Part shown: piece after piece, positions 1 to 64,000 of the stretch
How positions within the stretch are numbered: position 1 is the first letter of the stretch
Layout: each line of letters begins with the position of its first letter
NCBI GenBank assembly: GCA_964577595.1
Contig: CAZNZK010000004.1
Location: 27,294 to 91,293 of the forward strand
Direction of reading: 5' to 3'
DNA: 64,000 bases
Source: an uncultured Candidatus Saccharibacteria bacterium
GTDB lineage: Bacteria; Patescibacteriota; Minisyncoccia; Phycocordibacterales; JAKAEA01
The notes under the pieces: generated by a model
The model's database searches: none
Told to the model about the DNA's origin: nothing
The model's input: the letters and a program-made list of their open reading frames with translations, nothing else
Translations under genes and position numbers: made by a program

Positions 1-134
1 GCTTCCGTTATCGGCCATATCCTTATCACCACCGTGAACGCCGTTTTAACTGCTGGCGGCAACAATTTACCTAATCAGTCCGATCTAACTTGTACACAGT
101 AAAAGTGTATAATCATAATTAATTATCCACACCC

Positions 135-479
135 ATGACCAGCCTGCAACAACTCGTCGCCGCCCTTGTCGGCTTAGCCAATAGCATTATCCCGCTCATG
201 TTGGCGATTGCCGTCATTGTGTTTATTTGGGGCATCATTAATTTCCTCTGGCATCCTGACAAGCCAGATCTTCGTAGTCAAATGAAAACATTCATGATTA
301 TGGGTGTTATTTCCATTGCGGTCATTCTTTCTATTTGGAGCTTGGCTTCATTACTCAAAAACACCCTATTCCCCTCGGCGCCTTGCCCTATAGGCATTCC
401 TGGTTGTGGCGGTACCTCTTCCACGGCCTTGCCAACCTATTCTTCTGGTCCAACTCAAAGCGGTACACCACTTAATTAA
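135..479 (+). CDS. Small two-TM membrane protein, VirB2/TrbC pilin-like (paralog 1 of 3)
   Basis: 114 aa with two hydrophobic helices (…IIPLMLAIAVIVFIWGIINFLW… and …FMIMGVISIAVILSIW…) separated by a short charged loop. It shares the FIW and hydrophobic-FGI-like pattern with the next two ORFs. This topology is typical of conjugative T4SS pilins. Confidence 0.45.
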   Translation: MTSLQQLVAALVGLANSIIPLMLAIAVIVFIWGIINFLWHPDKPDLRSQMKTFMIMGVISIAVILSIWSLASLLKNTLFPSAPCPIGIPGCGGTSSTALPTYSSGPTQSGTPLN

Positions 480-602
480 CAAAATTTTTATAGACGAAGT
501 CTTATCCACAGGGTTATCTTCAGGCGCTTGCATTTATGGGGCGTGCTTATATAATGAAGACACAAAAATCGTCGCTTAATTAAAGAGCTTATTACTAAAA
601 AT

Positions 603-1031
603 ATGAAAAAAATCGCTTCTTCTGTTGGGCTCATTGTTGGGGGTTTACTCGCCGCTTTGCCGTTCTCAGCTCTTGCGGCCACTGATGCTGGTGGCGTTGG
701 TCAGAATATTATCGGTCAAGCTACCGGCATAGCGCAATCGGCTGGCACACTGGCTAACCAACTCACCCTTACGCTTAATCTTGTTATTGGTGTTCTTATT
801 GCCCTATCGATTGTTGTGTTTATTTGGAGTATTATCAGGTATATCCTTCTGGCGAAATCTGATGATGATAAGAACAGTGCAAAAAAGCAAATGTTGTGGA
901 GTATTGTAGCTATTGCTGTGATTGTTGGTATTTTTGGCATCGCCAACCTTCTTTTGGCCACGTTTGGTGTAAATAATAATCGTCTAAACAACAACCAAAT
1001 TCCAGTAGTTCCTGTTAATGTCTATCAATAA
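603..1031 (+). CDS. Small secreted two-TM membrane protein, VirB2/TrbC pilin-like (paralog 2)
   Basis: 142 aa with an N-terminal signal peptide (MKKIASSVGLIVGGLLAALPFSALA) followed by two TM helices carrying the conserved IVVFIWSII and IFGIANLL motifs. Confidence 0.5.
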   Translation: MKKIASSVGLIVGGLLAALPFSALAATDAGGVGQNIIGQATGIAQSAGTLANQLTLTLNLVIGVLIALSIVVFIWSIIRYILLAKSDDDKNSAKKQMLWSIVAIAVIVGIFGIANLLLATFGVNNNRLNNNQIPVVPVNVYQ

Positions 1032-1065
1032 TATTTAGGTTTTCAGTAGGGTAAATTACTAAATC

Positions 1066-1431
1066 GTGAACCCCTCTCACTTACTCGCGGCGACGGGCGC
1101 AGCAGCTAATGGTATTTCTGCCAGCCCGATATATCAGGCAATTCGCGACGACATTATTCTGCCACTCATTACTCTGGCTTTTGCTGTCGCGCTTATTATC
1201 TTTATTTGGGGCGCGCTCGGCTATATTTTAGCCTTGCGCAAGGGCGACACTGATGTGGGTCGGCAGAATGGCCAGCGACACATGTTTTGGGGCGCTATCG
1301 GCATGGCTATTATGATTTCCGTTTTCGGCATCCTGCAATTCATTATTGGCACCCTGCAAAGCCTACCGGGGGGTACTACCGGCTGGAATGGCCAGGCCCC
1401 CTACACGCCGCCGGAGGTGAGTGGTTTATAA
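1066..1431 (+). CDS. Small two-TM membrane protein, VirB2/TrbC pilin-like (paralog 3)
   Basis: 121 aa with the same architecture (…ALIIFIWGALGYILAL… then a basic loop, then …MAIMISVFGILQF…). It forms a tandem array with the two upstream paralogs. Confidence 0.45.
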   Translation: MNPSHLLAATGAAANGISASPIYQAIRDDIILPLITLAFAVALIIFIWGALGYILALRKGDTDVGRQNGQRHMFWGAIGMAIMISVFGILQFIIGTLQSLPGGTTGWNGQAPYTPPEVSGL

Positions 1432-1504
1432 AATTCTTTGCAAGAAAAAACCCCTCACCAATGTGGTGCGGGGTTTCGTGTTTTCGGCTTTCAGTTAACT
1501 AACG

Positions 1505-2545
1505 TCACTGGTCGTGCCGAAGTTCCAACCAGTAGGTGAAGGTGACATCCTTACTGCCGGTGTTGAGGACGCGAACGATGTTCTCGTTGATGTCGGGAAG
1601 CAGGTTCGTGCCCATTTCCGGCCGGAATTCATACCAGTCATCCTTGCTGGCGGGGTTTTGTTTGACGCACATTGCCACCTTGCCGGTTTCGCTGCAATGG
1701 AAGCGGTAGTGGCCGATGATTGCGCCGTTTGCCAGCTCAGTGAGCGTGATGTCGCACTCCTGACACGGTTTGAGAGTTACCACAACCGCTTCGCCCTTGC
1801 CGCTGAGGCTTTCCGGCAGGATGGGGGCGAGGCTGCCCGGCTGACGCGCGAACGTTGACTGGGTAGCTTTCGCAGGTGCTTCCGGGCCGACGGGCGCCTT
1901 TGGGGTTGCTGGGGTTTCAGGCAACATCACGAAACTTAAACTTTGCTTGTCGACCATAATGGTCATAAGCTTAGTACCGGCTTCGTTTTCGGCTGCTACC
2001 GCAACTTGATCCTGCCCCGCCGGAATAACAACCGGCACCTTGATGATTTGGCCGGGGGACGCGGCGTACCTGACGGTAGCGCCTGTTGCGTCCTTGCCAA
2101 CATCAAGGTAGACGATGTTGCTCGTCGTATTTTCATACGTGAGCGTTATCGTCACGGGCTGGGTGGTCGGCTGCGGATTGCTCGGGGTGGCAAAGAGCCA
2201 CCAGAAGAAATAGCAAACGACCACAAGCACGAGGATGCCAGCACTTGTTGCCACCACGGTGGCAATCAAGGTGCCAATAGCGCCAACGATCCACGCTGCC
2301 CACTTCTTGATTTTCTGGGCGATTGTTGCCCCGGGTACCGCTGTGCGAGCTGGCGGTGTTGCGGCGGGAGGGGTGCCGCCTGTTGCTGTGCCGGTGCCAG
2401 CCGCGGCGCTCGTCTTGTTTTTGTGCAAGAGAGCGACGAGCCCGGCAATACTGGCGCTGATGGCTGTGACGATTATGCCGACGATCACGCAAAGCGCGAT
2501 AATGAGCACAATCACACCGACTACGATCCATATCAAGGAACTCAT
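1505..2545 (-). CDS. Hypothetical membrane protein with a Cys-containing C-terminal domain
   Basis: 346 aa with N-terminal TM helices, a Pro/Thr/Ala-rich linker, and a C-terminal region with CQEC…HYRFHC…MC residues. It is a clean long ORF. Confidence 0.5.
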   Translation of the reverse strand: MSSLIWIVVGVIVLIIALCVIVGIIVTAISASIAGLVALLHKNKTSAAAGTGTATGGTPPAATPPARTAVPGATIAQKIKKWAAWIVGAIGTLIATVVATSAGILVLVVVCYFFWWLFATPSNPQPTTQPVTITLTYENTTSNIVYLDVGKDATGATVRYAASPGQIIKVPVVIPAGQDQVAVAAENEAGTKLMTIMVDKQSLSFVMLPETPATPKAPVGPEAPAKATQSTFARQPGSLAPILPESLSGKGEAVVVTLKPCQECDITLTELANGAIIGHYRFHCSETGKVAMCVKQNPASKDDWYEFRPEMGTNLLPDINENIVRVLNTGSKDVTFTYWLELRHDQ

Positions 2546-2671
2546 AGAAAATCTCCAATAAAGGGTTCTCCGGAAGTTTGTGTGTCCGAAACGTTCGGAA
2601 CAGGTAAATCTGCTAACATTCTAGCATATTATAGAAAAAAGTCAAGTGTTTCTACGGCCTAGCTTAGCCAT

Positions 2672-2697
2672 GAAAAAGCCAGTCCGGGGAGGACTGG
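2672..2697 (-). terminator. Rho-independent terminator downstream of the SPFH gene
   Basis: On the minus strand, CCAGTCC-TCCCC-GGACTGG is followed by CTTTTTCAT. Confidence 0.5.
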
Positions 2698-2728
2698 CTG
2701 GAAAGAACGGTTGAAAAACTAGAGGAAC

Positions 2729-4105
2729 TTAGGTGGAATTGGGCCGCTGTGCCTTGGGTCGTCCCGATTTGGACGGTGGTGCTGGTGCCGGAGGTTGGGC
2801 GGGCGCTGAGGCCTGGGGCGGCTCGGGCGCGTGAGTTGGGGGCGGAACCGGAGTGGGCTGGGGTGGCGGATTTAGGTTTACTAAAGGAGTAGCATTTGCT
2901 CCCGGGAAGAAAACAGTGCTTACTCCTTTGAGCCCTGAACCAAACGCCTCGTTGGCCGCAACTGTTGCCATGGCTGGCGAAGTGTTGAGGGCCGCACCTT
3001 GCTTGGTATAGATTTCGGCTTGCTGGTTACCGACAAGGTCAAGGGCCTGTTTTTTGCCCTCGGCTTCTAGGATGGCGGCCTGCTTGTTACCTTCAGCAAG
3101 AGTAATGAGCGCTTGTTTTTCACCAAGAGCTTGGACTGCTTTGGCTTTACCGGCCCGTTCTTTCTCGGCGATGTCCGCGTCACCCTTAAGTTCGGCTATT
3201 TTCTTGGCTTCCAGCGCTGTTTGTTCCGCGGGCTTGCCGACGCTATAACCCTTGAAGTCAAAGGAGATAACCTCCATACCCGACGTTCTTCTAACGCTAG
3301 TATCCAGCTTCATTGCCTCAAGAATCGCTTCTTCTAGATGAGCAAAGGTGCCCGGAGTACTGATGGTTCCCGGAGTGCCGACTTTGTCGGCGGCAAGAAA
3401 GTCATCAATTTTTTTGCCTCGAAGAGCGTTGATGAGGATGCCCTCTATAGCGGCTCGTACTTTTGCGAACCATTCGCCACGAAGAATGATTACCGGAGTG
3501 TATGGGTCAAATGCTCGTACAGTGAATGCGCCACGAATGGTGACACGAAATGCTCCTTCCAGTTCAATGTCTTTCACTGTGATGGGATAGACAAATTGGG
3601 AGGCTAGATAGTCCGTCCTCGTCGTGCGGTGCATGATTCCTTCAACCTCATCACGCGCATAGCCCTCCTGGTTGGGGGGGTCGCCGGGGCGGATTTCCCG
3701 ATCATAGGAGAAGTCGTAGTCCCAAATCCGATGGGGAGGAAGACCAATCAAATAGACGCCAAACAGTCTTTCACAAAAACTGGGCCGCTGTGATTCGTCT
3801 TCACTGTTAGGGTCTGGTTCTGTTTGCCAAGGATTCCGACAGTCTTCGGGGTGGTGGACAAGTTTCCATCCCCGTAGCCGGTAGATAATCTTGACGATAT
3901 CTCCAGATTTTTCGTAGCCGCCTTTCGTGAGGAATTTGAATTTTCCGTCCTCACGGAAGGTAAACAGAATGTTTTTTTCTGCCAGCAGGCTGAAAGCCTA
4001 ACGAAGCAGAACTAAACATCCGGGGAGCGCGATTGCCACAATGACAACCACGACAGCGATGCACAACAGTGCAAAGAGTAACAGGAATAGTAAAAACGCA
4101 AACAT
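2729..4105 (-). pseudogene. SPFH/band-7 (stomatin/HflC-like) membrane protein interrupted by one in-frame TAG at 4000..3998
   Basis: The minus-strand ATG at 4105 encodes an N-terminal TM helix (MFAFLLFLLLFALLCIAVVVVIVAIALPGCLVLLR). A TAG follows at 4000..3998. The same frame then runs without another stop into an SPFH domain (…KFLTKGGYEKSGDIVKIIYRLRGW…AILEAEGKKQA…) ending at 2729. The total of 1377 nt is divisible by 3. The ORF-track entry 2729..3751 is only the part after an internal TTG. Confidence 0.6.
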
Positions 4106-4248
4106 GCGAACCTCACTTTCAAGTCAAAGGTTTTGTTTCTAGTCAAATAACAATCTGTGCGTGATTATATCACTTTTTTGAGCTATGTCAATATTTTTTC
4201 AGGCCGTGAGGTGCGGTGCCCGACCAAAATAAGTGGTACCTCGTGTAG

Positions 4249-4331
4249 TGGGCGGGGAGGGACTTGAACCCTCAACCCCTTGCGGGACATGGTCCTAAGC
4301 CATGCGCGTCTGCCAATTTCGCCACCCGCCC
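4249..4331 (-). tRNA. tRNA-Leu (anticodon TAG)
   Basis: Cloverleaf GGGCGGG…CATGG-CTTAGGA-CCATG…long variable arm…GAGGG-TTCAAGT-CCCTC-CCCGCCC-A. CCA is not encoded. Confidence 0.8.
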
Positions 4332-4373
4332 GTTTTTACTGTTACTGCATTTCTTTATATCGTGTCTGCCGTG

Positions 4374-4446
4374 TCCGCCCAGTAGGAGTCGAACCTACGA
4401 CATTCCGCTTAAGAGGCGGCTACTCTACCAGCTGAGTTATGGGCGG
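4374..4446 (-). tRNA. tRNA-Lys (anticodon CTT)
   Basis: 73 nt with acceptor CCGCCCA/TGGGCGG, D-arm ACTC-AGCTGGTA-GAGT, anticodon loop CTCTTAA, T-arm GTAGG-TTCGACT-CCTAC. Confidence 0.75.
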
Positions 4447-5184
4447 GGTCTTCTTGTGTAGATTAGCAGGTCTTTTAGTGTTTCGCAATTTATTCCACCC
4501 CTGTTTGTGTATAGACGTATCTTTTATCGTGTCTTTTAGAGTGCCTTGGATCCAGCCAAATATTCTATGTTTTAAATCTGTACTTTTTGGAATAGTAATT
4601 TTTATGGTGCCATAATACAAAACATTTTTCTTCCAGTTTTTATTAGTCGGTTTGATATAACTTTTGCCGAAATTCTCCAGGGGGATATCGCACAACTCCG
4701 ACCAAAAACGTTTTATTGATTTTTCATTTTGTTGATTGTAAATATTGAGGCGGGCTCGCAGGAAGTGGGGTGAAATGAGAAATACCTCCTCAATCCAATG
4801 AACCATGAATAAAATTAAAGACGGATCGGAGTTGGTCATTTCAAATCCTTTACCTTTTGTTCCCTCTGCCCAATACAGAAAACAACCAAGAAGCCGCACG
4901 GTCTCCTTTGAAAGAGGCACCACTACTTCTTTTGAGGCGGTGTTGATGATTTCGTCGATCTCTTTTCTTCTACGCGCAGTCTGATTTTTTAGTGATGCAT
5001 TTAGTAGGATGATTTGTTTTGTGTATAAGGCCTTTCGTTGGCTTTCAGTAAGTACAATTTCTTTCAGAAAAAAACTTAAGGTACTTTTGGAAAGTCCGGT
5101 TTGTTTTCTGATATCTCCGTAACTCAATCCTTGTTTACGGAGGGTGATTGCTTTCTGTTTAATTTCCTCAGAGACTTTTCGCAC
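4420..5184 (-). CDS. HTH-domain protein with a LAGLIDADG-like (homing-endonuclease-like) core; its 3' end overlaps tRNA-Lys
   Basis: 254 aa. The N-terminal HTH (ITLRKQGLSYGDIRKQTGLSKSTLSFFLK) resembles resolvase/IS30-type HTH. The central LLGCFLYWAEGTKGKGF resembles the LAGLIDADG motif. The last 27 nt overlap the tRNA-Lys 5' region. Confidence 0.45.
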   Translation of the reverse strand: MRKVSEEIKQKAITLRKQGLSYGDIRKQTGLSKSTLSFFLKEIVLTESQRKALYTKQIILLNASLKNQTARRRKEIDEIINTASKEVVVPLSKETVRLLGCFLYWAEGTKGKGFEMTNSDPSLILFMVHWIEEVFLISPHFLRARLNIYNQQNEKSIKRFWSELCDIPLENFGKSYIKPTNKNWKKNVLYYGTIKITIPKSTDLKHRIFGWIQGTLKDTIKDTSIHKQGWNKLRNTKRPANLHKKTPPITQLVE

Positions 5185-5246
5185 CGAGGAATTTTATCAA
5201 CCAAAGATACTATCGGGGAATAGTATTTCTGTGTTTTAGTAAGAAT

Positions 5247-5612
5247 TTACTTGGCCAGCGTGCCTGGCGCAATTCCCGCATTTGGTTCAAGCAGGGAAAA
5301 ATTGCCGGCGGTGTCGGAAACGGCGAAAAGCATGCCGTTACTTTCGTGGCCGCGAATGGTACGGGGTTCCAAGTTAGCAACAAACATGCAGGTTTTGCCG
5401 ACGAGAATTGTCGGATCAGGGAAATACGCAGAAATGCCCGAAACAATTTGGCGTGGCTTTGGCTTTGTGGTGCCATCGACTGCTGTTTCGGTTTCAGCAA
5501 AATCAACCGAGAGTTTTAAAAGCTTGTCGGTATCAGGAATTTTTTCAGCCGAAAGGATTTTGCCGGCGCGAATTTCAATTTTTTTAAAGTCGTCAAAGGT
5601 GATAGTGCTCAT
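5247..5612 (-). CDS. tRNA-binding domain protein (CsaA/Trbp111/EMAP-like)
   Basis: MSTITFDDFKKIEIRAGKILSAEKIPDTDKLLKLSVDF…ILVGKTCMFVANLEPRTIRGHESNGMLFA matches the OB-fold tRNA-binding domain. Start chosen at the internal ATG 5612. Confidence 0.7.
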   Translation of the reverse strand: MSTITFDDFKKIEIRAGKILSAEKIPDTDKLLKLSVDFAETETAVDGTTKPKPRQIVSGISAYFPDPTILVGKTCMFVANLEPRTIRGHESNGMLFAVSDTAGNFSLLEPNAGIAPGTLAK

Positions 5613-5911
5613 GGTTTTGAATTCTCCTGCATAAAACGGAAATAATCGGCCCAGGTTTCTTCGGTAATAGCTTGGCAAGTTTCTTCCGAAAGGGGCGGCA
5701 GGGTGTTTTTATGCTCGGCAAAGTATGTGATAAGTTCTGGGCCGGAAAGGGCCGCGACGGCTTTTTGCGTGGCTTCGTCGGTCGTCTCAATGTATTTGGT
5801 AAGAATGTCCTCCGTAATTATGTCTTGTACCTCGGTAATAATAGCGTCAAGCTCGCCTTCTTCGGCACCAAGTGAAAGCAGTTTTTCTTTTGTGGTTGTG
5901 GTGTCGTGCAT
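5609..5911 (-). CDS. Hypothetical small acidic protein
   Basis: 100-aa ORF, 4-nt overlap with the downstream gene (operon-like). Confidence 0.4.
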   Translation of the reverse strand: MHDTTTTKEKLLSLGAEEGELDAIITEVQDIITEDILTKYIETTDEATQKAVAALSGPELITYFAEHKNTLPPLSEETCQAITEETWADYFRFMQENSKP

Positions 5912-5922
5912 AATCGCTTTAG

Positions 5923-6222
5923 TTATTTTTTCTCGGCAGGCTTCTTCTCCTCGGACTTCTTTTCTGTTGGTTTCTTGTCTGTGGATTTCCCTTTTGTGTC
6001 TTTAATGCCGGCGTACATGGCCGCGCCACCGCCGAGCATGATGGCGAAAGGGGTGGCCCAGCCGAGGGCGATGAGAGCGGCAACGCCGAGGCCTGTTGCC
6101 GTCACCGCCGACGCAATAGGGAAGGCTCTGCTATTTTTGATTTTCTCGCGGGACTTTTTCAGCCACTCCGCGTTGAGTAGGTTGAACGGTGATTTTTCCT
6201 GACTCGGTGCTTTTTCGCTCAT
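5923..6222 (-). CDS. Hypothetical small membrane protein with a Lys/Glu-rich tail
   Basis: 99 aa with a central TM segment and a KKPTEKKSEEKKPAEKK tail. Confidence 0.4.
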   Translation of the reverse strand: MSEKAPSQEKSPFNLLNAEWLKKSREKIKNSRAFPIASAVTATGLGVAALIALGWATPFAIMLGGGAAMYAGIKDTKGKSTDKKPTEKKSEEKKPAEKK

Positions 6223-6248
6223 AAAAAGAGTATAGCAGATTTTTAGTG

Positions 6249-6336
6249 TGGTGCCCGGGGCCGGAATCGAACCGGCAGGAGCGTTTGGCTCATAACATTT
6301 TAAGTGTTACGTGTTTACCAATTTCACCACCCGGGC
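6249..6336 (-). tRNA. tRNA-Leu (anticodon TAA), CCA encoded
   Basis: GCCCGGG acceptor, anticodon stem-loop TAACA-CTTAAAA-TGTTA, long variable arm, T-arm GG-TTCGATT-CC, 3' CCCGGGC-A-CCA. Confidence 0.8.
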
Positions 6337-6352
6337 AATTTACTTATCACGG

Positions 6353-6423
6353 CATCATTTTGCATGAGCTTTCGCCGGGGCTTGCATCGTTCATCTCCCC
6401 AAGAAAGCTCATGCAAAATGATG
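6353..6423. repeat. Perfect 21-bp inverted repeat (catcattttgcatgagctttc / gaaagctcatgcaaaatgatg) with a 29-nt spacer, lying between two tRNA genes
   Basis: The arms 6353..6373 and 6403..6423 are exact reverse complements. The right arm ends 2 nt before the tRNA-Cys 3' end. Confidence 0.7.
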
Positions 6424-6424
6424 T

Positions 6425-6500
6425 TGGAGGCGTAGACCGGAGTTGAACCGGTGCATAGCAGTTTTGCAGACTGCCGCGTTAACCACTTCGCCACTACGCC
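6425..6500 (-). tRNA. tRNA-Cys (anticodon GCA), CCA encoded
   Basis: GGCGTAG acceptor, anticodon arm GCAGT-CTGCAAA-ACTGC, T-arm ACCGG-TTCAACT-CCGGT, discriminator U followed by CCA. Confidence 0.8.
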
Positions 6501-6877
6501 GTTTTTTCTTCTATTGTTTCTATGCCGCGCTGAAATTGCTTTTGATGTGCTTCCTCCTGATTGGAAAGCTCGTCCATCCGCTGACGATTCTTTTCGCCGA
6601 CGTCAATGGCGAAAGCAACCTTTGGCAACATACGCATTCGCGCGTGTAAAATGACGTATGCTCCGAATTCTCGCCTTTTTCTGCCTAAGAAGTCAAGGAC
6701 GGCCGCTTCGCGTGTGGTGGGTAATACAGTTATATAGATAGTGATATTGCGGCCACGATTGGCTTCTTCGGCGTGGGTGACGGTGATTAGCGATTGGCCG
6801 GCCGATTCGCGGTTGATAAACTCCGCGGCTAGCTCCGCAAAGATAGTTTCAGCTCGGGCGCTTTTAAGGGAGGCCAT
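6494..6877 (-). CDS. rbfA: Ribosome-binding factor A
   Basis: 127 aa; …SLITVTHAEEANRGRNITIYITVLP… fits the RbfA pattern. It lies immediately downstream of infB, the canonical operon order. Confidence 0.75.
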   Translation of the reverse strand: MASLKSARAETIFAELAAEFINRESAGQSLITVTHAEEANRGRNITIYITVLPTTREAAVLDFLGRKRREFGAYVILHARMRMLPKVAFAIDVGEKNRQRMDELSNQEEAHQKQFQRGIETIEEKTA

Positions 6878-6878
6878 G

Positions 6879-8477
6879 TTATTTTTCTACGATAATAAAA
6901 GCTTCTAAGCGGTCGCCAGGCACAATGTCAAACTTTGATTCCACCATGGCGCCGAATTCCTGACCTTCCGGGATTTCGGTGGCTTTGGTTTTCTGACGCT
7001 GCAGTTCGCGCACTCGGCCGCGGCCGATTTCAAAGTCGCGGCGCATAATTTTTACTTCCGCGCCGAGTTTCATGAGACCTTTTTCCACGCGGCCGCCGAG
7101 GATCTGTTTGTCTTTTGCGCGACTGAAAAGTTTGAGGACTTTGGCGGTGCCGGTGGGCTCCTCCACTTTCATTTTTGGTACCTGATTTACCGCGTGTTCG
7201 CCGAGCCATTCGGAAAGCTTGTAAATAATGTCAAAAAGCTGGATGTTGACGCCACTATTTTGGCTCATGCCTTTGGCGGCACTACCGACACCAACACCGA
7301 AACCGAGAATAATTGCTTTTTTATCGGACAGGGCGGTTTTTATATCGCTTTCGTTAACATCGCCGATGCCGCTACTGACGACTTTGATAGTAAGGCGGTC
7401 GTGGTGGATTTTTGCCACTTCTTGTTTTAAAGCATCCAAGCCGCCGACGTCAGCGGCTTTGAGAATGAGGGGCAGAGAACCAACAGGCATTTCTTCGGCG
7501 GGTTCGGTGGTTGTTCCAGTAGCAGTAACAGCCGCTGGCTTAGCGCTTGGCCTCATCACTCGCGGTTTTTGTTCCGAACGCTTATTTTTTTCAGTTTCAA
7601 TGAATACCTCAGCTTCTTTCTTTGAATCAAATGTTTGAAATGGGGAACCGACGGGTGGTAATTCGCTCCAACCGAAAAGGCGCACAGGGCTTGAGAAGCT
7701 TGCCTCTTTTATAGGAGCGCCAGCGGTGGTTTCCATGACACGCACTGGGGTGGAGGCGAGGCCGGCGACAATAGTGGTCCCAGTGCGGATGGTGCCGTTC
7801 TTAATAATAAGCGTGGCAGCAATGCCTTTTTTGCGGTCTATGGCCGCGTCAACGATAATGCCGGTAGCCGGCACATTTGCGTCGCCAGTGAGCGCGGCAA
7901 GGTCGGCGGTCAAATCCACCATGTCCAAAAGCTCGGGCACGCCTTGGCCAGTTTTGGCCGAAATAGCTACCCAGGAGACGTCGCCACCGTAGCCTTCAAC
8001 ATAAATGTCATTTTCGGCGAGATTGGTTTTGGTGCGCTCTACGCTGGCGCCCTCTTTGTCTATCTTATTGATGGCAACAATAAAAGGGATTTTAGCGGTA
8101 CGGATAGCGTCGCGAGCTTCAATAGTTTGCGGGCGGACGCCATCTTCGGCGGAAACAACTAAAATGGCAATGTCGGCAACATTAGCACCGCGCGAACGGA
8201 TGGCGGAAAAAGCTTCATGACCAGGCGTATCCAAAAAAGTAATACGACGCAGAACAGCTTCTGCACCATTGCCGCCAGTGGCGGTGCGCTCCACTTCATA
8301 AGCCGAAACTTTCTGGGTAATGCCGCCAGCTTCGCCGTCAACGGTGTTGGTGCGGCGAATGTAATCCAAGAGGGTGCTTTTGCCGTGGTCAACGTGCCCT
8401 AAAACCGCCACCACCGGAGGGCGGGATAGGGTGCCGTTGTTGGCAATTTTTATGGTGTTTTTATTTTTTGTTGGCAT
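6879..8477 (-). CDS. infB: Translation initiation factor IF-2 (short form)
   Basis: G1 motif VAVLGHVDHGKSTLLD, DTPGH, NKID. It has domain II and the C-terminal domains but lacks the long N-terminal region. Confidence 0.9.
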   Translation of the reverse strand: MPTKNKNTIKIANNGTLSRPPVVAVLGHVDHGKSTLLDYIRRTNTVDGEAGGITQKVSAYEVERTATGGNGAEAVLRRITFLDTPGHEAFSAIRSRGANVADIAILVVSAEDGVRPQTIEARDAIRTAKIPFIVAINKIDKEGASVERTKTNLAENDIYVEGYGGDVSWVAISAKTGQGVPELLDMVDLTADLAALTGDANVPATGIIVDAAIDRKKGIAATLIIKNGTIRTGTTIVAGLASTPVRVMETTAGAPIKEASFSSPVRLFGWSELPPVGSPFQTFDSKKEAEVFIETEKNKRSEQKPRVMRPSAKPAAVTATGTTTEPAEEMPVGSLPLILKAADVGGLDALKQEVAKIHHDRLTIKVVSSGIGDVNESDIKTALSDKKAIILGFGVGVGSAAKGMSQNSGVNIQLFDIIYKLSEWLGEHAVNQVPKMKVEEPTGTAKVLKLFSRAKDKQILGGRVEKGLMKLGAEVKIMRRDFEIGRGRVRELQRQKTKATEIPEGQEFGAMVESKFDIVPGDRLEAFIIVEK

Positions 8478-8977
8478 ATGTTGATGGCCGACCGCTCTTC
8501 TTCAGAAAGTTCGTGATCGGAAACAAAATTTTTGACCGGCTTGCCGAAGACGCTGATGCGGTCGCGAGCGTAAAGGGAGGTGACCACGAGGCCGTCGCCG
8601 TGCTCATTAATAAACGCGGCACTGAAACTGTTATTGCCGCCGTTGCCGGTGCCTTGAAACGGGTTGTAGCGCACAGTGCCCACTGCTTGAACACTTTTTT
8701 TCAGGCGATGCTCAACGGTGAGCAAGTACTGCTCCATATCCTTAGTGAATTTTCGCAGCTCGGTTAAATCACTGGCGGCGCGCACCAAGGCTTGTTCAAT
8801 TGATTGAGCGCCCGTTTTATTACTGCCGCCGAAAATATCACCGACCGCCAGGACGCGGTTGATACGGTGATAGAGCCAGCCAACACGAAGCGTGATAATG
8901 ATCAAAAATAAGCCGATAGCAAATGCGGCCAAAAGCAAGAGGTGTTGACTAAGAACGGTAATCGTGTGCGCGAACAT
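8450..8977 (-). CDS. Membrane-anchored hypothetical protein, DUF4446-like (family assignment uncertain)
   Basis: 175 aa with an N-terminal TM helix and …VRYNPFQGTGNGGNNSFSAAFINEHGDGLVVTSLYARD… resembling DUF4446. Its 3' end overlaps the infB start by 28 nt. Confidence 0.5.
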   Translation of the reverse strand: MFAHTITVLSQHLLLLAAFAIGLFLIIITLRVGWLYHRINRVLAVGDIFGGSNKTGAQSIEQALVRAASDLTELRKFTKDMEQYLLTVEHRLKKSVQAVGTVRYNPFQGTGNGGNNSFSAAFINEHGDGLVVTSLYARDRISVFGKPVKNFVSDHELSEEERSAINICQQKIKTP

Positions 8978-9497
8978 GGTTTTTCCGCAGTTAAAATCTT
9001 TCTTAAGATTCTCTCAAATCTTTATGAACTGCCGATTTCCTTACTATACTACAAAAGCTGGCTTTCGCCAAAGCAGCTCTTGTTTTTTTGGCTGAAATAA
9101 TGTGTGCTGTTGTGCACGGTCAAGTATTTGGAGTGTGTTCTTCGTAACCGAATATAACTGGCGTTATTAGCTATTGATATGGTTTGGGAGGCGGTCGGTT
9201 CGCTTTCGCCAGTTTGTTCTTCGCGGTAGCTCAATTAAACCGTGCCTGTGAAAATGGGTACGGTTTTTTCTATGACGTTACTGTCATTTTAGTTTTCCCC
9301 TTACGGAAATTGTACTGAACAGTATTCCGATTTATTATGGTATTATATTTCGTAGTTTCGAAACTTTTGTGATCCTCCTTATAATCCATTCTTTACGTCG
9401 ATCCTTAGTTTTAAGCGCTTGTTCAGCGTTGGCGCTTCTTACTTTTTATATAACTCTCGAGCCTTTTTTCGCCATGGGCGCAACTTCGTAGGCCGTT

Positions 9498-10034
9498 GTG
9501 GTAACACTGAATGTGACGAGTGGCGTGGGAGTGACCGTTGATTCCAATGTGCTTGCTATGAGTACCAACTTGAGTATTAATCAAAACACTGCGGTAGCTA
9601 CCTCCACGTTTACCGTAAGCACAAACGATACTCTCGGCTATACATTTCAGTTGGCGGCAAGCACTAATCCTGCCATGCAGAGTGGTAGTAATAAAATTGC
9701 CGATTTTCCAACAACCACACCTCAGTTTTGGACGAGCGGTATTGGTAGCACCGACGCTCGTTTCGGTTTTTCGGTGGCGGGGAGTAATATAACGGGCGGC
9801 GCTGGTTACTGGGGTACGGGCAACTATTGCAATGGCGCCAGCACCAGCACTATTTCTACCACGCTTAAATATTTTGGTTTTTACACTACGGCCACAACAA
9901 CCGCAAAAAATTCCAGCACTACGACGCCTGCGGGCAACGCCACTACGGTGTGTTATGCGGTTAATCAAAATAATATGTTCATTTCAAGCGGTACGTACAC
10001 GGCAAACATTACGGGGACGGTGCTTGCTAACTAG
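9498..10034 (+). CDS. Hypothetical Thr/Ser/Asn/Gly-rich protein
   Basis: 178-aa ORF from a GTG start with no obvious signal peptide. It is preceded by ~450 nt of AT-rich non-coding DNA. The composition is biased but not simple-repeat. Confidence 0.35.
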   Translation: MVTLNVTSGVGVTVDSNVLAMSTNLSINQNTAVATSTFTVSTNDTLGYTFQLAASTNPAMQSGSNKIADFPTTTPQFWTSGIGSTDARFGFSVAGSNITGGAGYWGTGNYCNGASTSTISTTLKYFGFYTTATTTAKNSSTTTPAGNATTVCYAVNQNNMFISSGTYTANITGTVLAN

Positions 10035-10083
10035 GGTGGAATTTTCTTGTGTATTTTACGAAAAATCAGTAGAGTTAGGGGAA

Positions 10084-11289
10084 ATGTTTGCGAAAAAAAG
10101 AATCTATCTTGATTACGCGGCGGCAACGCCGGTGGATGGGCGCGTGGCTAAAGCGATGTGGCCATTTGCAGCAGAGAGGTTTGCCAATCCTTCAAGTATT
10201 CACGCGGAGGGAGTTCAGGCAAAAAAAGCCGTTACAGAAGCGCGTACGGGCATTGCTCGCATTTTAAACGTGCGTCCGGAAGAAATTATTTTTACAGCGA
10301 GCGGGACTGAGGCGGATAATTTGGCGATTGGCGGAGTGGTTATGGCGGCCCGCAAAAAGGGAATTACGGCACCGCATATTGTTACCACAAACATAGAGCA
10401 TCCGGCGATTCTGGAAACGTGCCGAGCGTTGGAGGAGTGGGGAATTAAAGTTTCTTACGTTCCGGTGGAATCTAACGGTATCATTGATGTAAAAAAAATC
10501 GCGGCGGCTGTAACGCCAGAAACAGTTTTGGTAACGGTGCAATTGGCCAATAGCGAAATCGGCACGATTCAACCGTTGCGTGAAATTGCGCGGGCTATTA
10601 CAGAATATAAAATTGCCCAGAATAAAAAAGATGAACCGACGCTCGGTCAGCTCAACTACCCCTACTTTCATACCGATGCTAGCCAGGGGCCCAATTTTCT
10701 GGATGTAAATTTTCAGAAATATGGCGTGGATATGATGACTTTGGATGCGGCTAAAATATACGGTCCGAAAGGTGTCGGTTTATTGGCGGTGAAGCGGCAA
10801 GTGACTCTGGAGCCCCAGATTTTAGGCGGAGGTCAAGAAGCTGGCCGGCGGGCGGGCACGGAAAATGTGCCGGCCATTATTGGTCTTGCCGAAGCTTTGA
10901 AAATTGCTGACCAAATGCGTGAAAAAGAGGCGACACGAATGGCCAAACTTCAGGAATATTTCATACAGTCTTTAGAAAAACTTTTCCCCATAAATAGGGT
11001 GATTTTGAACGGCGACCGTAATAAACGCTTGCCGAACAATGTTAATATAGGTGTGGGGGCGGCTGGAAAAGACGCGGAATTCATGGTTTTACAGCTAGAT
11101 AACCAGGGAATTGCGGCTTCGGCCGGCAGTGCCTGCACCAATCTCTCTACGGCGACGTATTCGTATGTGGTTGAGGCGATTAGTCCGGGATTAAAGAGTT
11201 CTTCAATCCGTTTCAGCTTCGGCCGCGGCACAAATCGTAAGGAATTAGATTTGACACTACGCATTCTGCGTTCTATAATAGAGTCCTAA
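10084..11289 (+). CDS. Cysteine desulfurase (NifS/IscS family, class V aminotransferase)
   Basis: ATG at 10084 after a GAGTTAGGGG RBS-like sequence. PLP-lysine context TLDAAKIYGPKGVG; active-site Cys in AASAGSACT. Confidence 0.85.
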   Translation: MFAKKRIYLDYAAATPVDGRVAKAMWPFAAERFANPSSIHAEGVQAKKAVTEARTGIARILNVRPEEIIFTASGTEADNLAIGGVVMAARKKGITAPHIVTTNIEHPAILETCRALEEWGIKVSYVPVESNGIIDVKKIAAAVTPETVLVTVQLANSEIGTIQPLREIARAITEYKIAQNKKDEPTLGQLNYPYFHTDASQGPNFLDVNFQKYGVDMMTLDAAKIYGPKGVGLLAVKRQVTLEPQILGGGQEAGRRAGTENVPAIIGLAEALKIADQMREKEATRMAKLQEYFIQSLEKLFPINRVILNGDRNKRLPNNVNIGVGAAGKDAEFMVLQLDNQGIAASAGSACTNLSTATYSYVVEAISPGLKSSSIRFSFGRGTNRKELDLTLRILRSIIES

Positions 11290-11301
11290 ATATATCACCA
11301 T

Positions 11302-14046
11302 ATGCCACCACTGCAACACTTCACCACAAAAGCAAAAGAAGCCATTAGAAAAGCTCACGAGCTAGCTATTGAGCGTGGTCAAAATCACGTTAATCCGCTC
11401 CATTTACTGGCGGCTTTAATATTGCAGGAAGAAAGCATGGTTAGTGCCATCTTAGACAAGCTTGAAATAGACACTATTCTGTTAACCGATTCCCTAATGG
11501 AGTCTATTGAAGGCCCGGAAGGCGGCTCCACGCTTAATCCTTCCTACCAAATTTACCTAACGCCGGACTTAGCCCAGGTGCTTGCCGACTCCGAGCGGGT
11601 GGCAAAATCGCTCAATGACGAATTCATTTCCACGGAACACCTTTTTGTGGCCATGCTTGACGTGGCTGGCGCCGCTCGCGACTTGCTCGCTCGTTTTCGC
11701 CTCAACCGCGACGCGGTGGTAAAGGTCTTGGAAGAACTGCGTGCCAACAAAGTGACCGACGTTCACGGGCCAAAAAAGCCGAAAGCGCTCGCTCGTTACA
11801 CTCGCTCGCTCACCAAGCTCGCCGCCGAAAACAAGCTTGATCCTGTTATTGGCCGTGACAATGAAATCATGCGCATCATTCAAATTCTTTCGCGCCGCAC
11901 CAAAAATAATCCCATTCTCATTGGCGAGGCCGGTGTTGGTAAAACCGCCATCGTTGAGGGCTTGGCTCTGCGCATGGCCCAGGGCGATGTACCAGAATCT
12001 TTGAAGGACAAAGAGCTGGTATCGCTTGACCTAGGCGCGCTGGTGGCGGGGACAAAGTATCGCGGCGAATTTGAAGAGCGTCTCAAAAATATTCTTAAAG
12101 AAATTGAGCGCGCGGCTGGCAAAATCATTCTTTTTATTGATGAAATCCACACTATTGTGGGCGCCGGCGCGGCCGAGGGCTCTTTGGACGCCTCCAACAT
12201 GTTGAAGCCCGCTTTGGCGCGCGGTGAGCTCCGAGCGATTGGCGCCACCACCATCAAGGAGTATCAAAAGCATATTGAAAAGGACCCGGCTCTGACGCGT
12301 CGCTTCCAGCCGGTGTTCGTAAACGAGCCGTCCCTTGATGACACAGTCGCCATTTTGCGCGGTTTGAAGGAAAAATATGAGCTTTACCACGGCGTGCGTA
12401 TTACCGACGACGCCATTGTCGCCGCCGCCACTCTTTCTTCTCGCTACATCACTGATCGTTACTTGCCCGATAAAGCCGTTGACCTTATTGATGAAGCCGC
12501 TTCTTTTTTGAAAATCACTCTGGAGGATATGCCGCCGGTTTTGCAGGAAACGCATGCCAAAATTATGCGCTTGGAAATTGAGCGCGAAGCTCTTAAAAAG
12601 GAAACCACCAAAACCGCCAAGGACAGGGTGAAAATCATTGAAGCGGAAATCGGCAATCTAAAAGAGCAAACTTCCGAAATTGAGCTTAAGTGGAAAAATG
12701 AAAAAGAGACACTTGGCGAAATTAAAACCATCAAGAAAGAGCTGGAGCAGTCACGCTTGGAAGCTGAAAGCGCCGAAGCTCATGCCGACCTTGGCAAAGC
12801 CGCAGAAATCCGCTACGGCCGCATTCCCCAGTTGGAAAAAGACCTTGACCTTAAACTCAAACGCTTGAAGAAGCTGCAGAGCTCGCGCCGCATTCTGAAA
12901 GAAGAAATTATGGAGCAGGATGTTGCCGATGTGGTTTCGCGTTGGACGGGTATCCCCGTGGCTCGCATGCTTGAGGGCGAGGCCGACAAGTTGAGTCGTA
13001 TGGAAGAAGAGCTTCGCAAGCGCATTGTTGGTCAAGATGAAGCCGTTAAGAAAATCGCCGACACGGTGAAGCGTTCGCGCGCCGGCATTAGCGACCCTAA
13101 CCGCCCTATTGGCTCATTTATTTTCCTTGGCCCCACGGGCGTCGGCAAAACCGAGCTCACGAAAGCACTGGCAGAATTTATGTTTGATGACGAAAAAGCT
13201 CTCGTTCGCTTAGACATGTCTGAATTTATGGAAAAACATTCCATTTCCAAGCTTATTGGTGCGCCGGCCGGCTATGTTGGCTATGAAGAAGGCGGCAACT
13301 TTACCGAAATGGTTCGTCATCGCCCCTATTCCGTTATTCTTTTGGATGAAATTGAAAAGGCCCACCCTGAAGTGTTCAACGTGCTCCTCCAAGTGCTTGA
13401 TAATGGCCAGCTCACCGATGCTAAGGGTCGCCGCGTCAATTTCCGCAACACCGTCATCATTATGACCTCCAACCTCGGTGCCAACTACATTGATAAAATG
13501 CAAAAATTCGGCTTCGGCAAGGCGGAGAAGGGTTCCATTGAGGAAGATGGCCAAAAGGTAGATTACGAGCAAATAAAAGAGCGTGTCACCGAATCGCTCC
13601 GTGAATTCTTCCGTCCCGAGTTTCTCAACCGCATTGATGACACCATCATCTTTGATATCCTGAGTCGCGATGCTATCCGTAAAATCGTTGAAATTCAGGT
13701 TAATCTTATTCAAGCACGTTTGGCTGCCAAAGAAATCACTCTGGAAATTTCACCGGAGGTTGTGGATTATCTCGCCCGCGAAGGTTACAACCCACAATAC
13801 GGTGCACGTCCTTTGAAGCGTCTCATTCAAAATAAAATTCTCACCCCCGTTGCTTCCATGATGATTTCCAAAGGAATCATGCGCGGTGGGGCAGTGAAAG
13901 TGAGCTTGAAAACTGGTAGCGGCACCGCCAAAACGGGTTCAGCCGAATTCACCTTTGATGTTAAAAAAGGCAAAAAGGGCAGTCTCCTGCGTGAAGATGT
14001 TCTGAGTACTATAGAAACCAATATTCCCGAAGAAGTCAGAAAATAA
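11302..14046 (+). CDS. clpB: ATP-dependent chaperone ClpB
   Basis: 914 aa with two AAA+ modules ([15 protein letters not shown]; [15 protein letters not shown]) and a long middle coiled-coil domain, which distinguishes ClpB from ClpA. Confidence 0.9.
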
Positions 14047-14051
14047 TCCTG

Positions 14052-14525
14052 TTAATTTGCCAGCTTAGGGTGCCAAAAAATCTTCTCTATTTTCCGCTCG
14101 ACCGGTTGCCAGGCGTGTTCTTGCGGTGAGCCGGCTTTTTCGTCGTTGCTGATAGCTTTCCCGTTACCGACATAGAAGCCGATATGGGCGTGAATGCCGC
14201 TCGTACCGAAATCTTTTTTCGCCCATACCAGCACGGCGCCGACCGGCGGCTCTTTTTCAAGCGGTAATTCTTGCCAACCGCTCGTTTGTAAGTCTGTCAC
14301 TGTGCTTTCAACAGTGGCGTGCGGATTTTTTATCAAACCCGAAGCCGCCAAAACCCACGAAGCAAAAAATGAGCACGAAAGCTCGCCATTTTTTGTGATA
14401 TCGGTTTTTAGACCGTTCACGGTCGCGTATAAATTACGAAACGTATGCGTGCCAACGCTGTTATGAATGACCGCCAGATAGGTGTCTAGTAATCGGAACT
14501 GCACTGTGGATTTTACTTCTGTCAT
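14052..14525 (-). CDS. NlpC/P60-family (C40) cell-wall peptidase-like protein
   Basis: Cys in ELSCSFFASWVL and His in …GAVLVWAKKDFGTSGIHAHIGFYVGNGKAISND follow the NlpC/P60 pattern (GDLVFF…HVGIYIGNG). Start set at the internal ATG 14525 so it does not overlap tRNA-Tyr. Confidence 0.55.
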   Translation of the reverse strand: MTEVKSTVQFRLLDTYLAVIHNSVGTHTFRNLYATVNGLKTDITKNGELSCSFFASWVLAASGLIKNPHATVESTVTDLQTSGWQELPLEKEPPVGAVLVWAKKDFGTSGIHAHIGFYVGNGKAISNDEKAGSPQEHAWQPVERKIEKIFWHPKLAN

Positions 14526-14527
14526 TG

Positions 14528-14611
14528 TGCGCAGGGAGGGATTTGAACCCCCGTAGCCCATAGGGCGTCAGATTTACAGTCTGATGCAATTGACCGCTCT
14601 GCCACCTGCGC
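14528..14611 (-). tRNA. tRNA-Tyr (anticodon GTA)
   Basis: GCGCAGG acceptor, anticodon arm TCAGA-CTGTAAA-TCTGA, long variable arm, T-loop TTCAAAT. Confidence 0.75.
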
Positions 14612-14676
14612 GTGAAAACCATTGTATTCTAGCGGCAAAAGCGGTTATAATCAAGTGTGTAGAAATTACTCTTTTT

Positions 14677-15525
14677 ATGACCCATTGCTATCTGAACGGA
14701 AAAATCATGCCACTAGCCGAAGCGAAGGTTGGCATTTTAGATATCGGCCTTTTGCGTGGCTACGCTATTTATGAGGCCTTGGCTGTTTACAATGGCCGGC
14801 CTTTTATGTTTGACGACCATATGGCCCGCTTTCGCCGCTCTGCCGAGGCCATGCGGCTCACTATTCCCGCCACGAATCAAAAAATTGCCGAGGCCATTTC
14901 CGCGCTCTTGAAGCGCAACAAGCTTACTGATGCTCGCATTAAATTTCTTCTTACGGGTGGCGAAACGGTTGATGGTATTGACTACAAGGGCGACAAGCTT
15001 ACGTTCTTTATCCTAGCCGAACCCTTTGACCCGTTGCCTAAAAAAATAAAGGATCATGGTTGCACGCTTATTAGTTACGAATTTCAGCGTCAATTTCCCG
15101 AATATAAAACGTCCAATTACATCACGGGCGTGTGGATGCAGCCGGCACGTAGAAAAGCTGGCGCGCTTGAAATACTCTTTACGTGGCAGGGCAGGGTGTT
15201 GGAGTGTTCCACCAGTAATTTTTTCATCGTTAAAAACGGGGCCATTATTACGGCCGCCCGGGACATTCTTTCCGGTATTACCCGCAAAGCCGTTTTGCGG
15301 TTGGCCAAGCACTCCGGCATGAAAGTGGAAGAGCGTGACCTCGGCGTAAGTGAGTTGGCCACTGCTGACGAAGCCTTCATTACTTCTAGTTTTAAGGAGA
15401 TAGTGCCGGTTATAAAAATAGACAACGTTACTATCGGCAACGGCAAACCGGGGGTGACTACTAAGAAATTAGCCACACTTTTTGAACACCACGTTGCAGA
15501 AGTCGCTTCAAGCTCGGTGGCTTAA
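14677..15525 (+). CDS. Class IV aminotransferase (branched-chain amino acid / D-amino acid aminotransferase family)
   Basis: YLNGKIMPLAEAKVGILDIGLLRGYAIYE… is a typical fold-type IV N-terminus. Start at ATG 14677 downstream of the tRNA. Confidence 0.8.
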   Translation: MTHCYLNGKIMPLAEAKVGILDIGLLRGYAIYEALAVYNGRPFMFDDHMARFRRSAEAMRLTIPATNQKIAEAISALLKRNKLTDARIKFLLTGGETVDGIDYKGDKLTFFILAEPFDPLPKKIKDHGCTLISYEFQRQFPEYKTSNYITGVWMQPARRKAGALEILFTWQGRVLECSTSNFFIVKNGAIITAARDILSGITRKAVLRLAKHSGMKVEERDLGVSELATADEAFITSSFKEIVPVIKIDNVTIGNGKPGVTTKKLATLFEHHVAEVASSSVA

Positions 15526-15581
15526 ACACTTGCCTTTTTTGCCAAGGTGTAGTATTTTTACGTCTCTAATCGTTTCAATAT

Positions 15582-15740
15582 ATGTCCCAAGATCGCCTCA
15601 TAAAACTCGCCTGCCAAACCTGTAAACGTATCAATTACTGGTCTAGCAAAAACAAGCGCAAAGTAGAGCGCAAAATTGAGCTGAAAAAATTCTGCAAATG
15701 GTGTGGCAAGAAGACCACTCACAAAGAAGTTAAGAAATAA
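15582..15740 (+). CDS. rpmG: 50S ribosomal protein L33
   Basis: 52-aa MSQDRLIKLACQTCKRINYWSSKNKRKVERKIELKKFCKWCGKKTTHKEVKK with a CxxC…CxxC zinc ribbon. It is not in the ORF track because it is short. Confidence 0.8.
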   Translation: MSQDRLIKLACQTCKRINYWSSKNKRKVERKIELKKFCKWCGKKTTHKEVKK

Positions 15741-15793
15741 TTCGCACTTCTTATTTCAAAGAAAAACGGCTGGCCTTGGGGCCAGCCGCGCGG

Positions 15794-16576
15794 TTATTCG
15801 CATTCCAGAAATTGTTTGAGCGATGGTCGCAAGCGGAGTAATTGCAGGGTGCTCCGGTGGATTTGTCGTACGAGCGATTCGCTGATGCCGAGCATTTCCG
15901 CCGTTTCTTTTACTTTCAGGTGTTCATAATAGCGGAGGATGAGTACTCTCCGGCTTCGTAGGTCAATACCCGAGAAGATGTGCCGAGAAGAATCTTCCAG
16001 GACAAGCCTTTGGTCGGGAGGTGCCTCTCGGTAATCTGCCGTTAGGTAGGAACTTCGTTGGTTTTCCGATTCTTCCGAAGAGCACACTATGTGGCTCATG
16101 AGCGGAAGCTGGTGTGTGCCGGAGGCGTATAGAGCTTTAAACGCCGCGGCGGGCAAGCCCAACTCTTCGTGCAATTCTTCAAAGTCCGGCTCGCGTCCCG
16201 AGCGCATTTTAAATGTGTTTCGTGCGGTTTCAATGCGCGTGTTACGTCGCCGAGCCACCACTGATACCCAGTCACACGCCCTCATTTGGTCAAGCATGGC
16301 GCCGCGAATGCGTTGGCTTGCGTACGTCTCAAAACGTACGCCCCGGTTTTGGTCGAAAGCCTGTATTGCTTTTCGGAGGCCGAGTATCCCAACTGAGTAT
16401 AAGTCGTCCTTATCTATAACGGCCTGCTCAGACAGGCGGGTATACATAACGCGAGCGAGAGTTCGAGCAAGTGGCGCGTAGTGCACGATAAGCTCGTTGC
16501 ACAACGCATTGGTTCTTTTGGCGCGATAACGGTTCCATACCTCCTGGATGGGTACTGCGGTTTTAGGCGTGCTCAT
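15794..16576 (-). CDS. RNA polymerase sigma factor (sigma-70 family, alternative/FliA-SigB-like size class)
   Basis: 260 aa with region 2 (DLYSVGILGLRKAIQAFDQNRGVRFETYASQRIRGAM), region 3, and a region 4 HTH (ETAEMLGISESLVRQIHRSTLQLLR). Confidence 0.8.
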   Translation of the reverse strand: MSTPKTAVPIQEVWNRYRAKRTNALCNELIVHYAPLARTLARVMYTRLSEQAVIDKDDLYSVGILGLRKAIQAFDQNRGVRFETYASQRIRGAMLDQMRACDWVSVVARRRNTRIETARNTFKMRSGREPDFEELHEELGLPAAAFKALYASGTHQLPLMSHIVCSSEESENQRSSYLTADYREAPPDQRLVLEDSSRHIFSGIDLRSRRVLILRYYEHLKVKETAEMLGISESLVRQIHRSTLQLLRLRPSLKQFLECE

Positions 16577-16708
16577 ACACTACTCCTTTTTGTAGGTACA
16601 ATTTTTAAAAGTCTGCGCTTAGGATACTCCAGCAATTTTTGTTTGGCAATATTAAGGAGGCTTCGCCCGGCAATTGCCTTTAGTGAACGGTCGTTCTATT
16701 ATTGGGTG

Positions 16709-17893
16709 ATGGAACCGCTTGCGTCTAAAATACGGCCGAAAAATTTGGGGGATTTTGTGGGGCAGGAGCATTTGGTGGGGGCAGGGAAGCCGCTGGCTAT
16801 TGCGGTGGCTGAGAAGCATTTGTTCTCATTTATTCTGTGGGGCCCGCCGGGGACGGGCAAAACCACGCTGGCGCGTATTTATGCCAATGCTTTGGACGCG
16901 CATCTTTTTGAGCTCTCGGCTGTTTCCGCGGGCAAGGATGACATTCGCGCTATTGTTGAGGACAGGAGTATTTTAGATCAGCGGCCCAAGCTCTTGTTTT
17001 TAGACGAAATTCACCGTTTTAATAAAGCTCAGCAGGATTTTCTGTTGCCGTTTGTGGAAAGCGGCGTGCTCACGCTCATCGGCGCGACCACCGAGAACCC
17101 AAGCTTTGAAGTCATCCCGGCGCTCCTTTCGCGCTGTCGTGTTTTTATTTTGAATGAGCTTTCTGAGGCAAATGTAGAGAAAATTATCGTGCGCGCGGCC
17201 AAAGAAGTCAAAATTAAAATCTTGAAAGAGGCACGCACGTGGCTGGCCAACATGGCCAATGGCGACGCCCGCCAGGCCATTACGGTGCTGGAAAATGCCC
17301 ACCAGCTTTATGGCGACAAAATCACCGTAGAGGCACTTAGGGAAACTATTCAAAATAAATTCTTGCGTTTTGATAAAAAAGGCGAGGAGCACTACAACGT
17401 CATCAGTGCGTTCATAAAAAGTATGCGGGCCAGCAATGCCGACGCTGCGCTCTATTATTTGGCGCGGATGCTGGACGCCGGCGAAGACCCAAAATTTATC
17501 GCCCGCAGAATGGTTATTTTTGCCTCGGAAGACATTGGCCTAGCCGCGCCCACCGCCCTTGTGGTGGCCAACGACGTATTCAGGGCGGTAGAAACCATTG
17601 GTATGCCTGAATGTGCCATCAACCTGGCTCATGGCGTTTCCTATCTCGCTGGGGCGCCTAAGGACCGGAGCTCCTATAACGCCCTTCAGGCCGCCACCAG
17701 CGACGTTAAAAAGTATGGCAACTTGCCCGTGCCTCTACGCTTGCGCAATGCGCCTACCAAGCTCATGAAAGAAATTGGCTATGGCGAAGGCTATGAAAAA
17801 TACAGCAAAGAAAGTTTTTTGCCCGATAAAATTAAAGATAACGTCTACCTCAAACGGCCGCCACAGACCCCCAAGAAAAAGGGGAATAAATAG
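16709..17893 (+). CDS. rarA: Replication-associated recombination protein A (AAA+ ATPase RarA/MgsA)
   Basis: MEPLASKIRPKNLGDFVGQEHL…LWGPPGTGKTTLARIYA…; start at ATG 16709. Confidence 0.85.
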   Translation: MEPLASKIRPKNLGDFVGQEHLVGAGKPLAIAVAEKHLFSFILWGPPGTGKTTLARIYANALDAHLFELSAVSAGKDDIRAIVEDRSILDQRPKLLFLDEIHRFNKAQQDFLLPFVESGVLTLIGATTENPSFEVIPALLSRCRVFILNELSEANVEKIIVRAAKEVKIKILKEARTWLANMANGDARQAITVLENAHQLYGDKITVEALRETIQNKFLRFDKKGEEHYNVISAFIKSMRASNADAALYYLARMLDAGEDPKFIARRMVIFASEDIGLAAPTALVVANDVFRAVETIGMPECAINLAHGVSYLAGAPKDRSSYNALQAATSDVKKYGNLPVPLRLRNAPTKLMKEIGYGEGYEKYSKESFLPDKIKDNVYLKRPPQTPKKKGNK

Positions 17894-17907
17894 CGCTTTT
17901 TGTGAAG

Positions 17908-17935
17908 TTGACGACATCGCCTCGTTTGCTATAAT
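17908..17935 (+). promoter_or_regulatory. Sigma-70-like promoter TTGACG-16 nt-TATAAT
   Basis: -35 at 17908..17913, 16-nt spacer, -10 at 17930..17935. The next downstream plus-strand ORF is the MGMT-family gene at 18535, separated from this promoter by the terminator at 18070..18102 and the minus-strand MazF-like gene. Confidence 0.55.
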
Positions 17936-17941
17936 TATAAG

Positions 17942-18102
17942 GACTTTTGGTTCTGGTGATTGTCCGTCGGATTATCATCACAGCCCCGCGGTGGCAGAAA
18001 TGCCGCCGCCGACAAAGTAAACAATGGCTTCGGCCCGACTCCATCGCAAGGTGGAGGCACACAAAGAGGAGACTCAAGGCAATAGGGCTTTGAGTCTTTT
18101 CG
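17942..18102 (+). ncRNA. Candidate ~160-nt structured small RNA (unknown family), bounded by the promoter above and an intrinsic terminator
   Basis: Helices capped by stable tetraloops: GCGGUGGCA-GAAA-UGCCGCCGC, GGC-UUCG-GCC, CCAUC-GCAA-GGUGG. The terminator AGACTCAA…TTGAGTCT+TTTTCG at 18070..18102 overlaps the 3' end of the convergent MazF-like gene. Confidence 0.4.
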
Positions 18103-18478
18103 TAAGTTCTTTAAATTCTTCTTCCTTCATAATACCTATTAGATTAGCCAAACGTTTTGTGTCAATTAATCGGAGTTGAGAAAGGATTACTGCGCCCCTA
18201 ATTAAATCTAGGGATGCAATGGGGAAATAATATTTTTGTAAATGGGTCGCCACCGCTCTATTCGAGGTTGTTACGGGTAGTACCCAGCATATATCTTTAC
18301 TAAACTTTCTAAAAATAATAATAGGGCGAGCAAATTCTTTCGAGTCCCCATCTTGTTCTGAGCCGATATTTATGCCGAGGTAGCAAAACCAAATTTCTCG
18401 TTCATGAAAAAATGGCCGATTCGTTTTCGCCTCAATAATTTTCTTCTTTTCGCTCCACTTTTGAAAATCTTTTTCCAC
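18074..18478 (-). CDS. MazF/PemK-family (CcdB/MazF fold) toxin-like protein with no adjacent antitoxin
   Basis: …REIWFCYLGINIGSEQDGDSKEFARPIIIFRKFS…ICWVLPVTTS…ILSQLRLID… parallels E. coli MazF (GDLIWVDFDPTKGSEQAGHRPAVVLS…CLCVPCTTQ…ADQVKSI). It is paralogous to 56725..57078. Confidence 0.55.
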   Translation of the reverse strand: MEKDFQKWSEKKKIIEAKTNRPFFHEREIWFCYLGINIGSEQDGDSKEFARPIIIFRKFSKDICWVLPVTTSNRAVATHLQKYYFPIASLDLIRGAVILSQLRLIDTKRLANLIGIMKEEEFKELTKRLKALLP

Positions 18479-18534
18479 CGTGCTACGCTAGCATGCGGGA
18501 GTTAAAATTCTCATCAATTTTTCTTAAATCTTCT

Positions 18535-18837
18535 ATGAAATCGTTCAAAGAAAAAGTCTACGCGCTCGCGCAAAAAATTCCAGCCGGAAAAGTGGCCACG
18601 TATGGTCAGCTTGCTACGATGGCGGGCAATTTCAAGGCGGCACGGGCAGTGGGGGCTCTCATGAGGCATAATCCCGACAATAAACTCGTTCCATGCCACC
18701 GCGTTGTAGCTGCGAATGGGGTATTAACAGGCTTCGCTTTTGGCGGCATCGTAGTTAAGAAGAAGAAACTTAAAAAGGAAGGAGTTGTTTTTAACGGCGA
18801 GCGCGTCAACGTGGCAATTTCTGGTTGGCGTCAATAA
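18535..18837 (+). CDS. MGMT-family protein (6-O-methylguanine-DNA methyltransferase DNA-binding/active-site domain)
   Basis: …VATYGQLATMAGNFKAARAVGALMRHNPDNKLVPCHRVVAANGVLTGFAFG… with the PCHRV active-site motif. Start at ATG 18535. Confidence 0.7.
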   Translation: MKSFKEKVYALAQKIPAGKVATYGQLATMAGNFKAARAVGALMRHNPDNKLVPCHRVVAANGVLTGFAFGGIVVKKKKLKKEGVVFNGERVNVAISGWRQ

Positions 18838-18897
18838 TTCCATATCGTTTTCAAAATGCCTGTTTTTTGCTACTATCAGGCTCGTAGCAAAGCATCT

Positions 18898-18969
18898 GGG
18901 CCTATAGTTTCAATGGTAAAACGACGGTCTCCAAAACCGCAGTTCCCCGTTCGAGTCGGGGTGGGCCCG
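18898..18969 (+). tRNA. tRNA-Trp (anticodon CCA)
   Basis: GGGCCTA acceptor, D-arm GTTT-CAATGGTA-AAAC, anticodon loop CTCCAAA, T-arm CCCCG-TTCGAGT-CGGGG, 3' TGGGCCC-G. Confidence 0.8.
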
Positions 18970-18984
18970 CAGTGAAGCACCACT
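18964..18984. repeat. Left copy of the 21-bp direct repeat ggcccgcagtgaagcaccact (last 6 nt of tRNA-Trp plus 15 nt downstream)
   Basis: Exact match to 22071..22091. Confidence 0.8.
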
Positions 18985-19184
18985 TTCAGTCCTGATAATT
19001 AATTTCTATGTCGCACGAGAGCGGCCGGAATCGTATTTCCGGACATTCCTTGCGCGTTATTGTAATTCAAAATATACTAGTCACATTGGAATTACATGTT
19101 TCTGAATTCGCATACACTTGAATTAGAGATAGTCTAATTCTAATCGATTTGAATTAAATTAACGCTAATTCTAATGCACTAAAT

Positions 19185-20318
19185 ATGGCTGAAAATAAGG
19201 CTAAAACACCATTTGATTTACCCAAACTTCCACCTTTAATTGATTATAAGGAGCTGGTTGAACATATAAGCTCTGCTCATGCGGCGTTGGCTCGGTTAGA
19301 TGAAATGCTTAAACACGTTAGCAACCCAGCTCTTATAGAAAGGACGTTTCTTACTCGCGAAGCTGTTTTGAGCTCTCAAATTGAGGGTACACAAGCAACT
19401 CTTGAAGAGGTTATGAAAAAAGAAGCGGAAGATGGAAAAAAGATTTCTGAAACGACGGAAAAAGCTCGCGATATTCAAGAAATCATTAATTATCGTGACG
19501 CTTTACGCGAAGGGGTGGAAATTATAAATCAAGGAGAATTTCTCGCGGAAAACAATGTTAAAAAACTCCACAGAATTCTTCTTGAATCGGTGCGTGGAAA
19601 AACCAGAGCGCCAGGTGAATTTAGACGAGAGCAAGTTTATATTGCACCGCCAGGAACTCCCATGTCGGAAGCCGGGTATATTCCTCCAGTACCACAAGAG
19701 GTTCCGGAGCTGTATGGAAATTTTGATAAATATCTCAATACTGCAACATCTGAAAGGGACGTGCTCGTGCAAATCGCAATTTCCCACTATCAATTTGAGG
19801 CAATTCACCCATTTAAAGATGGTAATGGCCGGATGGGGCGTCTGTTGATACCTTTGTTTTTGTATCAAAGGAAAATTATCGCTCGACCACTTATGTATAT
19901 TAGTCAATATTTTGAAGAACACCGACGGGATTATTACGACTTACTTGCGGATGTTAGCTATAAGGATGCTTGGATACCATGGCTACGTTTTTTTCTGAAC
20001 GGTTTAAAAGAACAAGCTCTGGATGCATGCCAATTGGCAGGTAAAATTATCACGCTCCGTGATGAGTATCAAAAACATCTCGCTGAATTTAATTCGACAT
20101 ATGCCTTTAATTTACTGGATGCTATCTTCGCCAGGCCAATTTTTACGGTTGTCAAAATTCAAGAAAGATCGGGAATCAAGGTTTACCAGACTCTATTAAA
20201 TTTGGTTGAAAAGTTTGTTGACGCGGGGATTTTGCAAGATTCCACTCCTGATAAAAAAAGAAATAAAATATATGAGTTCAAGCCCCTCCTAAAACTGTTG
20301 GAGAATAAAAAGGAGTAA
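19185..20318 (+). CDS. Fic family protein (AMPylase/Fido domain)
   Basis: Fic motif HPFKDGNGRMGRLLIPLFL, 377 aa. Confidence 0.85.
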   Translation: MAENKAKTPFDLPKLPPLIDYKELVEHISSAHAALARLDEMLKHVSNPALIERTFLTREAVLSSQIEGTQATLEEVMKKEAEDGKKISETTEKARDIQEIINYRDALREGVEIINQGEFLAENNVKKLHRILLESVRGKTRAPGEFRREQVYIAPPGTPMSEAGYIPPVPQEVPELYGNFDKYLNTATSERDVLVQIAISHYQFEAIHPFKDGNGRMGRLLIPLFLYQRKIIARPLMYISQYFEEHRRDYYDLLADVSYKDAWIPWLRFFLNGLKEQALDACQLAGKIITLRDEYQKHLAEFNSTYAFNLLDAIFARPIFTVVKIQERSGIKVYQTLLNLVEKFVDAGILQDSTPDKKRNKIYEFKPLLKLLENKKE

Positions 20319-20368
20319 ATAAACCAGGTGCTATCCGTGGATTTTCAGCTCAATTGTGGCTTAAAATA

Positions 20369-20397
20369 GTTCTAATACTGTCCCATACGGCCCGCAG
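20369..20397. repeat. Internal att-like repeat gttctaatactgtcccatacggcccgcag
   Basis: Matches 22051..22079 with 2 mismatches over 29 nt and shares the ggcccgcag core with the tRNA-Trp 3' end. Confidence 0.7.
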
Positions 20398-20491
20398 CAA
20401 GATAGTGTTTAATTGTGTGTAATGTAGTGATTTTATGAGGTAATGCATGGTCGTAAGCCGACCTCGTTTTACAGTAACTGAGGTTGAATAA

Positions 20492-21385
20492 ATGCCCTCA
20501 ATCTACTATAATTCGGGTATGGAAAAACCTAGTCTTGCGTCAGATGCGGCTCTCGCAAGCACACCAGTCGAAAAGGCGATTGAAAACGTGCACGCAGATG
20601 CTGAGGTGACTAAGGACACACGTCCTGACATGGATACCGAGGAAAAAATAACGCAGTTGTCTAAAAGTAAACTTGAATTAGGCTCAACAATTGATGATCT
20701 TGATTCAAGAATATCGCAACATACGCAATCATTACACAGTGTTCGGGCGGCGCTCGACTTGCCAGAGCGGGCTGTGACTAACGACCCCGGATCGGTTGAG
20801 CTTAAGGACTTGATTGATGCGAAGAAAAAAGCTGAAGATAAACTCGAAAAAAAAGATGCATCGTTGACTAGCGAAGAAATGAAAGCAGAAGATACTGAAC
20901 AAGAAAGATTGAACAACAAAAAGATACAAGAGGGCTTATATTACTGCTCTCAATCAACACAAAAATTTGCAAACACATTACACGAACGAGTTGAGAGTGG
21001 TTTTGATTCCCTTGTTGATGATCAAGGACTTTCTGCAATTGATATTGCAACTGGGGGTTTAGATCAGGTAGGTAGTGAAAAAGAGATTGACTCTGCTCAA
21101 TTGCAAAAAACAGTAAGTACGCTGTATCAAGGTTTAGATGCTTTTGGGCGAGCGGAATCTGACAATACCCATCCCGCCGATAGTGCCGAAAGTCTGGAGT
21201 CCATGGCTTATGCGTTGAAGTCACTGCACGAAGGTGTGGGTGTAGTAAAGAACGCACTCAGTGTGCAAGGAAAAAAGTATCTTGATTCAGTAAATATCCT
21301 GCAAAAAATAGAGGATGAGGTGATTCCGCCAAGATACGATTTTCTGGTCAGAAAAATCAATGTGCTTAATGAGTATTATAGATAA
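20492..21385 (+). CDS. Hypothetical acidic, predicted-helical protein
   Basis: 297 aa, rich in E/D/K. No recognisable motif. Confidence 0.45.
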   Translation: MPSIYYNSGMEKPSLASDAALASTPVEKAIENVHADAEVTKDTRPDMDTEEKITQLSKSKLELGSTIDDLDSRISQHTQSLHSVRAALDLPERAVTNDPGSVELKDLIDAKKKAEDKLEKKDASLTSEEMKAEDTEQERLNNKKIQEGLYYCSQSTQKFANTLHERVESGFDSLVDDQGLSAIDIATGGLDQVGSEKEIDSAQLQKTVSTLYQGLDAFGRAESDNTHPADSAESLESMAYALKSLHEGVGVVKNALSVQGKKYLDSVNILQKIEDEVIPPRYDFLVRKINVLNEYYR

Positions 21386-21416
21386 TATAGAGAGGCCACA
21401 ATAGTTTCTAAAGTGT

Positions 21417-21974
21417 ATGAAAATACTTGCCATATCGGATAGGCCGCCAAGAAAGGGATTGAAAGATTTGGTTGAAAAGGAAAACATAAAATTAATTATT
21501 ACACTCGGCGATCTTGAATATCTTCAACTAATTGAGCTTAATAATATTTCAATTCCCAAGATCGGAGTGTATGGGAATCATTGCTCAGGTAACTATTTTG
21601 ATGATCTGGGAATTAAAAATATGCACTTACAGACCTTTGGGTTTGGCGGATTAAGTTTTGGAGGATTTGAGGGGTCTCATAAATACAAAAATGATCCATA
21701 TGCAAAAATGTACACTCAAGACCAAGCAAGGGAACTATTGAAAGACTTCCCCCACGTCGACGTCTTTGTATCGCACTCTCCACCCAAGGGAATAAATGAC
21801 CAAGACGATCTCGCCCATGTTGGATTAGAAGCATTGAGGGTCTACGTCCAAGAAAAGAAGCCAAAATATTTTTTACACGGCCACACATATCCTAAACCAG
21901 GAGAAGAGGTTACGCATTTTGAATCGACGGAAATCATTTATGTTTACGGGGATAAAATAATAGATTTACATTGA
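21417..21974 (+). CDS. Metallophosphoesterase (calcineurin-like, YfcE-like)
   Basis: Motifs ISD…GD…GNHC…HSPP…GHTY in the usual order. Confidence 0.7.
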   Translation: MKILAISDRPPRKGLKDLVEKENIKLIITLGDLEYLQLIELNNISIPKIGVYGNHCSGNYFDDLGIKNMHLQTFGFGGLSFGGFEGSHKYKNDPYAKMYTQDQARELLKDFPHVDVFVSHSPPKGINDQDDLAHVGLEALRVYVQEKKPKYFLHGHTYPKPGEEVTHFESTEIIYVYGDKIIDLH

Positions 21975-22050
21975 CCATTAATATGCAAATTTCCGACTCA
22001 TACATATCTAAACTTTCCCCATAATTTGCGTATTATTTTTAAACAATTCC

Positions 22051-22091
22051 GTTCTAATGCCGTCCCATACGGCCCGCAGTGAAGCACCACT
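22051..22091. repeat. Right composite repeat: the att-like arm (22051..22079) fused to a 21-bp copy of the tRNA-Trp 3' flank (22071..22091)
   Basis: gttctaatgccgtcccatacggcccgcag + tgaagcaccact. Confidence 0.8.
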
Positions 22092-22111
22092 CGTGTAGTG
22101 TGCAAAAGGAT

Positions 22112-23056
22112 ATGAAAAAGGTATTCATTAGCAATTCTCCAATTCAGGGTAGGGGAGTATTTGCCGCAGAAAATCTAAAAAAGAATGAAAAAGTTTTCAT
22201 GGTGAAAGGGCCTGTAATTATCTATCCAACACTGCCAGACGGAAGAATTGGTTCAGATTGGATGCACGTAGGACACAATGCGTGGAAAATCGCATACCAT
22301 GGTAGTCCTTGGGTTTTTCTCAACCACTCTTGCCGGCCCAATGCTTTTTTAAAAAATAAGTCTGACGTCGTGGCCATAAGGCCGATTAAAAAAGGTACAG
22401 AAATAACGCTGGATTATTCTTTCACTGAAGGGGGTCAAAATTGGAAAATGAAATGTCGGTGTGGTCTGCCCGAATGCAGAAAACAGATTCGAAGTATACA
22501 ATCTTTGCCGGAAACATTATTTAGGAAATACCAAGAGTATGTGCCCTCTTTTTTACAAAAAGAGTATTTAAAGCAGAAGGTATATGTTGGAAAAATAAAA
22601 TCAGGCCGTACTGTTTTTGTAAAGCGGCTAATAAAGAAAGGGGAAATATTATTTACCGTAGAAGGGCCACGCATCAGATTCCGAAAACCTCCAAAAGATA
22701 GCATTGGTTTTAAGTGGCTTGGTATTAGTAAAAACGAATGGTGTATTCCATTCAGAACCAATCCTTGGTTTTATGTGAGGCATTCGTGTGATCCGAATGT
22801 TGGTCTAGTCGATAAAAATAATGTGGTAGCACTAAAAATTATTGAGGCAAATGAAGAGATAGTCGTCGATGATTCAATTACAGAAGCTCAGGCAACATGG
22901 AAGGTGAAGTGTCATTGTGGCTCTAAAAATTGCCGCGGTATTATTAGGTCCATTCAGTTTTTGCCTAAAAAACAGTTTAAAAAATATTTACCCTACATCC
23001 CCGACTATTTTCAGAAAATATACAAACTCTATGCCGCACAAGATGGGTCGGTTTAG
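22112..23056 (+). CDS. Protein with two tandem SET domains (putative protein-lysine methyltransferase)
   Basis: Two SET cores (…VFLNHSCRPNAF…TEITLDYSF… and …FYVRHSCDPNVGL…EEIVVDDSI…), each followed by a post-SET Cys cluster (CRCGLPECRKQIRS and CHCGSKNCRGIIRS). Confidence 0.7.
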   Translation: MKKVFISNSPIQGRGVFAAENLKKNEKVFMVKGPVIIYPTLPDGRIGSDWMHVGHNAWKIAYHGSPWVFLNHSCRPNAFLKNKSDVVAIRPIKKGTEITLDYSFTEGGQNWKMKCRCGLPECRKQIRSIQSLPETLFRKYQEYVPSFLQKEYLKQKVYVGKIKSGRTVFVKRLIKKGEILFTVEGPRIRFRKPPKDSIGFKWLGISKNEWCIPFRTNPWFYVRHSCDPNVGLVDKNNVVALKIIEANEEIVVDDSITEAQATWKVKCHCGSKNCRGIIRSIQFLPKKQFKKYLPYIPDYFQKIYKLYAAQDGSV

Positions 23057-23163
23057 ATGCTGAAAATAAACAAAACAGTCCACTCAAATTTATTGTTCTG
23101 ACACAAATAAAAGAAAACCGTATAAAAGATTATGTAAAATGCAATATCTAATCGCGAGATTGG

Positions 23164-23850
23164 TTATTTCATTGCAACTGCCGCCTGAAAATCGCCGAGG
23201 GTGGAAAAAGTGCCGTGGACTTTATTATTGATGATGAAAAAAGGCGGGGTAGTGGTGACAGGAATTTTCGGCAAGGAGAGAAGCGATTGCACGGCGGCGA
23301 AATCATTGGTGTAGTCAAAAGAATACACATAGGCTTGTGGATTTTGCTGTTTAACGGCGCCGAGAATATATTCTTGAGCAAGGCACTGGTCGCAGGATGC
23401 GTCGGGATAAAAGTAGAGGACAAAAAGTGGGCTACTGGTGGCGGAAATCGGTGTCGCGGTTTTTGGTGCCGGGTTTAGTGCGCGCTCCAAAAGGTAGGCC
23501 TTTATTTCCAACAGAGAAAAGTAGCGTTCCAAGCGGAAAAGATCGGGATTCTCGGGCCCGAGCTGGTCTTGCATGAAGGCAAGCTTGGCCTGGAGATCAT
23601 TCATGTTAGAGGCGATAACGGCGGCGGTGCTGGTGGCGGAAGCATTGGCACCACTGCGCAAAACTTGCGCGGCGGTGAGTTCGGATTGTGCTTGTAGGGA
23701 AAGAATCTGGGTGGCCACAGCATCTTCCTCGTTCTGGAGAGAAATAGTTTTTCTATAATTTAAATAGTTACTGACGAGCCAGGCGCCGAAGAAAAGCGCC
23801 AGCGTCGCCCCTAGTGTTAGGGCGTAGAGCCATATGGGGATTTTTTTCAT
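23164..23850 (-). CDS. Membrane-anchored hypothetical protein with a C-terminal CxxC (thioredoxin-like?) region; co-operonic with the GT2 gene
   Basis: N-terminal TM, predicted coiled-coil middle, …YFYPDASCDQCLAQEY…; 4-nt overlap with the upstream GT2 gene. Confidence 0.5.
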   Translation of the reverse strand: MKKIPIWLYALTLGATLALFFGAWLVSNYLNYRKTISLQNEEDAVATQILSLQAQSELTAAQVLRSGANASATSTAAVIASNMNDLQAKLAFMQDQLGPENPDLFRLERYFSLLEIKAYLLERALNPAPKTATPISATSSPLFVLYFYPDASCDQCLAQEYILGAVKQQNPQAYVYSFDYTNDFAAVQSLLSLPKIPVTTTPPFFIINNKVHGTFSTLGDFQAAVAMK

Positions 23851-25166
23851 AGCGAAGGAGAGTTGGAATTTTTCACCGTGACAACGGCGCGCTCTTTTTG
23901 CCAGCTGGGGGCGTGCGAGATGGCCGCATTATACACCGACTTTATAATCCACCATGGCGAGAGAAGCGGAAAGAGAATAAAGTAGAGAACGGTGGAGCGG
24001 CCAAAAAGTGTTTTCTCGCCGGCCAGGATGCGGGCCTCAATAATCATGCCAATCATCAAGAAGTAGACGACGGCGATAAGCAGAAAGTGAGCTTGGGTGC
24101 TCACAAAAAACCAGTTCCAGGCAAAGTGCGGTGCTTGCCAGCCCACCACGCGCATTTGCACGGAGAAGTGCCAGAGGCTCAAAATGAAGCGGTAGATAAT
24201 AAAAGCGACGGAAGAGACAACGCCGATAATCATTGCCACACCAATGGGGACGGTGAAGAGGGCGAGGTTGCCGTAGCGTGGGTTCAGGAGCATGTGGCGG
24301 TAATCGCGGACGTTGAGGAGGAAGCCAGAGGTCCAGCGCACTCGTTGGCGATAGAGCTTGGCGATGGTGGCGGGGCCGGCGGTATACACTATTGCATCAT
24401 GGACATTTTCAATGTGTAAATGGCTGGCCTGAATGCGAAAAGCCAATTCCATATCCTCGGTGTTATGGGCGTGCTGGAAGTAGCCGATTTTCGCGAAAAG
24501 ATCGCGACGGAAAAGCGAAAATGGCCCGGGCGTAACATAAATAGCGCCGATGCAAGCCTGGACTTTTTTAACGAGCATACCAACAAGGTATTCGGTGTAT
24601 TGGAGTACTTGGATAAGCGTCTTCGGTTTATAGATTTTCATACCCGGAGTGACGGCGGCAACCATCGCGCCTGGCGTGCCTAATGGGGCGCTAAGGTCGC
24701 CAAAAAATGGCACCATTTTTTTCAAGGCATCGGAGGCAACGAGCGAGTCGGCATCCAGGCAACCAACAATGTCGGTACTGGCGTGCTCTATTGCGTAATT
24801 GAGGGCGGTATATTTGCCACCGTTTTCTTTGCGGTGAATTTCAAGCATTGCATAGCGGCTTTGCAGGTTTTGTAAAACGCTCCAGGTGTTGTCGCGCGAG
24901 CCGTCGTCTACGGCAACAATGCGCAATTTTCCGGCAGGATATTTAAGCGCGGCTAGGGATTCAACGGTTTTACCCACCGTTTTTGCCTCGTTGTAGCAAG
25001 GAACGATAATGGTGACGGAAGGGTAGAGGGCTGGCTCCCGCTCGGCTTTGGCCCTGTCGTCGCGGATTTTGCGTCGATTAACGGTGTAGACAACCAGAAT
25101 AAAGACCTGAAAATAAAGGCCGACGAATAAAAAGCAGTAAAGGGCTATATTCTGGAGCGTTTCCAT
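23847..25166 (-). CDS. Family-2 processive glycosyltransferase (cellulose/chitin/PNAG/hyaluronan-synthase-like), membrane-integrated
   Basis: VTIIVPCYNEAKTV…VAVDDGSRDNT…DAD…QRVRWTSG (QxxRW) plus multiple C-terminal TM helices. Start placed at ATG 25166 (METLQNI…) so it does not run into pheS. Confidence 0.8.
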   Translation of the reverse strand: METLQNIALYCFLFVGLYFQVFILVVYTVNRRKIRDDRAKAEREPALYPSVTIIVPCYNEAKTVGKTVESLAALKYPAGKLRIVAVDDGSRDNTWSVLQNLQSRYAMLEIHRKENGGKYTALNYAIEHASTDIVGCLDADSLVASDALKKMVPFFGDLSAPLGTPGAMVAAVTPGMKIYKPKTLIQVLQYTEYLVGMLVKKVQACIGAIYVTPGPFSLFRRDLFAKIGYFQHAHNTEDMELAFRIQASHLHIENVHDAIVYTAGPATIAKLYRQRVRWTSGFLLNVRDYRHMLLNPRYGNLALFTVPIGVAMIIGVVSSVAFIIYRFILSLWHFSVQMRVVGWQAPHFAWNWFFVSTQAHFLLIAVVYFLMIGMIIEARILAGEKTLFGRSTVLYFILFPLLSPWWIIKSVYNAAISHAPSWQKERAVVTVKNSNSPSL

Positions 25167-25221
25167 GAAAAGTGTTGTGCAGTATAGCAAAAACAGGCGG
25201 TTTGAGCTATGATGGCTCATT

Positions 25222-26364
25222 ATGACTAGAAAGATTGTCATTGCCGACCCGCAGGAGGACGCTCTCGTCGCCGAGCTAGAAAAAAGAACCGATGTTAAGG
25301 CCGAGCGCGTAAAACGGCTTTTACGCTTGCCCGACTTAACGAAAAAAGCCAACTCGCCCGTAAAAATTCTTTTTGATCAAATAATTTCTTTGCCTCGCTT
25401 TAAAAATTTTGACCTCGTTGATTTTCCGCGGATAGTGACGGTGGAGCAAGATTTTGACCTCCTTAATACACCCGCCAACCATCCAAGCAGAAAAGAAACC
25501 GACACCTATTATGTGGACGAAAACCATGTACTCAGAACGCAAATGACCGTTATGTGGTCGTTTTATCTGAAAGACAAAGACATTTTGAAAAAACTGGAAA
25601 CCGAGGGCGAAATCGGGGCGCTTTCAACCGGTATCGTTTTTCGCAAGGACGAAATTGACCGCCACCACTACCCGGCGTTTCACCAAATTGACGGTCTCTA
25701 CGTGTGTAAGCGGTCAAAAAAAGTTATCACCCAGAAAGATCTGGAGGAGGTGCAGGTTGATATGGCCAAAAGCATTTTCGGCGACGCCATAGAATACAAA
25801 TTTCTGGTGGATACATTTCCGTTTACCGACCCTTCCGTGGAAATGGACATGAAATTCCGTGGCGAGTGGATGGAGGTCAACGGCGCTGGCTTGGTGCATC
25901 CGCAGGTGCTGAAAAATTTTGGCTTGGATCCGGAAATCTACAATGGCTGGGCTTTCGGTTTCGGCGACCGTTTGGCAATGGTAAAAATGGGCATTCCTGA
26001 CATTCGTATTTTATGGTCGGAGGATTCGCGTATCACCTCGCAATTCAAAGACATTAACAGCACGTTTAAAGAAATCAGCAAATATCCGGCCGTGGTGCGC
26101 GACATTTCTTTCGTTGTGGACAAAAGCGTCACGCTTAATAATTATTACGAAATTATCAGAGATGAGGCCGAAAATCTCATTGAAGAAGTGAAGCTTATAG
26201 ATACGTTTGAAAATGAGAAAAAATTCGGTCCCGGCAAAATTTCCCATACCTTCAGAATCACCTATCGGTCATTAGACAGAACGCTCACTAATGACGAAAT
26301 AAACCGCATCCACGATGCGATCGTGAAAAAAACCGAGAAAGAGTTGCAGGCGGTGGTGCGGTAA
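25222..26364 (+). CDS. pheS: Phenylalanine--tRNA ligase alpha subunit
   Basis: …FPFTDPSVEMDMKFRGEWMEVNGAGLVHPQVLKNFGLDPEIYNGWAFGFGDRLAMVKMGIPDIR… class II core. No pheT follows. Confidence 0.85.
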   Translation: MTRKIVIADPQEDALVAELEKRTDVKAERVKRLLRLPDLTKKANSPVKILFDQIISLPRFKNFDLVDFPRIVTVEQDFDLLNTPANHPSRKETDTYYVDENHVLRTQMTVMWSFYLKDKDILKKLETEGEIGALSTGIVFRKDEIDRHHYPAFHQIDGLYVCKRSKKVITQKDLEEVQVDMAKSIFGDAIEYKFLVDTFPFTDPSVEMDMKFRGEWMEVNGAGLVHPQVLKNFGLDPEIYNGWAFGFGDRLAMVKMGIPDIRILWSEDSRITSQFKDINSTFKEISKYPAVVRDISFVVDKSVTLNNYYEIIRDEAENLIEEVKLIDTFENEKKFGPGKISHTFRITYRSLDRTLTNDEINRIHDAIVKKTEKELQAVVR

Positions 26365-26381
26365 TATGTTAAAATAAAAAC

Positions 26382-27056
26382 ATGAATCCGGAAAAATTTT
26401 CACCGTCCGCTTCTCTCGGAGACTCCCCAAAACCTGTTAGCTTGTCTGCCGGTAAGCGTTTAGAAGCTCAGCTTTTTAAGGAACTGGAGTGCGGCTGGGA
26501 TGGCGAGAAATGGGTGGAGTTGGCCAAACATAATCACCGCGAGGCGCAAAAAGTTTTTAATGATTGGGTCAACCACAATAGCACCGGCAAAGTAGAAGCC
26601 GCGTTGATAGATTGGGTTAAGGAGCATCAACCTGAAGGCTGGGATCCACACGAGCCGCCCGTCATTAAATTTGTGGAGAAAAAAGGAAGCGCAGTTCGTG
26701 ATGTCCGAAGCGAAGCCCCTGGCAACCTGCACTACTTTGTCATGGAGCAGCTTGGCGTTGACGATTTGGGCGAGCTAGCTTTTTACACCAGTGCGGGAAC
26801 GCCCTTGGATACCCTCTACGGCATTGATGGTTTCTTTGAATGGCAGGGGATGCGGGTTACACTGGACATCACCAAGAATCGCGACAAACTTGAATATGGC
26901 CGGGCTCAGAAAAAAGCTAATGTTATTTTTACGCTGAACGATGTGGATGAAGACGGTTGGTTTCAAAAAATTCCCGAGAGTGATCTGCGTCTAGCAGCCA
27001 TGAAAATTGCCGATGAGTTTAAATTCAAGCAACGAGTTCGTCAGCAGGCGGCCTAA
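26382..27056 (+). CDS. Hypothetical protein
   Basis: 224-aa clean ORF. No motif recognised. Confidence 0.45.
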   Translation: MNPEKFSPSASLGDSPKPVSLSAGKRLEAQLFKELECGWDGEKWVELAKHNHREAQKVFNDWVNHNSTGKVEAALIDWVKEHQPEGWDPHEPPVIKFVEKKGSAVRDVRSEAPGNLHYFVMEQLGVDDLGELAFYTSAGTPLDTLYGIDGFFEWQGMRVTLDITKNRDKLEYGRAQKKANVIFTLNDVDEDGWFQKIPESDLRLAAMKIADEFKFKQRVRQQAA

Positions 27057-27126
27057 CTTGCTTTTTAACAATAACCGTGTTATTATAGAATTTAGTTGAT
27101 TTTGGAGGCTTTTTTAGGAGGAAACT

Positions 27127-27351
27127 CTGGAAAAGATTCAATACAGTATCAAGTGCCCGCGTTGTGGCGAGCGCACAGTGTCCGCAATGGAATTTTTAGA
27201 GCTGCTGCCCGCCGATGTTAAAACTCGGCTTTCGGTAGCGGTGGAAAGGAGGAAAGCCAAAGGAGTTCTGCTTGATCTGGAAACTCCGTGTGGCCGGTGT
27301 GAGCAACCCTTCCTTCGTTGGAAAGGCCAGCTTCTCATCCTTTCCGAGTGA
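27127..27351 (+). CDS. Possible small zinc-ribbon protein starting at a non-canonical CTG
   Basis: AGGAGG at 27115..27120, then 6 nt, then CTG. The ORF (L)EKIQYSIKCPRCGERTV…ETPCGRCEQPF… has CxxC…CxxC. An intrinsic terminator follows directly. Confidence 0.3.
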   Translation: MEKIQYSIKCPRCGERTVSAMEFLELLPADVKTRLSVAVERRKAKGVLLDLETPCGRCEQPFLRWKGQLLILSE

Positions 27352-27370
27352 GTTTGAACAATAGAACAGC

Positions 27371-27405
27371 AACCCGGCGATTGGCACGCCGGGTTTTCTT
27401 TTTGC
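27371..27405 (+). terminator. Rho-independent terminator (AACCCGGCG-ATTGGCA-CGCCGGGTT + TTTCTTTTT)
   Basis: Perfect 9-bp stem followed by a T-run. Confidence 0.6.
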
Positions 27406-27490
27406 AAAAAATGGAAAAATGGGGCCAGACCCCAATTAAAAAGCCCCACTTGGTGGTGGGGCCGGAAGTGCTCGTTGGGGTTCGGCGGGG

Positions 27491-27985
27491 CTAGGCAAAA
27501 TTCGTGGCTAGCCCGTGGTCAATTGCTTGGTTCATGTTGAGAACGAGACGGAGCTTGATGAGGTGAAGTGCTCCTACGGTGTTGAGGCGGTATCTGTCTG
27601 ATACGGTCGATTTCCTTGAGACGTCGGCAATCATCTCGGCAATTTGATAGTCCCACAACCTGGAACGATCGGTTTCGGTCATTTTATTTGAATCTTGCAA
27701 CTTCTCTTTAAGGGGAGTAAGACGTATTTCGCCTCGGTAGGCAATGAGTCGATCCTGGCCGGCAAGAAAGATTGGTAGAGCTGCCATATCCAGCTCTATA
27801 GGAGCGATGGTGCGCACGGCGATTTTTTCCTCGGTGACGCGTCGATAAAAATTTATAGCGGCCTGGGCGTTCTGTTCCCCGGTGCGTATGAATAGTTCGC
27901 TTTCCCGATTCAGTTGTAGCTGGTGGAGAAGGCTGTTCAGCTCGCGAGCGTTTGCGACTGCGGTGTAACTGCGAATACCAGACAT
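27491..27985 (-). CDS. Hypothetical protein
   Basis: 164-aa ORF. No motif recognised. Confidence 0.45.
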   Translation of the reverse strand: MSGIRSYTAVANARELNSLLHQLQLNRESELFIRTGEQNAQAAINFYRRVTEEKIAVRTIAPIELDMAALPIFLAGQDRLIAYRGEIRLTPLKEKLQDSNKMTETDRSRLWDYQIAEMIADVSRKSTVSDRYRLNTVGALHLIKLRLVLNMNQAIDHGLATNFA

Positions 27986-28077
27986 AAGTACTCCTTTTGT
28001 GGTTGTTTAAAAAGTCTGCTTTCACACTACGACATTTAGCGCTTTTAAACAAGGCGCACATGGTTTATGATGTTTTT

Positions 28078-28635
28078 ATGAAGCTTATCGCTATTACAGG
28101 CACGCTTGGCGCCGGCAAGGGGGCGGTGGTTGCGTACTTGGAAGAAAAGGGTTTTAGACACTATTCGGTGCGCGAATATTTATCGCGGGAGGTTACTCGG
28201 CGCGGTTTGCCACCAACACGTGACAGTTTGCGCGATGTGGGAAATGACTTGCGTAAACAACACGGTGCCGGCTACATTATTGGCGAACTTCTCCGAGAGG
28301 CGCGGGTGGCCGGTGGTGATGCGATTATTGAATCTATCCGAGCCGCGGGCGAAGTGGCGCTTTTGCGCGCGGAGGCGCCGGAATGTATTTTGTTGGCTGT
28401 TGACGCACCTATAAAAACTCGGTACGAAAGAATTGTTGGGCGTGGCTCAAGCACCGACCACGTTAGTTTTGAAAAATTCAAAGCCGATGAAGAGCGCGAA
28501 ATGGCCGCTTCAGAGCCGTGGGACATGAATATTTCCGCCTGCATGGTCGCGGCTGACGTTCGCTTGGAAAATGGCGGCACTTTGCAAGAATTGCAGAGCC
28601 AAACCGACGCTATTTTGAAGCGTATTTCCGCCTAA
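28078..28635 (+). CDS. P-loop NTPase, putative nucleoside/nucleotide kinase (dephospho-CoA kinase / cytidylate kinase-like)
   Basis: Walker A IAITGTLGAGKGAV at the N-terminus, ~185 aa. Start at ATG 28078. Confidence 0.5.
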   Translation: MKLIAITGTLGAGKGAVVAYLEEKGFRHYSVREYLSREVTRRGLPPTRDSLRDVGNDLRKQHGAGYIIGELLREARVAGGDAIIESIRAAGEVALLRAEAPECILLAVDAPIKTRYERIVGRGSSTDHVSFEKFKADEEREMAASEPWDMNISACMVAADVRLENGGTLQELQSQTDAILKRISA

Positions 28636-28697
28636 GTTTTTACCTCATTTTTCACTTTCTTTCCAGGGGCTTTTATGCTATACTAAACGCACAACAA

Positions 28698-30833
28698 ATG
28701 GCTGAAACTAAGGATAAAACAACAAAAAAACCAGCTTCGCATTACAGCGCCGAAGACATCCAGGTTTTGGAGGGGTTAGAGCCCGTGCGCAAGCGCCCGG
28801 GCATGTATATTGGCACCACTGGGCCGGACGGCTTCCATCACCTCGTTACGGAAATTTTTGACAACTCGCGCGATGAAGCGATGGGTGGCTTTGCTAATGA
28901 TATTGAAATTGTGCTGTTGCCGGCGGCCGCTGGCGGCCTGGAGCGCGTGCGCGTGGTAGACAACGGCCGTGGTATTCCAGTGGACATGCATAAGCAAACC
29001 AAAGTGTCCGCTTTGGAAACTATTATGACCACTTTGCATGCCGGTGGAAAATTCGGCGGCGAGGGCTACAAAGTTTCCGGCGGTTTGCACGGCGTGGGCG
29101 CTTCCGTCGTGAACGCTCTTTCCGATTGGTGTCAGGTTATCGTTCATAAAAGCGATGGCACGGTGAAGAATGGTATTTACATTCAGGAATATAAGCGCGG
29201 CAAAGCGGCCTTTAAGGTAAAAAATGTTGGTTCTACAAAAAATAACGGCACCATTGTTTCTTTTGCTCCTGATTCCCAAATTTTCGGCGATCAAAAATTT
29301 GATTTCCAGCGCATCGTCAATCATATGCGCCAGCAGGCCTACTTGGTGAAGGGTTTACGTATTAGCGTTATTGACGCACGCGCCGTTACTGATACAAAAA
29401 CGCTTGCCAAGCTTGAAGAGGTTTTTTACGCTCGGGAACTTTTTGGCCAGCCTGGCTTGGATGCGCCGTCACACACCTTCTATTTTGAAGGTGGTTTGCG
29501 TTCACTGGTAAAATTCCAAAATCAGGTTTTGAAGCCGGTCCACAAAAACATTTTTTATGTTGAGAAAAAGACCAATGAGTATGAGTCGGCTGAAATCGCC
29601 TTGCAATATGTAGACGACATCGCCAGTCGCGTTTTGCCATTTGCGAACAATATCTACAACAGCGAAGGTGGCACACACGTCACTGGTTTTAAAACTGCCC
29701 TCACTCGCACCCTCAATGCCTATGGCCGCAAAAACAATCTCATTAAGGAATCCGAAGACAGCTTCACCGGTGAAGATGTTTTGGAAGGGTTGACCGCCGT
29801 CATTTCCGTTAAAATCCGCGAAATTCAGTTTGAAGGCCAAACAAAGGCCAAGCTCGGCACCGTGGAAGCACGCGGTATCGTGGAAAGTGTTTTCGGCGAA
29901 GCCTTCTCAGCCTTTTTGGAAGAAAACCCCGATGACGCCCGGGCTATTATCGGCAAGGTAGTGCTGGCTCTGAAGGCCCGCAAAGCCGCCAAGGCCGCCA
30001 AGGATTCCGTTCTGCGCAAGGGCGCTTTAGAGGGTTTTGCTTTGCCGGGCAAGCTTGCCGACTGCCAAAGTAAAGATGCATCAGAAAGCGAGCTCTTTAT
30101 TGTAGAAGGCGATTCAGCCGGTGGCACCGCCAAGCAGGGCCGCGATAGGCGCACCCAAGCCGTCCTGCCACTTCGCGGTAAAATCCTCAACGTGGAGCGT
30201 GCTCGCTTGGATAAGATGCTGGAATCGCAGGAAATCAAAAACCTGGTCATCGCCCTCGGCACGGCTATTGGCGACACTTTTGACGTCACCAAGCTCCGTT
30301 ACCACAAAATCATTATTGCTACCGATGCCGACGTTGACGGCGCCCACATTCGCACACTTTTGCTGACCCTTTTCTATCGTCATTTCCGCCCGCTCGTTGA
30401 TGGTGGCTTCATTTACATCGCCCAGCCACCGCTTTTCAAAATCAAAAAAGGCAAGGAAATTTTCTACGCCTATTCCGATGAAGAGCGAAATAAAATAATC
30501 GGTAAAGCCGACGTTGCCGAAATTGAGGAAGTAGACAGTGCAAACCCGGGCGAAGCTTCCGCCACGGAAGAAGTCGCTGGCGACGAAAAAGAGGGCGAAG
30601 CCACCAAGAAAGTCGCCAAAATTTCCATCCAGCGCTACAAGGGTTTGGGCGAAATGAATGCCGAAGAGCTCCAGGAAACCACCATGGACATCACTAAGCG
30701 CATTCTTAAAAAAGTCACCGTTGACGACGTTCAGGACGCCGACAAAATTTTTGATATCCTGATGGGTACCGATGTGCCTTCCCGCAAATCGTTCATCCAG
30801 TCCAATGCCAAAAAAGCCACTCTTGATATTTAA
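28698..30833 (+). CDS. gyrB: DNA gyrase subunit B (type IIA topoisomerase B subunit)
   Basis: GHKL ATPase N-terminus (…HLVTEIFDNSRDEAMGG…), TOPRIM (…LFIVEGDSAGG…), and a C-terminal tail. 711 aa. Confidence 0.85.
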   Translation: MAETKDKTTKKPASHYSAEDIQVLEGLEPVRKRPGMYIGTTGPDGFHHLVTEIFDNSRDEAMGGFANDIEIVLLPAAAGGLERVRVVDNGRGIPVDMHKQTKVSALETIMTTLHAGGKFGGEGYKVSGGLHGVGASVVNALSDWCQVIVHKSDGTVKNGIYIQEYKRGKAAFKVKNVGSTKNNGTIVSFAPDSQIFGDQKFDFQRIVNHMRQQAYLVKGLRISVIDARAVTDTKTLAKLEEVFYARELFGQPGLDAPSHTFYFEGGLRSLVKFQNQVLKPVHKNIFYVEKKTNEYESAEIALQYVDDIASRVLPFANNIYNSEGGTHVTGFKTALTRTLNAYGRKNNLIKESEDSFTGEDVLEGLTAVISVKIREIQFEGQTKAKLGTVEARGIVESVFGEAFSAFLEENPDDARAIIGKVVLALKARKAAKAAKDSVLRKGALEGFALPGKLADCQSKDASESELFIVEGDSAGGTAKQGRDRRTQAVLPLRGKILNVERARLDKMLESQEIKNLVIALGTAIGDTFDVTKLRYHKIIIATDADVDGAHIRTLLLTLFYRHFRPLVDGGFIYIAQPPLFKIKKGKEIFYAYSDEERNKIIGKADVAEIEEVDSANPGEASATEEVAGDEKEGEATKKVAKISIQRYKGLGEMNAEELQETTMDITKRILKKVTVDDVQDADKIFDILMGTDVPSRKSFIQSNAKKATLDI

Positions 30834-31470
30834 ATTCCTCGGCATTGCCGCCGCAGTATTCATTGTTACTTTCATTGTGTTTTACCTGGTTGGTGCGGTT
30901 CCAGCCGAATTTCAATTTTTTACGGAAACGCCAACCTATCAGCCGCCGACTATCTCGATAACAGCTACCAGCACTAACGGCAAGCCGGTCACTCAGTCCA
31001 GTCAGCCGGTTGTTGTAAATGGCTTTTTCGCCGGCGCAAATTTCCCAGAACGCATCATTATTCCTTCTATTAGCGTTAATAGCGTGGTGCTCAACCCGCA
31101 AACCACCGACGTGGTCGCGCTCGATGACTTGCTTTTGAAAGGCGCGGTGCGTTACCCAACTTCCGGCCAGCTAGGGCAGGGAACCGTTTTCATTTTCGGC
31201 CATAACACCGGCTTGGCCGCTTTTAATCCGGCCTATAAAACTTTTAACGGCTTGCGTACTATAAAAAATGGCGCGCAAATAGAAGTTGATTCCGCCAGCG
31301 CCCGCTACTTTTACACCGTCACTTCACTTGAATTGGTAGACAGCGACACGGCATATGTGAACGTTTCCGCTACCGATAACGAGCTAGTTATTGCCACCTG
31401 CAATGTTTTCGGCGCCAAGGAACAGCGCTATGTAGTGCATGCGGCTCCGGCGGGGCAAAGCGCTCTGTAA
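30805..31470 (+). CDS. Sortase-family transpeptidase
   Basis: N-terminal TM anchor, His in IFGHNTGLAAF, Cys in LVIATC, Arg in RYVV. Its start overlaps the gyrB end. Confidence 0.7.
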   Translation: MPKKPLLIFKFLGIAAAVFIVTFIVFYLVGAVPAEFQFFTETPTYQPPTISITATSTNGKPVTQSSQPVVVNGFFAGANFPERIIIPSISVNSVVLNPQTTDVVALDDLLLKGAVRYPTSGQLGQGTVFIFGHNTGLAAFNPAYKTFNGLRTIKNGAQIEVDSASARYFYTVTSLELVDSDTAYVNVSATDNELVIATCNVFGAKEQRYVVHAAPAGQSAL

Positions 31471-31536
31471 AGAAGCGCTTGACAGCGTACTTATATATGT
31501 TATAATGGTTAGGTTCAGGTTAAATGAACAAACATT

Positions 31537-32565
31537 ATGACCAAAAAACTCATATTTACAGCCATTATTTGTGCCATCGTTGTTGGCGCTTTCAGCGTGT
31601 CTGTTTCTAACGCCTCAGCCTGTAGCTCAGGTTGCTATGGTTACGGAAACCATTATACGTACGATTACGATCACACTTCTAATTGTAGCTGTACTCATCC
31701 AACACCGGCTCCAACGCCTGCGCCTACTCCAGTGCCCCCGCCGGTAGTTACTCCGCCGGTCTACAATCCTCCGGTATATAACCCGCCCGTTTACAATCCT
31801 CCTGTCTATAACCCACCTGTATACAATCCACCAGTGTATAACCCTCCGGTCTACAATCCTCCGGTTGTTTACCAAGCTCCGATTGTGTATCAGGCCCCGA
31901 TTGTCTACCAAGCTCCAGTTATCCAAACGTATGCTCCGCTTAGCGTAACATGTCAGGCTAATCCCGTTCACGCTACTGTTGGTAGCACGATTACGTGGAC
32001 GGCCATCATCTCTGGTGGTAATGATTCCTACAATGGTTACAATTCCTACGGTTATAACACCTATAACCCGTACAATAACGGTAGCTACTACAATGATTCG
32101 TACAACGGTTCCTATAACGGCGGTTACTCCCTCACCTGGACCGGTACTGATGGTTTGGGTAACAATGGCAGTACGATCATTTCCAAGACCTATGTGACTC
32201 CGGGCCAGAAAGTGGCCACTGTCACGGTTTACGAAAATGGTCAGAATGTGACTGCTAGCTGTGCCAGCTATGTTGGTGCGCCTATCGTCACTCCGTATGG
32301 TGGTTCTACACAGCGTGTCTACTTGAATCAGGTTCCGTATACCGGTGCCGGTAGTACTACGAAGGTTGTTCTCTTTCTTGCCATTATGGCCGCTTGGAGC
32401 GCCTTGGTTGCTTACGTCATTATGAAGCGCCGCGCCTCTGCCACTTCCACGACTGCCCGTTTGGCCGCCGCCGGTATCACTACGACAGCCGCTCCCACTG
32501 CAGAAACTTCCAGCAACTTCTTGACCAACTACGTCGCCAAGCTTCGTAATCAGGCCAATCAGTAA
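31537..32565 (+). CDS. Secreted surface protein with Pro-rich tandem repeats and a C-terminal sorting-signal-like segment (VPYTG + TM + KRR)
   Basis: Signal peptide; (PPVYN)x7; (YQAPIV)x3; a Tyr/Asn/Gly-rich block; then LNQVPYTGAGSTTK-VVLFLAIMAAWSALVAYVIM-KRR and a further ~40-aa tail. Confidence 0.65.
   Translation: MTKKLIFTAIICAIVVGAFSVSVSNASACSSGCYGYGNHYTYDYDHTSNCSCTHPTPAPTPAPTPVPPPVVTPPVYNPPVYNPPVYNPPVYNPPVYNPPVYNPPVYNPPVVYQAPIVYQAPIVYQAPVIQTYAPLSVTCQANPVHATVGSTITWTAIISGGNDSYNGYNSYGYNTYNPYNNGSYYNDSYNGSYNGGYSLTWTGTDGLGNNGSTIISKTYVTPGQKVATVTVYENGQNVTASCASYVGAPIVTPYGGSTQRVYLNQVPYTGAGSTTKVVLFLAIMAAWSALVAYVIMKRRASATSTTARLAAAGITTTAAPTAETSSNFLTNYVAKLRNQANQ
31754..31920 (+). repeat. Coding tandem repeats: seven 15-nt units (PPVYN) then three 18-nt units (YQAPIV)
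   Basis: ccnccngtntayaay units read directly from the sequence. Confidence 0.8.
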
Positions 32566-32588
32566 AACTAAATTATTATAAAACAAAA

Positions 32589-32613
32589 TCCGCCCTCACA
32601 AGGGGTGGATTTT
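32589..32613. terminator. Bidirectional intrinsic terminator between the surface-protein gene and thrS
   Basis: ATCCGCCC-TCACAA-GGGGTGGAT with T-runs on both strands. Confidence 0.55.
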
Positions 32614-32614
32614 G

Positions 32615-34372
32615 CTATGCTTTGTTTTTGATTTCAGCTTGTAGTTTTCCAAGAACTTCATCCAACGCAAATTGGCCCAATGGGCCTTTGTCGCGACTTT
32701 CCAGTGTTACTTTTTTGGCTTCTATATCTTTATCACCAATAATAATAAAGTAGGGGATTTTTTGTTCCTTAGCAGCGCGGACTTTTTTGCCCATGTTGGC
32801 GTCACTTTCATCACACTTCGCGCGGATGCCGGCGGTCACAAGCGCTTCGGTTACTTCTTTTGCTGTTGCTGTATGCTCATCACGAACGGGAATAACTGAA
32901 ACCTGTACGGGTGAAAGCCAGAGTGGGAAGTTGCCGGCAAGGTGCTCAATAAGCGTAGCCATGAAGCGCTCAATAGAACCCATGATGGCGCAGTGAATCA
33001 TGACGATGGGCTCTTTCTCGCTTTTCTCATTGATGCAGTAGAGGCCGAAACGCTCGGGCATGTTGAAATCGAGCTGAATGGTAGCTACTTGCAGGACGCG
33101 GCCGAGCGAGTCGTGGGCAATGAAGTCAATTTTCGGGCCATACATGGCCGCTTCGCCCTTGCCGTCTATATAGTTTTTGACGCCGCGCTTTTCAATGATT
33201 GCTTTAATTTGATCCTCGGCGCGTTGCCAGGTTTCTTTGGTGCCGATGTATTTCTCAAAATGGTCCGGGTCGTGGCGGGACATGCGGATTTGCAGATTCT
33301 TGAAGCCGAAGGTGGTGTAGAACGTATCAATAATGTCCCAAATGGCGAACATTTCCTGTTCTATTTGGGAGGCGCGGCAGAAAACGTGGGCGTCGTCTTG
33401 AGTGATGGAGCGGACACGCGAAAGGCCGGAAAGCTCGCCGCTTTGCTCGTCGCGGTAAACCATGGTGGTTTCAGCATAGCGCTGGGGCATGTCGCGGTAG
33501 CTGTGTTGCTCGGAAGCAAAAATTTGCGTGTGGTGCGGGCAATTCATGGGCTTCATGGCAAAAACATGGCCTTCGCGGGTGTTGATTTTAAAGAGTTCGT
33601 CTTTGAATTTTGCCCAGTGGCCGGAGGTTTCGTAAAGTTCTTTTTTTGTAATGTGGGGGATGGTCACTTTTTGGTAGCCCTTAGCTTTGCGCAGTTCCCA
33701 GACGTAGTCGTTCAAAAGCTCACGGATGAACGTACCTTTGGGTGTCCAGAGGGGCAGACCACTTCCGACGAGGTCGGAAAAAACAAAAAGCCCCATTTCT
33801 TTGCCGATTTTTTTATGGTCGCGTTTTTTAGCTTCTTCTTGGGTGGCGAGGTATTCGTCCAACTCTTTTTTAGTGGCGAAAGCGAGGCCGTAAATGCGGG
33901 TGAGCATTTTATTCTTTTCGTCACCGCGCCAATAGGCACCGGCAATGCGCTCTAGTTTGAAAGATTCCGGATTAATACTTTGTGCATCCTCTACGTGGCC
34001 ACCGCGGCACAAGTCGGTAAAACGGCCAGAGGTATAAAGGGTGATTTTCTCGCCCTTGCTGACAATTTCATCTATGAGCTCAAGTTTGTAGGGGTTGCCC
34101 TTAAAATGTTCGCGAGCTTCCTTTTCGGTAACTTCTTTGGCGTCAAAAGACTTCCAGTCTTTGAGCGTCTCGCGCATCTTTTTCTCAATTTTAGGCAGAT
34201 CTTTTTCAGTGATTGGCTCTTTGAATTCAAAATCGTAGTAAAAACCATTATCAACAGCAGGGCCAATGGTGTTTTTTGTTTCTGGCCAAAGGCGCAGAAC
34301 TGCCGCCGCCAAAAGGTGGGCGAGGGAGTGGCGAGCGTGCTCAAGGTTTTGAGAGTTGTCAGAATTTTTCAT
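32615..34372 (-). CDS. thrS: Threonine--tRNA ligase (short form lacking the N-terminal TGS region)
   Basis: Class II core motifs (…HCAIMGSIERFMATLIEHLAGNFPLWLSPVQ…) and a C-terminal anticodon-binding domain. It uses TAG as its stop. Confidence 0.9.
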   Translation of the reverse strand: MKNSDNSQNLEHARHSLAHLLAAAVLRLWPETKNTIGPAVDNGFYYDFEFKEPITEKDLPKIEKKMRETLKDWKSFDAKEVTEKEAREHFKGNPYKLELIDEIVSKGEKITLYTSGRFTDLCRGGHVEDAQSINPESFKLERIAGAYWRGDEKNKMLTRIYGLAFATKKELDEYLATQEEAKKRDHKKIGKEMGLFVFSDLVGSGLPLWTPKGTFIRELLNDYVWELRKAKGYQKVTIPHITKKELYETSGHWAKFKDELFKINTREGHVFAMKPMNCPHHTQIFASEQHSYRDMPQRYAETTMVYRDEQSGELSGLSRVRSITQDDAHVFCRASQIEQEMFAIWDIIDTFYTTFGFKNLQIRMSRHDPDHFEKYIGTKETWQRAEDQIKAIIEKRGVKNYIDGKGEAAMYGPKIDFIAHDSLGRVLQVATIQLDFNMPERFGLYCINEKSEKEPIVMIHCAIMGSIERFMATLIEHLAGNFPLWLSPVQVSVIPVRDEHTATAKEVTEALVTAGIRAKCDESDANMGKKVRAAKEQKIPYFIIIGDKDIEAKKVTLESRDKGPLGQFALDEVLGKLQAEIKNKA

Positions 34373-34599
34373 ATGGTTGTAATTGGTTTACATCATACCA
34401 GTTTTGTTTTCCATTTAAAAGTGACACTTGCGCATAAAAATTTCATGGTAAAATAGAGGCACAACAGTTCCCAACTCCTTCGCTTTTGCCAAAACGTGTG
34501 TTGTAGTGCTCGTTTTTAACAAAACTTTATGAATCATTGATGAGAATTTTAACTACGAGTGTTTATAATTGCGCCATTACCAAGTAATTACTAAAAACT

Positions 34600-34992
34600 A
34601 TGCCTACACTACAGGATGTTGTAAACAAAATAGACGGTCTTCCTACGAAGCAAGATGTTATAAGTATAATAGACAGTAAGATAGGGGGTCTTGCAACCAA
34701 GCAAGATGTCATGAATAAAATAGATGGTCTCGCAACCAAGCAAGATGTTACGAATAAGAGGCTAGATGGTCTCGCGGCAAAGCAGGATGCTATGAGTAAG
34801 CAGATTAGCGATTTTGTGGCTATAACCGAACAGCGGTTTAATGATGTGGATAACCGTCTTGATGTGATTGAAACAATTTCGGCTCAAATGCAGGAGGTGT
34901 TACAAGAAAAGTTTGTCAAAATAGATACCCTTACCACTTCAATCGTAAAACACGAAAAGCGGATTTTGAAACTGGAAACAAAGTGTGCCTAA
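34600..34992 (+). CDS. Hypothetical coiled-coil protein with four KIDGL(A/P)TKQDV repeats
   Basis: 130 aa with ~33-nt coding repeats. Confidence 0.45.
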   Translation: MPTLQDVVNKIDGLPTKQDVISIIDSKIGGLATKQDVMNKIDGLATKQDVTNKRLDGLAAKQDAMSKQISDFVAITEQRFNDVDNRLDVIETISAQMQEVLQEKFVKIDTLTTSIVKHEKRILKLETKCA

Positions 34993-34995
34993 AAC

Positions 34996-37900
34996 TTACA
35001 GCGCTTTAGCTTTTTCCACAATTATAGAGGGTGCGTCGTTGCGCTTGGAGAGGCGGCCTTTCAAGGCCACGCAGGTGTCGGGCATAAAAAGCTCGGGGTA
35101 GAGCTTAAGGGTTTTGGGGAACACAACACCTTCTATGTTGCCGGTATAATCACCCACTTTTATAAAAAGCATTTTCTCATTATTTTTGGTGGCGAACTGT
35201 TTGACCTCTTCAAGGATGCCATACACAACAATGGTTGCGCCCTCGGGCATTTCGCGGAGCCGGCTTATGGGCGCACCGCTGCCGTCTTTTTCCTTCGCTT
35301 CAAGTTTCTCGCGGTGCTTATCAAGCGGGTGGCCGGAAATGTAGAGGCCGAGCAACTCTTTTTCCCAGGCAAGCTTTTCAGTAGGGTTGGCAACCGCCAT
35401 TTGCTTAAGGCGCAGGGTGGGTACGCTTGAGGAGTCGCTCATGAGGGCGAAAAGCGAATCCTCGGCGCTGGCTGTTTTGGCTGCCTCTTTATTGTAGGCA
35501 AGCAAGTCGTCTATGTTACCAATGAGCTGGCCACGTTCGCATTTTTCATCATTGCCGGAAAGAGAGAGTTGGTCAAAGGCACCGGCCTTAATGAGTGATT
35601 CCAGTGATTTTTTATTGAGGTTGCGATCCTTGATGCGGTTAAGAAAATCGGTGAGCGATTTAAAGTGGCCGCCGGCTTTGCGTTCGGCAATAATAATATC
35701 GGCAATGCCTTCGCCAACATTCTTGACGGTATAGAGGCCGAAGCGGATTGCATCACTATTTGCGGGGTCAGGCACCGCCGCGGAGCCTGACCCCTTTGAC
35801 CCTTTAATAACGGTGAAGCCGCCAAAACTCTCGTTAATGTCTGGCGGCAGAACGGGGATTTTCATATGCTTGCACTCGGCAATAGTTTCGGCAATAGTTT
35901 CAATGTTGCCGCTTTCAGCAGTTAAAACAGCGCACATATACACGGCGGGGAAGTTGGCCTTCATGTAGGCGGTTTGGTAGGCGACGCGGCCGTAGCTGGC
36001 GGCATGAGCTTTGTTAAAACCGTAGGCGGCAAATGGTTCAATCAGCTTCCAAATAGTTTCGGCTTTTTCCTGCTTCATACCGTGCGAAAGTAGGCCCTTC
36101 ATAAGCTTGTCTTTTTCGGCCTGCATAACTTCCGGAATTTTCTTACCCATGGCCTTGCGGAATTTGTCGGCTTCAAGCCAGGAGTAGCCGGCGAGCTTAA
36201 TGGCGGTCAAAAGCACATCGTCTTGGTATACAAGCAAGCCGTAGGAAAAATCCAAATACTCCTTCATACGCGGGTCTAAATAACGCACCAGGGCCGGATT
36301 ATGCTTACGCTCAATGTATTGCGGAATAACTTCCATTGGGCCCGGGCGATAGAGGGCAACCATGGCGTTGATGTCGTGAATGGTGCTCGGTTTCAGTTCT
36401 TTCAAAAAGCGGGTCATGCCGGAGCCGTTGAGCTGGAAGAGGCCAATGGTTTCGCCGCGGGCGAGCATTTCAAAAGTTTTTTTGTCGTCCAGGGGAATGT
36501 GTTCAATATCCACGTCGGCATTCTCAACTTTTTTAGCCAAGTGAACGGCGTCGGAAAGAATGGCCAGGTTGCGAATGCCAAGGAAGTCGAATTTGAGCAA
36601 GCCAGCATCCTCAACCGACCACATATCATATTGCGTGATGATTTTTCCGCCCGTACCATCGCCGGCACTCTTTGGGTCAATTTGAAGTGGTACGAAATCG
36701 GTGAGGGCGGTTGGGGCCATAACCACACCGGCGGCATGCACGGAAATGTGACGGGCCCGGCCTTCAATTTTAAGGGCAATATCCATGATTTCACGCACTT
36801 CCGTTTCTTTGTCATAGCTTTTTTTAAGCTCCGGTTCCAATTCCATAGCCTTTTCCAGCGTCATGGGAAAACCCTGCGAGCCCATGGGAATGAGCTTGGC
36901 CAGACGGTCGCCCACGGTGTAGGGGTAGCCAAGGGCGCGGGCGATGTCGCGCACGGAGCCGCGGGCCATCATGGTGCCGAACGTACCGATTTGAGCGACC
37001 TTGTCGTAGCCGTATTTTTTCTTGGCATACTCAATCATCTCGTCGCGACGATTATCGGCGTAGTCCATGTCAATATCGGGCGCGCTCGGGCGTTCGGGGT
37101 TCAAGAAGCGTTCAAATGGCAACTTATATTCCAACGGGTCCACATTCGTGATGCCGGCCAGGTAGGTCACAAGCGAACCGGCAACCGAACCTCTAATAGT
37201 GGTAAAAATGCCTTCCTGGTGGGCGTGATTGAGAAGGTCGGCAACTACGAGGAAGTATGGCGAATAGCCTTTGGTCTTAATAATCTCCAGCTCGTACTCC
37301 ATGCGGTCACGGACTTTTTTGAGTTCGGCCGCGTCGGTATATTTTTCGTCAAATTTTCGCTTGTGAAAACCGGTTTCCACAAGTTGGCGCAAAGCGTCGT
37401 CCGCGGAAGCTACGCCTGGCGGCAAGTCAAATTTCGGAAAGAACCATTTGCCCAGGGTAATTTCTACGTTGCACATGTCGGCTATTTTAGCCGTGTTGAG
37501 AATTGCTTCGGGGTGGTGTTTGAAAAACTTTTCTGCCTGTTCGGGAGAAATAAAAGAAAAATCCTCCTCCACATCTTCAAAACCACCGCGCTCCAGAGCA
37601 TCGCCATCGTGCTGGATAGACATAAGCGTCTCGCGGGCCAAATGGTCGCTTGGCGACAAGTAATAGGTGTCGTGCGCGGCCACGAGCGGCACCTCGGCAC
37701 TTTTGGCAAATGCCACCAATTTTTTCATCGCCTCTTCGTGATTAGGGATTTCGGGGTGGTGGGTGAGCTCTATATAGAAGCGGTCGGGGCCAAAAAGCTT
37801 TTTGTAATAGTCCGCCAACTCCTGTGCCTTCGCTTGGTCGCCCATTTTGAGCGCCGCCACAATGTCGCCCGAAAACGACGGTGAAATGCAAATCAGTCCC

Positions 37901-38292
37901 TCGGAATATTTTTCCAAAAGCTCGCGGTCAATGCGCGGCTTGTAGTAAAAACCCTCCAAATACGAATCGGTAACCAGCTTAATGAGATTTTTATAGCCCA
38001 CATTGCTCATGGCTAAGAGCACCAGGCGGTTGCGCTTGTTATCTACACCCGTTTGTTTATCGGCACGGGTGCGGGCGGCAAGGTAGGCATCAACGCCGAT
38101 GATGGCTTTTATGCCGGCGCTCTTGCATTCTTTATAAAATTCAATAGCGCCATAGAGATTGCCGTTATCGGTCAGCGCCAAAGCAGTCATTCCGTGCTTT
38201 TTAGCCGCTTCCACGAGCTCGTCAATTTTTGGCAAGGCCGAAAGCAGGGAATAGTGCGAATGCACATGCAGATGGACGAAACGTGAAGTCAT
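34996..38292 (-). CDS. dnaE: DNA polymerase III alpha subunit
   Basis: 1098 aa with an N-terminal PHP domain (MTSRFVHLHVHSHYSLL), the polymerase core, and an OB fold. Confidence 0.9.
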   Translation of the reverse strand: MTSRFVHLHVHSHYSLLSALPKIDELVEAAKKHGMTALALTDNGNLYGAIEFYKECKSAGIKAIIGVDAYLAARTRADKQTGVDNKRNRLVLLAMSNVGYKNLIKLVTDSYLEGFYYKPRIDRELLEKYSEGLICISPSFSGDIVAALKMGDQAKAQELADYYKKLFGPDRFYIELTHHPEIPNHEEAMKKLVAFAKSAEVPLVAAHDTYYLSPSDHLARETLMSIQHDGDALERGGFEDVEEDFSFISPEQAEKFFKHHPEAILNTAKIADMCNVEITLGKWFFPKFDLPPGVASADDALRQLVETGFHKRKFDEKYTDAAELKKVRDRMEYELEIIKTKGYSPYFLVVADLLNHAHQEGIFTTIRGSVAGSLVTYLAGITNVDPLEYKLPFERFLNPERPSAPDIDMDYADNRRDEMIEYAKKKYGYDKVAQIGTFGTMMARGSVRDIARALGYPYTVGDRLAKLIPMGSQGFPMTLEKAMELEPELKKSYDKETEVREIMDIALKIEGRARHISVHAAGVVMAPTALTDFVPLQIDPKSAGDGTGGKIITQYDMWSVEDAGLLKFDFLGIRNLAILSDAVHLAKKVENADVDIEHIPLDDKKTFEMLARGETIGLFQLNGSGMTRFLKELKPSTIHDINAMVALYRPGPMEVIPQYIERKHNPALVRYLDPRMKEYLDFSYGLLVYQDDVLLTAIKLAGYSWLEADKFRKAMGKKIPEVMQAEKDKLMKGLLSHGMKQEKAETIWKLIEPFAAYGFNKAHAASYGRVAYQTAYMKANFPAVYMCAVLTAESGNIETIAETIAECKHMKIPVLPPDINESFGGFTVIKGSKGSGSAAVPDPANSDAIRFGLYTVKNVGEGIADIIIAERKAGGHFKSLTDFLNRIKDRNLNKKSLESLIKAGAFDQLSLSGNDEKCERGQLIGNIDDLLAYNKEAAKTASAEDSLFALMSDSSSVPTLRLKQMAVANPTEKLAWEKELLGLYISGHPLDKHREKLEAKEKDGSGAPISRLREMPEGATIVVYGILEEVKQFATKNNEKMLFIKVGDYTGNIEGVVFPKTLKLYPELFMPDTCVALKGRLSKRNDAPSIIVEKAKAL

Positions 38293-38406
38293 AGAGCGAT
38301 TATAACAGAATTTTGCCGAGATAAAATCGAGATAAAATTTTTCTCAAATGAAAATAAAGAAGCCCTGGTGATTGGCCAGGGCTCTTTGCGATTGGGTTTG
38401 GGATGC

Positions 38407-38682
38407 TCAGGCAGTTACGGCCGCGAGTTCCTCCCCCCAAAGAAAATCTTCCGCTTGCGATACCATTTGATGCAAGCCTTCGGGCGTGCGCGGCGTTTCC
38501 TTCAGGGTGGAACACTGAGCGGCGAGGTTTTCCATGGCAGAAATTGCCGCTGGGGAAAGCTCAACCTCATTCTTGCCCTTTTTTACAACAGCGGCGCCAG
38601 TCACTTCCAGTGTCTGAAGGGATTCCAGTGGGTCCGCGATGGCGTGGTCACTGAAGAGGTGTACGTGGTATCCAGGGATCAT
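38407..38682 (-). CDS. Hypothetical small protein
   Basis: 91 aa preceded on the minus strand by AAAGGAGCTCGT before the ATG. Non-biased composition. Confidence 0.4.
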   Translation of the reverse strand: MIPGYHVHLFSDHAIADPLESLQTLEVTGAAVVKKGKNEVELSPAAISAMENLAAQCSTLKETPRTPEGLHQMVSQAEDFLWGEELAAVTA

Positions 38683-38787
38683 ACGAGCTCCTTTCGTTGT
38701 GACATGACCTGATTACCGAATCAATCCTGTGATAAATGCTACGCTTCATAACGGGAAAATGCAAACATAAAGGGGTATACTAATTTT

Positions 38788-39381
38788 ATGTACAGCAAGA
38801 TGATTATCGGCATAGATGAGGTGGGGCGCGGGCCATTGGCCGGGCCGGTGACGCTCTGTGCGTGCGCGATTCCTGCCGGCCAGCTGAAAAAGTTTTTTGC
38901 TGGTGAGTTTAAAGGTATAAAAGATTCCAAAAAACTCAGCCCACAAGCGCGCGAATTCTTTTTTGAAAAAGTGAAAGCAAAGCGAGGGCAGGGGAGTGTC
39001 GTGTATGCAGTGTCGCATGTCAGTGCGGTTATTATTGACCGCATTGGCATTTCAAAAGCAGTAGCCCGCGCTCTTAAGCGTTGTCTTATTAAACTTGATC
39101 TTACTGCCGCGCGTTGCCAGGTATTGCTTGATGGCAGTTTGAAAGCGCCCGCACATTTTCAAAATCAAAAAACCATTATTCGTGGTGATGCCACCGTGCC
39201 GATTATCTCTCTCGCCTCTGTTATCGCCAAAGTTACTCGCGACCGCAAAATGACCCGCCTCGCTAAGGAGTTTCCGGAATATGGCCTAGAAATTCATAAA
39301 GGCTATGGCACGCTTTTGCACCAAAAAGCCCTTAAAAAGCACGGTTTGTCGCCCTTACATAGGCGCTCCTTTTGTCATTGA
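38788..39381 (+). CDS. rnhB: Ribonuclease HII
   Basis: MIIGIDEVGRGPLAGPVTLCA… is the canonical RNase HII N-terminus. Confidence 0.85.
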   Translation: MYSKMIIGIDEVGRGPLAGPVTLCACAIPAGQLKKFFAGEFKGIKDSKKLSPQAREFFFEKVKAKRGQGSVVYAVSHVSAVIIDRIGISKAVARALKRCLIKLDLTAARCQVLLDGSLKAPAHFQNQKTIIRGDATVPIISLASVIAKVTRDRKMTRLAKEFPEYGLEIHKGYGTLLHQKALKKHGLSPLHRRSFCH

Positions 39382-39472
39382 CAAACAGCTTTATAAATGC
39401 TATCATTTAGGAGTATTTGGGAGGAGTGTTTCCTCTCAAAATTTCGGTTCTTTTCCATGGAAGGAGGGCTTT

Positions 39473-40480
39473 ATGCCCACACCCAACACAACGCCGATCA
39501 ATCTCATTTGGACGCATCACCGTCCGCATCTGGACGAGCTTGTCGCTATTGACATGCTCAGGAGCGAAGGTCAGGACATTTTTCCTGGCATCGCGAACGC
39601 GCGGGTTGTCTTTATCCGCAACGGTGCTTTGCCTGTCGGAAAAACCTGGCAGGAGCTTCTGGACCAACGCATTCTTTTGGTTGGTATCGGCGGTAGCCCG
39701 TTTGATGAGCATGGCCGCACTGGCGTTGCTCGCAAAGAAGGGCAGTCTGCATGCTCACTGGTCGCGGACGCCCTCAACCTGAGGAAGCACCCGGTGTACA
39801 AGCGGCTCATTGAGTTGGCCACGGAGGCCGACCTTGGCGGCGTACACCAGTTGCACCTCGCTAATCTGCTCAAGCTTCGCTATCGGCTCTATCCGGATTC
39901 TCCGGAGATTGTCATGGCGTTGGCGATGTCGTTCATTAACGACCTGAAGGCAGAACAACGGGCGTTTCTCGCCGGTCAACGCGTTATCAGCGAGTTGCGT
40001 AAGAGTCCGTCTACACGATGTGAGATGCCGAGCGCCATTGGTCGCTTGGAAATCATCACGGCCAGGTCTGACAACTTCAAGTTGTCGGCGGCCGCACGCT
40101 CACTCAGTGTGGCGATTCTTGTCCAGGCTGAACTTGTTGGTGATCGGCCCCACGTGCAGATTTTCTCCAACACCAGCCGGCACAAATTCAGTATGCGTTT
40201 CGTTGCTGCTGAATGGCGCCGGCGGGAGCTGCTCGCTATGGGTATGTCTCCAGCCGGAGTCCAAAAACTCGACCAGGACGACTACCTTGCAAGTGAGGAC
40301 AGTATCGCCGAAGTGCCGAACATTTTCTACCACAAGATTGCGGAGAATGTGTTCAATGGCACCGAGACGACGCCTGCCGTGACTCCCACCCGGGTGTCGC
40401 TGGAGGACATCACGCGTATTGTACGGAAGTACACCTACGTGATGGCTCCCGAGCAAGCGCCCATAACCCAGTCAGTGTAA
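39473..40480 (+). CDS. Hypothetical protein (possible metal-dependent phosphohydrolase; weak DHH-like HHRPHLDE motif)
   Basis: AAGGAGGG RBS 5 nt before ATG 39473. 335 aa. Confidence 0.5.
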   Translation: MPTPNTTPINLIWTHHRPHLDELVAIDMLRSEGQDIFPGIANARVVFIRNGALPVGKTWQELLDQRILLVGIGGSPFDEHGRTGVARKEGQSACSLVADALNLRKHPVYKRLIELATEADLGGVHQLHLANLLKLRYRLYPDSPEIVMALAMSFINDLKAEQRAFLAGQRVISELRKSPSTRCEMPSAIGRLEIITARSDNFKLSAAARSLSVAILVQAELVGDRPHVQIFSNTSRHKFSMRFVAAEWRRRELLAMGMSPAGVQKLDQDDYLASEDSIAEVPNIFYHKIAENVFNGTETTPAVTPTRVSLEDITRIVRKYTYVMAPEQAPITQSV

Positions 40481-40506
40481 CCTTCCTGTTTCCCAGTCCC
40501 TTTTGT

Positions 40507-40534
40507 AAAAGCCCCTCCCCGGGGCTTTTCTTTT
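40507..40534 (+). terminator. Rho-independent terminator (AAAAGCCCC-TCCCC-GGGGCTTTT + CTTTT)
   Basis: Stem-loop plus T-run after 39473..40480. Confidence 0.6.
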
Positions 40535-40593
40535 GGCTGGATATTGCCTAAAAAGGGCTTTTGGGGTACTATATTTAGCCTATGGTAAATCAT

Positions 40594-40812
40594 ATGCGAC
40601 ATACCCGGTCCCAGACCGGCCAGCGCCGTTCTCACGACGCCCTCAAAAATCAAAATATCGGCTTCTGCTCTAAATGCGGTGCCGCTAAGCCCTCGCACGT
40701 TATGTGCCCGCACTGTGGCTTCTATGGCGACAAAACTGTAGTGGATATCCAGTCTGCCATCGTTAAGAAAGCAGAACGCCAGAAGAAAGCCGCTTCCAAG
40801 ACAAGTAAATAA
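40594..40812 (+). CDS. rpmF: 50S ribosomal protein L32 (zinc-ribbon type)
   Basis: MRHTRSQTGQRRSHDAL…CSKCG…CPHCG. A GC hairpin plus T-run terminator follows at ~40830..40855. Confidence 0.8.
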   Translation: MRHTRSQTGQRRSHDALKNQNIGFCSKCGAAKPSHVMCPHCGFYGDKTVVDIQSAIVKKAERQKKAASKTSK

Positions 40813-40892
40813 GACAAATCAATAATCCCCAAAAGTCCCCGCAAGGGGCTTTTTGATGGGCTGGTATGCTATACTAGAAGCAAAGTTCTGCA

Positions 40893-41825
40893 ATGGCCAA
40901 CCGGCACCTTTCACGTTCGTTAGTTCTACAATCTCTCTACGAGTGGGATTTCAACCCCGATGGAAAAAAGCCAGGAAAGAATGAAGGCCGGGCCGATATT
41001 GCTCCTATAATTGCCCGCAATCAGAAAGAATTTGGCGAAGGTCAAACCGATGAGCATTTTGCTGAAAACTTGGCTCGGGGTGTTTTGGCTAAGCAAAGTG
41101 AGCTTGATACTATTATTGCCAAGGCCGCTCCGGATTGGCCGCTGGATAAAATCTCGGTTATGGACCGCAATATTCTGCGTATCGGTCTTTACGAATTGCT
41201 TTTTTCCGATAGGGCAGAGGTGCCAGCCAAAGTGGCCATTAATGAGGCCATAGAGCTGGCAAAAGGCTATGGAGGCGACACTTCCGGTCGGTTTATAAAC
41301 GGCGTTTTGGGTGCGGTGTATAAAGAAATCGGCGAGCCAGGCAAGGATGAAATCTCTAAGAAAGTCGGAAAGGGTGTGCCGGGAGCACCCAAAAAAGAAA
41401 TTCCCATTCAACACTTGGGTGGCGCTGTGGTTTACGCTCGTGAGGGTGATGAGGTGTACTTGGCTTTGGTGCACGATGTCTTTGGTCACTGGACGTTAAC
41501 AAAAGGCGGCATTGAAGCCGAAGAAAAAGTGGAGCAGGGCACCTTGCGAGGTGTCACAGAAGAGCTCGGCCTCAAAAAACTCACCATTAAAGAGAAATTG
41601 GACGAAAATACCTACGTTGCCTACAGCCCGGAGAGTGGCAAGAAGAAAAAGCACGTTACCTATTTCCTGGTTGAGTCGCCATTTGCGGAACTAAAGCTTG
41701 AAGAAAAGGGTGGCTTGGATGACGCGAAGTGGTTTAAGATGAAAGATATTCTGGAGTTGAATTTTTATAACGATATTTTGCCGATAGTTACCAAGGCGAT
41801 TAATTTGATTTTAGCCCAAAAATAG
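40893..41825 (+). CDS. nusB: NusB antitermination factor fused to a C-terminal Nudix hydrolase domain
   Basis: NusB core (RSLVLQSLYEWDF…DRNILRIGLYELLF…AINEAIELAKGYGG) then a Nudix box GGIEAEEKVEQGTLRGVTEELGL (GX5EX7R[G]VxEExGL) in a single 310-aa ORF. Confidence 0.75.
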   Translation: MANRHLSRSLVLQSLYEWDFNPDGKKPGKNEGRADIAPIIARNQKEFGEGQTDEHFAENLARGVLAKQSELDTIIAKAAPDWPLDKISVMDRNILRIGLYELLFSDRAEVPAKVAINEAIELAKGYGGDTSGRFINGVLGAVYKEIGEPGKDEISKKVGKGVPGAPKKEIPIQHLGGAVVYAREGDEVYLALVHDVFGHWTLTKGGIEAEEKVEQGTLRGVTEELGLKKLTIKEKLDENTYVAYSPESGKKKKHVTYFLVESPFAELKLEEKGGLDDAKWFKMKDILELNFYNDILPIVTKAINLILAQK

Positions 41826-41843
41826 CGTACAACGTATCTACAT

Positions 41844-42539
41844 ATGCCGAAAGATCTCTCCCTATTTGAAAAAGGAATCGGCGTGGAGTTTAAGGATAAA
41901 AACCTTTTGCGCCAAGCTTTTACCCACCGCTCGTTTTTGAATGAAAACAAGGGGTCCGATTTGGCCGACAACGAGCGCTTGGAATTTCTGGGTGACGCTG
42001 TTCTACAGTTGGTGGTTACCGACCACCTTTTTGGCCAGTATGGCGACAAGCCAGAAGGCGAGCTCACTGCTTACCGCTCGGCCTTGGTGAACGCACAAAC
42101 GCTCAGTAAGGTGGCTTTGGATATTGGCATGAATGACTATTTACTGCTTTCGCATGGCGAGCGGCGCGACACTGGCCGGGCTCGCAGTATTATTCTGGCG
42201 AATGCTTTTGAGGCGATTGTGGGAGCGATTTATTTGGATGGTGGCTATGCTGTTGCCGCTGGCTTTATTGCCGCCAAAATCTTTTCACTTATTCCTGATG
42301 TGGTGGCTGGCAAGCTCTGGCTTGACGCCAAGAGCCGTTTTCAGGAAGCTGCCCAAGAACACGCGAGCACCACACCTGTCTATAAAACCACTAAAGAAAC
42401 CGGCCCCGACCATGACCGTATTTTTACCGTTGGTGTGTATTTAGCCAAAGAGCTCGTGGCTTCAGGTGAAGGGCCAAGCAAGCAGGATGCCGAGCAGGAA
42501 GCGGCTCGCAAGGCGCTTGAAAGCCGCGGCTGGCTCTAA
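41844..42539 (+). CDS. rnc: Ribonuclease III
   Basis: Signature ERLEFLGDAVLQLVVTDHLF plus a C-terminal dsRBD. Confidence 0.9.
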   Translation: MPKDLSLFEKGIGVEFKDKNLLRQAFTHRSFLNENKGSDLADNERLEFLGDAVLQLVVTDHLFGQYGDKPEGELTAYRSALVNAQTLSKVALDIGMNDYLLLSHGERRDTGRARSIILANAFEAIVGAIYLDGGYAVAAGFIAAKIFSLIPDVVAGKLWLDAKSRFQEAAQEHASTTPVYKTTKETGPDHDRIFTVGVYLAKELVASGEGPSKQDAEQEAARKALESRGWL

Positions 42540-42604
42540 GGGGTGCGGTTAGGGGCAGGCACTATTTTTTAAAATCATGTTCCGACAGAAAGTCCTTTTA
42601 GGCG

Positions 42605-42870
42605 GGGTACAGAAAATGCTCTAAAAACCTGTCAAATCTGGCAAAAAATTAATTTTCTTCCCGTAGAAGCCCTAACTAAAGTGCTTTTTTACCATGCAAA
42701 ACATATGCGAAAATATGCATATGTTTTTTTGTGATGCAATGTGGTAGGCGGTGGCTTCACTTAGTCATCTCCAAAATCAAAAAGATGAAGAAAAAATGAA
42801 AACTCTCATTTCTTGAGTGCTTTTATGTAGGTGCCCGAAAAGGCGTTTCTAAAAACTCATCAGAGAACGA
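42605..42870 (+). repeat. Copy A of a ~260-bp hairpin-rich intergenic element (also at 51850..52105)
   Basis: About 80% identical to copy B. Shared blocks: aaaac(c/t)tgtcaaat…ttttcttcccgt…, aaacatatgc(g/a)…gcatatgttt (palindrome), gtgatg(c/t)aatgtgg…ggtggcttca(c/t)ttag(t/c)catctccaaaat(c/a)aaaaagatgaagaaaaaatgaaaa. Confidence 0.75.
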
Positions 42871-42929
42871 GCGGATGTGTCATAATTAGCCGAAAGAGCT
42901 TTTTTCTTATATAATTCGGGGCATATTCC

Positions 42930-45236
42930 ATGCGTCTCAAATCTCTGGAAATCAGCGGGTTTAAATCATTCGCCAAGAAAACGGCGTTAGAATTTGGCAC
43001 GGCTATTACGGGCATTGTCGGCCCCAACGGCTCCGGCAAAAGCAATGTGGCGGAAGCCTTTCGTTTTGTGCTCGGTGAGCAGTCTATGAAATCGCTTCGC
43101 GGCAAGCGCGGCGAGGATTTAATTTTCAATGGCGGGGCGAGCGCTGGCCGGCAAAATCGGGCCAGTGTGAAGCTGGTTTTTGACAATACCGACCGCGCTT
43201 TGGGGCTGGATTTTGACGACGTAACGCTTGAACGCGTGGTGCACCGCGATTCGGCCAATGAGTATTTTATTAATGGCTCGCCGGCGCGCCTTAAAGACAT
43301 CGTTGAATTGCTTTCCGGCGCGCACATTGGCGCTTCTGGGCACCACATAATTTCCCAGGGCGAAGCCGACCGTATTTTAAATGCGAATTTGAAGGAGCGT
43401 CGCGAAATGATAGAAGATGCGCTCGGCTTGAAAATTTATCATTATAAGCGTGAGGAAAGCGAGCGTAAGCTTGAGAAAACCGCTGAAAACATTGGTCAAG
43501 TGGAGAGTTTGCGCAAGGAAATTGCCCCGCACTTGCGCTTCCTGGAAAAGCAGATGGAAAAGGTGGAGAAAACAGAAAAAGTGCGCCAGGATTTGCTAGA
43601 GCGGGCTAAAGAGTATTTTAAGCGCGAAAGCATTTATGTGCGGGTGCAAAACGTGCGCATTCAGGAAGAAGAAGGGCCGCTTCTCAAAAATAAACACGCC
43701 TTGGAGCAGGAATTAAACGCCGCAAAAGCGGTATTGGAAAAAGCCGCAGGGCGCGATGGCAAGCAAGATGCTACCACTGCCGCCCTTTTAGATGTTGAGA
43801 AAAAACTGGCAACGGTGCGGGCCGAGCGCGAGGAGCTTTCGCGCCATGTAGGCCGGATTGAAGGGGAAATCGCTTCCGAGGAACGAGCTATTCGCCGTGA
43901 GGAAGCTATGGCCAAAACCCGCGCCGGCCAAACGGTACCGCTTGCAGAAGTAGAATCTGCTATTGCCACTATTAATGAGCGCTTGCAAGAAGCGGAAACC
44001 ACCGGCGACCCGAGTGTGTTTGCAAAAATCGCCAGCGGCATCAAAGAATTTCTCTCGCAATTTTTGCATCGCTACCGCGAGGGCACCAGTGAAAATGCTG
44101 TGGGAGCTATTGCCGCCAGCCGGCTTGAAATAGAGCGCCTAGCAGGCGAGCAGAAATCCGCCGCCCTGAAAACGCAGGCCCTGGCTAAGGCGGAAAGCGA
44201 TCTCATTGCCGATACCGAAAAACTCCGCCAGCATATTGAAAAGGAGAAGGATAGCAATCGCGACGCTGAAAAAGCCGTGTTTCGTATCATGGCTGAGCAT
44301 AATGAGCTTATTTCCAAGCTGGCCGGTGTGCGGGCGCGCCAGGAAGTTTTGACGGCAATTGAAAATGCATTTAAAAATGACTTGGGTGACATGGCCGCCA
44401 TGGCCGGCCGGGCTATTGTGGATTTTGACCAGCACCAGCTGGCTAACCTTTCTGATGATGAAGTGGCCGCCGAGCCGCGTGCTGAGCAGGAGGGCCGCCG
44501 CAAACTTTTGGAGCGCCTCAAAATCCGCATTGAAGAAGCGGGCGCGGGCAATAGCGACGACATCACCAAAGAATATAAAGAAGCCAAGGAACGCGACGAG
44601 TTTTTAGCGCGTGAGCTTGCCGACTTGGCCAAATCTGCCGAAACTTTGCGTATTTTGATTGCTGACTTGGCGGAAAAACTAGATACCGACTTCAAAGCCG
44701 GCGTCACTAAAATTAATGAGCAGTTCGGTCAATTTTTCGCCCTCATGTTTGGCGGCGGCGCGGCCGAGCTTTTGGTAGTGAAAGCGGCATCGCGGCCGAA
44801 GCGCAAAAATGACACTGACGACCTTGCCGATATTACCGGCGAGAGCGACGGTGAAGAAATGGCGGAGGCCGAAGAAAGCGAGGAGGGAATTGACATCAGC
44901 GTCAATTTGCCCAAAAAGCGCATTAAAGGCTTAGCTATGCTCTCTGGCGGCGAGCGCGCGCTCACGAGCATTGCCCTCCTTTTCGCCGTCTCTCAAGTGA
45001 ACCCGCCACCTTTTATTATTTTAGACGAAACCGACGCCGCTTTAGACGAAGCCAATTCCCGCAAATATGGCGACATGATAGAAAATCTTTCCAAATATTC
45101 CCAGCTCATTCTCATTACCCACAACCGCGAAACCATGTCGCGCGCCGGCATTCTTTATGGCGTCACTATGAGCTCTGAAGGCGCCTCCAAGCTTCTCTCT
45201 ATTAAATTTGACCAGGCTGTAGAGGTGGCGAAATAA
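42930..45236 (+). CDS. smc: SMC-family chromosome-segregation ATPase (short, hinge-less form)
   Basis: N-terminal Walker A (GIVGPNGSGKSNV), long coiled-coil, and C-terminal signature/Walker B (LSGGERALTSIALLFAV…IILDETDAALD). 768 aa. Confidence 0.65.
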   Translation: MRLKSLEISGFKSFAKKTALEFGTAITGIVGPNGSGKSNVAEAFRFVLGEQSMKSLRGKRGEDLIFNGGASAGRQNRASVKLVFDNTDRALGLDFDDVTLERVVHRDSANEYFINGSPARLKDIVELLSGAHIGASGHHIISQGEADRILNANLKERREMIEDALGLKIYHYKREESERKLEKTAENIGQVESLRKEIAPHLRFLEKQMEKVEKTEKVRQDLLERAKEYFKRESIYVRVQNVRIQEEEGPLLKNKHALEQELNAAKAVLEKAAGRDGKQDATTAALLDVEKKLATVRAEREELSRHVGRIEGEIASEERAIRREEAMAKTRAGQTVPLAEVESAIATINERLQEAETTGDPSVFAKIASGIKEFLSQFLHRYREGTSENAVGAIAASRLEIERLAGEQKSAALKTQALAKAESDLIADTEKLRQHIEKEKDSNRDAEKAVFRIMAEHNELISKLAGVRARQEVLTAIENAFKNDLGDMAAMAGRAIVDFDQHQLANLSDDEVAAEPRAEQEGRRKLLERLKIRIEEAGAGNSDDITKEYKEAKERDEFLARELADLAKSAETLRILIADLAEKLDTDFKAGVTKINEQFGQFFALMFGGGAAELLVVKAASRPKRKNDTDDLADITGESDGEEMAEAEESEEGIDISVNLPKKRIKGLAMLSGGERALTSIALLFAVSQVNPPPFIILDETDAALDEANSRKYGDMIENLSKYSQLILITHNRETMSRAGILYGVTMSSEGASKLLSIKFDQAVEVAK

Positions 45237-45248
45237 GCTACATAAAAA

Positions 45249-47033
45249 ATGAATACTCCCAAAATTACAGTCGGTAAGTTACTCAGGGCTTTTTGGAACG
45301 GTTTAGCTCCTCAAAAGTGGTTTTTTCTTACAACCATTGGCACGTTTGTCGTTGGAAGCATTTTGTACGTTCTAGTACCAACTTTTTACAAATCCTTTTT
45401 TGATCTGATTACCAATACGTCCGACAAAGTTTCCGCTGTTCCCGCATTACTGAAAATCATCATTGAAATTCTGATCATTAATGGCACTTCAACGGTGCTG
45501 TATTGGATTGGGATGTTCACCGCAAGTTACTACGATCCGAAAACACAAGCGACATTGCGCCAGCAGGCATTTTCCTACATTATCGACCATTCCTACACCT
45601 ATTTTGCCGATAATTTTACAGGTTCAATTACGTAACGGGTTAACCGTTATGCCCGAGCTTTTACTCGCCTTAACGGGCAACTTTTGTGGACAATTTTACC
45701 TCTTTCTATATATGTTGCTGGCGTAACGATAGTGCTCTGGTTTGTTAATCCCATTTACTCCTTAATTGTTGTTGTGTGGATTGGTTCCTTTTGGACGATA
45801 AACTACTTTTCTTCCAAATGGAAATTGAAGTATGACATTGCCGCTTCAGAAGCTGACTCCAAAAGCACGGCAATTCTCTCCGACAGCATTACCAATCACT
45901 CGGTAGTCCAACTTTTTGCTCGGAGCAAGGCAGAATCGACACATTTTACACAGCTAACAGACCTCCAAGCCCGCAAAGAGGCCTTTACGGGATATTTGTC
46001 CACGCTTATCAATGTTGTTTGGGGCACGCTTAACGTAACGGTGGAATTTTTGATTTTCTTTTTGCTGATACATTATTGGCAGGAAGGATTAATTACTATC
46101 GGCACATTTGTACTGGTCCAGGTCTACTTTCTGGGCTTGGCTACTCGATTGTGGGATTTGACGCGCATTGTTCCGGAAGTGTACCAAGCCTTTGCCGATG
46201 CTAAGGAGGCACTTGAAATGATGACTACTCCATACGAGGTACGAGATATCCCTCATGCTAAAAAACTAACGATTACCGATGGCGTCATCGAGTTCGGTAA
46301 TATAAGCTTCAGTTTTAATGAAACACGAGAGGTTCTTAAGGGTATCACTCTGAAAATTCAAGCCAAAGAAAAAGTGGCTCTCATTGGTCCTTCCGGCTCG
46401 GGCAAGTCAACGCTCGTACGGCTTCTTATGCGACTCTATAACCTGGAAAGCGGCGCTATTTTTATTGATCACCAGAACATCCAACAAGTAACACAAGAAA
46501 GCTTGCGCCTGAATATTGCTTTTGTACCTCAAGACCCAACTCTTTTCCACCGAACGATAGCGGAAAATATCCGGTATGGTAAACCAGATGCAACCGACGA
46601 GGAGGTTGTCGCAGCGGCAAAACTCGCTCATTGCGATGAATTTATTACAGAGTTACCGTCGGGCTACAAAACGTATGTTGGCGAGCGAGGCATCAAACTC
46701 TCCGGCGGCGAGCGCCAGAGGGTGGCAATTGCCCGGGCGATTTTAAAAAACGCCCCAATCCTTGTTCTCGACGAAGCCACGTCAAGTCTGGATTCACACT
46801 CAGAGGCTCTTATTCAGGACGCTCTGAATGTGCTCATGAAGGATAAAACGGTTATTGTTATTGCTCACCGTCTTTCAACTATCAGAAAAATGGATAGAAT
46901 AATCGTGCTTAAAGAAGGTGCAATTATTGAGGAGGGATCACACGAGATGCTTTTGGAAAATTCCACTGGTCTGTATAAAAAACTTTGGGATCTTCAGGCG
47001 GGGGGATTCCTTAAGGAAGATATTGTTGGGTAA
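45249..47033 (+). pseudogene. ABC exporter (fused permease + ATPase, MsbA-like) interrupted by one in-frame TAA at 45633..45635
   Basis: ORFs 45249..45635 and 45684..47033 share one frame. Translation across the stop reads …FADNFTGSIT*RVNRYARAFTRLNGQLLWTILPLS…, a continuous ABC transmembrane-domain sequence. The NBD carries LSGGERQRVAIARAIL and Walker motifs. Confidence 0.65.
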
Positions 47034-47255
47034 AATAGGGTCAGGCACCGTTTTTAATCGACACCCACCTCTCTAAAAAGTCAAAAATCAACATTTAAAA
47101 GTTGAAAATTTCAGTGCTGCTGGCCTTTCATCTTTTCTTCTCGGGAATTTATTTTGCTTAAAATTACTATAAGGACAATGACGTTCATGACGAGAACGCA
47201 AAAAATATAGAAAAGGAGCATGAAAGTATCAGAGTTCATAGGATAAGTGTAGTAT

Positions 47256-47456
47256 TTATTTTGATAAAATCAAGCCAATAGACCAGCAGATAGCAATAGA
47301 GACAAGGCCACCGCCAAAAAGTAACACGTTAATTTTCTGGTTAATCATTGGCTCAATAACTATTGACGCTAAGATAACCTGGCTCACGTTCAAACAAACC
47401 TCGACCAAGGTTGTTCGTTGTTGTGCGGACAGGGTAAAGAACCATTTTCTTGGCAT
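47256..47456 (-). CDS. Possible small hydrophobic membrane peptide
   Basis: 66-aa ORF in a 480-bp gap. No RBS. Confidence 0.2.
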   Translation of the reverse strand: MPRKWFFTLSAQQRTTLVEVCLNVSQVILASIVIEPMINQKINVLLFGGGLVSIAICWSIGLILSK

Positions 47457-47518
47457 GCCCTTAGTATAATAGGCACTCCTAAAATAGTTCTGAAGAAAAA
47501 ATAAAATATATAGTTACA

Positions 47519-49627
47519 CTACGCTACGATTTTGTAGTCAAGAGTTTTACTATCCAAATCGGCGCGGACGACGGCGAAGCGCACGGTGTCACCAAGGCGG
47601 TATTTTTTGCGGGTTTTTTCGCCTTCAACGGTATAGGTTTTGGGATTGAAAATGAAGTAGTCGTTGCCGAGCTCGCGGAGTGGCACCATGCCTTCACAAC
47701 GCGTTTCGGCATCTTCTATATATATGCCCCAGTCGGTGACGCCGGAAATGGTACCGGTAAACTGCTTGCCGATGCGTTCGCTCATGTATTCCACCTGCTT
47801 GTATTTAATAGAGGCGCGTTCGGCTTCGGCGGCGACAATTTCGCGCTCGCTGGCGTGGCTGGAAATTTTTTCAAGATTTTTCTGGCCTTCGGGCGAGCCG
47901 CTCAAAATGTCGGCGAGAACGCGGTGCACCACCAAATCAGTGTAGCGGCGAATAGGCGAGGTGAAGTGCGTATAAAAAGAAAAGCCGAGGCCGAAGTGAC
48001 CAATGTTTTGCGTGGAATACGCGGCCTTGGCCATGGAACGAATGGTGGCGGTTTTGATGAGTGATTCTTCCGGCACGCCGCGCACGCTCTCCAAAAGCAC
48101 GTTAATGTCGCGGGCGGTGATTTTGCCCTGCTTCACCGGCAGGTTGTAGCCCAGGGCCTGCAAAAACATGGCCAGCTCAGTGAGGCGCTCGCGCTCGGGT
48201 AAATCGTGAATGCGATAAATGGAAGCGTCGCGATTGCCGCTCATTTCGCCACCAACATGCACGTGCTTATTTTGTTTCTTGAAAATAAACTCAGCCACTT
48301 CGCGGTTGGCGAGCAACATGTATTCTTCCACCAGCTTGTGCGTATCAAGGTGCGGTTTTTTGATAATGGCGATAGGCTTGCCTTTGGCATCAAGCTTGAA
48401 TTTCACTTCGTCTTGGGCAAAATCAATGGCGCCCTTTTTATAATTCTCTGCCTGCATTTTCTTGGCAATCTGATTGAGTTTGGTAAGCTCGGCAACATAT
48501 TCATGACCGCCGGGCCCTACGCGGTTGGCATTGGCGTCGCTCGTGAACTTTAAATTTTTATCCAATACAGCCTGAGCGCTTTCATAGCTGAAGCGATGGT
48601 CGGAATTAATAACCGTGCGGCCAAACCACCGGTCATGCACATGGCCAGCGTCATCTATCACACAAATGCAAGAAAAAGCGAAGCGATCTTCGTGGGGATT
48701 CAAACTGCACAGGTCATTGGAAAGGACTTCCGGCAACATGGGGATGGTGCGGTCAACCAAATACACACTGAAACTGCGCTTCAGAGCTTCTTCGTTGAGA
48801 GCTGTGCCGGGGCGGACGTAATAGGAAACGTCGGCAATGTGCACACCAATTTCATAGCGGCCGGCATGGGGGCCATCAGTAATTTTCTTGAAAGAAATGG
48901 CGTCGTCAAAATCCTTGGCATCCACGGGGTCAATGGTAAATGTAAGCGTTTTTCTCACGTCGCGGCGCTTGGCGATTTCGGCTGGCTGGAGCGGATGCTC
49001 GCTTTGCTCAATTTTTTTCGCCTCGGCCAACACGTTTTCTGGAAAGGCTTGGTCAATGCCTCGATCAAGCAGGATGGATTGAATCTCAACCTCATGTTCA
49101 CCTTTGTTGCCAATAACTTGAACAACTTCGCCGGTAGGGAATTGTTCATTGGGGCGCCACTGCACCAACTTCACTACGACTTTTTCGGCGGCGGTTTTGA
49201 TTTCTGTTGGTTGTGGGGCGTTTGGAATTAAAAATTCAGCATACATGCGCCGGTCATCAGGCTTCACCCACGTTTTGTTGTCGTGCTTTACTAGCGTGCC
49301 CACAAACTGGGTGCGAGCGCGGCGCATTACTTGGGTCACTTGACCGGCCATTTGCACGAAATCGCCCTGTTCTACGCTCGTCCGGCGGGCTGATTTGCCC
49401 TTTTTAACGTCAAAATACTTGCCGGTAATGATAATAGCCACTTCGTCTCCATTAAAGGCTGTATTGACGAATTCGGGGTTAATAACCACCTCTTCGTCGC
49501 GTTTTTTCTTGCCGGTTTTGGGCGCGGCACCCGTTCCGGTAATAGTGACGAAGCCGAAGCCTTTGGCATTCGTTCTTATGATACCTACAGCGCTTCCTGT
49601 GCTTTCGTGAGAGGTTTTTTCGGGCAT
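47519..49627 (-). CDS. rnr: Ribonuclease R (RNB family 3'-5' exoribonuclease)
   Basis: Cold-shock/OB N-terminus, RNB catalytic domain (…SNDLCSLNPHEDRFAFSC…), and a C-terminal S1 domain. Start at ATG 49627 so it does not overlap rpsP. Confidence 0.85.
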   Translation of the reverse strand: MPEKTSHESTGSAVGIIRTNAKGFGFVTITGTGAAPKTGKKKRDEEVVINPEFVNTAFNGDEVAIIITGKYFDVKKGKSARRTSVEQGDFVQMAGQVTQVMRRARTQFVGTLVKHDNKTWVKPDDRRMYAEFLIPNAPQPTEIKTAAEKVVVKLVQWRPNEQFPTGEVVQVIGNKGEHEVEIQSILLDRGIDQAFPENVLAEAKKIEQSEHPLQPAEIAKRRDVRKTLTFTIDPVDAKDFDDAISFKKITDGPHAGRYEIGVHIADVSYYVRPGTALNEEALKRSFSVYLVDRTIPMLPEVLSNDLCSLNPHEDRFAFSCICVIDDAGHVHDRWFGRTVINSDHRFSYESAQAVLDKNLKFTSDANANRVGPGGHEYVAELTKLNQIAKKMQAENYKKGAIDFAQDEVKFKLDAKGKPIAIIKKPHLDTHKLVEEYMLLANREVAEFIFKKQNKHVHVGGEMSGNRDASIYRIHDLPERERLTELAMFLQALGYNLPVKQGKITARDINVLLESVRGVPEESLIKTATIRSMAKAAYSTQNIGHFGLGFSFYTHFTSPIRRYTDLVVHRVLADILSGSPEGQKNLEKISSHASEREIVAAEAERASIKYKQVEYMSERIGKQFTGTISGVTDWGIYIEDAETRCEGMVPLRELGNDYFIFNPKTYTVEGEKTRKKYRLGDTVRFAVVRADLDSKTLDYKIVA

Positions 49628-49688
49628 AGAGCGCCTAGTATAGCAATAATATTGACCTTTTACCATAGCTCTGCTACTATATCTGCCT

Positions 49689-50033
49689 ATGTTAAAAATC
49701 CGTTTACAGCGAGTTGGCCGCGTGCACGAACCCGTTTTCCGCGTGGTTGTAACCGACTCCCGCAACAGCACGAAAAGCGGCAAGGCCTTGGAAGTCGTTG
49801 GCTCGCACGATCCTCGCCATAAAGACAAAACTGCCTTGGATGTTGACCGCATCAAGCACTGGCTCTCTGTTGGTGCTCAGCCCACTATCACCATGCGCAA
49901 CATGTTTATCTCCAAGAAAATCATGGAAGGCAAGAAAATCAACGCTTTGCCGAAAAAGACCGTCCAGAAGAAAGAGGAAGTTGCCGCTGAAAGTGCCCCC
50001 AAAGCCGCTCCTGTCGAAAATCCAGCCGCATAA
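49689..50033 (+). CDS. rpsP: 30S ribosomal protein S16
   Basis: MLKIRLQRVGRVHEPVFRVVVTDSRNS…. Confidence 0.9.
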   Translation: MLKIRLQRVGRVHEPVFRVVVTDSRNSTKSGKALEVVGSHDPRHKDKTALDVDRIKHWLSVGAQPTITMRNMFISKKIMEGKKINALPKKTVQKKEEVAAESAPKAAPVENPAA

Positions 50034-50041
50034 TCGTATAT

Positions 50042-50070
50042 ATTGACAAAAACTCCAGCCCATGATATTA
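50042..50070 (+). promoter_or_regulatory. Sigma-70-like promoter TTGACA-17-TATTAT whose -10 sits in the loop of a CAGCCCAT/ATGGGCTG hairpin
   Basis: Read directly: attgacaaaaactccagcccatgatattatatgggctg. It lies upstream of the transglycosylase gene. Confidence 0.45.
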
Positions 50071-50161
50071 TATGGGCTGTTCAGCTAGAATGCTGATTAC
50101 TTTACCGGGGCGGATGCCTCGCGGAAAGTGCTCGGAGAGCGGCCTTTAAAGGGCTACTCCT

Positions 50162-50599
50162 ATGAAGACGTTCGTTTCTATTTTCGTAGTGGCGATAGTT
50201 GCTTTTCTTGGTGTGGTGCGGGCTCGGGCGGATAGTCCGCCCGATACCCTTATTGCGGCGCTGATTCAAAAAGAATCAAAAGGCAAGGACAAGGCGATTG
50301 GCGACACACAATTGCCCGATCATGCCTATGGTCCCTTGCAGATTCGTCAGCCATGCGTTGATGACGTGAACCGCGTCTGCTGCACGCACTACAAGGCCAG
50401 CGACTGTCTCGGTAATCGCACGCTGTCAATATGGATTTGTCGGGAGTACATCAATATGTACGCCACAAAAACGCACATCGGCCACGTGCCTACCACGGAA
50501 GATATGGCCCGGATATGGAATGGCGGAGGTCCACAAGGATTCAAAATCTCCCGCACGCTCCGTTACTGGGCCGACATCAAAAAGCTCCTTGGGAAGTAA
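50162..50599 (+). CDS. Secreted lysozyme-like / lytic transglycosylase (SLT, GH23-like) domain protein
   Basis: Signal peptide; IQKESKG (catalytic Glu context) …YGPLQIRQ. Confidence 0.5.
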   Translation: MKTFVSIFVVAIVAFLGVVRARADSPPDTLIAALIQKESKGKDKAIGDTQLPDHAYGPLQIRQPCVDDVNRVCCTHYKASDCLGNRTLSIWICREYINMYATKTHIGHVPTTEDMARIWNGGGPQGFKISRTLRYWADIKKLLGK

Positions 50600-50606
50600 T
50601 TCCCGG

Positions 50607-50641
50607 CGTCGCAGGCACAATGCTTGCGACGCTTTTTTTTA
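50607..50641 (+). terminator. Strong rho-independent terminator (CGTCGCAGGC-ACAAT-GCTTGCGACG + T8)
   Basis: 10-bp stem plus TTTTTTTT. Confidence 0.7.
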
Positions 50642-50789
50642 TACCCACTCTTTCGGATGAAATCTTTCTAAAGCACTCTGCACAGGTGTAATTGACGCGC
50701 CTCGCGGCGGTCTGTTACAATTGAGCCGTAAGCGATGATATCCCGCTTCACCGCTTTGTCAGTTACTTATCCAGTTAATACCGCACACT

Positions 50790-51101
50790 ATGGAAAACGA
50801 CGCACAATTTCTTGACTACGTTATTAAAGCTTTAGTTGAAAATCCCGCCGACGTAAAAATTACTCGCACAGTAGATGAAATGGGGGTCCTGCTCACGCTT
50901 ATGGTGAACCGCGCCGATATGGGCAAAATCATCGGCCGCACCGGCAATACCGCCAAGGCCGTTCGCACGCTCTTGCGAGTAGTGGGAATGAAAAACAATG
51001 CCCGCGTTAACCTGAAAATCAATGAGCCCGAAGGCGGCCCGATGCCCCGCGAATCCGTCACTAAAACGGTAGATGAGGCGATGGAGGATATTAAGCTCTA
51101 A
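50790..51101 (+). CDS. KH-domain RNA-binding protein (KhpA/YlqC-like)
   Basis: …GKIIGRTGNTAKAVRTLL… GxxG KH motif, and the conserved rpsP-KH-trmD neighbourhood. Confidence 0.8.
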   Translation: MENDAQFLDYVIKALVENPADVKITRTVDEMGVLLTLMVNRADMGKIIGRTGNTAKAVRTLLRVVGMKNNARVNLKINEPEGGPMPRESVTKTVDEAMEDIKL

Positions 51102-51146
51102 ATTTGTATTTGGACAAAATTGAAATTTCATGGTATTTTATATGCC

Positions 51147-51821
51147 ATGCGGTTTCACATTATTTCACTTTTTCCGAGTGCTTTTGATTCGTATTTAGGC
51201 GAGTCAATTTTGAAGCGGGCGATTGAAGACGGCAAAATTGCCGTGCGTTTTTATAATCCCCGTGATTTTGCCGCGGGCAATAGCGGCCGGGCGGTGCGGG
51301 TTGACAAGCGGCCTTATGGTGGCGGCCCGGGCATGGTTATTGAGGCGTTGCCGGTGGTGAAGGCTGTTGAAAAAGCTCTTGCGGCAGTAAAAAAGAATAA
51401 AAAAGCCAGGGAAAAAATAAAGACGAAAATAATTTGGCTGGCGCCAGGTGCCAAGCAGTTTGATACTGAGTATGCGGGTGCAACTGCGCAAAAATATACC
51501 GATATCATCATTATCTGTGGCCGCTATGAAGGCATTGACGCGCGGGTCAAAAAAATATTCAAATGTGAGGAAATTTCCATTGGGCCTTTTGTGCTTACGG
51601 GTGGTGAATTACCAGCCATGCTCATTATTGATTGTGTTAGTCGCCAAGTTTCCGGCGTTTTGGGTGATTTCAATTCTTTGGAGGAAAGTCGTGTGGCTAG
51701 TCACGATGTATACACTCGGCCGGAAAAGCTTGTCTACAAAGGTAAAAAGTACAACGTGCCGCCGATTCTGCTTTCTGGCCATCAGGCTAAAATTGAGGAG
51801 TGGAAACAAAAGCAGGGTTAA
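51147..51821 (+). CDS. trmD: tRNA (guanine37-N1)-methyltransferase
   Basis: MRFHIISLFPSAFDSYLGESILKRA…, SPOUT fold motifs. Confidence 0.9.
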   Translation: MRFHIISLFPSAFDSYLGESILKRAIEDGKIAVRFYNPRDFAAGNSGRAVRVDKRPYGGGPGMVIEALPVVKAVEKALAAVKKNKKAREKIKTKIIWLAPGAKQFDTEYAGATAQKYTDIIIICGRYEGIDARVKKIFKCEEISIGPFVLTGGELPAMLIIDCVSRQVSGVLGDFNSLEESRVASHDVYTRPEKLVYKGKKYNVPPILLSGHQAKIEEWKQKQG

Positions 51822-51849
51822 AGGGGTGTTCTGGCCGGGGCTCTTTGTG

Positions 51850-52105
51850 TGGCTACAGAAAAGTGTTAAAAAACTTGTCAAATTTCTTGAAAAACAAATT
51901 TTCTTCCCGTTCGAGCCTTTTAATCAGGGCTTATTTTGCACATAAAACATATGCAGAAAAACGCATATGTTTTTCTGTGATGTAATGTGGCACGGGGTGG
52001 CTTCATTTAGCCATCTCCAAAATAAAAAAGATGAAGAAAAAATGAAAATCCTATCTTTTGAGGGTTTTTCTGTAGGTACCCAAAAAGGTTGTACTGATTC
52101 TGGTG
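51850..52105 (+). repeat. Copy B of the ~260-bp intergenic element
   Basis: See copy A. Located between trmD and the PIG-L deacetylase gene. Confidence 0.75.
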
Positions 52106-52138
52106 TCAGATAAAAATTGCTATATAATAAGAGTGATG

Positions 52139-53053
52139 TGGAATACTCGACGAATTCTGTTCATTATTTTCGCTATTATTTTCATTTTTGTGCTGATTGC
52201 CGGCACGCATGCTTTAGTGAAGCGCTATCAGGGTGTGACCTTGCCGCCGAATGCTCCGGGCACCACTTTGCCTGGCAATGGCCCTATCACTATCATTCTC
52301 GCTCCGCATTTTGACGACGCTGTTCTGCCGCTCGGCGGCCTTCTAGCCCGGCATGACAGACCGGCTCTTGTCGCCACGTTTTTCACCGGAGCACCCGCTG
52401 TGGCTACGAGCACCGATTGGGATACTCGTGCTGGCTTTACCGATAGTACTATCGCCACGAACGTTCGTATGGCTGAAAATCAAAATGCGCTAGGGAAGCT
52501 CGGCGTCGTCGGCGAAAATTACGGCTATCTTGATTTGCAATATGGTCGGCCTATTTCAAGCGATATTCTTGAGAGTACTATTGCCCAAGATATTCAGGCG
52601 CTTTTGGTCGCCAATACTGGCCGCGCGGTGAATATATATGGACCTTCCACTTTCGGTGCTCCCGCTGAAATGACTCATCCCGACCATCAAATTCTTCACG
52701 ATGCTTTTACGGACGTTGCTCAGAATTTTCCTGCCAAAAACGTGCGATTCTTTTATTATGAGGACTATCCTTATGTCACGCATTTTGCCAGCACGTCGGT
52801 AATCTCTTTGCAAAAATATCTGGAAAATAGTACCGGCTTTTCTTTAAACGAAATAGATATTCCACTTTCAGCCGGCCAGGTTGCCGCGAAAATTTCTGCG
52901 CTGAAGCAATATGGCTCGCAAATTCAAGCCTTTACTTCGGACGGTAAGGACTTGATAGGCGGCTCGAAAAAATACACCTCTACCCGCTGTGCCGGCCAGG
53001 CCTGCGAGGTTGTCTATCAAATTATTCCAGGAACTTCTGGGTTGCCGCAGTAA
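52139..53053 (+). CDS. LmbE/PIG-L family deacetylase with an N-terminal membrane anchor
   Basis: …ILAPHFDDAVLPLGG… and …THPDHQILHD… motifs. Start at ATG 52139 (MWNTRRILFIIFAIIF…) preferred. Confidence 0.6.
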   Translation, partial: WNTRRILFIIFAIIFIFVLIAGTHALVKRYQGVTLPPNAPGTTLPGNGPITIILAPHFDDAVLPLGGLLARHDRPALVATFFTGAPAVATSTDWDTRAGFTDSTIATNVRMAENQNALGKLGVVGENYGYLDLQYGRPISSDILESTIAQDIQALLVANTGRAVNIYGPSTFGAPAEMTHPDHQILHDAFTDVAQNFPAKNVRFFYYEDYPYVTHFASTSVISLQKYLENSTGFSLNEIDIPLSAGQVAAKISALKQYGSQIQAFTSDGKDLIGGSKKYTSTRCAGQACEVVYQIIPGTSGLPQ

Positions 53054-53951
53054 TAGAACGGCGGTCCTTGGCGCTTGTGGAAGAGTACCAGTGAATTTTA
53101 GTGTCGCGTTTAAACCATTGATTTTGGCGGCGGGCATAGTGCCAAATGGCGTGTTGTAGCTCGGTTTCCATTTCTTCGCGGGAGATTTTCTTTTGTAAAA
53201 AGCGGGCGAGTGAGCGGTATTCAAGGCCGAGCATTTCCATTTTTGTGTAGGAAAGGCCGGCGGCATGGAGGCGTTTTGCTTCCGGAATCATTCCGTGCGA
53301 AAGGCGCGCGTGCAGGCGTGTGGCGATTTTTTCTTTTAAGATTTCCGACGGCAATTTCAAGCCAATGAAAAATGGTTGATAGGGAAGGTCTGTTTTCTTG
53401 GTGTCCGCCTGTTCCGGCACTTTTCCGAGTGCCTCCACAATTTCCAAGGCGCGAATAAGCCGGCGGGGATTATTGCGGTCAATTTCCGCCGCTCGGCGTG
53501 GATCCTTTTTTGCGAGCATGGCGAAAAGTTGGGCTGGCGTTTTCCGCGCTAATTTTTTGCGCAAAGCCACATTGGGCGGAACATCGGGAAAAACCGTGCC
53601 GTTTACCAATGCTTGAATATAAAAACCGGTGCCGCCGCAAATTATCGGCACTTTGCCGCGGGCGATAATGTCAACAATAGCCTTTTCTCCAAGCTGGCGG
53701 AATTTTTCGGCAGTAAATTGCTTTTTAGTGCCAACTGTTTTCGGCGAGGCAACGTCTAGTAGGTGGTGCTGTACACCCTGCATTTCGCGCTTAGTAATTT
53801 TCCCCGTGCCAATATTCAGGCCGCTATACACTTGCCGTGAATCGGCAGAAATAACTTCACCATTAAAACGCCGCGCTAACTCCACCGCCAGCGTGCTTTT
53901 ACCCACGGCGGTGGGGCCCAGTACCACTATCACTTTTGTTTTCTCTTTCAT
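53022..53951 (-). CDS. miaA: tRNA dimethylallyltransferase
   Basis: VIVVLGPTAVGKSTLAVELARRFNGEVISADSRQVY…. Confidence 0.9.
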   Translation of the reverse strand: MKEKTKVIVVLGPTAVGKSTLAVELARRFNGEVISADSRQVYSGLNIGTGKITKREMQGVQHHLLDVASPKTVGTKKQFTAEKFRQLGEKAIVDIIARGKVPIICGGTGFYIQALVNGTVFPDVPPNVALRKKLARKTPAQLFAMLAKKDPRRAAEIDRNNPRRLIRALEIVEALGKVPEQADTKKTDLPYQPFFIGLKLPSEILKEKIATRLHARLSHGMIPEAKRLHAAGLSYTKMEMLGLEYRSLARFLQKKISREEMETELQHAIWHYARRQNQWFKRDTKIHWYSSTSAKDRRSITAATQKFLE

Positions 53952-53979
53952 ACAAACTTAACAGATATTTCTGAAAAGG

Positions 53980-54063
53980 TGCCGAGAGAGGGACTCGAAC
54001 CCTCATGACCTTGCGATCGATAGATTTTGAATCTATTGCGTCTACCAATTCCGCCATCTCGGC
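53980..54063 (-). tRNA. tRNA-Leu (anticodon CAA)
   Basis: GCCGAGA acceptor, anticodon arm ATAGA-TTCAAAA-TCTAT, long variable arm, T-loop TTCGAGT. Confidence 0.8.
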
Positions 54064-54138
54064 ATAGATAACCCACTCAGCATACCCGATTTTGGCCAAA
54101 AATCAAAACCAGAAAATCTCAGTTTCTTTTATGATATA

Positions 54139-55131
54139 ATGGCAGAAAACAACATGTCCCAATTTCATCAAGACGCAATTTTCTGGATAGAAGTAGATAA
54201 AATCAAGCCGAACCCGTTCCAGCCGCGGCGTGATTTTGACCAGGCGGCTTTGCAAGCCCTTTCCGATTCTATTCGCCAATATGGCGTGCTCCAAGCCCTG
54301 GTGGTGACGCGTAAGGAAGTGGTGAAGCCCGATGGTGGCCTCACTACCGAATACGAGCTCATCGCCGGTGAACGCCGCCTCCGCGCTTCTAAGCTGGCTG
54401 GCATTCGCGAAGTGCCCTGCCTCATTAAAGTTGATGAACAAGGTGGCGACAACGATCTTCTCAAGCTTGAGCTGGCGATTATTGAAAATGTTCAGCGTGA
54501 GGATTTGAATTCCGTTGACCGCGCCCGGGCTTTTCGCCGCCTGGCCGACGAGTTCGGTTTCAAACAGCATCAAATCGCCGCTAAAGTTGGCAAGAGCCGC
54601 GAATATGTCGCCAATACCATGCGCATTTTAGATTTACCGCAGGTTATTCTGGACGCGCTTTCCGCCGGCACTATTAGCGAAGGCCACTCGCGGCCCTTGC
54701 TCATGCTCGCCGATAGGCCTGCCGAGCAAGACACGCTTTTCAAGGAAATTATTGCTAAAAAATTAACTGTTCGTGACGCCGAGCGCATTGCCCGCCACAT
54801 TGCCGTGGAGCGCACAAGGAAGCGCGATCCGCTTTTTGATCAGGACATGTTGGACATGGAAAAGAAGCTGGCTGACACCCTCGGCACCCGCGTGCACATT
54901 GAGAAGCGCGAAAGTGGCGGCAAAATCATGATTGACTTTTTCTCCAAGGACGATCTGCAGACTCTTTTGAATTTAGTGAATGGTATTAAAATTCCGGCAA
55001 CACTGGCAAAAGAATTAAAAGCTGACGCCAAAGCCGAAGCGGCCGCCGGCCCTATTGACGATCGTACTCCCGCCGAAATCAAGCAGGAAGAAAACGAGGA
55101 CATTTACTCTGTTAAGAATTTTAGTTTGTAA
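54139..55131 (+). CDS. parB: ParB/Spo0J-family partition protein (no parA adjacent)
   Basis: …IELIAGERRLRASKLAGIREVPCLI… ParB box and HTH. Confidence 0.8.
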   Translation: MAENNMSQFHQDAIFWIEVDKIKPNPFQPRRDFDQAALQALSDSIRQYGVLQALVVTRKEVVKPDGGLTTEYELIAGERRLRASKLAGIREVPCLIKVDEQGGDNDLLKLELAIIENVQREDLNSVDRARAFRRLADEFGFKQHQIAAKVGKSREYVANTMRILDLPQVILDALSAGTISEGHSRPLLMLADRPAEQDTLFKEIIAKKLTVRDAERIARHIAVERTRKRDPLFDQDMLDMEKKLADTLGTRVHIEKRESGGKIMIDFFSKDDLQTLLNLVNGIKIPATLAKELKADAKAEAAAGPIDDRTPAEIKQEENEDIYSVKNFSL

Positions 55132-55149
55132 CTGTCATAGAAAAGCGGT

Positions 55150-55710
55150 ATGAGAAAAATCATCGTCTCAAATATGATTTCGGTGGATGGGTATTTTGCC
55201 GGGCCCAACGAGGAATTGGATTGGCATGTGGTAGATGACGACTTTAATACGTACGCCCTTGAAATGCTCGCTTCCGTAGACACGCTTATTTTTGGCCGAG
55301 TCACCTACGACATGATGGCTAGCTATTGGCAGAGCAAGGCAGGTGTGGAAGACAGTCTAGAGGTAGCGCAGGCCATGAATGCGTTGCGGAAAATTGTCTT
55401 TTCAAGAGACATGCAAAAGGCCAACTGGAATAATACGAAGGTGGTGAACGAGATTGATGCGGCGGCTATCACGGCAATGAAAAACGAGCCAGGCAAAGAC
55501 ATGGTTATTTTGGGTAGTGGCACCATTGTCCAACAGCTCACCGACCTCGGCTTAATAGACGAATACCGACTTATTGTTGCGCCCGTGGCTCTGGGCGTCG
55601 GCAAAGCGCTTTTTGGTGGCATTCAGAAGCGCCTCAAACTCACGCTTACTGGCACGAAAGTTTTAGCGTGCGGTGATGTCATTATGTATTACAAGCCCAT
55701 AACCCAATAA
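55150..55710 (+). CDS. Dihydrofolate-reductase-family protein (RibD C-terminal-domain-like)
   Basis: MRKIIVSNMISVDGYFAGPNEELDWH…LIFGRVTYDMM…MVILGSGTIVQQL…. Confidence 0.7.
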   Translation: MRKIIVSNMISVDGYFAGPNEELDWHVVDDDFNTYALEMLASVDTLIFGRVTYDMMASYWQSKAGVEDSLEVAQAMNALRKIVFSRDMQKANWNNTKVVNEIDAAAITAMKNEPGKDMVILGSGTIVQQLTDLGLIDEYRLIVAPVALGVGKALFGGIQKRLKLTLTGTKVLACGDVIMYYKPITQ

Positions 55711-55715
55711 AAATC

Positions 55716-56222
55716 GTGAAAAATCTTACGACGTGCATTTGGTTTGATACGCAGGCGGAAGAAGCGGCACATTTTTACGTTAACCTTTTTACTGAGGCTG
55801 GCCACAAGGGCACGCTCGGCCAAGTGATGCGTTACGGTAAAGCTTCTGAAGAGGTGTCGGGCAAGCCGGCCGGCTCGGTGATGACGGCAGTTTTTGAGCT
55901 GGATGGTCAGGAATTTATGGCGCTCAATGGTGGCACTCACTTTACACTTTCGGGTGCCATTTCATTTATTATTACCTGCGAAACGCAAAAAGAAATAGAT
56001 TTATTCTGGAATAAGCTTTCCGAAGGTGGTGAGGCAGGCCAGTGCGGCTGGATCAACAAAGATAAATTTGGTGTAACATGGCAAATTACTCCGAGCATTT
56101 TGCCCAAACTCCTTTCTAATAAAAATAAACAAAAGTCCGAAGCAGCCATGAAGGCGATGCTTGGTATGACAAAACTAGATATTGCCACGCTTCAAAAAGC
56201 GTTTGACGAAGCGGGGGAATAA
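55716..56222 (+). CDS. VOC-superfamily protein, PhnB-like
   Basis: …CIWFDTQAEEAAHFYVNLF…TAVFELDGQEFMALNGG… Its last 19 nt (tgacgaagcgggggaataa) recur at 57241..57259. Confidence 0.6.
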   Translation: MKNLTTCIWFDTQAEEAAHFYVNLFTEAGHKGTLGQVMRYGKASEEVSGKPAGSVMTAVFELDGQEFMALNGGTHFTLSGAISFIITCETQKEIDLFWNKLSEGGEAGQCGWINKDKFGVTWQITPSILPKLLSNKNKQKSEAAMKAMLGMTKLDIATLQKAFDEAGE

Positions 56223-56226
56223 AAAC

Positions 56227-56625
56227 TTATTTAAAAACTACTTCAAGTTTAATACGGTCAGGATCTTCAAAATAGATCGCGTAATATGTTGGCCCGTATT
56301 CTGGCATGGGTTTCGGGCTACTATAAAGAGGTACTATTTTTCTCGGCTTCAAAAATTCTTTAGTAAAAGTATCAACGTCTTTCTTAGGTTCTACCCGAAA
56401 AGCAAGATGATTGAGCCCCGTCGCTTTGCGATGAAACGAAAGTGATTGAAATTTTGCATCAGTCTGCATTATCCAAATAACAGTGCCGCCATTACTTGCT
56501 CCTATATGTTCAGAGCTTTCGTCAATGATTTTATATTCTAAATAAGCAAAGAGGTCCTTATAAAAAGGAAGGGAAACGGCGGCCGAAGAGACGTTGATTT
56601 GGATGTGGTAGAGAGAAGCTTTCAT
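56227..56625 (-). CDS. Glyoxalase/bleomycin-resistance (VOC) family protein
   Basis: MKASLYHIQINVSSAAVSLPFYKDLF…HLAFRVEP…. Confidence 0.65.
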   Translation of the reverse strand: MKASLYHIQINVSSAAVSLPFYKDLFAYLEYKIIDESSEHIGASNGGTVIWIMQTDAKFQSLSFHRKATGLNHLAFRVEPKKDVDTFTKEFLKPRKIVPLYSSPKPMPEYGPTYYAIYFEDPDRIKLEVVFK

Positions 56626-56724
56626 TAATTTAGTGTAACATGGCCGTTAGTATTTTACTTATTATGCTATTCTTTATAATAGATTTAAGAAAATTTTGAC
56701 CTATGGAATACGCTTAAAAAGCAG

Positions 56725-57078
56725 TTGCATGCTTCGTTTTTAGATGCAACTAACTTTCCCAAAGAAGGTGAGGTGTGGGTGGCGATACTTGGTAAGAATA
56801 TAGGGTCTGAGATAAACGGTGGTTTGCATAATTTCTCCCGGCCGGTTCTGGTTGTGAAAAAGTTTAGTAATCAAATATATTGGGCGGTTCCGCTTTCCAC
56901 TAAGCAAAAATCCTTGGATTTCTACCTTAATTTTACTGATGTTGATGGCCAGAAAGTGGCACTAATTTTAGCCCAATTACGCTTAATCAACATACGAAGA
57001 TTTCGAAGAAAAGTGTATGATATCGCGCCAGAAATCTTTAGGGATATTCGCCAACGGCTGATAGGCTATCTTACATAA
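56725..57078 (+). CDS. MazF/PemK-family toxin-like protein (paralog of 18074..18478) with no adjacent antitoxin
   Basis: …GEVWVAILGKNIGSEINGGLHNFSRPVLVVKKFS…IYWAVPLSTK…ILAQLRLIN… has the same conserved blocks as the other copy. Confidence 0.55.
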   Translation: MHASFLDATNFPKEGEVWVAILGKNIGSEINGGLHNFSRPVLVVKKFSNQIYWAVPLSTKQKSLDFYLNFTDVDGQKVALILAQLRLINIRRFRRKVYDIAPEIFRDIRQRLIGYLT

Positions 57079-57079
57079 T

Positions 57080-57170
57080 CGAAATCCCCGCAAATGCGGG
57101 GATTTCTCGAACCACTGATTTCTCAGGGTGCTATATATCGAAACCCCCAAAGAGGTTTCTCGAACTATTG
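57080..57170. repeat. Two related GC hairpins in tandem (GAAATCCCCGC-AAAT-GCGGGGATTTC and GAAACCCCC-AAAG-AGGTTTC, each followed by tcgaac…)
   Basis: Read directly. The first is immediately 3' of the MazF-like gene and probably acts as a terminator. Confidence 0.6.
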
Positions 57171-57240
57171 GTTACCCAACAGCACTATGTAAGGAGAATT
57201 ATACGCCAGCATTTTATCCCGTCAACTGATTTTACTCAAC

Positions 57241-57259
57241 TGACGAAGCGGGGGAATAA
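57241..57259. repeat. Second copy of the 19-bp direct repeat tgacgaagcgggggaataa (first copy 56204..56222)
   Basis: Exact 19/19 match. The repeats bracket 1018 bp holding the VOC and MazF-like genes. Confidence 0.8.
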
Positions 57260-57261
57260 CG

Positions 57262-57640
57262 CGGTTTACAAAAAATTTTCCAAAAGAAATCCCCCTTACA
57301 GACCTGCCGATATAGTCTGAGGGGGATTCGAATGTGTGTGGCTTACGACTCCTTTCGTTGTCATAGATCCGCGGCGGAATTGCTCTGCCAATTTGTACGC
57401 ATTTCGGTGGGATTGCCAGTCCACGTCTGAGAGTTACTTTTTGTCCAGCGACCCTTCTCGGGCACGGTACTGAACCGTTTTCACTCAACCGTTTTTCAAC
57501 GCGCACATCTTCCGTTGTGTTCCAGGAAGACTTATGGGGAGCTTTTCCGTCGTTACGGTTTCTTTGAGTCCCATTACTGGGAGCCCAAGTATCCCTAGGG
57601 CTTACGATCTTTTTCCCGAGGGACAGCCGAATACTCTGAA
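57262..57640. ncRNA. Candidate ~380-nt structured RNA (family and strand unresolved; plus-strand motifs resemble bacterial RNase P RNA)
   Basis: No credible ORF on either strand. The plus strand carries GGCACGGTACTGAACCG (cf. E. coli M1 …CCCGUACUGAACCCGG…), AGAAATCCCCC (cf. GGAAAGUCCGG, P4 5' side) and CCCTAGGGCTTACGATC (cf. ACAGAACCCGGCUUAUCGGUC, P4 3' side) at compatible spacing. The minus strand carries a TTGACA-17-TATCAT promoter at 57673..57645. Confidence 0.3.
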
Positions 57641-57644
57641 GAGT

Positions 57645-57673
57645 ATGATAGCATATACTATTACTAATGTCAA
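57645..57673 (-). promoter_or_regulatory. Sigma-70-like promoter (TTGACA-17 nt-TATCAT) on the minus strand, overlapping the topA stop and pointing into the non-coding region
   Basis: -35 at 57673..57668, -10 at 57650..57645. Confidence 0.4.
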
Positions 57674-57677
57674 GGGT

Positions 57678-60071
57678 TTATGCTATTTTACTTTTACGAG
57701 CAAAGCCGCGGGGCTTTTTGGGTTCGGCGAGAATTTCTAAGGCGCGGGGCAATTCAATGGTGTAGACGTCATCTTTTTTAAGCGAGCGGAAGTCAGTGTC
57801 GTGCACAACATAGGGGCCAAAGCGGCCGATGTTGGCACTAATTGGCTTGCCAGTTTGGGGGTGGTTACCAAGAACACGCGGCAAGCTCAAGTAGTGGAGG
57901 GCGTCGGCAACGGTAACGGTGCTTGGATCCTTAATTTTAGGAATACTAGACATGCGGGGCTTGGCAACTGGGGCGGTGGCAGGCGCGGCCTCGGCGCTGG
58001 CATCCGTAGTGCCATCTTCAGCGACCACTTTCTTCTTTTTTGATTTTGGCACCTTTGGCATTTTCTTGGGGGTTTCGCCAAGCTGAACATAGGGGCCAAA
58101 GCGGCCGATTTTTACGAAAATAGGCAAGTTGGTGGCCGGATCTGTGCCGATGGGTTTATCGGCGGCAATTTCCTTACCATCAATAGTAAGAGCGCCGGTG
58201 CAGTTGGGGAAACGGGAACAGCTCATAAACTTGCCGTTTTTACCGAGCTTAATAATCATGCTGGAGCCGCAGATAGGACATTTAAACTCGGCGGGGGCGG
58301 CACCAAGATCAGTAATTTTTTTAGTATTTTTCTCTTTTTCTTTTACTTCTTTGCTGAAGGGTTTATAAAAAGCGGCCAGCACGGGAATATATTCTTTCTC
58401 GCCGTTGGCGATATCGTCCAACTTGTTTTCCATTTCTGCGGTGAATGAGTCGCTGATATATTCAGCAAAATTTTCCTCCAAGAAAGAACTCACCACATCG
58501 CCGGTGTCGGTGGGTTTCAGGGCGCGGTCAATTTTTTCCACGTAGCCACGGTCAACAATTGTCTTAATAATAGAAGCGTAGGTAGAAGGCCGGCCGATGC
58601 CGCGGGCTTCAAGCTCCTTCACTAGGCCAGCTTCAGAATAGCGGGCGGGCGGCTGGGTTTGCTTTTCGTCGGTTTTAATTTCAACGAGAGTGAGAGCATC
58701 GTTCTCATGAACGCGCGGCAAAATCACATCATCTTGCTGGCCTTCTGGGTCGGCTTTGAGCCAGCCATCAAAAAGGACGCGCGAGCCGTTAATGGTGAAA
58801 TCGGGGATTTTTAATCCAGCACCACTTTTTATTGCGCCGCCATTTTTTGCGTTAGCAGCCAAATCTGTATCTGAAAGTGGTGCTCCATAAACAGCGTTCG
58901 CTGTTACTTTTGTGCGCAGGGTTTTCGCGTCGCTCATTTGCGAAGCGATGGTGCGTTGCCAAATGAGCTGATAGAGCTTTTTCTGTTCGTCGTTATGGCC
59001 GGCGCTGGTTTTTTCCACATGACTGGGGCGAATGGCTTCGTGGGCTTCCTGAGCGTTCTTGCTCTTGGTTTGATACTGTCGCGCTTCTAAATAATCGGCG
59101 CCATACAGCTTCTGCACTAAATTAGAAATTTGCCCCATGGCCTGGCCACCGAGGGTGGTGCTGTCGGTGCGCATGTAGGTAATGAAACCGGCTTCGTAAA
59201 GCTTCTGGGCAATAAGCATGGTGCGCGAAGGCGAGAAGCCGAGGCGCGAGCTGGCGGCTTGCTGGAGCGTGGAAGTAGTAAAGGGTGGCTTGGCGGCACG
59301 CTTCACTTCCGTTTCTTTTACGTCAATAACTTTCCAAGCGTTTTTAGCACCGGCTTCGCGTCCGACGGCTAAAATTCGCTCCATTTCTTTTTGGTCGCGC
59401 GGCTCTTCGGTGCATTCTAAGAGAAGCGTTTTGCCGGCTTCTTTACCTTCTGCGATTTTTGTTTCAGCCGTAATTACCCAAAATGTCTCAGGCTTGAAAG
59501 CGCGGATTTCTCGTTCGCGCTCCATTAATATGCGTAAAGCGGGGGATTGCACCCGGCCAGCAGAAAGGCCGTAGCGCACCTTCTTCCATATAAGGCCTGA
59601 AAGATCGTAGCCCACGAGCCTATCCAGCACACGGCGCGCCTCCTGGGCCTCCTTAAGGCGCATATCTATAGAGCGGGGGTGCAGAAGGGCCTCCTCAACC
59701 GCCTCCTTGGTAATTTCATGAAAAACGACGCGCTTTGGGTGCACTAAATGGGCGGCCTGAGCTACGTGCCAGGCAATAGCTTCACCTTCACGGTCGGGGT
59801 CGGTTGCGAGTAGAACCTCATCGGCTTTTTTAGCCAGCGCCTCAATTTCCGCCACCACACCCTCTTTGCCTTTGGAAATTTCATAATGCGGCACGAAGCC
59901 AGCCGGAATATCAATGGCTTTATTGTTGTTCTTGGGCAAATCGCGCACGTGGCCCACCGAGGCCACTACCTGGTAGCCGCCCTTGCCGGCGATTTTTGCG
60001 TCGGCGTCGCCGCTCAAATATTTAGAAATTGTTTTCGCTTTTGAGGGCGATTCCACGATAAGTAATTTCAT
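57678..60071 (-). CDS. topA: DNA topoisomerase I
   Basis: TOPRIM N-terminus (MKLLIVESPSKAKTISKYL), catalytic Tyr region, and C-terminal zinc ribbons (CPICGS…CSRFPNC). 797 aa. Confidence 0.9.
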   Translation of the reverse strand: MKLLIVESPSKAKTISKYLSGDADAKIAGKGGYQVVASVGHVRDLPKNNNKAIDIPAGFVPHYEISKGKEGVVAEIEALAKKADEVLLATDPDREGEAIAWHVAQAAHLVHPKRVVFHEITKEAVEEALLHPRSIDMRLKEAQEARRVLDRLVGYDLSGLIWKKVRYGLSAGRVQSPALRILMEREREIRAFKPETFWVITAETKIAEGKEAGKTLLLECTEEPRDQKEMERILAVGREAGAKNAWKVIDVKETEVKRAAKPPFTTSTLQQAASSRLGFSPSRTMLIAQKLYEAGFITYMRTDSTTLGGQAMGQISNLVQKLYGADYLEARQYQTKSKNAQEAHEAIRPSHVEKTSAGHNDEQKKLYQLIWQRTIASQMSDAKTLRTKVTANAVYGAPLSDTDLAANAKNGGAIKSGAGLKIPDFTINGSRVLFDGWLKADPEGQQDDVILPRVHENDALTLVEIKTDEKQTQPPARYSEAGLVKELEARGIGRPSTYASIIKTIVDRGYVEKIDRALKPTDTGDVVSSFLEENFAEYISDSFTAEMENKLDDIANGEKEYIPVLAAFYKPFSKEVKEKEKNTKKITDLGAAPAEFKCPICGSSMIIKLGKNGKFMSCSRFPNCTGALTIDGKEIAADKPIGTDPATNLPIFVKIGRFGPYVQLGETPKKMPKVPKSKKKKVVAEDGTTDASAEAAPATAPVAKPRMSSIPKIKDPSTVTVADALHYLSLPRVLGNHPQTGKPISANIGRFGPYVVHDTDFRSLKKDDVYTIELPRALEILAEPKKPRGFARKSKIA

Positions 60072-60348
60072 ATGATGCCTTCAATTAATACTACGCATCA
60101 GTTTTTTTAGCAAATAAAGCGGGGGATAGCGCTTCAGAAAACCTTTAAGAAACATTGATGAGATTTTTAACCCTAGTGTGCTAGATAAATTCATATTCGC
60201 ATATGTAGAAACGTCCACCAAAGACATGCTCTAGTGGACGTTCCTAATCTTCTGACCCCTCAAAGAACTTTTGGAAGGTTCCTTTTTGAGGCGGGGTGCC
60301 GAAGCACAATGGGTGAAGTATAGCAAAAAGAAAAACGAGGTCAATTAG

Positions 60349-60377
60349 TTGACGAAAGCCACATTTTATAGTAATAT
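60349..60377 (+). promoter_or_regulatory. Promoter TTGACG-17-TAATAT for the 60443 gene, overlapping an inverted repeat GTCAA-TTAG-TTGAC (60340..60353)
   Basis: Read directly. AAAGGAG RBS at 60431..60437 precedes ATG 60443. Confidence 0.45.
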
Positions 60378-60442
60378 TTTAGACGGCATATTCCATTAGT
60401 ATTTTCTGATCTTTTCACAATCAATTACAAAAAGGAGTTGGT

Positions 60443-61021
60443 ATGAGTTCGACAGATCCCGTCGCCGATGTAAGTGATGCGCGCGACGTGCCTGGCCTCG
60501 TTCTTCAGGAACTCCGGAGGCAGTATGCGCCGGAAAAAGAGTTGAACCTGAAGTACGCTTCCCGGCGCTTCGGTTTTATTAACGGGCAGTTTGCGGCCTC
60601 GTTCCTGGAAAAGAATCATTGCGTTCTTTTCCTTCAGGAAGGTAAGCGCATTTGCCGGTTAATTCTGGCTTTCTGCGCGCCCGATGACGAATCTGACGAC
60701 TCTGCTGTCTCGGGAAAAGGCCGACTTCGGCTTTTGGAGCCCAGTCTTATTATCAGTGGCGGTCTTTTTATGCCACTGGCGGGAGTGGCAAAGCCTGAAA
60801 TGACCCTGAAGAGCGCAGTTCGTTTCTTGGCTCCGCCCTCAACATCGCGTCCTGAACATCTGGAATTTCTCGGCACACTTATAACGGTGGCGGCACGCAT
60901 TGTCGGCGCAGCAAACTATGAACGCGTTTGCGTTTCGCAATCCGACTTACGTGAGGCCCGCATCCTTGACGATATCACTGTCTCCTATCTTGTCACCGAT
61001 TTTAACTTCGGTGAGCTGTAG
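60443..61021 (+). CDS. Hypothetical protein
   Basis: 192 aa with good promoter and RBS context. No motif recognised. Confidence 0.5.
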   Translation: MSSTDPVADVSDARDVPGLVLQELRRQYAPEKELNLKYASRRFGFINGQFAASFLEKNHCVLFLQEGKRICRLILAFCAPDDESDDSAVSGKGRLRLLEPSLIISGGLFMPLAGVAKPEMTLKSAVRFLAPPSTSRPEHLEFLGTLITVAARIVGAANYERVCVSQSDLREARILDDITVSYLVTDFNFGEL

Positions 61022-61108
61022 TAACCCGCGCTTGAAATTGTAGTTGCGAGCAAAAATATCATAACCGTGGCGATTCAGTTCGTCACGGTTTTTTCTTGTT
61101 GCAAGCTA

Positions 61109-61600
61109 CTATAGCGCCGAAATATCCTTCAAAATCTCGCCCGCATGGCTGGCGGGGTCTACTTTTGGATAGGCCTTAATAATATTACCCGCATTTGGGC
61201 CTATAGCGGCGATAAGGTAGGAAATGCGTGCTGTGCCGCCGCGAAAATAACCCGATTCGCGGATAGCGCCATATGCCTTAATGGTGACTTTCTCCGGATC
61301 GCTCAAAAGTGTAAAGGGCAGGCTGTATTTTTCGGCAAACTTCTTATGGCTCTCGGGCGAATCCTTGCTGATGCCAAAAACCTTCACGCCCGCCGTCGCA
61401 AAATCGGTATAGGCCTCGCGAATAACGCAAGCTTCCTGCGTACAGCCCGGCGTGTCGTCTTTCGGATAAAAATACACCAGAATATATTTTATAAGGGGTA
61501 CCTCTTTTGTCGCATTTGCCACGTGCCACGCCAGCGAGTGCATCGCGCCATTTTGGTCGGGGAGATTAAAATCTGGGGCTTTGGTGCCGTGTTTGAGCAT
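61109..61600 (-). CDS. bcp: Peroxiredoxin (Bcp/thiol peroxidase, AhpC-TSA family)
   Basis: …YFYPKDDTPGCTQEACVIREAY… peroxidatic Cys motif. Start at ATG 61600 (MLKHGTKAPDF…). Confidence 0.8.
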   Translation of the reverse strand: MLKHGTKAPDFNLPDQNGAMHSLAWHVANATKEVPLIKYILVYFYPKDDTPGCTQEACVIREAYTDFATAGVKVFGISKDSPESHKKFAEKYSLPFTLLSDPEKVTIKAYGAIRESGYFRGGTARISYLIAAIGPNAGNIIKAYPKVDPASHAGEILKDISAL

Positions 61601-61695
61601 AGGTATGATTGTACTACGAATAAAAATGAAGAAAAGATGAAGCCCAATCCACTTTTTAAAAGAAGAGTGGCGAATGCTCATGCTAGAGTAGGTGT

Positions 61696-62184
61696 ATGAA
61701 AAAAATTGTATCCGAACCCGCTCATAACGGTAACCAAAAGAAAGAACTCATTCTCTACACCGACAAGCGGGGAAACGTAGAACTACACGCCGATGTTGAA
61801 AAAGAGACAATTTTGGCGACCCTTGATCAAATCGCTCAAATTTTTGGCCGTGACAAATCGGTCATTTCCCGTCACTTGAAAAATATATTTTCCAGTGCCG
61901 AATTGAATCGGGATTCAGTTGTTGCAAAAAATGCAACAACTGCCACGGATGGAAAAACGTATATCGTGGAATATTTTAATCTTGACGCAATACTTTCCGT
62001 CGGTTATCGCGTGAATTCAAAACAAGCCACAGCTTTCCGTCAGTGGGCTACGAGAACGTTACGTGACTATTTGGTCAAAGGAATTGTGTTAAATACCCGT
62101 CGCATTCATCGGTTGCATAAAAAAGATGCCAAAAAATTCAAACAAACATCAGCAAAATCAGCCATAGTGTTACTGGTAGCTTAA
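61696..62184 (+). CDS. RhuM-family protein (N-terminal domain only)
   Basis: …ELILYTDKRGNVELHADVEKETILATLDQIAQIFGRDKSVISRHLKNIF…YFNLDAILSVGYRVNSKQATAFRQWATRTLRDYLVKG… follows the RhuM pattern. Confidence 0.65.
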   Translation: MKKIVSEPAHNGNQKKELILYTDKRGNVELHADVEKETILATLDQIAQIFGRDKSVISRHLKNIFSSAELNRDSVVAKNATTATDGKTYIVEYFNLDAILSVGYRVNSKQATAFRQWATRTLRDYLVKGIVLNTRRIHRLHKKDAKKFKQTSAKSAIVLLVA

Positions 62185-62191
62185 AGGAACA

Positions 62192-62963
62192 TTACTTCCA
62201 CATCACCTCGGCTGGAGCATCTTTGCCGGCTTCAAGGGTTTCTATTATTTTTCCGGCGACTAATTCTGGCGCGTCGGCAACGGGCATCGCTTGCCCATTC
62301 GGCCCCGTTGCCCGCTCACGCGAAACCATACCTTCCATACCCGGCGCACGCACGGCATTCTTGCCAAAATCCGTCGCGGTGAGGCCCGGATGCACCACCG
62401 AAACGACAATCCCATCCTTGGCCAATTCTACCCGGGCAGTGAGCGAGAGGGCATTCAGCGCATATTTCGTGGACGCATAGCCGCCCAAATACGGAAAGGT
62501 ATTCTTGGAAACCATGGAGCTCACGTTCACAATCTGCCCGCGCAGGCCCGTACCACCTTTCTCGCTCGCTGAAACCCCGTCTTCCACCGGCTTCTGTTTG
62601 CGCATGAGCGGAATGATTTCCTGCATCGCCGCCAGCGGCCCCACCACGTTGAGCGCCCACACGCTCGCATAATCTTCCAAATTAATATTTTCTACCGGCC
62701 CATACAAGCCAACGCCCGCATTGTTGACGATAGCATCAACCCGGCCGAATTTTTTCTCCACCGTCGCCACCATTTTCTTCACATCGGCATTCTTGGCCAT
62801 GTTGGCCGGTAGCGCCACCGCGCCAGGCAAGGCCTTTTCCAGAATGGCCAGCTTCTCCCTGGAACGCGCGACCAGCACCACTCGCGCCCCTTTGGCCACC
62901 AAAAGCTTTGCCGTGGCCTCGCCAATACCCGCCGACGCATATATCTTAGAAAGAAAGCAGTGA
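62192..62963 (-). CDS. Short-chain dehydrogenase/reductase (SDR), N-terminus uncertain (possible frameshift)
   Basis: Degenerate Rossmann (KIYASAGIGEA…), NNAG, and S…YxxxK (…YASTKYA…) motifs. The long ORF-track N-terminal extension is antisense to 62985..63530 and is junk. No canonical start is in frame; the ATG at 62986 is +1 out of frame across a CTTTCTTTCT tract. Confidence 0.55.
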
Positions 62964-62984
62964 ATGTTGTAAAATACTACCCAT

Positions 62985-63530
62985 ATGCCCGACGACACTA
63001 CTGCTACTACTGACGATGGAACGGAGGGGGAACAAGACGTGAGCGAGACGTCTACGCCAACAATACCCGCGCCAGCGTTAACACCCGCCATAACGCCAAC
63101 CCTAAGGGGAGCGGAGCCGGAATCGCCACCTGAACCCGAACCGCAACCCCAACAGGACGCGTCGGCGGCGGATGTGGCTAATTCACCCCCAGAAGCCCCA
63201 GAACCGACCACGGAACCCACCCCAGAACCAAGCATAGGCGCGGCTCCTGCGGAGGTGCGGGAGAACACCACCCCGATGGCGCCATCTAAAAGCTGGGCAC
63301 TTTCCCTGCTGGCCTTGGCCCGCGCAAAAATGCAGTTTAAAAAGCAGAAAAAGCTGGACGAAATTATGGCGTTGGCGGGGCAGAGGCGGGTGGTGGTGAG
63401 CCGCGACATTGAGCTCCTGCTCCATGTGTCGGCGGCAACGGCGACGCGATACTTGGAGGCATTGGTGAAAGCGGGCCGCCTGCACCCCTCGGGCGCGTTT
63501 CGGCATACGAAGTATGAGGTGGTGGGGTGA
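62985..63530 (+). CDS. Hypothetical protein with an acidic Pro/Thr/Glu-rich disordered N-terminus and a C-terminal winged-helix-like domain
   Basis: …LDEIMALAGQRRVVVSRDIELLLHVSAATATRYLEALVKAGRL… looks like an HTH. The antisense frame shows typical G/S-rich junk. Confidence 0.45.
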   Translation: MPDDTTATTDDGTEGEQDVSETSTPTIPAPALTPAITPTLRGAEPESPPEPEPQPQQDASAADVANSPPEAPEPTTEPTPEPSIGAAPAEVRENTTPMAPSKSWALSLLALARAKMQFKKQKKLDEIMALAGQRRVVVSRDIELLLHVSAATATRYLEALVKAGRLHPSGAFRHTKYEVVG

Positions 63531-63594
63531 GTTTGCGCTACATTTTCCACCAGTACACAAGATTGTTTTTCGACTGTCATGCGGTATACTAGCC

Positions 63595-63810
63595 ATGCTA
63601 ATGGATCGCAAGTCTCTATTTCTGAAGACCTATGCTAATTTGCCGCGGGGTAGCCGTGAGGAGATTGTGGCTGTAGTAGAAGGTGAGCCATATACCTGGC
63701 AATCGGCTAAGCTTGAGGTTGAGCAAGATACGCCGATTGGCACTAAAATTTTGGAAGTGTTGGTAGCACTCAAAATTCTCCATGAAAGAACAACAGAAAA
63801 ACCAAATTGA
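63595..63810 (+). CDS. Hypothetical small protein
   Basis: 71-aa ORF (MLMDRKSLFLKTYANLPRGSREEIVAVVEGEPYTWQ…) with no RBS. It overlaps the next ORF by 29 nt. Confidence 0.25.
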   Translation: MLMDRKSLFLKTYANLPRGSREEIVAVVEGEPYTWQSAKLEVEQDTPIGTKILEVLVALKILHERTTEKPN

Positions 63811-64000
63811 TGAGGTTATTGCCGACCCAGAACTTCGCAAACAGCTAAAGGCCATTGTACTGGAGCGGGCTATGGCCATGCCGGCGAGCTTGCGGGTGGC
63901 TATTGGCTCGGACCACATCTCTCAAAAAGAGCTCGTGAAGCATATCCAGGATGAAGATGAGATTGGCAAACAAATGATGGCTATTGACCTTGGCTTTTTG
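63782..64000 (+). CDS. Hypothetical protein, 5' partial (runs off the window)
   Basis: MKEQQKNQIDEVIADPELRKQLKAIVLERAMAMPASLRVAIGSDHISQKELVKHIQDEDEIGKQMMAIDLGFL…. Confidence 0.35.
   Translation, partial: MKEQQKNQIDEVIADPELRKQLKAIVLERAMAMPASLRVAIGSDHISQKELVKHIQDEDEIGKQMMAIDLGFL

Follow-up and report, generated by a model that had tools for sequence, protein, structure and literature searches.

The sortase gene and its product

The window, that is, the whole analysed stretch of DNA of 64 kb, carries on its plus strand two adjacent genes, one for a sortase of 221 amino acids (30805..31470) and one for a secreted, C-terminally anchored surface protein of 342 amino acids (31537..32565), its predicted substrate. 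Both ORFs lie where the preliminary description of this DNA had placed them. As to the start of the sortase gene, an alternative ATG exists at 30772; public gene calls take 30805, and a protein identical to the window sortase (P0018) is called from this position in public assemblies. The first 29 nt of the gene lie within the end of gyrB (28698..30833), and the two genes are therefore probably co-transcribed.

A match of sortase HMMs to 30805..31470 had been named earlier as a check; the Pfam Sortase profile (PF04203) gives 61.5 bits there (cut-off 26.6), over profile positions 1-124 of 125. The motifs previously read as a His/Cys/Arg triad, FGHNT (at aa 131), the TLxTC-like LVIATC (aa 194) and RYVV (aa 208), are indeed present and, according to the alignment of homologs, contain the catalytic residues His133 (31201-31203), Cys199 (31399-31401) and Arg208 (31426-31428), which are at least 99% conserved across 88 sortase homologs. 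The AF2 model (mean pLDDT 81.8) comprises an N-terminal membrane anchor (aa 5-29, 30817..30891), modelled as a helix with pLDDT of about 95, a disordered linker (residues 54-76) and a catalytic beta-barrel of the eight-stranded sortase type (aa 77-221, 31033..31467), supported also by the triad and by Foldseek; in the anchor region F11, L26 and P33 are each kept in at least 93% of homologs. Foldseek comparison of this model with the PDB gave 132 matches at E<=0.001; the best 50 of the 132 were all sortase structures, and the best among the matches listed was SrtA of Listeria (5hu4, E 1e-10, target TM-score 0.80). We conclude that 30805..31470 encodes a membrane-anchored sortase with an intact catalytic apparatus and a SrtA-like predicted fold, for which transpeptidase activity is predicted.

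Assignment to a class by HMM (SrtA-F), also suggested in the preliminary description, placed the protein in the sortase superfamily, but no class model fits it. None of the NCBIfam models of classes A-F and GN reaches its cut-off (class D, 33.9 vs 165; SrtD, 32.6 vs 140; GN, 29.1 vs 158; class E, 22.9 vs 160; class C, 22.7 vs 160), the generic model TIGR01076 gives 31.1 vs 39.35, and the models of classes A, B and F yield no match at E<=1. The enzyme shares with class A SrtA of S. aureus, Listeria and B. anthracis the fold, the triad, the N-terminal membrane anchor and the lidless state, and its top structural matches among those listed are SrtA-type (5hu4, 2kw8); however, its identity to class A SrtA is just 16-27%, and it falls below every class model cut-off. 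Structures of class E sortases (5go6, 9m4u) are also among the top listed fold matches. Like the class E/LAxTG system of Actinobacteria, the present one appears to pair an altered pentapeptide with a housekeeping sortase particular to its lineage, but position 2 of the motif is Ala there and Pro here, and the class E score is low. A class C (pilus) sortase was considered as well and rejected, considering the absence of a DP[FWY]-type lid motif on reading of the sequence, the class C score and the class A affinity of the closest listed structures.

Architecture of the substrate protein

The 66-bp spacer between the two genes contains a candidate sigma-70-type promoter (31479..31506, plus strand), composed of TTGACA, 16 nt and TG-n-TATAAT, with 12 of 12 consensus matches and an extended -10 element. 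Its -35 and extended -10 elements are conserved in two related loci (L003 and L022) and its -10 element in a third (L005); we infer that it serves the substrate gene. Downstream, a terminator-like hairpin with a 13-bp stem (32584..32614, plus strand), recognised by pattern match only, lies where the substrate gene and thrS converge.

The protein begins with a signal peptide (aa 1-28, 31537..31620), recognised by inspection of the sequence and consisting of MTKK, a hydrophobic core and an ASA/C junction; it is modelled by AF2 as a helix at residues 3-18 and is conserved in homologs. It is followed by a Cys/Tyr-rich N-terminal tip (aa 29-53, 31621..31695) with Cys 29, 33, 50 and 52, at the position of which the homologs have low-complexity regions rich in Tyr, Gly, Asp and Cys. 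The Pro-rich repeat stalk (aa 54-131, 31696..31929) is made of PTPAPTPAP, seven copies of PPVYN (aa 73-107), as described before, and three YQAP units, of which two read exactly YQAPIV, while the third, previously counted as identical, is YQAPVI. At the DNA level Tandem Repeats Finder reports 7.6 copies of period 15 (31752-31865) and 3.2 copies of period 18 (31859-31916). The stalk scores 36 bits with Pfam Extensin_1, below the cut-off of 105, and is extended, with low pLDDT, in the AF2 model.

Next comes one PKD/Ig-like beta-sandwich (aa 134-246, 31936..32274), defined by AF2 and Foldseek, with the conserved Cys139 and Cys242 at its borders; the Tyr/Asn/Gly-rich block noticed earlier forms a disordered insert in it (aa 164-193, 32026-32115), outside of which pLDDT is about 90. 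Foldseek relates this domain to the PKD domains of ColG (target TM-scores of 0.73-0.77; the E-values, at 6e-4, are modest) and also to a PKD domain of an archaeal S-layer protein. The Pfam PKD models do not match the window substrate itself, and its homologs match PKD_4 (PF18911). Every Ig-like domain of the substrate and its homologs has a pair of conserved Cys at its borders, which fits a protein folded outside the cytoplasm. The mature ectodomain has just two lysines, Lys217 and Lys225, both inside PKD strands; Lys225, in G-x-K-x-A-T-V-T-V, is kept almost without exception throughout the PKD-like repeats of the homologs.

The C-terminus has the layout ascribed to it earlier: RVYLNQ-VPYTG (266-270)-AGSTTK-VVLFLAIMAAWSALVAYVIM (20 aa)-KRR, then 43 residues. 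Its extended motif VYLNQ-VPYTG (aa 261-270, 32317..32346), identified by conservation, lies not in a folded domain, a possibility raised as an objection in the preliminary description, but in the linker that joins the Ig-like domain to the membrane helix (aa 251-272, pLDDT <50), and VPYTG ends 6 residues before that helix. Among those homologs that have the motif, L263, V266, P267, Y268, T269 and G270 are invariant; cleavage by the sortase is predicted at Thr269-Gly270. The stop-transfer helix VVLFLAIMAAWSALVAYVIM (aa 277-296) and KRR (aa 297-299) occupy 32365..32433 and precede a predicted cytoplasmic tail (aa 300-342, 32434..32562). RLAAAG stands in this tail at aa 308-313; its terminal helix, NFLTNYVAKLRNQ (aa 328-340 in the AF2 model), is also conserved in P0001-P0003 and the protein of L005, which are close relatives.

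The protein has in common with LPXTG proteins of class A sortases a signal peptide, an xPxTG motif placed beyond the last folded domain, and a hydrophobic helix with basic residues behind it. However, Leu at the first position is replaced (by Val here, by Val or Ile in the family), X is fixed as Tyr, conservation extends to five more residues upstream, VYL[N/S][Q/D/E], and to the sequence of the helix, and long conserved cytoplasmic tails, rather than a short terminal one, follow the basic residues. Classical sorting signals have neither a sequence-conserved helix nor long conserved tails. The anchor HMMs do not recognise the signal: full-length window substrate has no match with LPXTG-anchor models, its tail scores 12.5 with NF033073 (cut-off 48), and the relative P0004 remains below the cut-offs of TIGR01167 (13.3 vs 15.9) and PF00746 (11.8 vs 20). 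The motif had been called non-canonical, which is right as to Val in place of Leu, but VPxTG has a precedent: the pneumococcal pilins carry YPRTG, IPQTG and VPDTG, and in these pilins [V/I/Y]PxTG motifs are proven sortase signals (PMC5640630).

Distribution of the signal and its pairing with the sortase

The signal of the family can be written as [S/G]VYL[N/S][Q/D/E]-[V/I]PYTG followed by a sequence-conserved helix and basic residues. The search with its profile (51 columns) retrieved 831 protein clusters at E<=1e-3, of which 153 reach E<=1e-10. Among all six-frame ORFs of the window, no real one apart from the substrate combines a PxTG-type motif with a hydrophobic stretch behind it close to the C-terminus, and the profile matches no other ORF there; together with the occurrence of an element of about 50 residues in 831 clusters, this means more than chance. 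In the pentapeptide of 148 representatives the first position is V (86%), I (11%) or L (2%), Y reaches 94%, and P, T and G are each 100% conserved. The helix positions F, L, W-S and A-Y are conserved family-wide. More than 40 residues follow the Gly in 119 of 148 relatives (about 80%), up to about 390 in some of them, so that the extra residues of the window protein, initially regarded as atypical, are instead the rule. The motif [LM]A.AG is enriched in the tails, and a cytoplasmic domain of about 65 residues is common to 64 of 149 representatives (43%). In two relatives (L009 and L023) the motif is followed by a short tail other than a membrane helix, which speaks against the sortase-substrate reading.

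The passenger domains in the 83 representatives scanned include PKD (46), SprB (21), SpaA_2 (10) and Ig_3 (5), and also DUF11, fn3 and dockerin; such domain types are typical of sortase-anchored adhesins. By these comparisons the signal is a modular element carried by varied passengers. The preliminary description had proposed to look for similar C-termini in the rest of the genome; hundreds of related proteins have them, and dispersed second copies occur away from the sortase within single related genomes. Paralogs within one genome share just 29-32% identity in their ectodomains but 64-89% in their 44-residue signals, a constraint which a shared processing enzyme would produce. We found no mention of the signal in the searchable literature; judging from this and from the profile comparisons, it is previously unannotated and is not recognised by the current anchor models.

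All six sortase homologs examined have a [V/I/L]PYTG protein encoded downstream, and the pairing is kept among relatives whose sortases are just 35-45% identical. Where the DNA upstream of signal genes could be assessed in genome and metagenome pattern scans, the sortase gene lies directly upstream in 63 of 77 cases, in 61 of them on the same strand. Most of these loci represent one ancient syntenic block, gyrB-sortase-substrate-thrS-dnaE, with thrS also downstream in 43 of its 47 pairs; the adjacency therefore amounts to few independent events and could be explained by inherited gene order. The pair is nevertheless intact at one locus (L044) in spite of the absence of gyrB and a distance of 6 kb to thrS, and at four further loci it is kept without thrS downstream. 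At no locus examined does another xPxTG-plus-helix protein adjoin the sortase.

Proposed function of the pair and alternative readings

We consider it probable (about 0.7) that the pair consists of a housekeeping-type sortase from a clade specific to Patescibacteria (CPR) and of its ancestral cognate substrate. The dedicated pair supposed initially is borne out as a conserved pairing of neighbours, but not as an exclusive one: considering the signal genes located away from the sortase in related genomes, the enzyme seems to sort proteins in general, with the neighbouring gene as its ancestral core substrate. Several substrates would apparently be served by one enzyme, as in class A systems, from which the present one differs in the adjacency of the enzyme and core substrate genes. 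The substrate would be produced from its own strong promoter, exported by Sec via the N-terminal signal peptide and retained in the membrane through its C-terminal helix with KRR. On the outer side, the membrane-anchored sortase would then recognise VYLNQ-VPYTG in the flexible linker next to the membrane, Cys199 would attack the Thr269-Gly270 bond, and the ectodomain would be transferred to an amine of the envelope, most likely a peptidoglycan precursor, although this acceptor is our assumption. The product would be a wall-tethered protein, probably an adhesin, with the PKD/Ig-like domain near the wall and the Pro-rich stalk projecting the Cys/Tyr-rich tip, while the fragment from Gly270 to the end (helix and cytoplasmic tail) would remain in the membrane. 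A candidate cleavage peptide for the catalytic domain (aa ~77-221) is RVYLNQVPYTGAGST.

The sequence-conserved helix and the long conserved tails would also fit a permanent type I membrane protein, in which VYLNQ-VPYTG is a juxtamembrane element of a never-cleaved helix-plus-tail module and the sortase, adjacent through inherited order, acts elsewhere. Together with the widespread cytoplasmic domain they argue for a function of the C-terminal part of its own; the sub-threshold anchor scores and an adjacency that is mostly a single syntenic block with the unrelated genes gyrB, thrS and dnaE also favour the permanent membrane protein. We hold this unlikely, however, as P, T and G are invariant in the exact sortase register, the motif occupies a disordered linker close to the helix with basic residues after it, no alternative protein of this layout stands beside the sortase at any locus examined, and the pair survives broken flanking synteny. 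Besides, a functional remnant is compatible with sortase processing. According to PMC11326707, which describes the work of Hall et al. (2019), the two-component system SGO_1180 of S. gordonii senses the C-peptide that remains, a precedent for a function of the post-cleavage membrane fragment that could, by pure analogy, explain the conserved helix and tail; there a kinase senses a remnant that is short and a generic LPXTG tail, whereas here the tails are long, with conserved motifs or the domain of about 65 residues.

Quite improbable, in our opinion, is an assembly of pili or fibres, in which the sortase joins the subunits head-to-tail, Thr269 to a lysine of the next one (candidate Lys225), either in place of attachment to the wall or ahead of it. 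Pilin signals typically begin with a residue other than Leu (V/I/Y-PxTG; PMC5640630), and the pneumococcal RrgA/B/C system of class C shares with ours a non-Leu pentapeptide, including VPxTG, a sortase gene adjoining a substrate gene and Ig-like or prealbumin-like passengers. SpaA-type prealbumin-like domains in some family members, the scarcity of lysines with the near invariance of Lys225, and the consensus promoter, suggestive of an abundant structural protein, fit this as well. But the lid, a lysine box of the YPK(N) pilin type and a multi-pilin operon are all missing here, the class C model and the listed structures speak against a pilus sortase, no second (housekeeping) sortase is encoded in the 64-kb window, and the conservation of Lys in every repeat of multi-domain homologs suggests a structural role. 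Patescibacteria generally encode peptidoglycan synthesis, and those sortases of this fold that have been characterised all use peptide amines as acceptors. Both points make it very improbable that the Thr-acyl intermediate is resolved by water (shedding) or by a non-peptidoglycan amine, e.g., of a lipid or S-layer component; such an outcome would agree with the lack of wall-synthesis genes within the window and with the poorly known envelope composition of the host group, the unclear structure of which is stressed in the CPR literature (PMC5220378).

For the probable sortase-substrate system, further parallels in organisation are PEP-CTERM/exosortase, PGF-CTERM/archaeosortase and GlyGly-CTERM/rhombosortase, which have in common with it a tripartite C-terminal signal (motif, helix and basic cluster), lineage-specific conservation, many unrelated passengers and discovery by comparative genomics. 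Their enzymes, however, are unrelated polytopic membrane proteins and their signals stand at the extreme C-terminus, whereas the present system has a true sortase, and its signal is often followed by more protein. Being carried by so many proteins, the signal could be used to predict what the poorly known cells of Patescibacteria/CPR display on their outside.

A sortase outside the established classes

The two open reading frames of the preliminary description were found on one strand (+) at exactly the positions it had given, 30805..31470 for the sortase gene (221 aa) and 31537..32565 for the substrate gene (342 aa). Public gene calls begin the sortase at 30805, an upstream ATG at 30772 being possible, and its first 29 nt are shared with the end of gyrB (28698..30833). 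The product of 30805..31470 matches the Pfam Sortase model with 61.5 bits (cut-off 26.6). His133, Cys199 and Arg208 are invariant across 88 database homologs, which also keep LD..LLKGAVRYP.S..LG.G...FGH and L...TC..F..K..R as a family signature. The AlphaFold2 model (53-sequence alignment, mean pLDDT 81.8) has a membrane helix at its N-terminus (aa 5-29) and, beyond a disordered linker (aa 54-76), a beta-barrel. Comparison of this model with the PDB by Foldseek gave, among the matches listed, sortases throughout, the best of them being SrtA of Listeria and B. anthracis (target TM-score 0.73-0.80), followed by enzymes of classes C, E and D; a sequence search against the PDB agrees weakly (2kw8, E 1e-4). 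As to the assignment to one of the classes SrtA-F by HMM, proposed earlier, none of the NCBIfam sortase class models comes near its cut-off (the best, class D, scores 33.9 against 165), and the lid motif was not seen in the sequence of the window sortase. From the Pfam match, the invariant triad, the fold, the failure of the class models and the missing lid it follows, therefore, that the gene encodes a true sortase of a clade outside the A-F scheme, whose form is nearest to that of the housekeeping enzymes.

This is the single sortase in the whole 64-kb window, and an identical one is encoded on a 499,904-bp contig; the homologs are labelled Paceibacteria, Parcubacteria, Kaiserbacteria or Patescibacteria. 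The rest of the window is made up of housekeeping genes (infB, clpB, gyrB, thrS, dnaE, topA, smc, rnr, parB, and others) and contains seven tRNAs. Several of the other genes deserve mention. The 380-aa phenylalanyl-tRNA synthetase (25222..26364, +) combines the tRNA-synt_2d class II core and a C-terminal FDX-ACB domain in one chain, which is the architecture of the mitochondrial enzyme; the one-chain gene is also present in the closest relatives (loci L003, L022 and L027), and separate pheS and pheT occupy its position in more distant ones (L005, L039-L041, L043). A 310-aa protein (40893..41825, +) joins a NusB domain to a NUDIX hydrolase domain, a fusion also present in L042. A SET-domain protein (22079..23056, +, 325 aa) and a Fic/DOC-family protein (19185..20318, +, 377 aa) are encoded in a stretch of lower GC content, 0.40-0.43 at 18-24 kb versus about 0.49 elsewhere. 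Finally, the 130-aa ORF between thrS and dnaE (34600..34992, +) contains imperfect repeats of about 11 residues (GL[A/P]TKQDV...) and a coiled-coil-like C-terminus, and has no Pfam match.

The substrate and its sorting signal

The repeats ascribed to the substrate are there, as seven PPVYN and three YQAP(IV/VI), and are visible in the DNA; the Tyr/Asn/Gly-rich block is present as well, and the C-terminus reads RVYLNQ-VPYTG-AGSTTK, 20 hydrophobic residues, KRR and then 43 residues. It is the only ORF of the 64-kb window with such a tail. The AlphaFold2 model (14 sequences, mean pLDDT 62.7) predicts a signal-peptide helix followed by an extended low-confidence Pro-rich region, a beta-sandwich (aa 136-246, pLDDT about 90) into which the disordered Tyr/Asn/Gly block is inserted, a linker of low confidence (aa 251-272) with VPYTG in it, a long helix (aa 274-311) starting just ahead of the hydrophobic stretch and extending beyond KRR, and a short C-terminal helix (aa 328-340). 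VPYTG is therefore predicted to lie outside any folded domain. The sandwich is similar to PKD domains found in collagenase ColG and in an archaeal S-layer protein; homologs of the substrate match Pfam PKD_4, and in this family conserved cysteines bracket each PKD-like domain. By pattern matching, the 66-bp spacer before the substrate gene contains a promoter that matches the consensus at 12/12 positions and has an extended -10 element; it is kept in relatives, and a strong hairpin lies 3' of the gene; these sequence elements suggest high and independent expression of the substrate gene.

Whole-protein homologs of the substrate have little in common except the PKD-like repeats, and nearly all of them end with [S/R]VYLNQVPYTG, a helix and basic residues. 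The few others end in a different element: P0007, P0014 and P0015, three homologs with the same PKD-like ectodomain repeats, carry LSA.ALF.L.N(V/I)PWGW leading into a membrane helix and then basic residues, which may be another anchoring signal, distinct from the first, within this group of organisms.

A profile of the signal (51 columns), of which the substrate is the sole match in the window, was searched exhaustively against 1.84 billion representatives and retrieved 831 proteins at E<=1e-3, of which 153 reached E<=1e-10. With the same alignment, a word-indexed search of 5.8 billion sequences found nothing, because the profile is too short to give E-values against a collection of this size. 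In the best 148 matches the pentapeptide has V in 86% or I in 11%, P in 100%, Y in 94%, T in 100% and G in 100%, the preceding V-Y-L-[S/N]-[Q/D/E] is nearly fixed, and the helix keeps F (97%), L (84%), W (75%), S (98%), A (77%) and Y (86%), figures that are partly circular since the profile itself selected these proteins. Among 83 scanned representatives the passengers of the signal include PKD (46), SprB (21), SpaA_2 (10) and Ig_3 (5), as well as DUF11, fn3 and dockerin domains. One of the database proteins, P0111, in which the motif region occurs ten times, was discarded as a spurious ORF derived from the repeat. Existing anchor models of Pfam and NCBIfam do not recognise the signal, and full-text searching of the literature on VPYTG, PYTG and sortase, sortases of CPR or Patescibacteria, and LPXTG in Parcubacteria turned up no description of it. 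The signal and its sortase are a real, widely conserved sorting system of Patescibacteria, currently unannotated.

Pairing of sortase and signal genes

A protein with [V/I/L]PYTG and a helix is encoded downstream of every sortase homolog whose neighbourhood was read, including sortases only 37-44% identical to that of the window. Scanning species-representative genomes for codons of YLNQVPYTG gave 33 loci, 30 of them in Patescibacteria-labelled assemblies, and a looser codon pattern added at least 119 loci from metagenomes. The three Desulfobacterales matches (L006, L029, L033) are unrelated: EFYLNQVPYTG is internal there to proteins of 740-770 aa, no membrane helix follows, and the sites resemble a glycosyltransferase motif known from penicillin-binding proteins of class A. 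At two other loci (L009 6352-7485, L023 2783-3589) VYLNQVPYTG is followed by only 16-23 residues ending in ...MAN, with no proper membrane helix; genetic code 25 (or 4) was rejected as the cause of these early stops, since the stop found there is reassigned in neither code.

Among the matches listed from both scans, 77 signal genes have upstream DNA of sufficient length; a sortase lies directly upstream of 63 of them, on the same strand in 61 of these 63, and thrS is also present in 43 of the 47 pairs with assessable downstream DNA. Almost all signal loci represent one conserved block, gyrB-sortase-substrate-thrS-dnaE. This common block and the retention of thrS indicate that the adjacency of sortase and substrate is ancient and retained, and did not evolve repeatedly; 18 of 30 sortase adjacencies accordingly weigh less as independent evidence than they might, nearly all being in the same block. 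Evidence beyond inherited gene order comes from pairs outside the block, dispersed copies and paralogs: the pair is kept where the flanks differ (L044 and four further loci), at least 10 signal genes are located elsewhere without a sortase, and within-genome paralogs share 64-89% identity in the 44-residue signal, with ectodomains down to 29-32%. With these dispersed genes, and with two copies of the signal in several genomes, one enzyme probably serves several substrates.

In more distant relatives a divergent gene just upstream of the sortase encodes a surface protein that has a CARDB domain and, at its N-terminus, a membrane anchor (minus strand; L039 7122-7895, L040 7141-7908, L041 6783-7853, L042 3849-5069, L043 5654-7099, L044 5629-6984); it is absent from the window, where gyrB abuts the sortase. 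In L044 the annotation of dnaE (16759-17569; 1508 aa) includes intein and LAGLIDADG domains.

Predicted cytoplasmic tails and the probable fate of the substrate

The residues beyond the basic stop-transfer cluster, about 40 in the window protein, had been regarded as atypical; a stretch of this kind is in fact normal for the family. Counted from the Gly, at most 40 residues follow in 29 of 148 representatives, 41-60 in 38, 61-100 in 17, 101-200 in 52 and over 200 in 12. The tails, predicted to be cytoplasmic, fall into classes with conserved motifs of their own (RKNKILDFKxENM; SNRIxAFKxAN; NFLxxYVxxLR, the type of the window). A helical domain of about 65 residues (approximately LE.EAR..N..IS.DA...I...A..IL..V..K.K....W.AL..E) is common to 64 of 149 tails, for example in P0159, P0135, P0009, P0141, P0116 and the downstream proteins of L039-L041, and the longest tails have, in addition, a C-terminal region of about 120 residues. 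The window substrate lacks the 65-residue domain, and hhalign shows no kinship of its type of tail with it (probability 0.1). Of 85 long tails, 15 have the motif [LM]A.AG after the basic cluster, versus 0.9 expected from shuffling; in the form [LM]A[FVA]AG it sits 3-22 residues past the cluster, the window instance being RLAAAG (32458..32475, aa 308-313). Pfam and NCBIfam have no family for any of these tails or cytoplasmic domains.

We consider it likely, with a probability of about 0.7, that the sortase cleaves between Thr269 and Gly270 and that the ectodomain becomes covalently attached to the envelope, the probable acceptor being peptidoglycan; the sortase-substrate interpretation of the preliminary description is supported, with the corrections made here. 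Anchored by its C-terminus, the protein would have its Ig-like domain near the wall, and the Pro-rich stalk of about 80 residues would hold the Cys/Tyr-rich tip outward, a layout that suits an adhesin, a label that we only infer. Classical LPXTG signals, however, lack both the sequence-conserved helix and the conserved tail of the present family, and it is mainly for this reason that we retain the alternative that the substrate is a type I membrane protein that is never cleaved, which we nevertheless regard as unlikely. Pilus-like polymerisation is favoured by the precedents for V/I/Y-PxTG, which are pilin signals (PMC5640630), and by the conserved Lys225 of the substrate; yet the pilin motif, the lid and class C features are all missing, so that this outcome seems still more doubtful. 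Release of the ectodomain, or its transfer to an acceptor other than peptidoglycan, appears highly improbable.

The conserved helix and tail are also the basis for a bolder extension of the cleavage model, which we put forward as speculative: VYL[N/S]Q-[V/I]PYTG would define a Patescibacteria-wide system in which cleavage both anchors the ectodomain and leaves a remnant, from Gly270 to the C-terminus, acting inside the cell. This remnant would consist of the sequence-specific membrane helix and the conserved tail or 65-residue domain, and might report surface display, position the sorting site or dock helix-to-helix with the conserved membrane anchor of the sortase. The C-peptide circuit of S. 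gordonii (described in PMC11326707) is a loose precedent for a functional remnant. Should this extension be true, the precursor would be bipartite, a surface protein and an intracellular module split by the sortase.

A very large part of the diversity of bacteria falls within the Patescibacteria (CPR), most of which are uncultivated and which presumably live attached to other cells; little is understood of their envelope and surface proteins. Sortase genes occur in more than half of the CPR genomes (PMC6744442). The literature searched records these enzymes as common and contains no description of what they recognise. The compact conserved profile of the signal would let annotators list covalently displayed surface proteins, as candidate host-attachment factors, in hundreds of genomes, and the signal would offer a short peptide substrate, for example RVYLNQVPYTGAGST, for direct biochemistry. 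The unusual feature of the system is its conserved helix and cytoplasmic tail, which raise the question of a function for the "discarded" part of the sorting signal.

Follow-up and report, generated by a model that had tools for sequence, protein, structure and literature searches.

A previously undescribed family of small, putatively MITE-like interspersed repeats in intergenic spacers of a Parcubacteria (Paceibacteria) contig

Two intergenic spacers of the window, i.e. of the whole 64-kb stretch of DNA analysed here, closely resemble each other although they precede genes as different as smc and the gene of a PIG-L deacetylase. What kind of element do they share? The first-pass annotation had offered three options: a duplicated cis-regulatory leader, a small RNA gene family or a MITE-like element. 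We found at least four copies in ~91 kb of a single contig, with inverted ends, with a central hairpin in which base pairs covary, and with both sites of the window empty in related species. With a probability of about 0.58, these copies belong to a family of MITE-like repeats, small, interspersed and non-autonomous, that is specific to this Parcubacteria (Paceibacteria) lineage. The third option is thus favoured by the dispersed, non-coding and AT-rich copies, their inverted ends and the empty sites; the leader is not supported, and a small or structured RNA is retained as a minority possibility. The family is previously undescribed, and no description of such repeats in Parcubacteria was found in the literature, but it is an ordinary kind of feature.

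Four copies on one contig

Comparison of the two spacers with the window by blastn yielded a single reciprocal match for each spacer: positions 42605-42843 and 51851-52088 share 78.4% identity over 241 nt on the same strand (E 2.8e-51), in good agreement with the ~80% over ~260 nt in the same orientation claimed from the sequence. Weaker homology reaches ~42578-42866 and ~51826-52104 in a global alignment. The two copies, designated A and B, are 9.2 kb apart in equal orientation, and each is located between a gene end and the next gene start, as had been described. No third copy was detected in the 64-kb window, neither by blastn (word size 7) nor by nhmmer.

The source contig was extended by ~10-19 kb on each side of the window via the proteins encoded at the window edges and then via SerS, giving ~91 kb of visible sequence in total, and copies were sought with blastn and an nhmmer profile. 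The profile recovered four copies in 82 kb with E values of 1e-54 to 5e-82. The next 9 kb, in which copy D was completed, contained no further copy, nor was any found in the 91 kb visible or in ~100 kb of the relatives' loci. Two additional copies, C and D, are therefore located just outside the window, and the case allowed for by the first-pass annotation, that A and B are the only copies or result from an assembly duplication, does not apply. The four copies and their neighbours are as follows.

41844-42539: gene of RNase III (rnc), upstream of copy A, stop at 42539
42587..42850, + strand: copy A, 264 nt from inverted repeat to inverted repeat (blastn, nhmmer, four-copy alignment)
42930-45236: gene of an SMC_N protein (smc), downstream of copy A
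ending at 51821: trmD, upstream of copy B
51837..52092, + strand: copy B, 256 nt (blastn, nhmmer, four-copy alignment)
52136-53053: gene of a PIG-L protein, downstream of copy B, start taken from the called gene
locus L023, ~18186-18454, - strand of that locus: copy C, flanked by a 162-aa gene and an ArsR-type HTH gene, ~5.5 kb upstream of the window
locus L063, ~11703-11975: copy D, ~9.5 kb downstream of the window, preceded by serS and a small ORF and followed by a 308-aa gene

Copies A and B are both present in independent ENA and JGI assemblies, and C and D are found in Logan assemblies, too. All these assemblies carry the source sequence at 99.7-100% identity. Since the same sequence recurs in independent assemblies, the repeat is no assembly artefact.

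All four copies occupy the same contig strand, and both neighbours of every copy are transcribed in that direction. This strand has a positive GC skew across the whole window. The chance that four copies in co-directional spacers all match the gene orientation is ~1 in 16, and a uniform orientation with n=4 is too small a sample for significance. The shared orientation relative to the flanking genes hints at selection on the copies themselves.

Searches for relatives of the element elsewhere were negative. Rfam 15 returned only tRNAs for the window at the gathering threshold, and relaxation of the E cut-off to 10 for copies A and B and to 1 for copies C and D produced chance-level matches far below gathering scores; assignment to a described RNA family, for which this check had been proposed, thus failed for all four copies. 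The exact pattern GGTGGCTTCANTTAGNCATCTCC had no match in 185,579 species genomes. Degenerate patterns derived from the translated element core matched 213 stretches in species genomes and 599 stretches in metagenome contigs, the latter a collection evidently without the source JGI sample, and none of either set was confirmed. A relaxed hairpin pattern gave three chance matches in a second metagenome scan, three pattern scans of IMG/VR viral contigs gave chance matches only, and phages and plasmids contained no blastn match. Such pattern scans need near-exact 20-nt matches, and members at 60-80% identity would escape; restriction of the family to the source lineage is therefore provisional.

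Ends, core and central hairpin

The copies are 256-273 bp long, and the end motifs ACAGAA and TGTAGGT lie 214-217 nt apart in each of the four. They are AT-rich, with 35-40% GC (0.37 in copy A) compared to 48% in the window, and fall into two subfamilies: A and B are 76% identical, as are C and D, and identity between the subfamilies is ~60%. The ends are imperfect inverted repeats of ~20-38 nt with the core GGGTACCTACAGAAAA and read 5' CCTTTTNGGGTACMTACAGAAAA ... TTTTCTGTAGGTACCCNAAAAGG 3'. This 16-nt core occurs three times in the window, at element ends only, against an expectation of 0.35. The duplex that the ends can form is imperfect (~75% complementary) with many transversion mismatches. 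Between the ends lie a hairpin, H2, and a conserved core.

42587..42628, + strand: 5' terminal inverted repeat of copy A, AGAAAGTCCTTTTAGGCGGGGTACAGAAAATGCTCTAAAAAC, from alignment of one arm with the reverse-complemented other arm
42698..42727, + strand: hairpin H2 of copy A, 11-bp stem and 8-nt A-rich loop, with a T-run up to 42730 that makes it terminator-like on the + strand
42728..42775, + strand: core past H2 of copy A, TTTGTGATG...GGCTTCA...CATCTCCAAA, a predicted irregular stem-loop (H3)
42779..42802 in A and 52025-52048 in B, + strand: 24-nt block AAAAAGATGAAGAAAAAATGAAAA, identical in A and B and not kept in C and D
42813..42850, + strand: 3' terminal inverted repeat of copy A, TTGAGTGCTTTTATGTAGGTGCCCGAAAAGGCGTTTCT, where conservation within the family is highest
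51837..51874, + strand: 5' terminal inverted repeat of copy B, with 81.8% between 51841-51862 and 52066-52087
51944..51973, + strand: hairpin H2 of copy B, followed by TTTTTCT
52058..52092, + strand: 3' terminal inverted repeat of copy B, with the exact GGGTACCTACAGAAAA on the minus strand at 52066-52081

The imperfect palindrome reported from the sequence, AAAACATATGC-N8-GCATATGTTTT, was recovered as H2 at 42698-42727 and 51944-51973. The second reported block, GGTGGCTTCAyTTAGyCATCTCCAAAATmAAAAAGATGAAGAAAAAATGAAAA, is common to A and B and was likewise found in both copies by alignment. Conservation among the copies is distributed unevenly.

3' end: 72-88% identity
central hairpin H2: 75-86% identity
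core past H2: 57-89% identity
5' end: 55-71% identity
5' arm, between the subfamilies: 37-45% identity

A scan of all boundary combinations revealed no target-site duplication, i.e. no direct repeat consistent over the four copies; those direct repeats that do occur are confined to single copies and are at chance level, for example TTCTGG around copy B.

The repeat is non-coding, in line with the short ORFs that had been noted to differ between the copies, and no ORF is conserved over all four. A 48-aa ORF of copy B (51967-52113) is annotated as a gene by gene callers in public assemblies. It is stopped after 8 codons in copy A, and a search among 5.8 billion proteins for a homologue returned the ORF itself only. 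Two further candidates for a small protein were rejected: a minus-strand mini-ORF with a GGAG box (23 and 28 aa in A and B) shrinks to 11 codons in C and 1 codon in D, and the plus-strand ORF MKKK* is confined to A and B.

Origin and possible use of the repeat

RNase III and SerS of the contig have their best matches in Parcubacteria/Paceibacteria MAGs. The orthologous sites were compared in the closest relatives available. Five assemblies (L003, L004, L005, L006 and L018) represent approximately three species with RNase III proteins 74-77% identical to that of the source genome; L007 is a more distant relative (RNase III 70%). Orthology of the flanking genes is confirmed by protein identities of 75% over the full length for SMC and 58% for PIG-L. 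The lengths of the two spacers differ strongly between the genomes.

rnc to smc: 10 nt in L004 (TAA-TTTTATTTGC-ATG), 12 nt in L006, 15 nt in L018, 390 nt in the source genome
trmD to the PIG-L orthologue: overlapping or <=21 nt in L003-L005, 35 nt in L006, 314 nt in the source genome

The tight junctions in the relatives indicate that both copies of the window are lineage-specific insertions, and absence of the element at these sites indicates that it is not an ancestral regulatory element of the adjoining genes. In L007 the rnc-smc spacer comprises 150 nt without similarity to the element.

These sites, filled in the source genome and empty in related species, are what is expected of a MITE-like repeat. 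The length of the copies is within the ~50-800 bp of MITEs, their inverted ends, though imperfect, exceed the usual lower limit for terminal inverted repeats (10-15 bp), no ORF is common to the copies, and the four are dispersed over the visible part of the contig. Taken together, multiple copies, inverted ends, empty sites, non-coding and AT-rich sequence, self-folding and unrelated neighbours are best fitted by a MITE-like element. We call the repeat MITE-like and not a proven MITE because a target-site duplication, a cognate transposase and insertion polymorphism within the species are missing: no transposase or insertion sequence with matching ends is encoded in the 91 kb according to the Pfam lists, and the available strains (99.7-100% identical) carry all copies without presence/absence polymorphism, so that mobility of the repeat is putative. 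A mobilising insertion sequence would be expected to have ends that match CCTTTTNGGGTACCTACAGAAAA; a similarity of the ends to the ISL3 or Tn3 family was considered and is not claimed. Also counted against the MITE-like reading are the lack of relatives in the pattern scans, the uniform orientation, and the age of the copies (60-78% identity) in combination with a constant length, a conserved core and a compensated hairpin. Orientation, length, core and compensated hairpin, kept at ~60% identity, leave room for use by the host or for mobilisation as single strand.

If the repeat is MITE-like, the likely agent would be a trans-acting transposase directed at the conserved ends, by which copies would have been inserted into short spacers between co-directional housekeeping genes, namely rnc/smc, trmD/PIG-L and two more sites. 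The inserted unit would presumably be transcribed passively, as a 3' extension of the upstream gene. The central hairpin of copies A and B, with its U-run, might then act as an intrinsic terminator, and the downstream genes would each be served by a TATAAT-type -10 box past the element.

A different explanation is a lineage-specific structured RNA family used by the host, transcribed together with the upstream gene or immediately behind it and acting in cis, or representing sRNA genes of ~90-270 nt. Such an RNA might stabilise a 3' UTR, be processed by RNase III or RNase E, terminate transcription or insulate operons. We regard this explanation as unlikely. In its favour, the copies fold well, and somewhat better on the sense strand. 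In the three copies tested, the minimum free energy of the sense strand was -68.5, -77.9 and -78.3 kcal/mol, corresponding to z values of -2.6, -5.4 and -4.5, and the antisense strand was weaker in each of them (z -1.8, -4.1 and -2.8). The co-orientation of all four copies with both flanking genes and the retention of core and length despite ~60% overall identity also speak for a host RNA. Base pairs were counted on the alignment of the four copies (n=4 sequences). H2 is 95.5% paired, and three of its 11 pairs carry substitutions at both positions: C-G became U-A in one, and A-U became G-C in the other two, in one of them via a G-U intermediate. These compensated pairs indicate that formation of the hairpin, be it in RNA or in single-stranded DNA, is selected. 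Support for H3 consists of one-sided changes only, all of them from G-C or A-U to G-U on the sense strand, which is counted in favour of a host RNA.

Other features of the fold argue against a host RNA. The long terminal helix (helix 1; 19 column pairs, 88% paired over the four copies) has no compensatory pair and eight pairs that are only broken. As it varies by disruption only, it behaves as conserved end sequences and not as a selected RNA stem; purely disruptive variation of the ends would be the pattern of a sequence recognised by a protein. Covariation of the whole structure does not exceed the shuffle control, in which 109 of 500 shuffles reach the observed value, four sequences being too few. 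Transition mismatches between the arms are without strand bias (G-U-compatible on the sense strand in 12 cases, on the antisense strand in 9), and RNAalifold proposes a comparable alternative structure for the antisense strand (-15.2 compared to -18.9 kcal/mol). The empty sites in related species and the failure of all copies to match Rfam also tell against a host RNA.

The same holds for the signals in and around the element. On the sense strand, H2 of copy A was scored as an intrinsic terminator (12-pair stem followed by TTTTTTT), and with its tract TTTTTCT copy B comes close to one, which fits a host RNA. The U-tract is, however, lost in copies C (CATTTGTGG) and D (AACTTGTGG), and termination can therefore not be the common function of the family. 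What looks by eye like a strong terminator of the upstream gene, not listed by the scan of the + strand, precedes copy D. Consensus scans of both strands detected no promoter conserved inside the four copies. Inspection by eye shows the hexamer TTGACA in A, B and C, complementary to a conserved TGTCAA close to the 5' end and without a -10 partner; C lacks the TAAAAA box that lies close to this end. A small RNA gene family in the sense of the first-pass annotation would thus have neither a conserved promoter nor a U-tract outside A and B nor a match in Rfam. Candidate promoters are located downstream of the element.

42910..42915, + strand: -10 box TATAAT of smc, 14 nt upstream of the ATG, not part of the element
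52121..52128, + strand: -10 box TATATAAT of the PIG-L gene, preceded by TGC, 7 nt upstream of the ATG at 52136, not part of the element

By eye, -10-like boxes are also present ~5-6 nt before the ATG downstream of C and D, and L007, which has no element, has its own TATATAAT box just before smc. If these boxes are promoters, the element is not part of the 5' UTRs of the downstream genes. A cis-regulatory leader is unsupported: the genes that adjoin the four copies, namely smc, the PIG-L deacetylase gene, an ArsR-type HTH gene and an unknown gene of 308 aa, are functionally unrelated, and the -10 boxes lie beyond the element.

A more far-reaching version of host use, which we consider somewhat more doubtful still, assumes domesticated, Parcubacteria-specific RNA modules of ~265 nt. 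These would be transcribed in sense at the 3' end of the upstream genes, and their duplex and hairpins would serve as processing or termination insulators, by which ancestral operons (rnc-smc, trmD-PIG-L) would have been divided into leaderless units, each with a promoter of its own.

Little credence is given to a palindromic element whose mobilisation, as single-stranded DNA, would depend on an HUH-type enzyme such as an IS200/IS605 TnpA or a RAYT; it would be a PATE- or REPIN-like element instead of a cut-and-paste MITE. Absence of a target-site duplication would be explained, compensation in H2 fits single-stranded DNA as well as RNA, and the location of the four copies on one strand, with positive GC skew over the window, is in line with the strand bias that IS200/IS605-type elements show. 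The conserved hairpin, however, is central and not subterminal at both ends, and the long terminal inverted repeats are foreign to IS200/IS605 ends. Moreover, the Pfam lists contain no Y1/HUH transposase or RAYT gene in the 91 kb, and a conserved tetra- or pentanucleotide target is not apparent in the sequence 5' of the copies.

Even less speaks for a protein-binding module acting at the DNA level upstream of promoters, with the palindrome ACATATGC-N8-GCATATGT as a putative operator or binding site of a nucleoid-associated protein. The copies end 40-80 nt before the next start codon, the half-sites of the palindrome are highly conserved in A and B, and copy C adjoins an ArsR-type HTH gene, all of which would suit such a module. 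In C and D, however, the half-sites change by compensatory pairs (A-U to G-C, C-G to U-A), which indicates that base-pairing and not a fixed recognition sequence is preserved. The palindrome furthermore accounts for only 30 of ~265 conserved nucleotides and leaves the terminal inverted repeats unexplained. The mere pair of equally oriented copies 9 kb apart within the window might suggest that the similar spacers arose by local duplication of a segment or as an artefact of assembly. This explanation is refuted by the existence of C and D; the identity of only 76-78% between the copies, the unduplicated flanking genes, and the identical recovery of A and B from independent ENA/JGI assemblies and of C and D from Logan also speak against it.

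The genomes of Parcubacteria (CPR) are small and compact. A small repeat family can evidently occupy spacers between core housekeeping genes that are contiguous in relatives, widening each by ~300 bp and turning tight gene junctions into spacers with hairpin or terminator-like structure. If mobile, the repeat marks a transposition system of this lineage and is a practical source of contig breaks and of spurious small-ORF calls in MAGs. If used by the host, it is a candidate cis-acting RNA, and the RNA modules assumed above, if real, would add a new class of RNA to a lineage from which very few regulatory RNAs are known. Under either reading the interest is moderate and chiefly descriptive.

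Comparison with known small repeats

Absence of a target-site duplication, a conserved hairpin and a uniform strand are shared with the PATEs of IS200/IS605 and with REP/REPIN sequences. The present repeat differs from these in that its single conserved hairpin is central, its inverted ends are long and no HUH or RAYT gene accompanies it in the 91 kb.

Correia and ERIC repeats are substrates of RNase III and RNase E, and the long duplex in Correia-containing mRNAs is cleaved by RNase III (PMC10969869, PMC3049150). By analogy, the paired ends of the present repeat would, if transcribed, form such a duplex, albeit an imperfect one of the complementarity given above. Copy A is located directly 3' of rnc, the gene of RNase III, which is a coincidence.

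SPRITE sequences have a hairpin with a U-rich tract that is able to terminate the upstream gene, are AT-rich and occur near the ends of coding sequences, as do the copies described here. For SPRITE a target-site duplication is not established either, and an effect on co-transcribed genes via secondary structure is assumed (PMC3049150). SPRITE have AAAA/TTTT termini only, an 18-bp duplex and typically less than 200 bp, in contrast to the ~20-38-nt inverted ends of the present repeat, of which just two of the four copies have a terminator-like U-tract. SPRITE are furthermore enriched between convergent genes, whereas the four copies are found between co-directional genes.

Prokaryotic MITEs and related small repeats are described by small size, inverted ends, AT-richness, absence of coding sequence and intergenic copies (PMC10969869, PMC11602168, PMC3049150), and MITE transcripts are predicted to fold into stable stem-loops (PMC10969869, PMC11602168). 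The repeat differs from MITEs such as Correia/CREE of Neisseria, RUP of Streptococcus pneumoniae and QMITEs of Coxiella in that no target-site duplication is visible and no cognate insertion sequence or transposase was found in the 91 kb; direct repeats at MITEs decay with time (PMC10969869). It has no sequence similarity to any known element, its copies are old (60-78% identity) and of one orientation, and its host is a small-genome Parcubacterium. It agrees with the same MITEs in a size within 50-800 bp, terminal inverted repeats of more than 15 bp, lack of coding capacity and AT-richness relative to the genome, as well as in intergenic location, multiple copies, and sites that are filled or empty between related genomes. 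The repeat thus resembles the class of small interspersed repeats to which Correia, RUP, BOX, SPRITE and ERIC belong.

Start-proximal TATAAT-like boxes

Several genes carry a TATAAT-like box only 6-14 nt 5' of the start codon and lack a Shine-Dalgarno sequence. Common forms of the box are TGnTATAAT, TATACT and TAAAAT, and repeat D8 (TATGCTATACTA), which was returned by the repeat search, is one such box. Examples are listed below.

TATAAT-like boxes 5' of start codons (L063 is the locus that extends the source contig downstream of the window)
Window 28660-28691: gyrB
Window 40851-40882: nusB-NUDIX gene
Window 42910-42915: smc
Window 52121-52128: PIG-L gene
L063, about 12005-12023: gene after copy D, the downstream repeat copy

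Because of this short distance to the start codon and the missing Shine-Dalgarno sequence, the boxes suggest that promoters of the extended -10 type are in use in the organism and that its mRNAs have little or no leader.

Genes possibly related to mobile elements

About 18.5 kb beyond the downstream end of the window (L063 17491-19104), the ENA gene calls include a 537-aa large serine recombinase (Resolvase/Recombinase/Zn_ribbon_recom). The JGI assembly of this organism has no such call at the matching position (L064 16108-18056). The locus may represent a strain-variable integrated element. Small genes that match T4SS_pilin/TrbC-type Pfam families are clustered at window 135-1431 and at L023 11115-13329 (L023 is the locus that holds copy C); RhuM-like genes and a PIF1-type helicase are found farther downstream (window about 61700-64000 and L063 28-5905). 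These genes, in the vicinity of the repeat copies, may be what is left of mobile or conjugative elements.

Spurious, split and possibly altered reading frames

Copy B, the repeat copy upstream of the PIG-L gene, contains a 48-aa 'protein' in public annotations (window 51967-52113). No homologue was found by protein search and the frame is interrupted in copy A, the copy upstream of smc; we therefore reject this ORF as a real gene and regard it as a spurious product of the repeat. An ABC transporter (ABC_membrane + ABC_tran) is present as two ORFs at window 45249-45635 and 45684-47033, with lengths of 128 and 449 aa in the ORF listing; the ENA gene calls give 128 and 433 aa. In the JGI assembly of this organism, the transporter is one intact 594-aa gene (L002 8015-9799). 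The two-ORF arrangement is a frameshift, a difference between strains or a mistake in the assembly. At L063 10001-11561, SerS comprises 414 aa, compared with 420-430 aa in almost all listed relatives, and is followed by a separate ORF of 63-76 aa, so the 3' end of serS may be altered or frameshifted.

Tandem repeats in ORFs and a gene fusion

Nine tandem 15-nt units (window 31723-31865) encode a proline-rich PPVYN-like repeat inside ORF 31537-32565, the product of which matches extensin-like repeats weakly, under the Pfam cutoff. A 39-51-nt unit (...GGTCTCGCAACCAAGCAAGATGT...) occurs 3-4 times in tandem at window 34612-34800, in a small ORF adjoining dnaE. A single 310-aa protein (window 40893-41825) combines NusB with a NUDIX hydrolase domain, and this fusion is kept in every relative fetched.

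Follow-up and report, generated by a model that had tools for sequence, protein, structure and literature searches.

How did an exact copy of the last 19 bp of a protein-coding gene come to lie about 1 kb further along, on the far side of two other genes? In the DNA studied here, a 64-kb window of an uncultured Candidatus Saccharibacteria genome (the window being the whole stretch that was analysed), the 19-mer TGACGAAGCGGGGGAATAA occurs twice on the plus strand, at 56204–56222 and at 57241–57259. The initial annotation had described this sequence as the end and stop of a PhnB-like gene that recurs exactly downstream, and both copies are found as it reported. They are separated by 1018 nt, and the repeat and block together form a unit of 1037 bp.

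An exact 19-bp repeat at the edges of low-GC DNA

The PhnB-like gene (55716–56222, plus strand) ends in the left copy, which supplies its final six codons (DEAGE and the TAA stop). The gene is an intact member of the VOC superfamily (PF06983, Pfam E = 3.6e-37) and aligns with its homologues over the full length. The repeat encodes part of the C-terminal tail, which is naturally variable in this family. The right copy does not encode protein; it is located 15 nt past the -35 box of a predicted small-RNA (sRNA) promoter and 26 nt ahead of a hairpin, H3. The DNA flanking the two copies is mutually unrelated, with GAATAA/AAACTT at the left junction and CTCAAC/TGACGA at the right, and the 19-mers themselves are perfectly identical.

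In the DNA searched, the repeat does not behave as a generic one. No further copy was found in the rest of the 64-kb window with up to three mismatches allowed, and neither the 19-mer nor the bracketed block had a match in 1.6 Mb of related loci or in IMG/VR; there is thus no sign of a recurrent attachment site. The window also contains other exact repeats of 17–19 nt, which are unexplained. These, together with the finding that 3.5% of 200 third-order Markov simulations gave an exact repeat of at least 19 nt somewhere in 64 kb, are compatible with coincidence. Within 2 kb, however, none of 200 such simulations based on the window produced an exact direct repeat of this length (p < 0.005), one copy ends at a stop codon, and both lie at the edges of a compositionally distinct block, and a chance origin is very improbable.

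That block, at approximately 55958–57291, has 39% GC versus 49% outside it. The bracketed DNA (39% GC, versus 51% for core genes) looks foreign, and its two protein-coding genes have a GC3 of 34–39%, compared with 55–60% in core genes. The left boundary of the block is fuzzy and falls inside the PhnB-like gene (52% GC in its 5' third, 38% in its 3' third), not at its stop codon. The bracketed units are packed against the repeats, the gap being 4 nt at the left end and 15 nt at the right.

The bracketed genes and a predicted convergent small RNA

The first of two compact, unrelated units is an intact glyoxalase/VOC-fold gene (56227–56625, minus strand; 132 aa; Pfam PF00903) with 38.6% GC, a GC3 of 33.8% and a stop codon 4 nt away from the left repeat. 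Full-length homologues in other genomes of the Candidate Phyla Radiation (CPR) are 66–70% identical and occur in unrelated gene contexts. An AT-rich junction (56626–56688, 22% GC), likely the scar of an internal rearrangement, separates it from the divergent second unit, a MazF/PemK-family open reading frame (ORF; 56689–57078, plus strand; PF02452, 29.3 bits versus a cut-off of 23.1) with a convergent sRNA gene. A profile search against the PDB matched the product to EndoA/MazF/PemK over the whole domain (E = 3e-4), and an AF2 model built with 100 sequences (pLDDT 78) has only MazF proteins as its top Foldseek matches, CptN appearing only at rank 39. The MazF-fold proteins are 129–134 aa long, and PADLOC and NCBIfam contain no named family for them.

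The MazF-like gene has lost its native start. Codons 56689–56724 correspond to the conserved N-terminus of the family (ENFDLWNTLKKQ), and a TAA occupies 56686–56688, where homologues have ATG. The sole start left is a TTG at 56725, 12 codons downstream, and its use would drop the near-invariant D/W/N/KK N-terminal motif. The minus-strand glyoxalase and plus-strand MazF/PemK ORFs proposed in the initial annotation are confirmed by Pfam, but its description of them as a cassette does not hold: with a start-less toxin gene the patch is not a coherent or active one, and the two units never occur as neighbours in the other loci where homologues were examined. As for the VOC gene, the closest homologues of the PemK-like gene are in other CPR genomes and unrelated contexts. 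The genes upstream of the PemK loci all differ (a divergent VOC gene in the window, a 404/542-aa unknown gene, HSP20 and, for a paralogue, a divergent ogt-like gene), and no protein antitoxin gene was found beside the MazF-like gene in four loci, the window and three others. Repeats bracketing PemK modules were not found in other genomes. A phage origin was rejected, the PemK subfamily (roughly 460 homologues), the hairpin motif and the 19-mer all being absent from IMG/VR.

The two related GC-rich hairpins noted earlier 3' of the MazF-like gene are present, and their nature can now be specified: they appear to be parts of a predicted small-RNA gene that consistently accompanies this MazF-like family. 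The gene (57066–57225, minus strand) is convergent with the toxin gene and is predicted from its promoter, its fold and a unit conserved in two other loci (L167 and L181). The promoter (57225–57198, minus strand; TTGACG-16-TATAAT) matches 11 of 12 consensus positions, and the predicted transcript of ~120 nt, from ~57191 to ~57066, would comprise a degenerate unit (57192–57135) followed by an intact one (57134–57077). It ends in a terminator hairpin, H1 (57106–57081, minus strand), with a tail that overlaps the toxin stop codon. Fold stability is high (z = -7.6 and -8.5). In L167 and L181 the same promoter–hairpin–terminator unit, with 12/12 consensus promoters and terminators, again lies 3' of the stop codon of independent homologues that are 56–60% identical. 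There it is single; of the three loci, only the one in the window has the two-unit form, and TRF detected no array. In 1.7 Mb, nhmmer recovered the full motif only beside PemK homologues.

Outside the bracket, the terminator-like hairpin H3 (57286–57328, minus strand) looks like the terminator of a predicted minus-strand unit starting at a promoter at 57673–57645. H3 and H1 have GAAATCCCC/GGGGATT in common, and the kinship of H3 to the sRNA motif is weak: the covariance model gives it 7.9 bits (E = 0.4) and scores a generic terminator at 1426–1481 higher. With this score for H3 and none for the 19-mer, we rejected the idea that they are extra copies of the motif. H3 belongs to 418 nt of non-coding DNA (57260–57677) adjoining the right repeat copy. 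The repeat does, as had been noted, abut this region; the label of structured RNA fits it poorly, the stability of the stretch being barely above that of its shuffles (z = -2.4). Rfam has no family for the hairpins or for the 418 nt. No remnant of relA/spoT, VOC, PhnB or another local gene was detected there, which led us to reject both a decayed gene and a large tandem duplication of the PhnB 3' end together with the VOC gene.

The position of the right copy, between terminator H3 and the sRNA promoter, raises the question of whether the repeat is a functional sequence kept twice, for example as a protein-binding or RNA–RNA pairing site. In one variant, a minus-strand read-through transcript that included the right copy would match the final 19 nt of the PhnB mRNA with full complementarity. 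Such a role would suit the perfect identity of the copies amid unrelated flanks, and in 1.58 Mb of other loci the 12-mer AAGCGGGGGAAT within the 19-mer is confined to the 3' arm of a PemK-associated hairpin (L167/L168). However, neither predicted transcript includes the right copy, the left is constrained by coding anyway, the motif covariance model scores nothing at the 19-mer, and the 19-mer is found in this population only, so that conservation lends the idea no support. We regard a functional repeat as improbable.

Origin of the patch in a variable interval

The patch is located in the parB–topA interval (55132–57677), which contains a RibD_C gene, the PhnB-like and VOC genes, the MazF–sRNA module and the 418 nt of non-coding DNA. 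The content of this interval is lineage-specific. Among 44 relatives the gap between parB and topA ranges from 0 to 5.5 kb (26 bp or less in eight), and it holds a gene of ~500 aa in 22, identified as relA/spoT by Pfam in two of these; none of the 44 has the genes of the window between parB and topA. The contigs that do carry these proteins represent one population, with one difference in 7.3 kb. No empty site was found, the collections searched containing no relative of at least 90% identity; no cluster member at that level is from another strain, and the PhnB-like gene has its best non-self homologue at 63% identity. Nor did any search reveal a second copy of the patch.

The initial annotation had read the duplicated gene end as the footprint of either a target-site duplication or an att-like insertion, a reading that is supported in part. 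Direct repeats immediately flanking a discrete, foreign-looking block could be a target duplication made by a transposase, the block then being a 1-kb non-autonomous transposon. Target duplications of known bacterial transposons are usually 2–14 bp long. The 19 bp seen here exceed this, terminal inverted repeats are lacking (849 of 1000 shuffles score as well), no transposase was found among ORFs of at least 200 aa in the 64-kb window, and no other copy of the block turned up anywhere searched. The length, the missing inverted repeats and the missing transposase largely refute this origin, and we consider it very unlikely. Several other elements were rejected: an integron gene cassette with an attC site (no GTTRRRY at the junctions, a structured element that is accounted for as an sRNA gene and no integrase found in the window), a diversity-generating retroelement (mismatches not adenine-specific, spacings of 562 versus 1037, no reverse transcriptase) and a XerCD/dif-type element (no dyad symmetry in the 19-mer).

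The att-like alternative is the one we prefer, at somewhat less than even confidence: the patch would be what is left, in decayed and immobile form, of a Campbell-type, att-like insertion at the PhnB-like gene's 3' end. About 1 kb of low-GC DNA would have been acquired horizontally, the 19-bp repeat marking its two junctions. A circular DNA that recombined with the PhnB-like gene through its final 19 bp would end up with the crossover sequence at either side, and the gene would stay intact. The recombinase would have acted in trans or have since been lost, and an internal deletion at 56626–56688 would have removed the toxin start. An empty site would join the PhnB stop directly to CGCGGTTTAC, with GCGTTTGACGAAGCGGGGGAATAA running into CGCGGTTTACAAAAAATT; a circular form would link 57240 to 56223 through a single 19-mer, with TTTTACTCAAC before it and AAACTTATTTAAAAAC after it. 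An insertion of this kind is supported by a repeat that is exact and unique, by a left copy that is the end of an intact gene and by the 4 and 15 nt between repeats and unit ends. Further support comes from the low-GC block with the repeats at its edges, the similar islands at tRNA-Trp in the same window, the variable parB–topA interval and the unrelated contexts of the homologues. Against it count the missing empty site and second patch copy, a 19-mer that does not recur, units that do not travel together, PemK modules that are unbracketed elsewhere and a left GC boundary inside the PhnB-like gene. The absence of a recombinase also weighs against it: none was found between the repeats or among ORFs of at least 200 aa in the 64-kb window, a survey in which three ORFs had no Pfam match. 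A borderline second match to PhnB at 56624–56644 counts against it as well, and it would be odd for a dedicated site-specific system to target 19 bp in the variable tail of a gene that is not conserved.

The serious rival, to which we assign a rather low probability, is a patchwork that arose without a mobile element, through illegitimate recombination or template switching during replication. A permissive intergenic zone would have taken up foreign pieces one step at a time, with bits of the nearby PhnB 3' end copied in where they were joined. The patch combines unrelated units in a mosaic, the cut in the toxin gene falls exactly at the start codon, neither a recombinase nor inverted repeats were found, and the entire parB–topA interval is a zone of turnover. 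A second piece seemingly derived from PhnB lies at another joint, where 56624–56644, overlapping the VOC start codon, matches PhnB 56062–56082 at 19 of 21 positions and is collinear with the 19-mer; the match is borderline (score 32, best shuffle 31) and hints at a messier history. A third such piece (57196–57240, p ~0.009) shares positions with the hexamers of the conserved sRNA promoter; it is probably due to chance. The AGCATTTT resemblance had suggested that the PhnB 3' end is present a second time in fragments, an idea that was rejected: an open search was not significant (119 of 300 shuffles), and we down-weighted the p ~0.009 of the restricted test for the same overlap. Moreover, template switching alone does not predict exact repeats at both outer edges of the low-GC DNA.

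Comparison with known systems

Integrative islands are known in the last bases of protein-coding genes, such as Salmonella genomic island 1 at the 3' end of trmE/thdF and e14 and phage 21 at icd, where they leave a direct repeat of ~18 bp. The patch resembles them in its direct repeat of similar length, one copy of which closes a target gene that is still intact, and in the atypical composition of the DNA inside. It differs in being only 1 kb long, in lacking integrase, excisionase and mobilisation genes, in being a mosaic with a damaged gene and in having a target gene that is not conserved, with no empty site or second copy known.

Closer at hand are the two tRNA-Trp islands of the same window. 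These are 1.4–1.7 kb long with 39–40% GC and one or two genes, in one case a SoFic defence gene, and they are bracketed by 18–21-nt repeats of a gene 3' end without an integrase inside. The VOC and PemK genes have the same GC3 as these islands. Like such decayed islets, the PhnB-site patch is small, low in GC, bracketed by repeats at a gene 3' end and devoid of an integrase; unlike them, it lies at a protein-coding accessory gene, its repeat is unrelated in sequence, and it has one bracket instead of a tandem hybrid-site arrangement. Taken together, they are patches of one or two low-GC genes with repeats of ~20 nt from gene 3' ends and no recombinase, which suggests that integrative elements decay rapidly or that integration is catalysed in trans. 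This is of interest in the CPR/Patescibacteria, which have tiny genomes and in which the routes of accessory gene acquisition are little known.

The pairing of toxin and sRNA is the more novel part of the locus. In three distant CPR genomes, a conserved promoter–hairpin–terminator unit converges on a solitary MazF-family gene; the unit is a candidate RNA partner of a MazF toxin, and no published description of a MazF toxin paired with such an sRNA was found in the literature searched. The candidate regulatory RNA may consist of two hairpins, a small capped one and a terminator, with a 3' end overlapping the toxin stop codon. It is possible, if doubtful, that a CPR-wide subfamily of solitary MazF-fold proteins is controlled by a conserved convergent sRNA of ~55 nt with no protein antitoxin. 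This may represent a hybrid toxin–antitoxin architecture in which a type I-like gene layout (PMC6563280 reviews type I systems in general) is combined with a type II/III-like ribonuclease toxin. The module in the window, with its RNA part duplicated and its toxin start-less, could be a toxin-inactivated remnant that came with the repeat-bracketed patch.

Each established type shares some features with this arrangement. Type I systems in which a convergent antitoxin RNA covers the toxin 3' end include txpA/RatA and bsrG/SR4 of Bacillus. As in these, the predicted sRNA has its own strong promoter, is convergent and places its terminator over the toxin stop and 3' untranslated region; unlike the small hydrophobic peptides of type I, the toxin here is a MazF-fold ribonuclease of ~130 aa. 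The MazF/PemK fold is shared with type II MazEF and PemIK, although no protein antitoxin gene accompanies it in the four loci and the toxin ORF of the window lacks its native start. Type III systems differ in having their RNA upstream and on the same strand, whereas here it lies downstream on the opposite strand and is unrepeated in two of the three genomes; yet ToxIN and CptIN likewise pair a ribonuclease of MazF-like fold with a structured, sometimes repeated RNA.

The repeat and the patch it brackets

The PhnB-like gene (PF06983, 55716-56222) is intact, and its last six codons and stop are formed by a 19-mer, TGACGAAGCGGGGGAATAA (56204-56222), that recurs exactly at 57241-57259, as the initial annotation had stated. 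Identity between the two copies spans exactly 19 bases, with unrelated sequences on either side, and the residues encoded by the 19-mer form part of the variable C-terminal tail of the PF06983 family. A generic repeat, one of the cases that would have undone the annotation's reading, finds no support in the sequence searched: there is no third site in the 64-kb window with up to three mismatches allowed, and neither IMG/VR nor 1.6 Mb of related loci contains the 19-mer. When the window was simulated 200 times under a third-order Markov model, no run placed two exact direct copies of at least 19 nt within 2 kb, and 3.5% of runs had such a repeat anywhere in the sequence. Other exact repeats of 17-24 nt are present in the window, so the true background is heavier-tailed than this simple model. 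A chance origin is nonetheless very unlikely, given that the copies lie so close together, that one ends at a stop codon and that the repeat matches a shift in base composition.

The 1018 bp between the copies hold a minus-strand glyoxalase-family gene and a plus-strand MazF/PemK-like gene, and the earlier assignment of both was borne out. The VOC-fold gene (56227-56625, minus strand, 132 aa) is intact and its stop lies 4 nt from the left 19-mer copy. Its nearest relatives, 66-70% identical over the full length, occur in other CPR genomes, in unrelated contexts among assorted small genes. The VOC gene, the MazF-like gene and the DNA to about 57291 have 39% GC, and RibD_C and the 5' part of the PhnB-like gene are host-like (48-52%). 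The maximum-likelihood low-GC block is 55958-57291. Its right edge fits the right 19-mer well, and its left edge falls inside the PhnB-like gene, whose Lys-rich tail is AT-rich anyway.

A MazF-like toxin gene and a predicted convergent small RNA

The MazF-like gene matches PF02452 at 29 bits. A 100-sequence profile of its family (129-134 aa; about 460 members identified, most of them from CPR) matched the EndoA/MazF/PemK toxins among solved structures over the whole domain (E = 3e-4), and MazF structures were the top structural matches of an AlphaFold model (pLDDT 78). The family has a conserved N-terminus, M-x-x-FD-x-WN-x-LKK. Codons for this motif are in frame at 56689-56724 in the window gene. 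The gene is thus severed from its native start: TAA occupies the expected ATG position, and the earliest codon that could initiate translation is TTG, at 56725. A 63-nt junction of 22% GC separates it from the divergent VOC gene, and we read this as an internal rearrangement scar. The window also contains a full-length MazF/PemK-like paralogue (18074-18478, minus strand, 134 aa, 33% identical to the patch gene), divergent from an ogt-like gene and lacking both an antitoxin gene and the downstream unit described below.

The two related GC hairpins of the initial annotation correspond to two tandem units of ~57 nt, the second degenerate, in the 123 nt beyond the toxin stop, which fold with z = -7.6 and -8.5. 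We read them as a predicted convergent small-RNA gene of this MazF-like subfamily. Two independent homologues with only 56-60% protein identity have a matching unit after their stop codon: L167/L168 and, in a Doudnabacteria genome, L181-183. In 1.7 Mb of DNA searched, full-length matches to the unit profile lie only beside PemK-family genes. Immediately beyond the unit, all three genomes have a predicted consensus sigma-70 promoter on the opposite strand, directed at the toxin gene: TTGACA-16-TATAAT with TG in L167 (4483..4456, 12/12 matches), TTGACA-17-TATAAT in L181 (3486..3458, 12/12) and TTGACG-16-TATAAT in the window (57225..57198, 11/12). The GC hairpin of each locus is the predicted terminator (4422..4406 plus TTTCGATTTT in L167, 3429..3405 plus GATTTTTAGG in L181, 57106-57081 in the window), with a U-rich tail overlapping the toxin stop codon; taken alone, the terminator hairpin has an architecture generic to terminators of the window's genome. 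In a small hairpin, pairing is kept while the sequence differs between genomes, and the cap, read on the opposite strand, is UUCG in L181 and GAAA and GUAA in the window's two units. Covariation in this hairpin (20/500 shuffles, three sequences) is suggestive only. A hairpin outside the bracket (57286-57328) is weakly similar to the unit (7.9 bits). Directly beyond the Doudnabacteria promoter lies a 32-codon ORF (L181 3522-3620, plus strand) for a strongly hydrophobic peptide, MSELPFWRKALLIIVLVIAAILAAAFVLTFFL, with no equivalent in the window.

No protein antitoxin gene lies beside the window gene or the homologues at L167/L168 and L181-183. The protein is a MazF-family member, yet its locus is outside the type II definition, which requires a protein antitoxin, and outside type I, which is defined by a small-peptide toxin. 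It also differs from type III in that the RNA is downstream of the toxin and on the opposite strand. The conserved MazF-small RNA pairing is the more novel lead; the repeat-bracketed patch is itself of modest interest.

The parB-topA interval

The organism belongs to the Patescibacteria (Paceibacteria-type), and its closest species representatives share ~65% TopA identity with it. parB and topA are convergent neighbours in 44 relatives, with a gap of 0 to 5.5 kb (at most 26 bp in 8 of 44). The gap has variable content, and RibD_C, PhnB or VOC genes occur there in none of the relatives examined, so the 2.5-kb interval (55132-57677) is lineage-specific. A ~500-aa gene occupies the gap in 22 of 44 relatives, and both of the two checked by Pfam are relA/spoT (HD_4, RelA_SpoT, TGS). 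Neither this gene nor a remnant was detected in the 64-kb window, which suggests that the (p)ppGpp enzyme was lost or relocated in this lineage. Immediately on the far side of topA, a RhuM-family gene (PF13310; 61696-62184, plus strand) and two unannotated ORFs hint at further accessory or mobile-type genes.

The right 19-mer was said to abut a candidate structured-RNA region. It does adjoin 418 nt of non-coding DNA (57260-57677), but the fold is modest (z = -2.4 only) and Rfam gave no match. On its minus strand, a strong promoter-like site at 57673..57645 reads TTGACA-17-TATCAT with TG, and a hairpin carrying a U-run (57328-57270) resembles a terminator. The stretch shows no similarity to the loci of relatives, and no trace of relA/spoT or of the local genes was detected in it. 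Elsewhere in the window, two ~240-nt non-coding elements (42605-42843 and 51851-52088) are 78% identical on the same strand, in two different intergenic regions. They have stops in all frames, an internal palindrome AAAACATATGCG...GCATATGTTTT and no Rfam match, and may represent a family of sRNAs or regulatory elements.

Origin of the patch

Of the two insertion footprints proposed by the initial annotation, we favour the att-like one. Tentatively, and at somewhat less than even confidence, the patch may derive from a Campbell-type insertion of circular DNA across the 19-bp sequence, followed by decay in which the recombinase would have been lost or absent and an internal deletion would have taken the toxin start and whatever separated the two units. 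The other footprint, a transposon target-site duplication, would also leave a direct repeat; the patch ends have no inverted repeats, the window's larger ORFs include no recombinase or transposase, and we regard this origin as highly improbable. The main rival, stepwise patchwork through illegitimate recombination or template switching, would fit a second PhnB-derived match (19/21) at 56624-56644. A third apparent PhnB-derived piece, which coincides in part with the sRNA promoter, is probably a chance resemblance. We consider patchwork less likely than the insertion, though worth keeping in view. Less plausible still is a functional repeat kept in two places. It draws mainly on a 12-mer within the 19-mer, AAGCGGGGGAAT, which is identical to the loop and 3' arm of the terminator hairpin associated with PemK at L167 (4414-4425) and L168 and has no further match across 1.58 Mb of CPR loci outside the window.

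There is no indication of current mobility of the patch. All recorded contigs encoding these exact proteins have the same arrangement and represent one population (a JGI contig has 1 difference in 7.3 kb, a Logan contig is identical), and 90% clusters contained no other strains. The best PhnB-like homologue found anywhere is 63% identical, VOC and PemK homologues were never found together elsewhere, and PemK modules elsewhere have no bracketing repeats.

The same window has two comparable islets at tRNA-Trp (18898-18970), with 39-40% GC and no integrase. The last bases of the tRNA and 13 nt downstream (18964-18984) recur exactly at 22071-22091 (21 nt), and a second site (20372-20397) resembles the left half of the third (22054-22079). 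The third site is therefore a hybrid of the first and second, an arrangement classically left by tandem integrations. The Fic defence gene of islet A is of SoFic type (19185-20318, E = 1e-110), and islet B carries an uncharacterised 297-aa gene and a metallophosphoesterase-like gene. Such small, low-GC, repeat-bracketed, recombinase-less patches make an att-type origin of the PhnB-end repeat more credible.

SGI1 at trmE and e14/phage 21 at icd are islands that enter the last bases of a gene. The patch differs from them in that no recombinase was found for it among the window's larger ORFs, but its repeat geometry matches theirs, and by this analogy it is probably a decayed member of the islands that insert at gene 3' ends.
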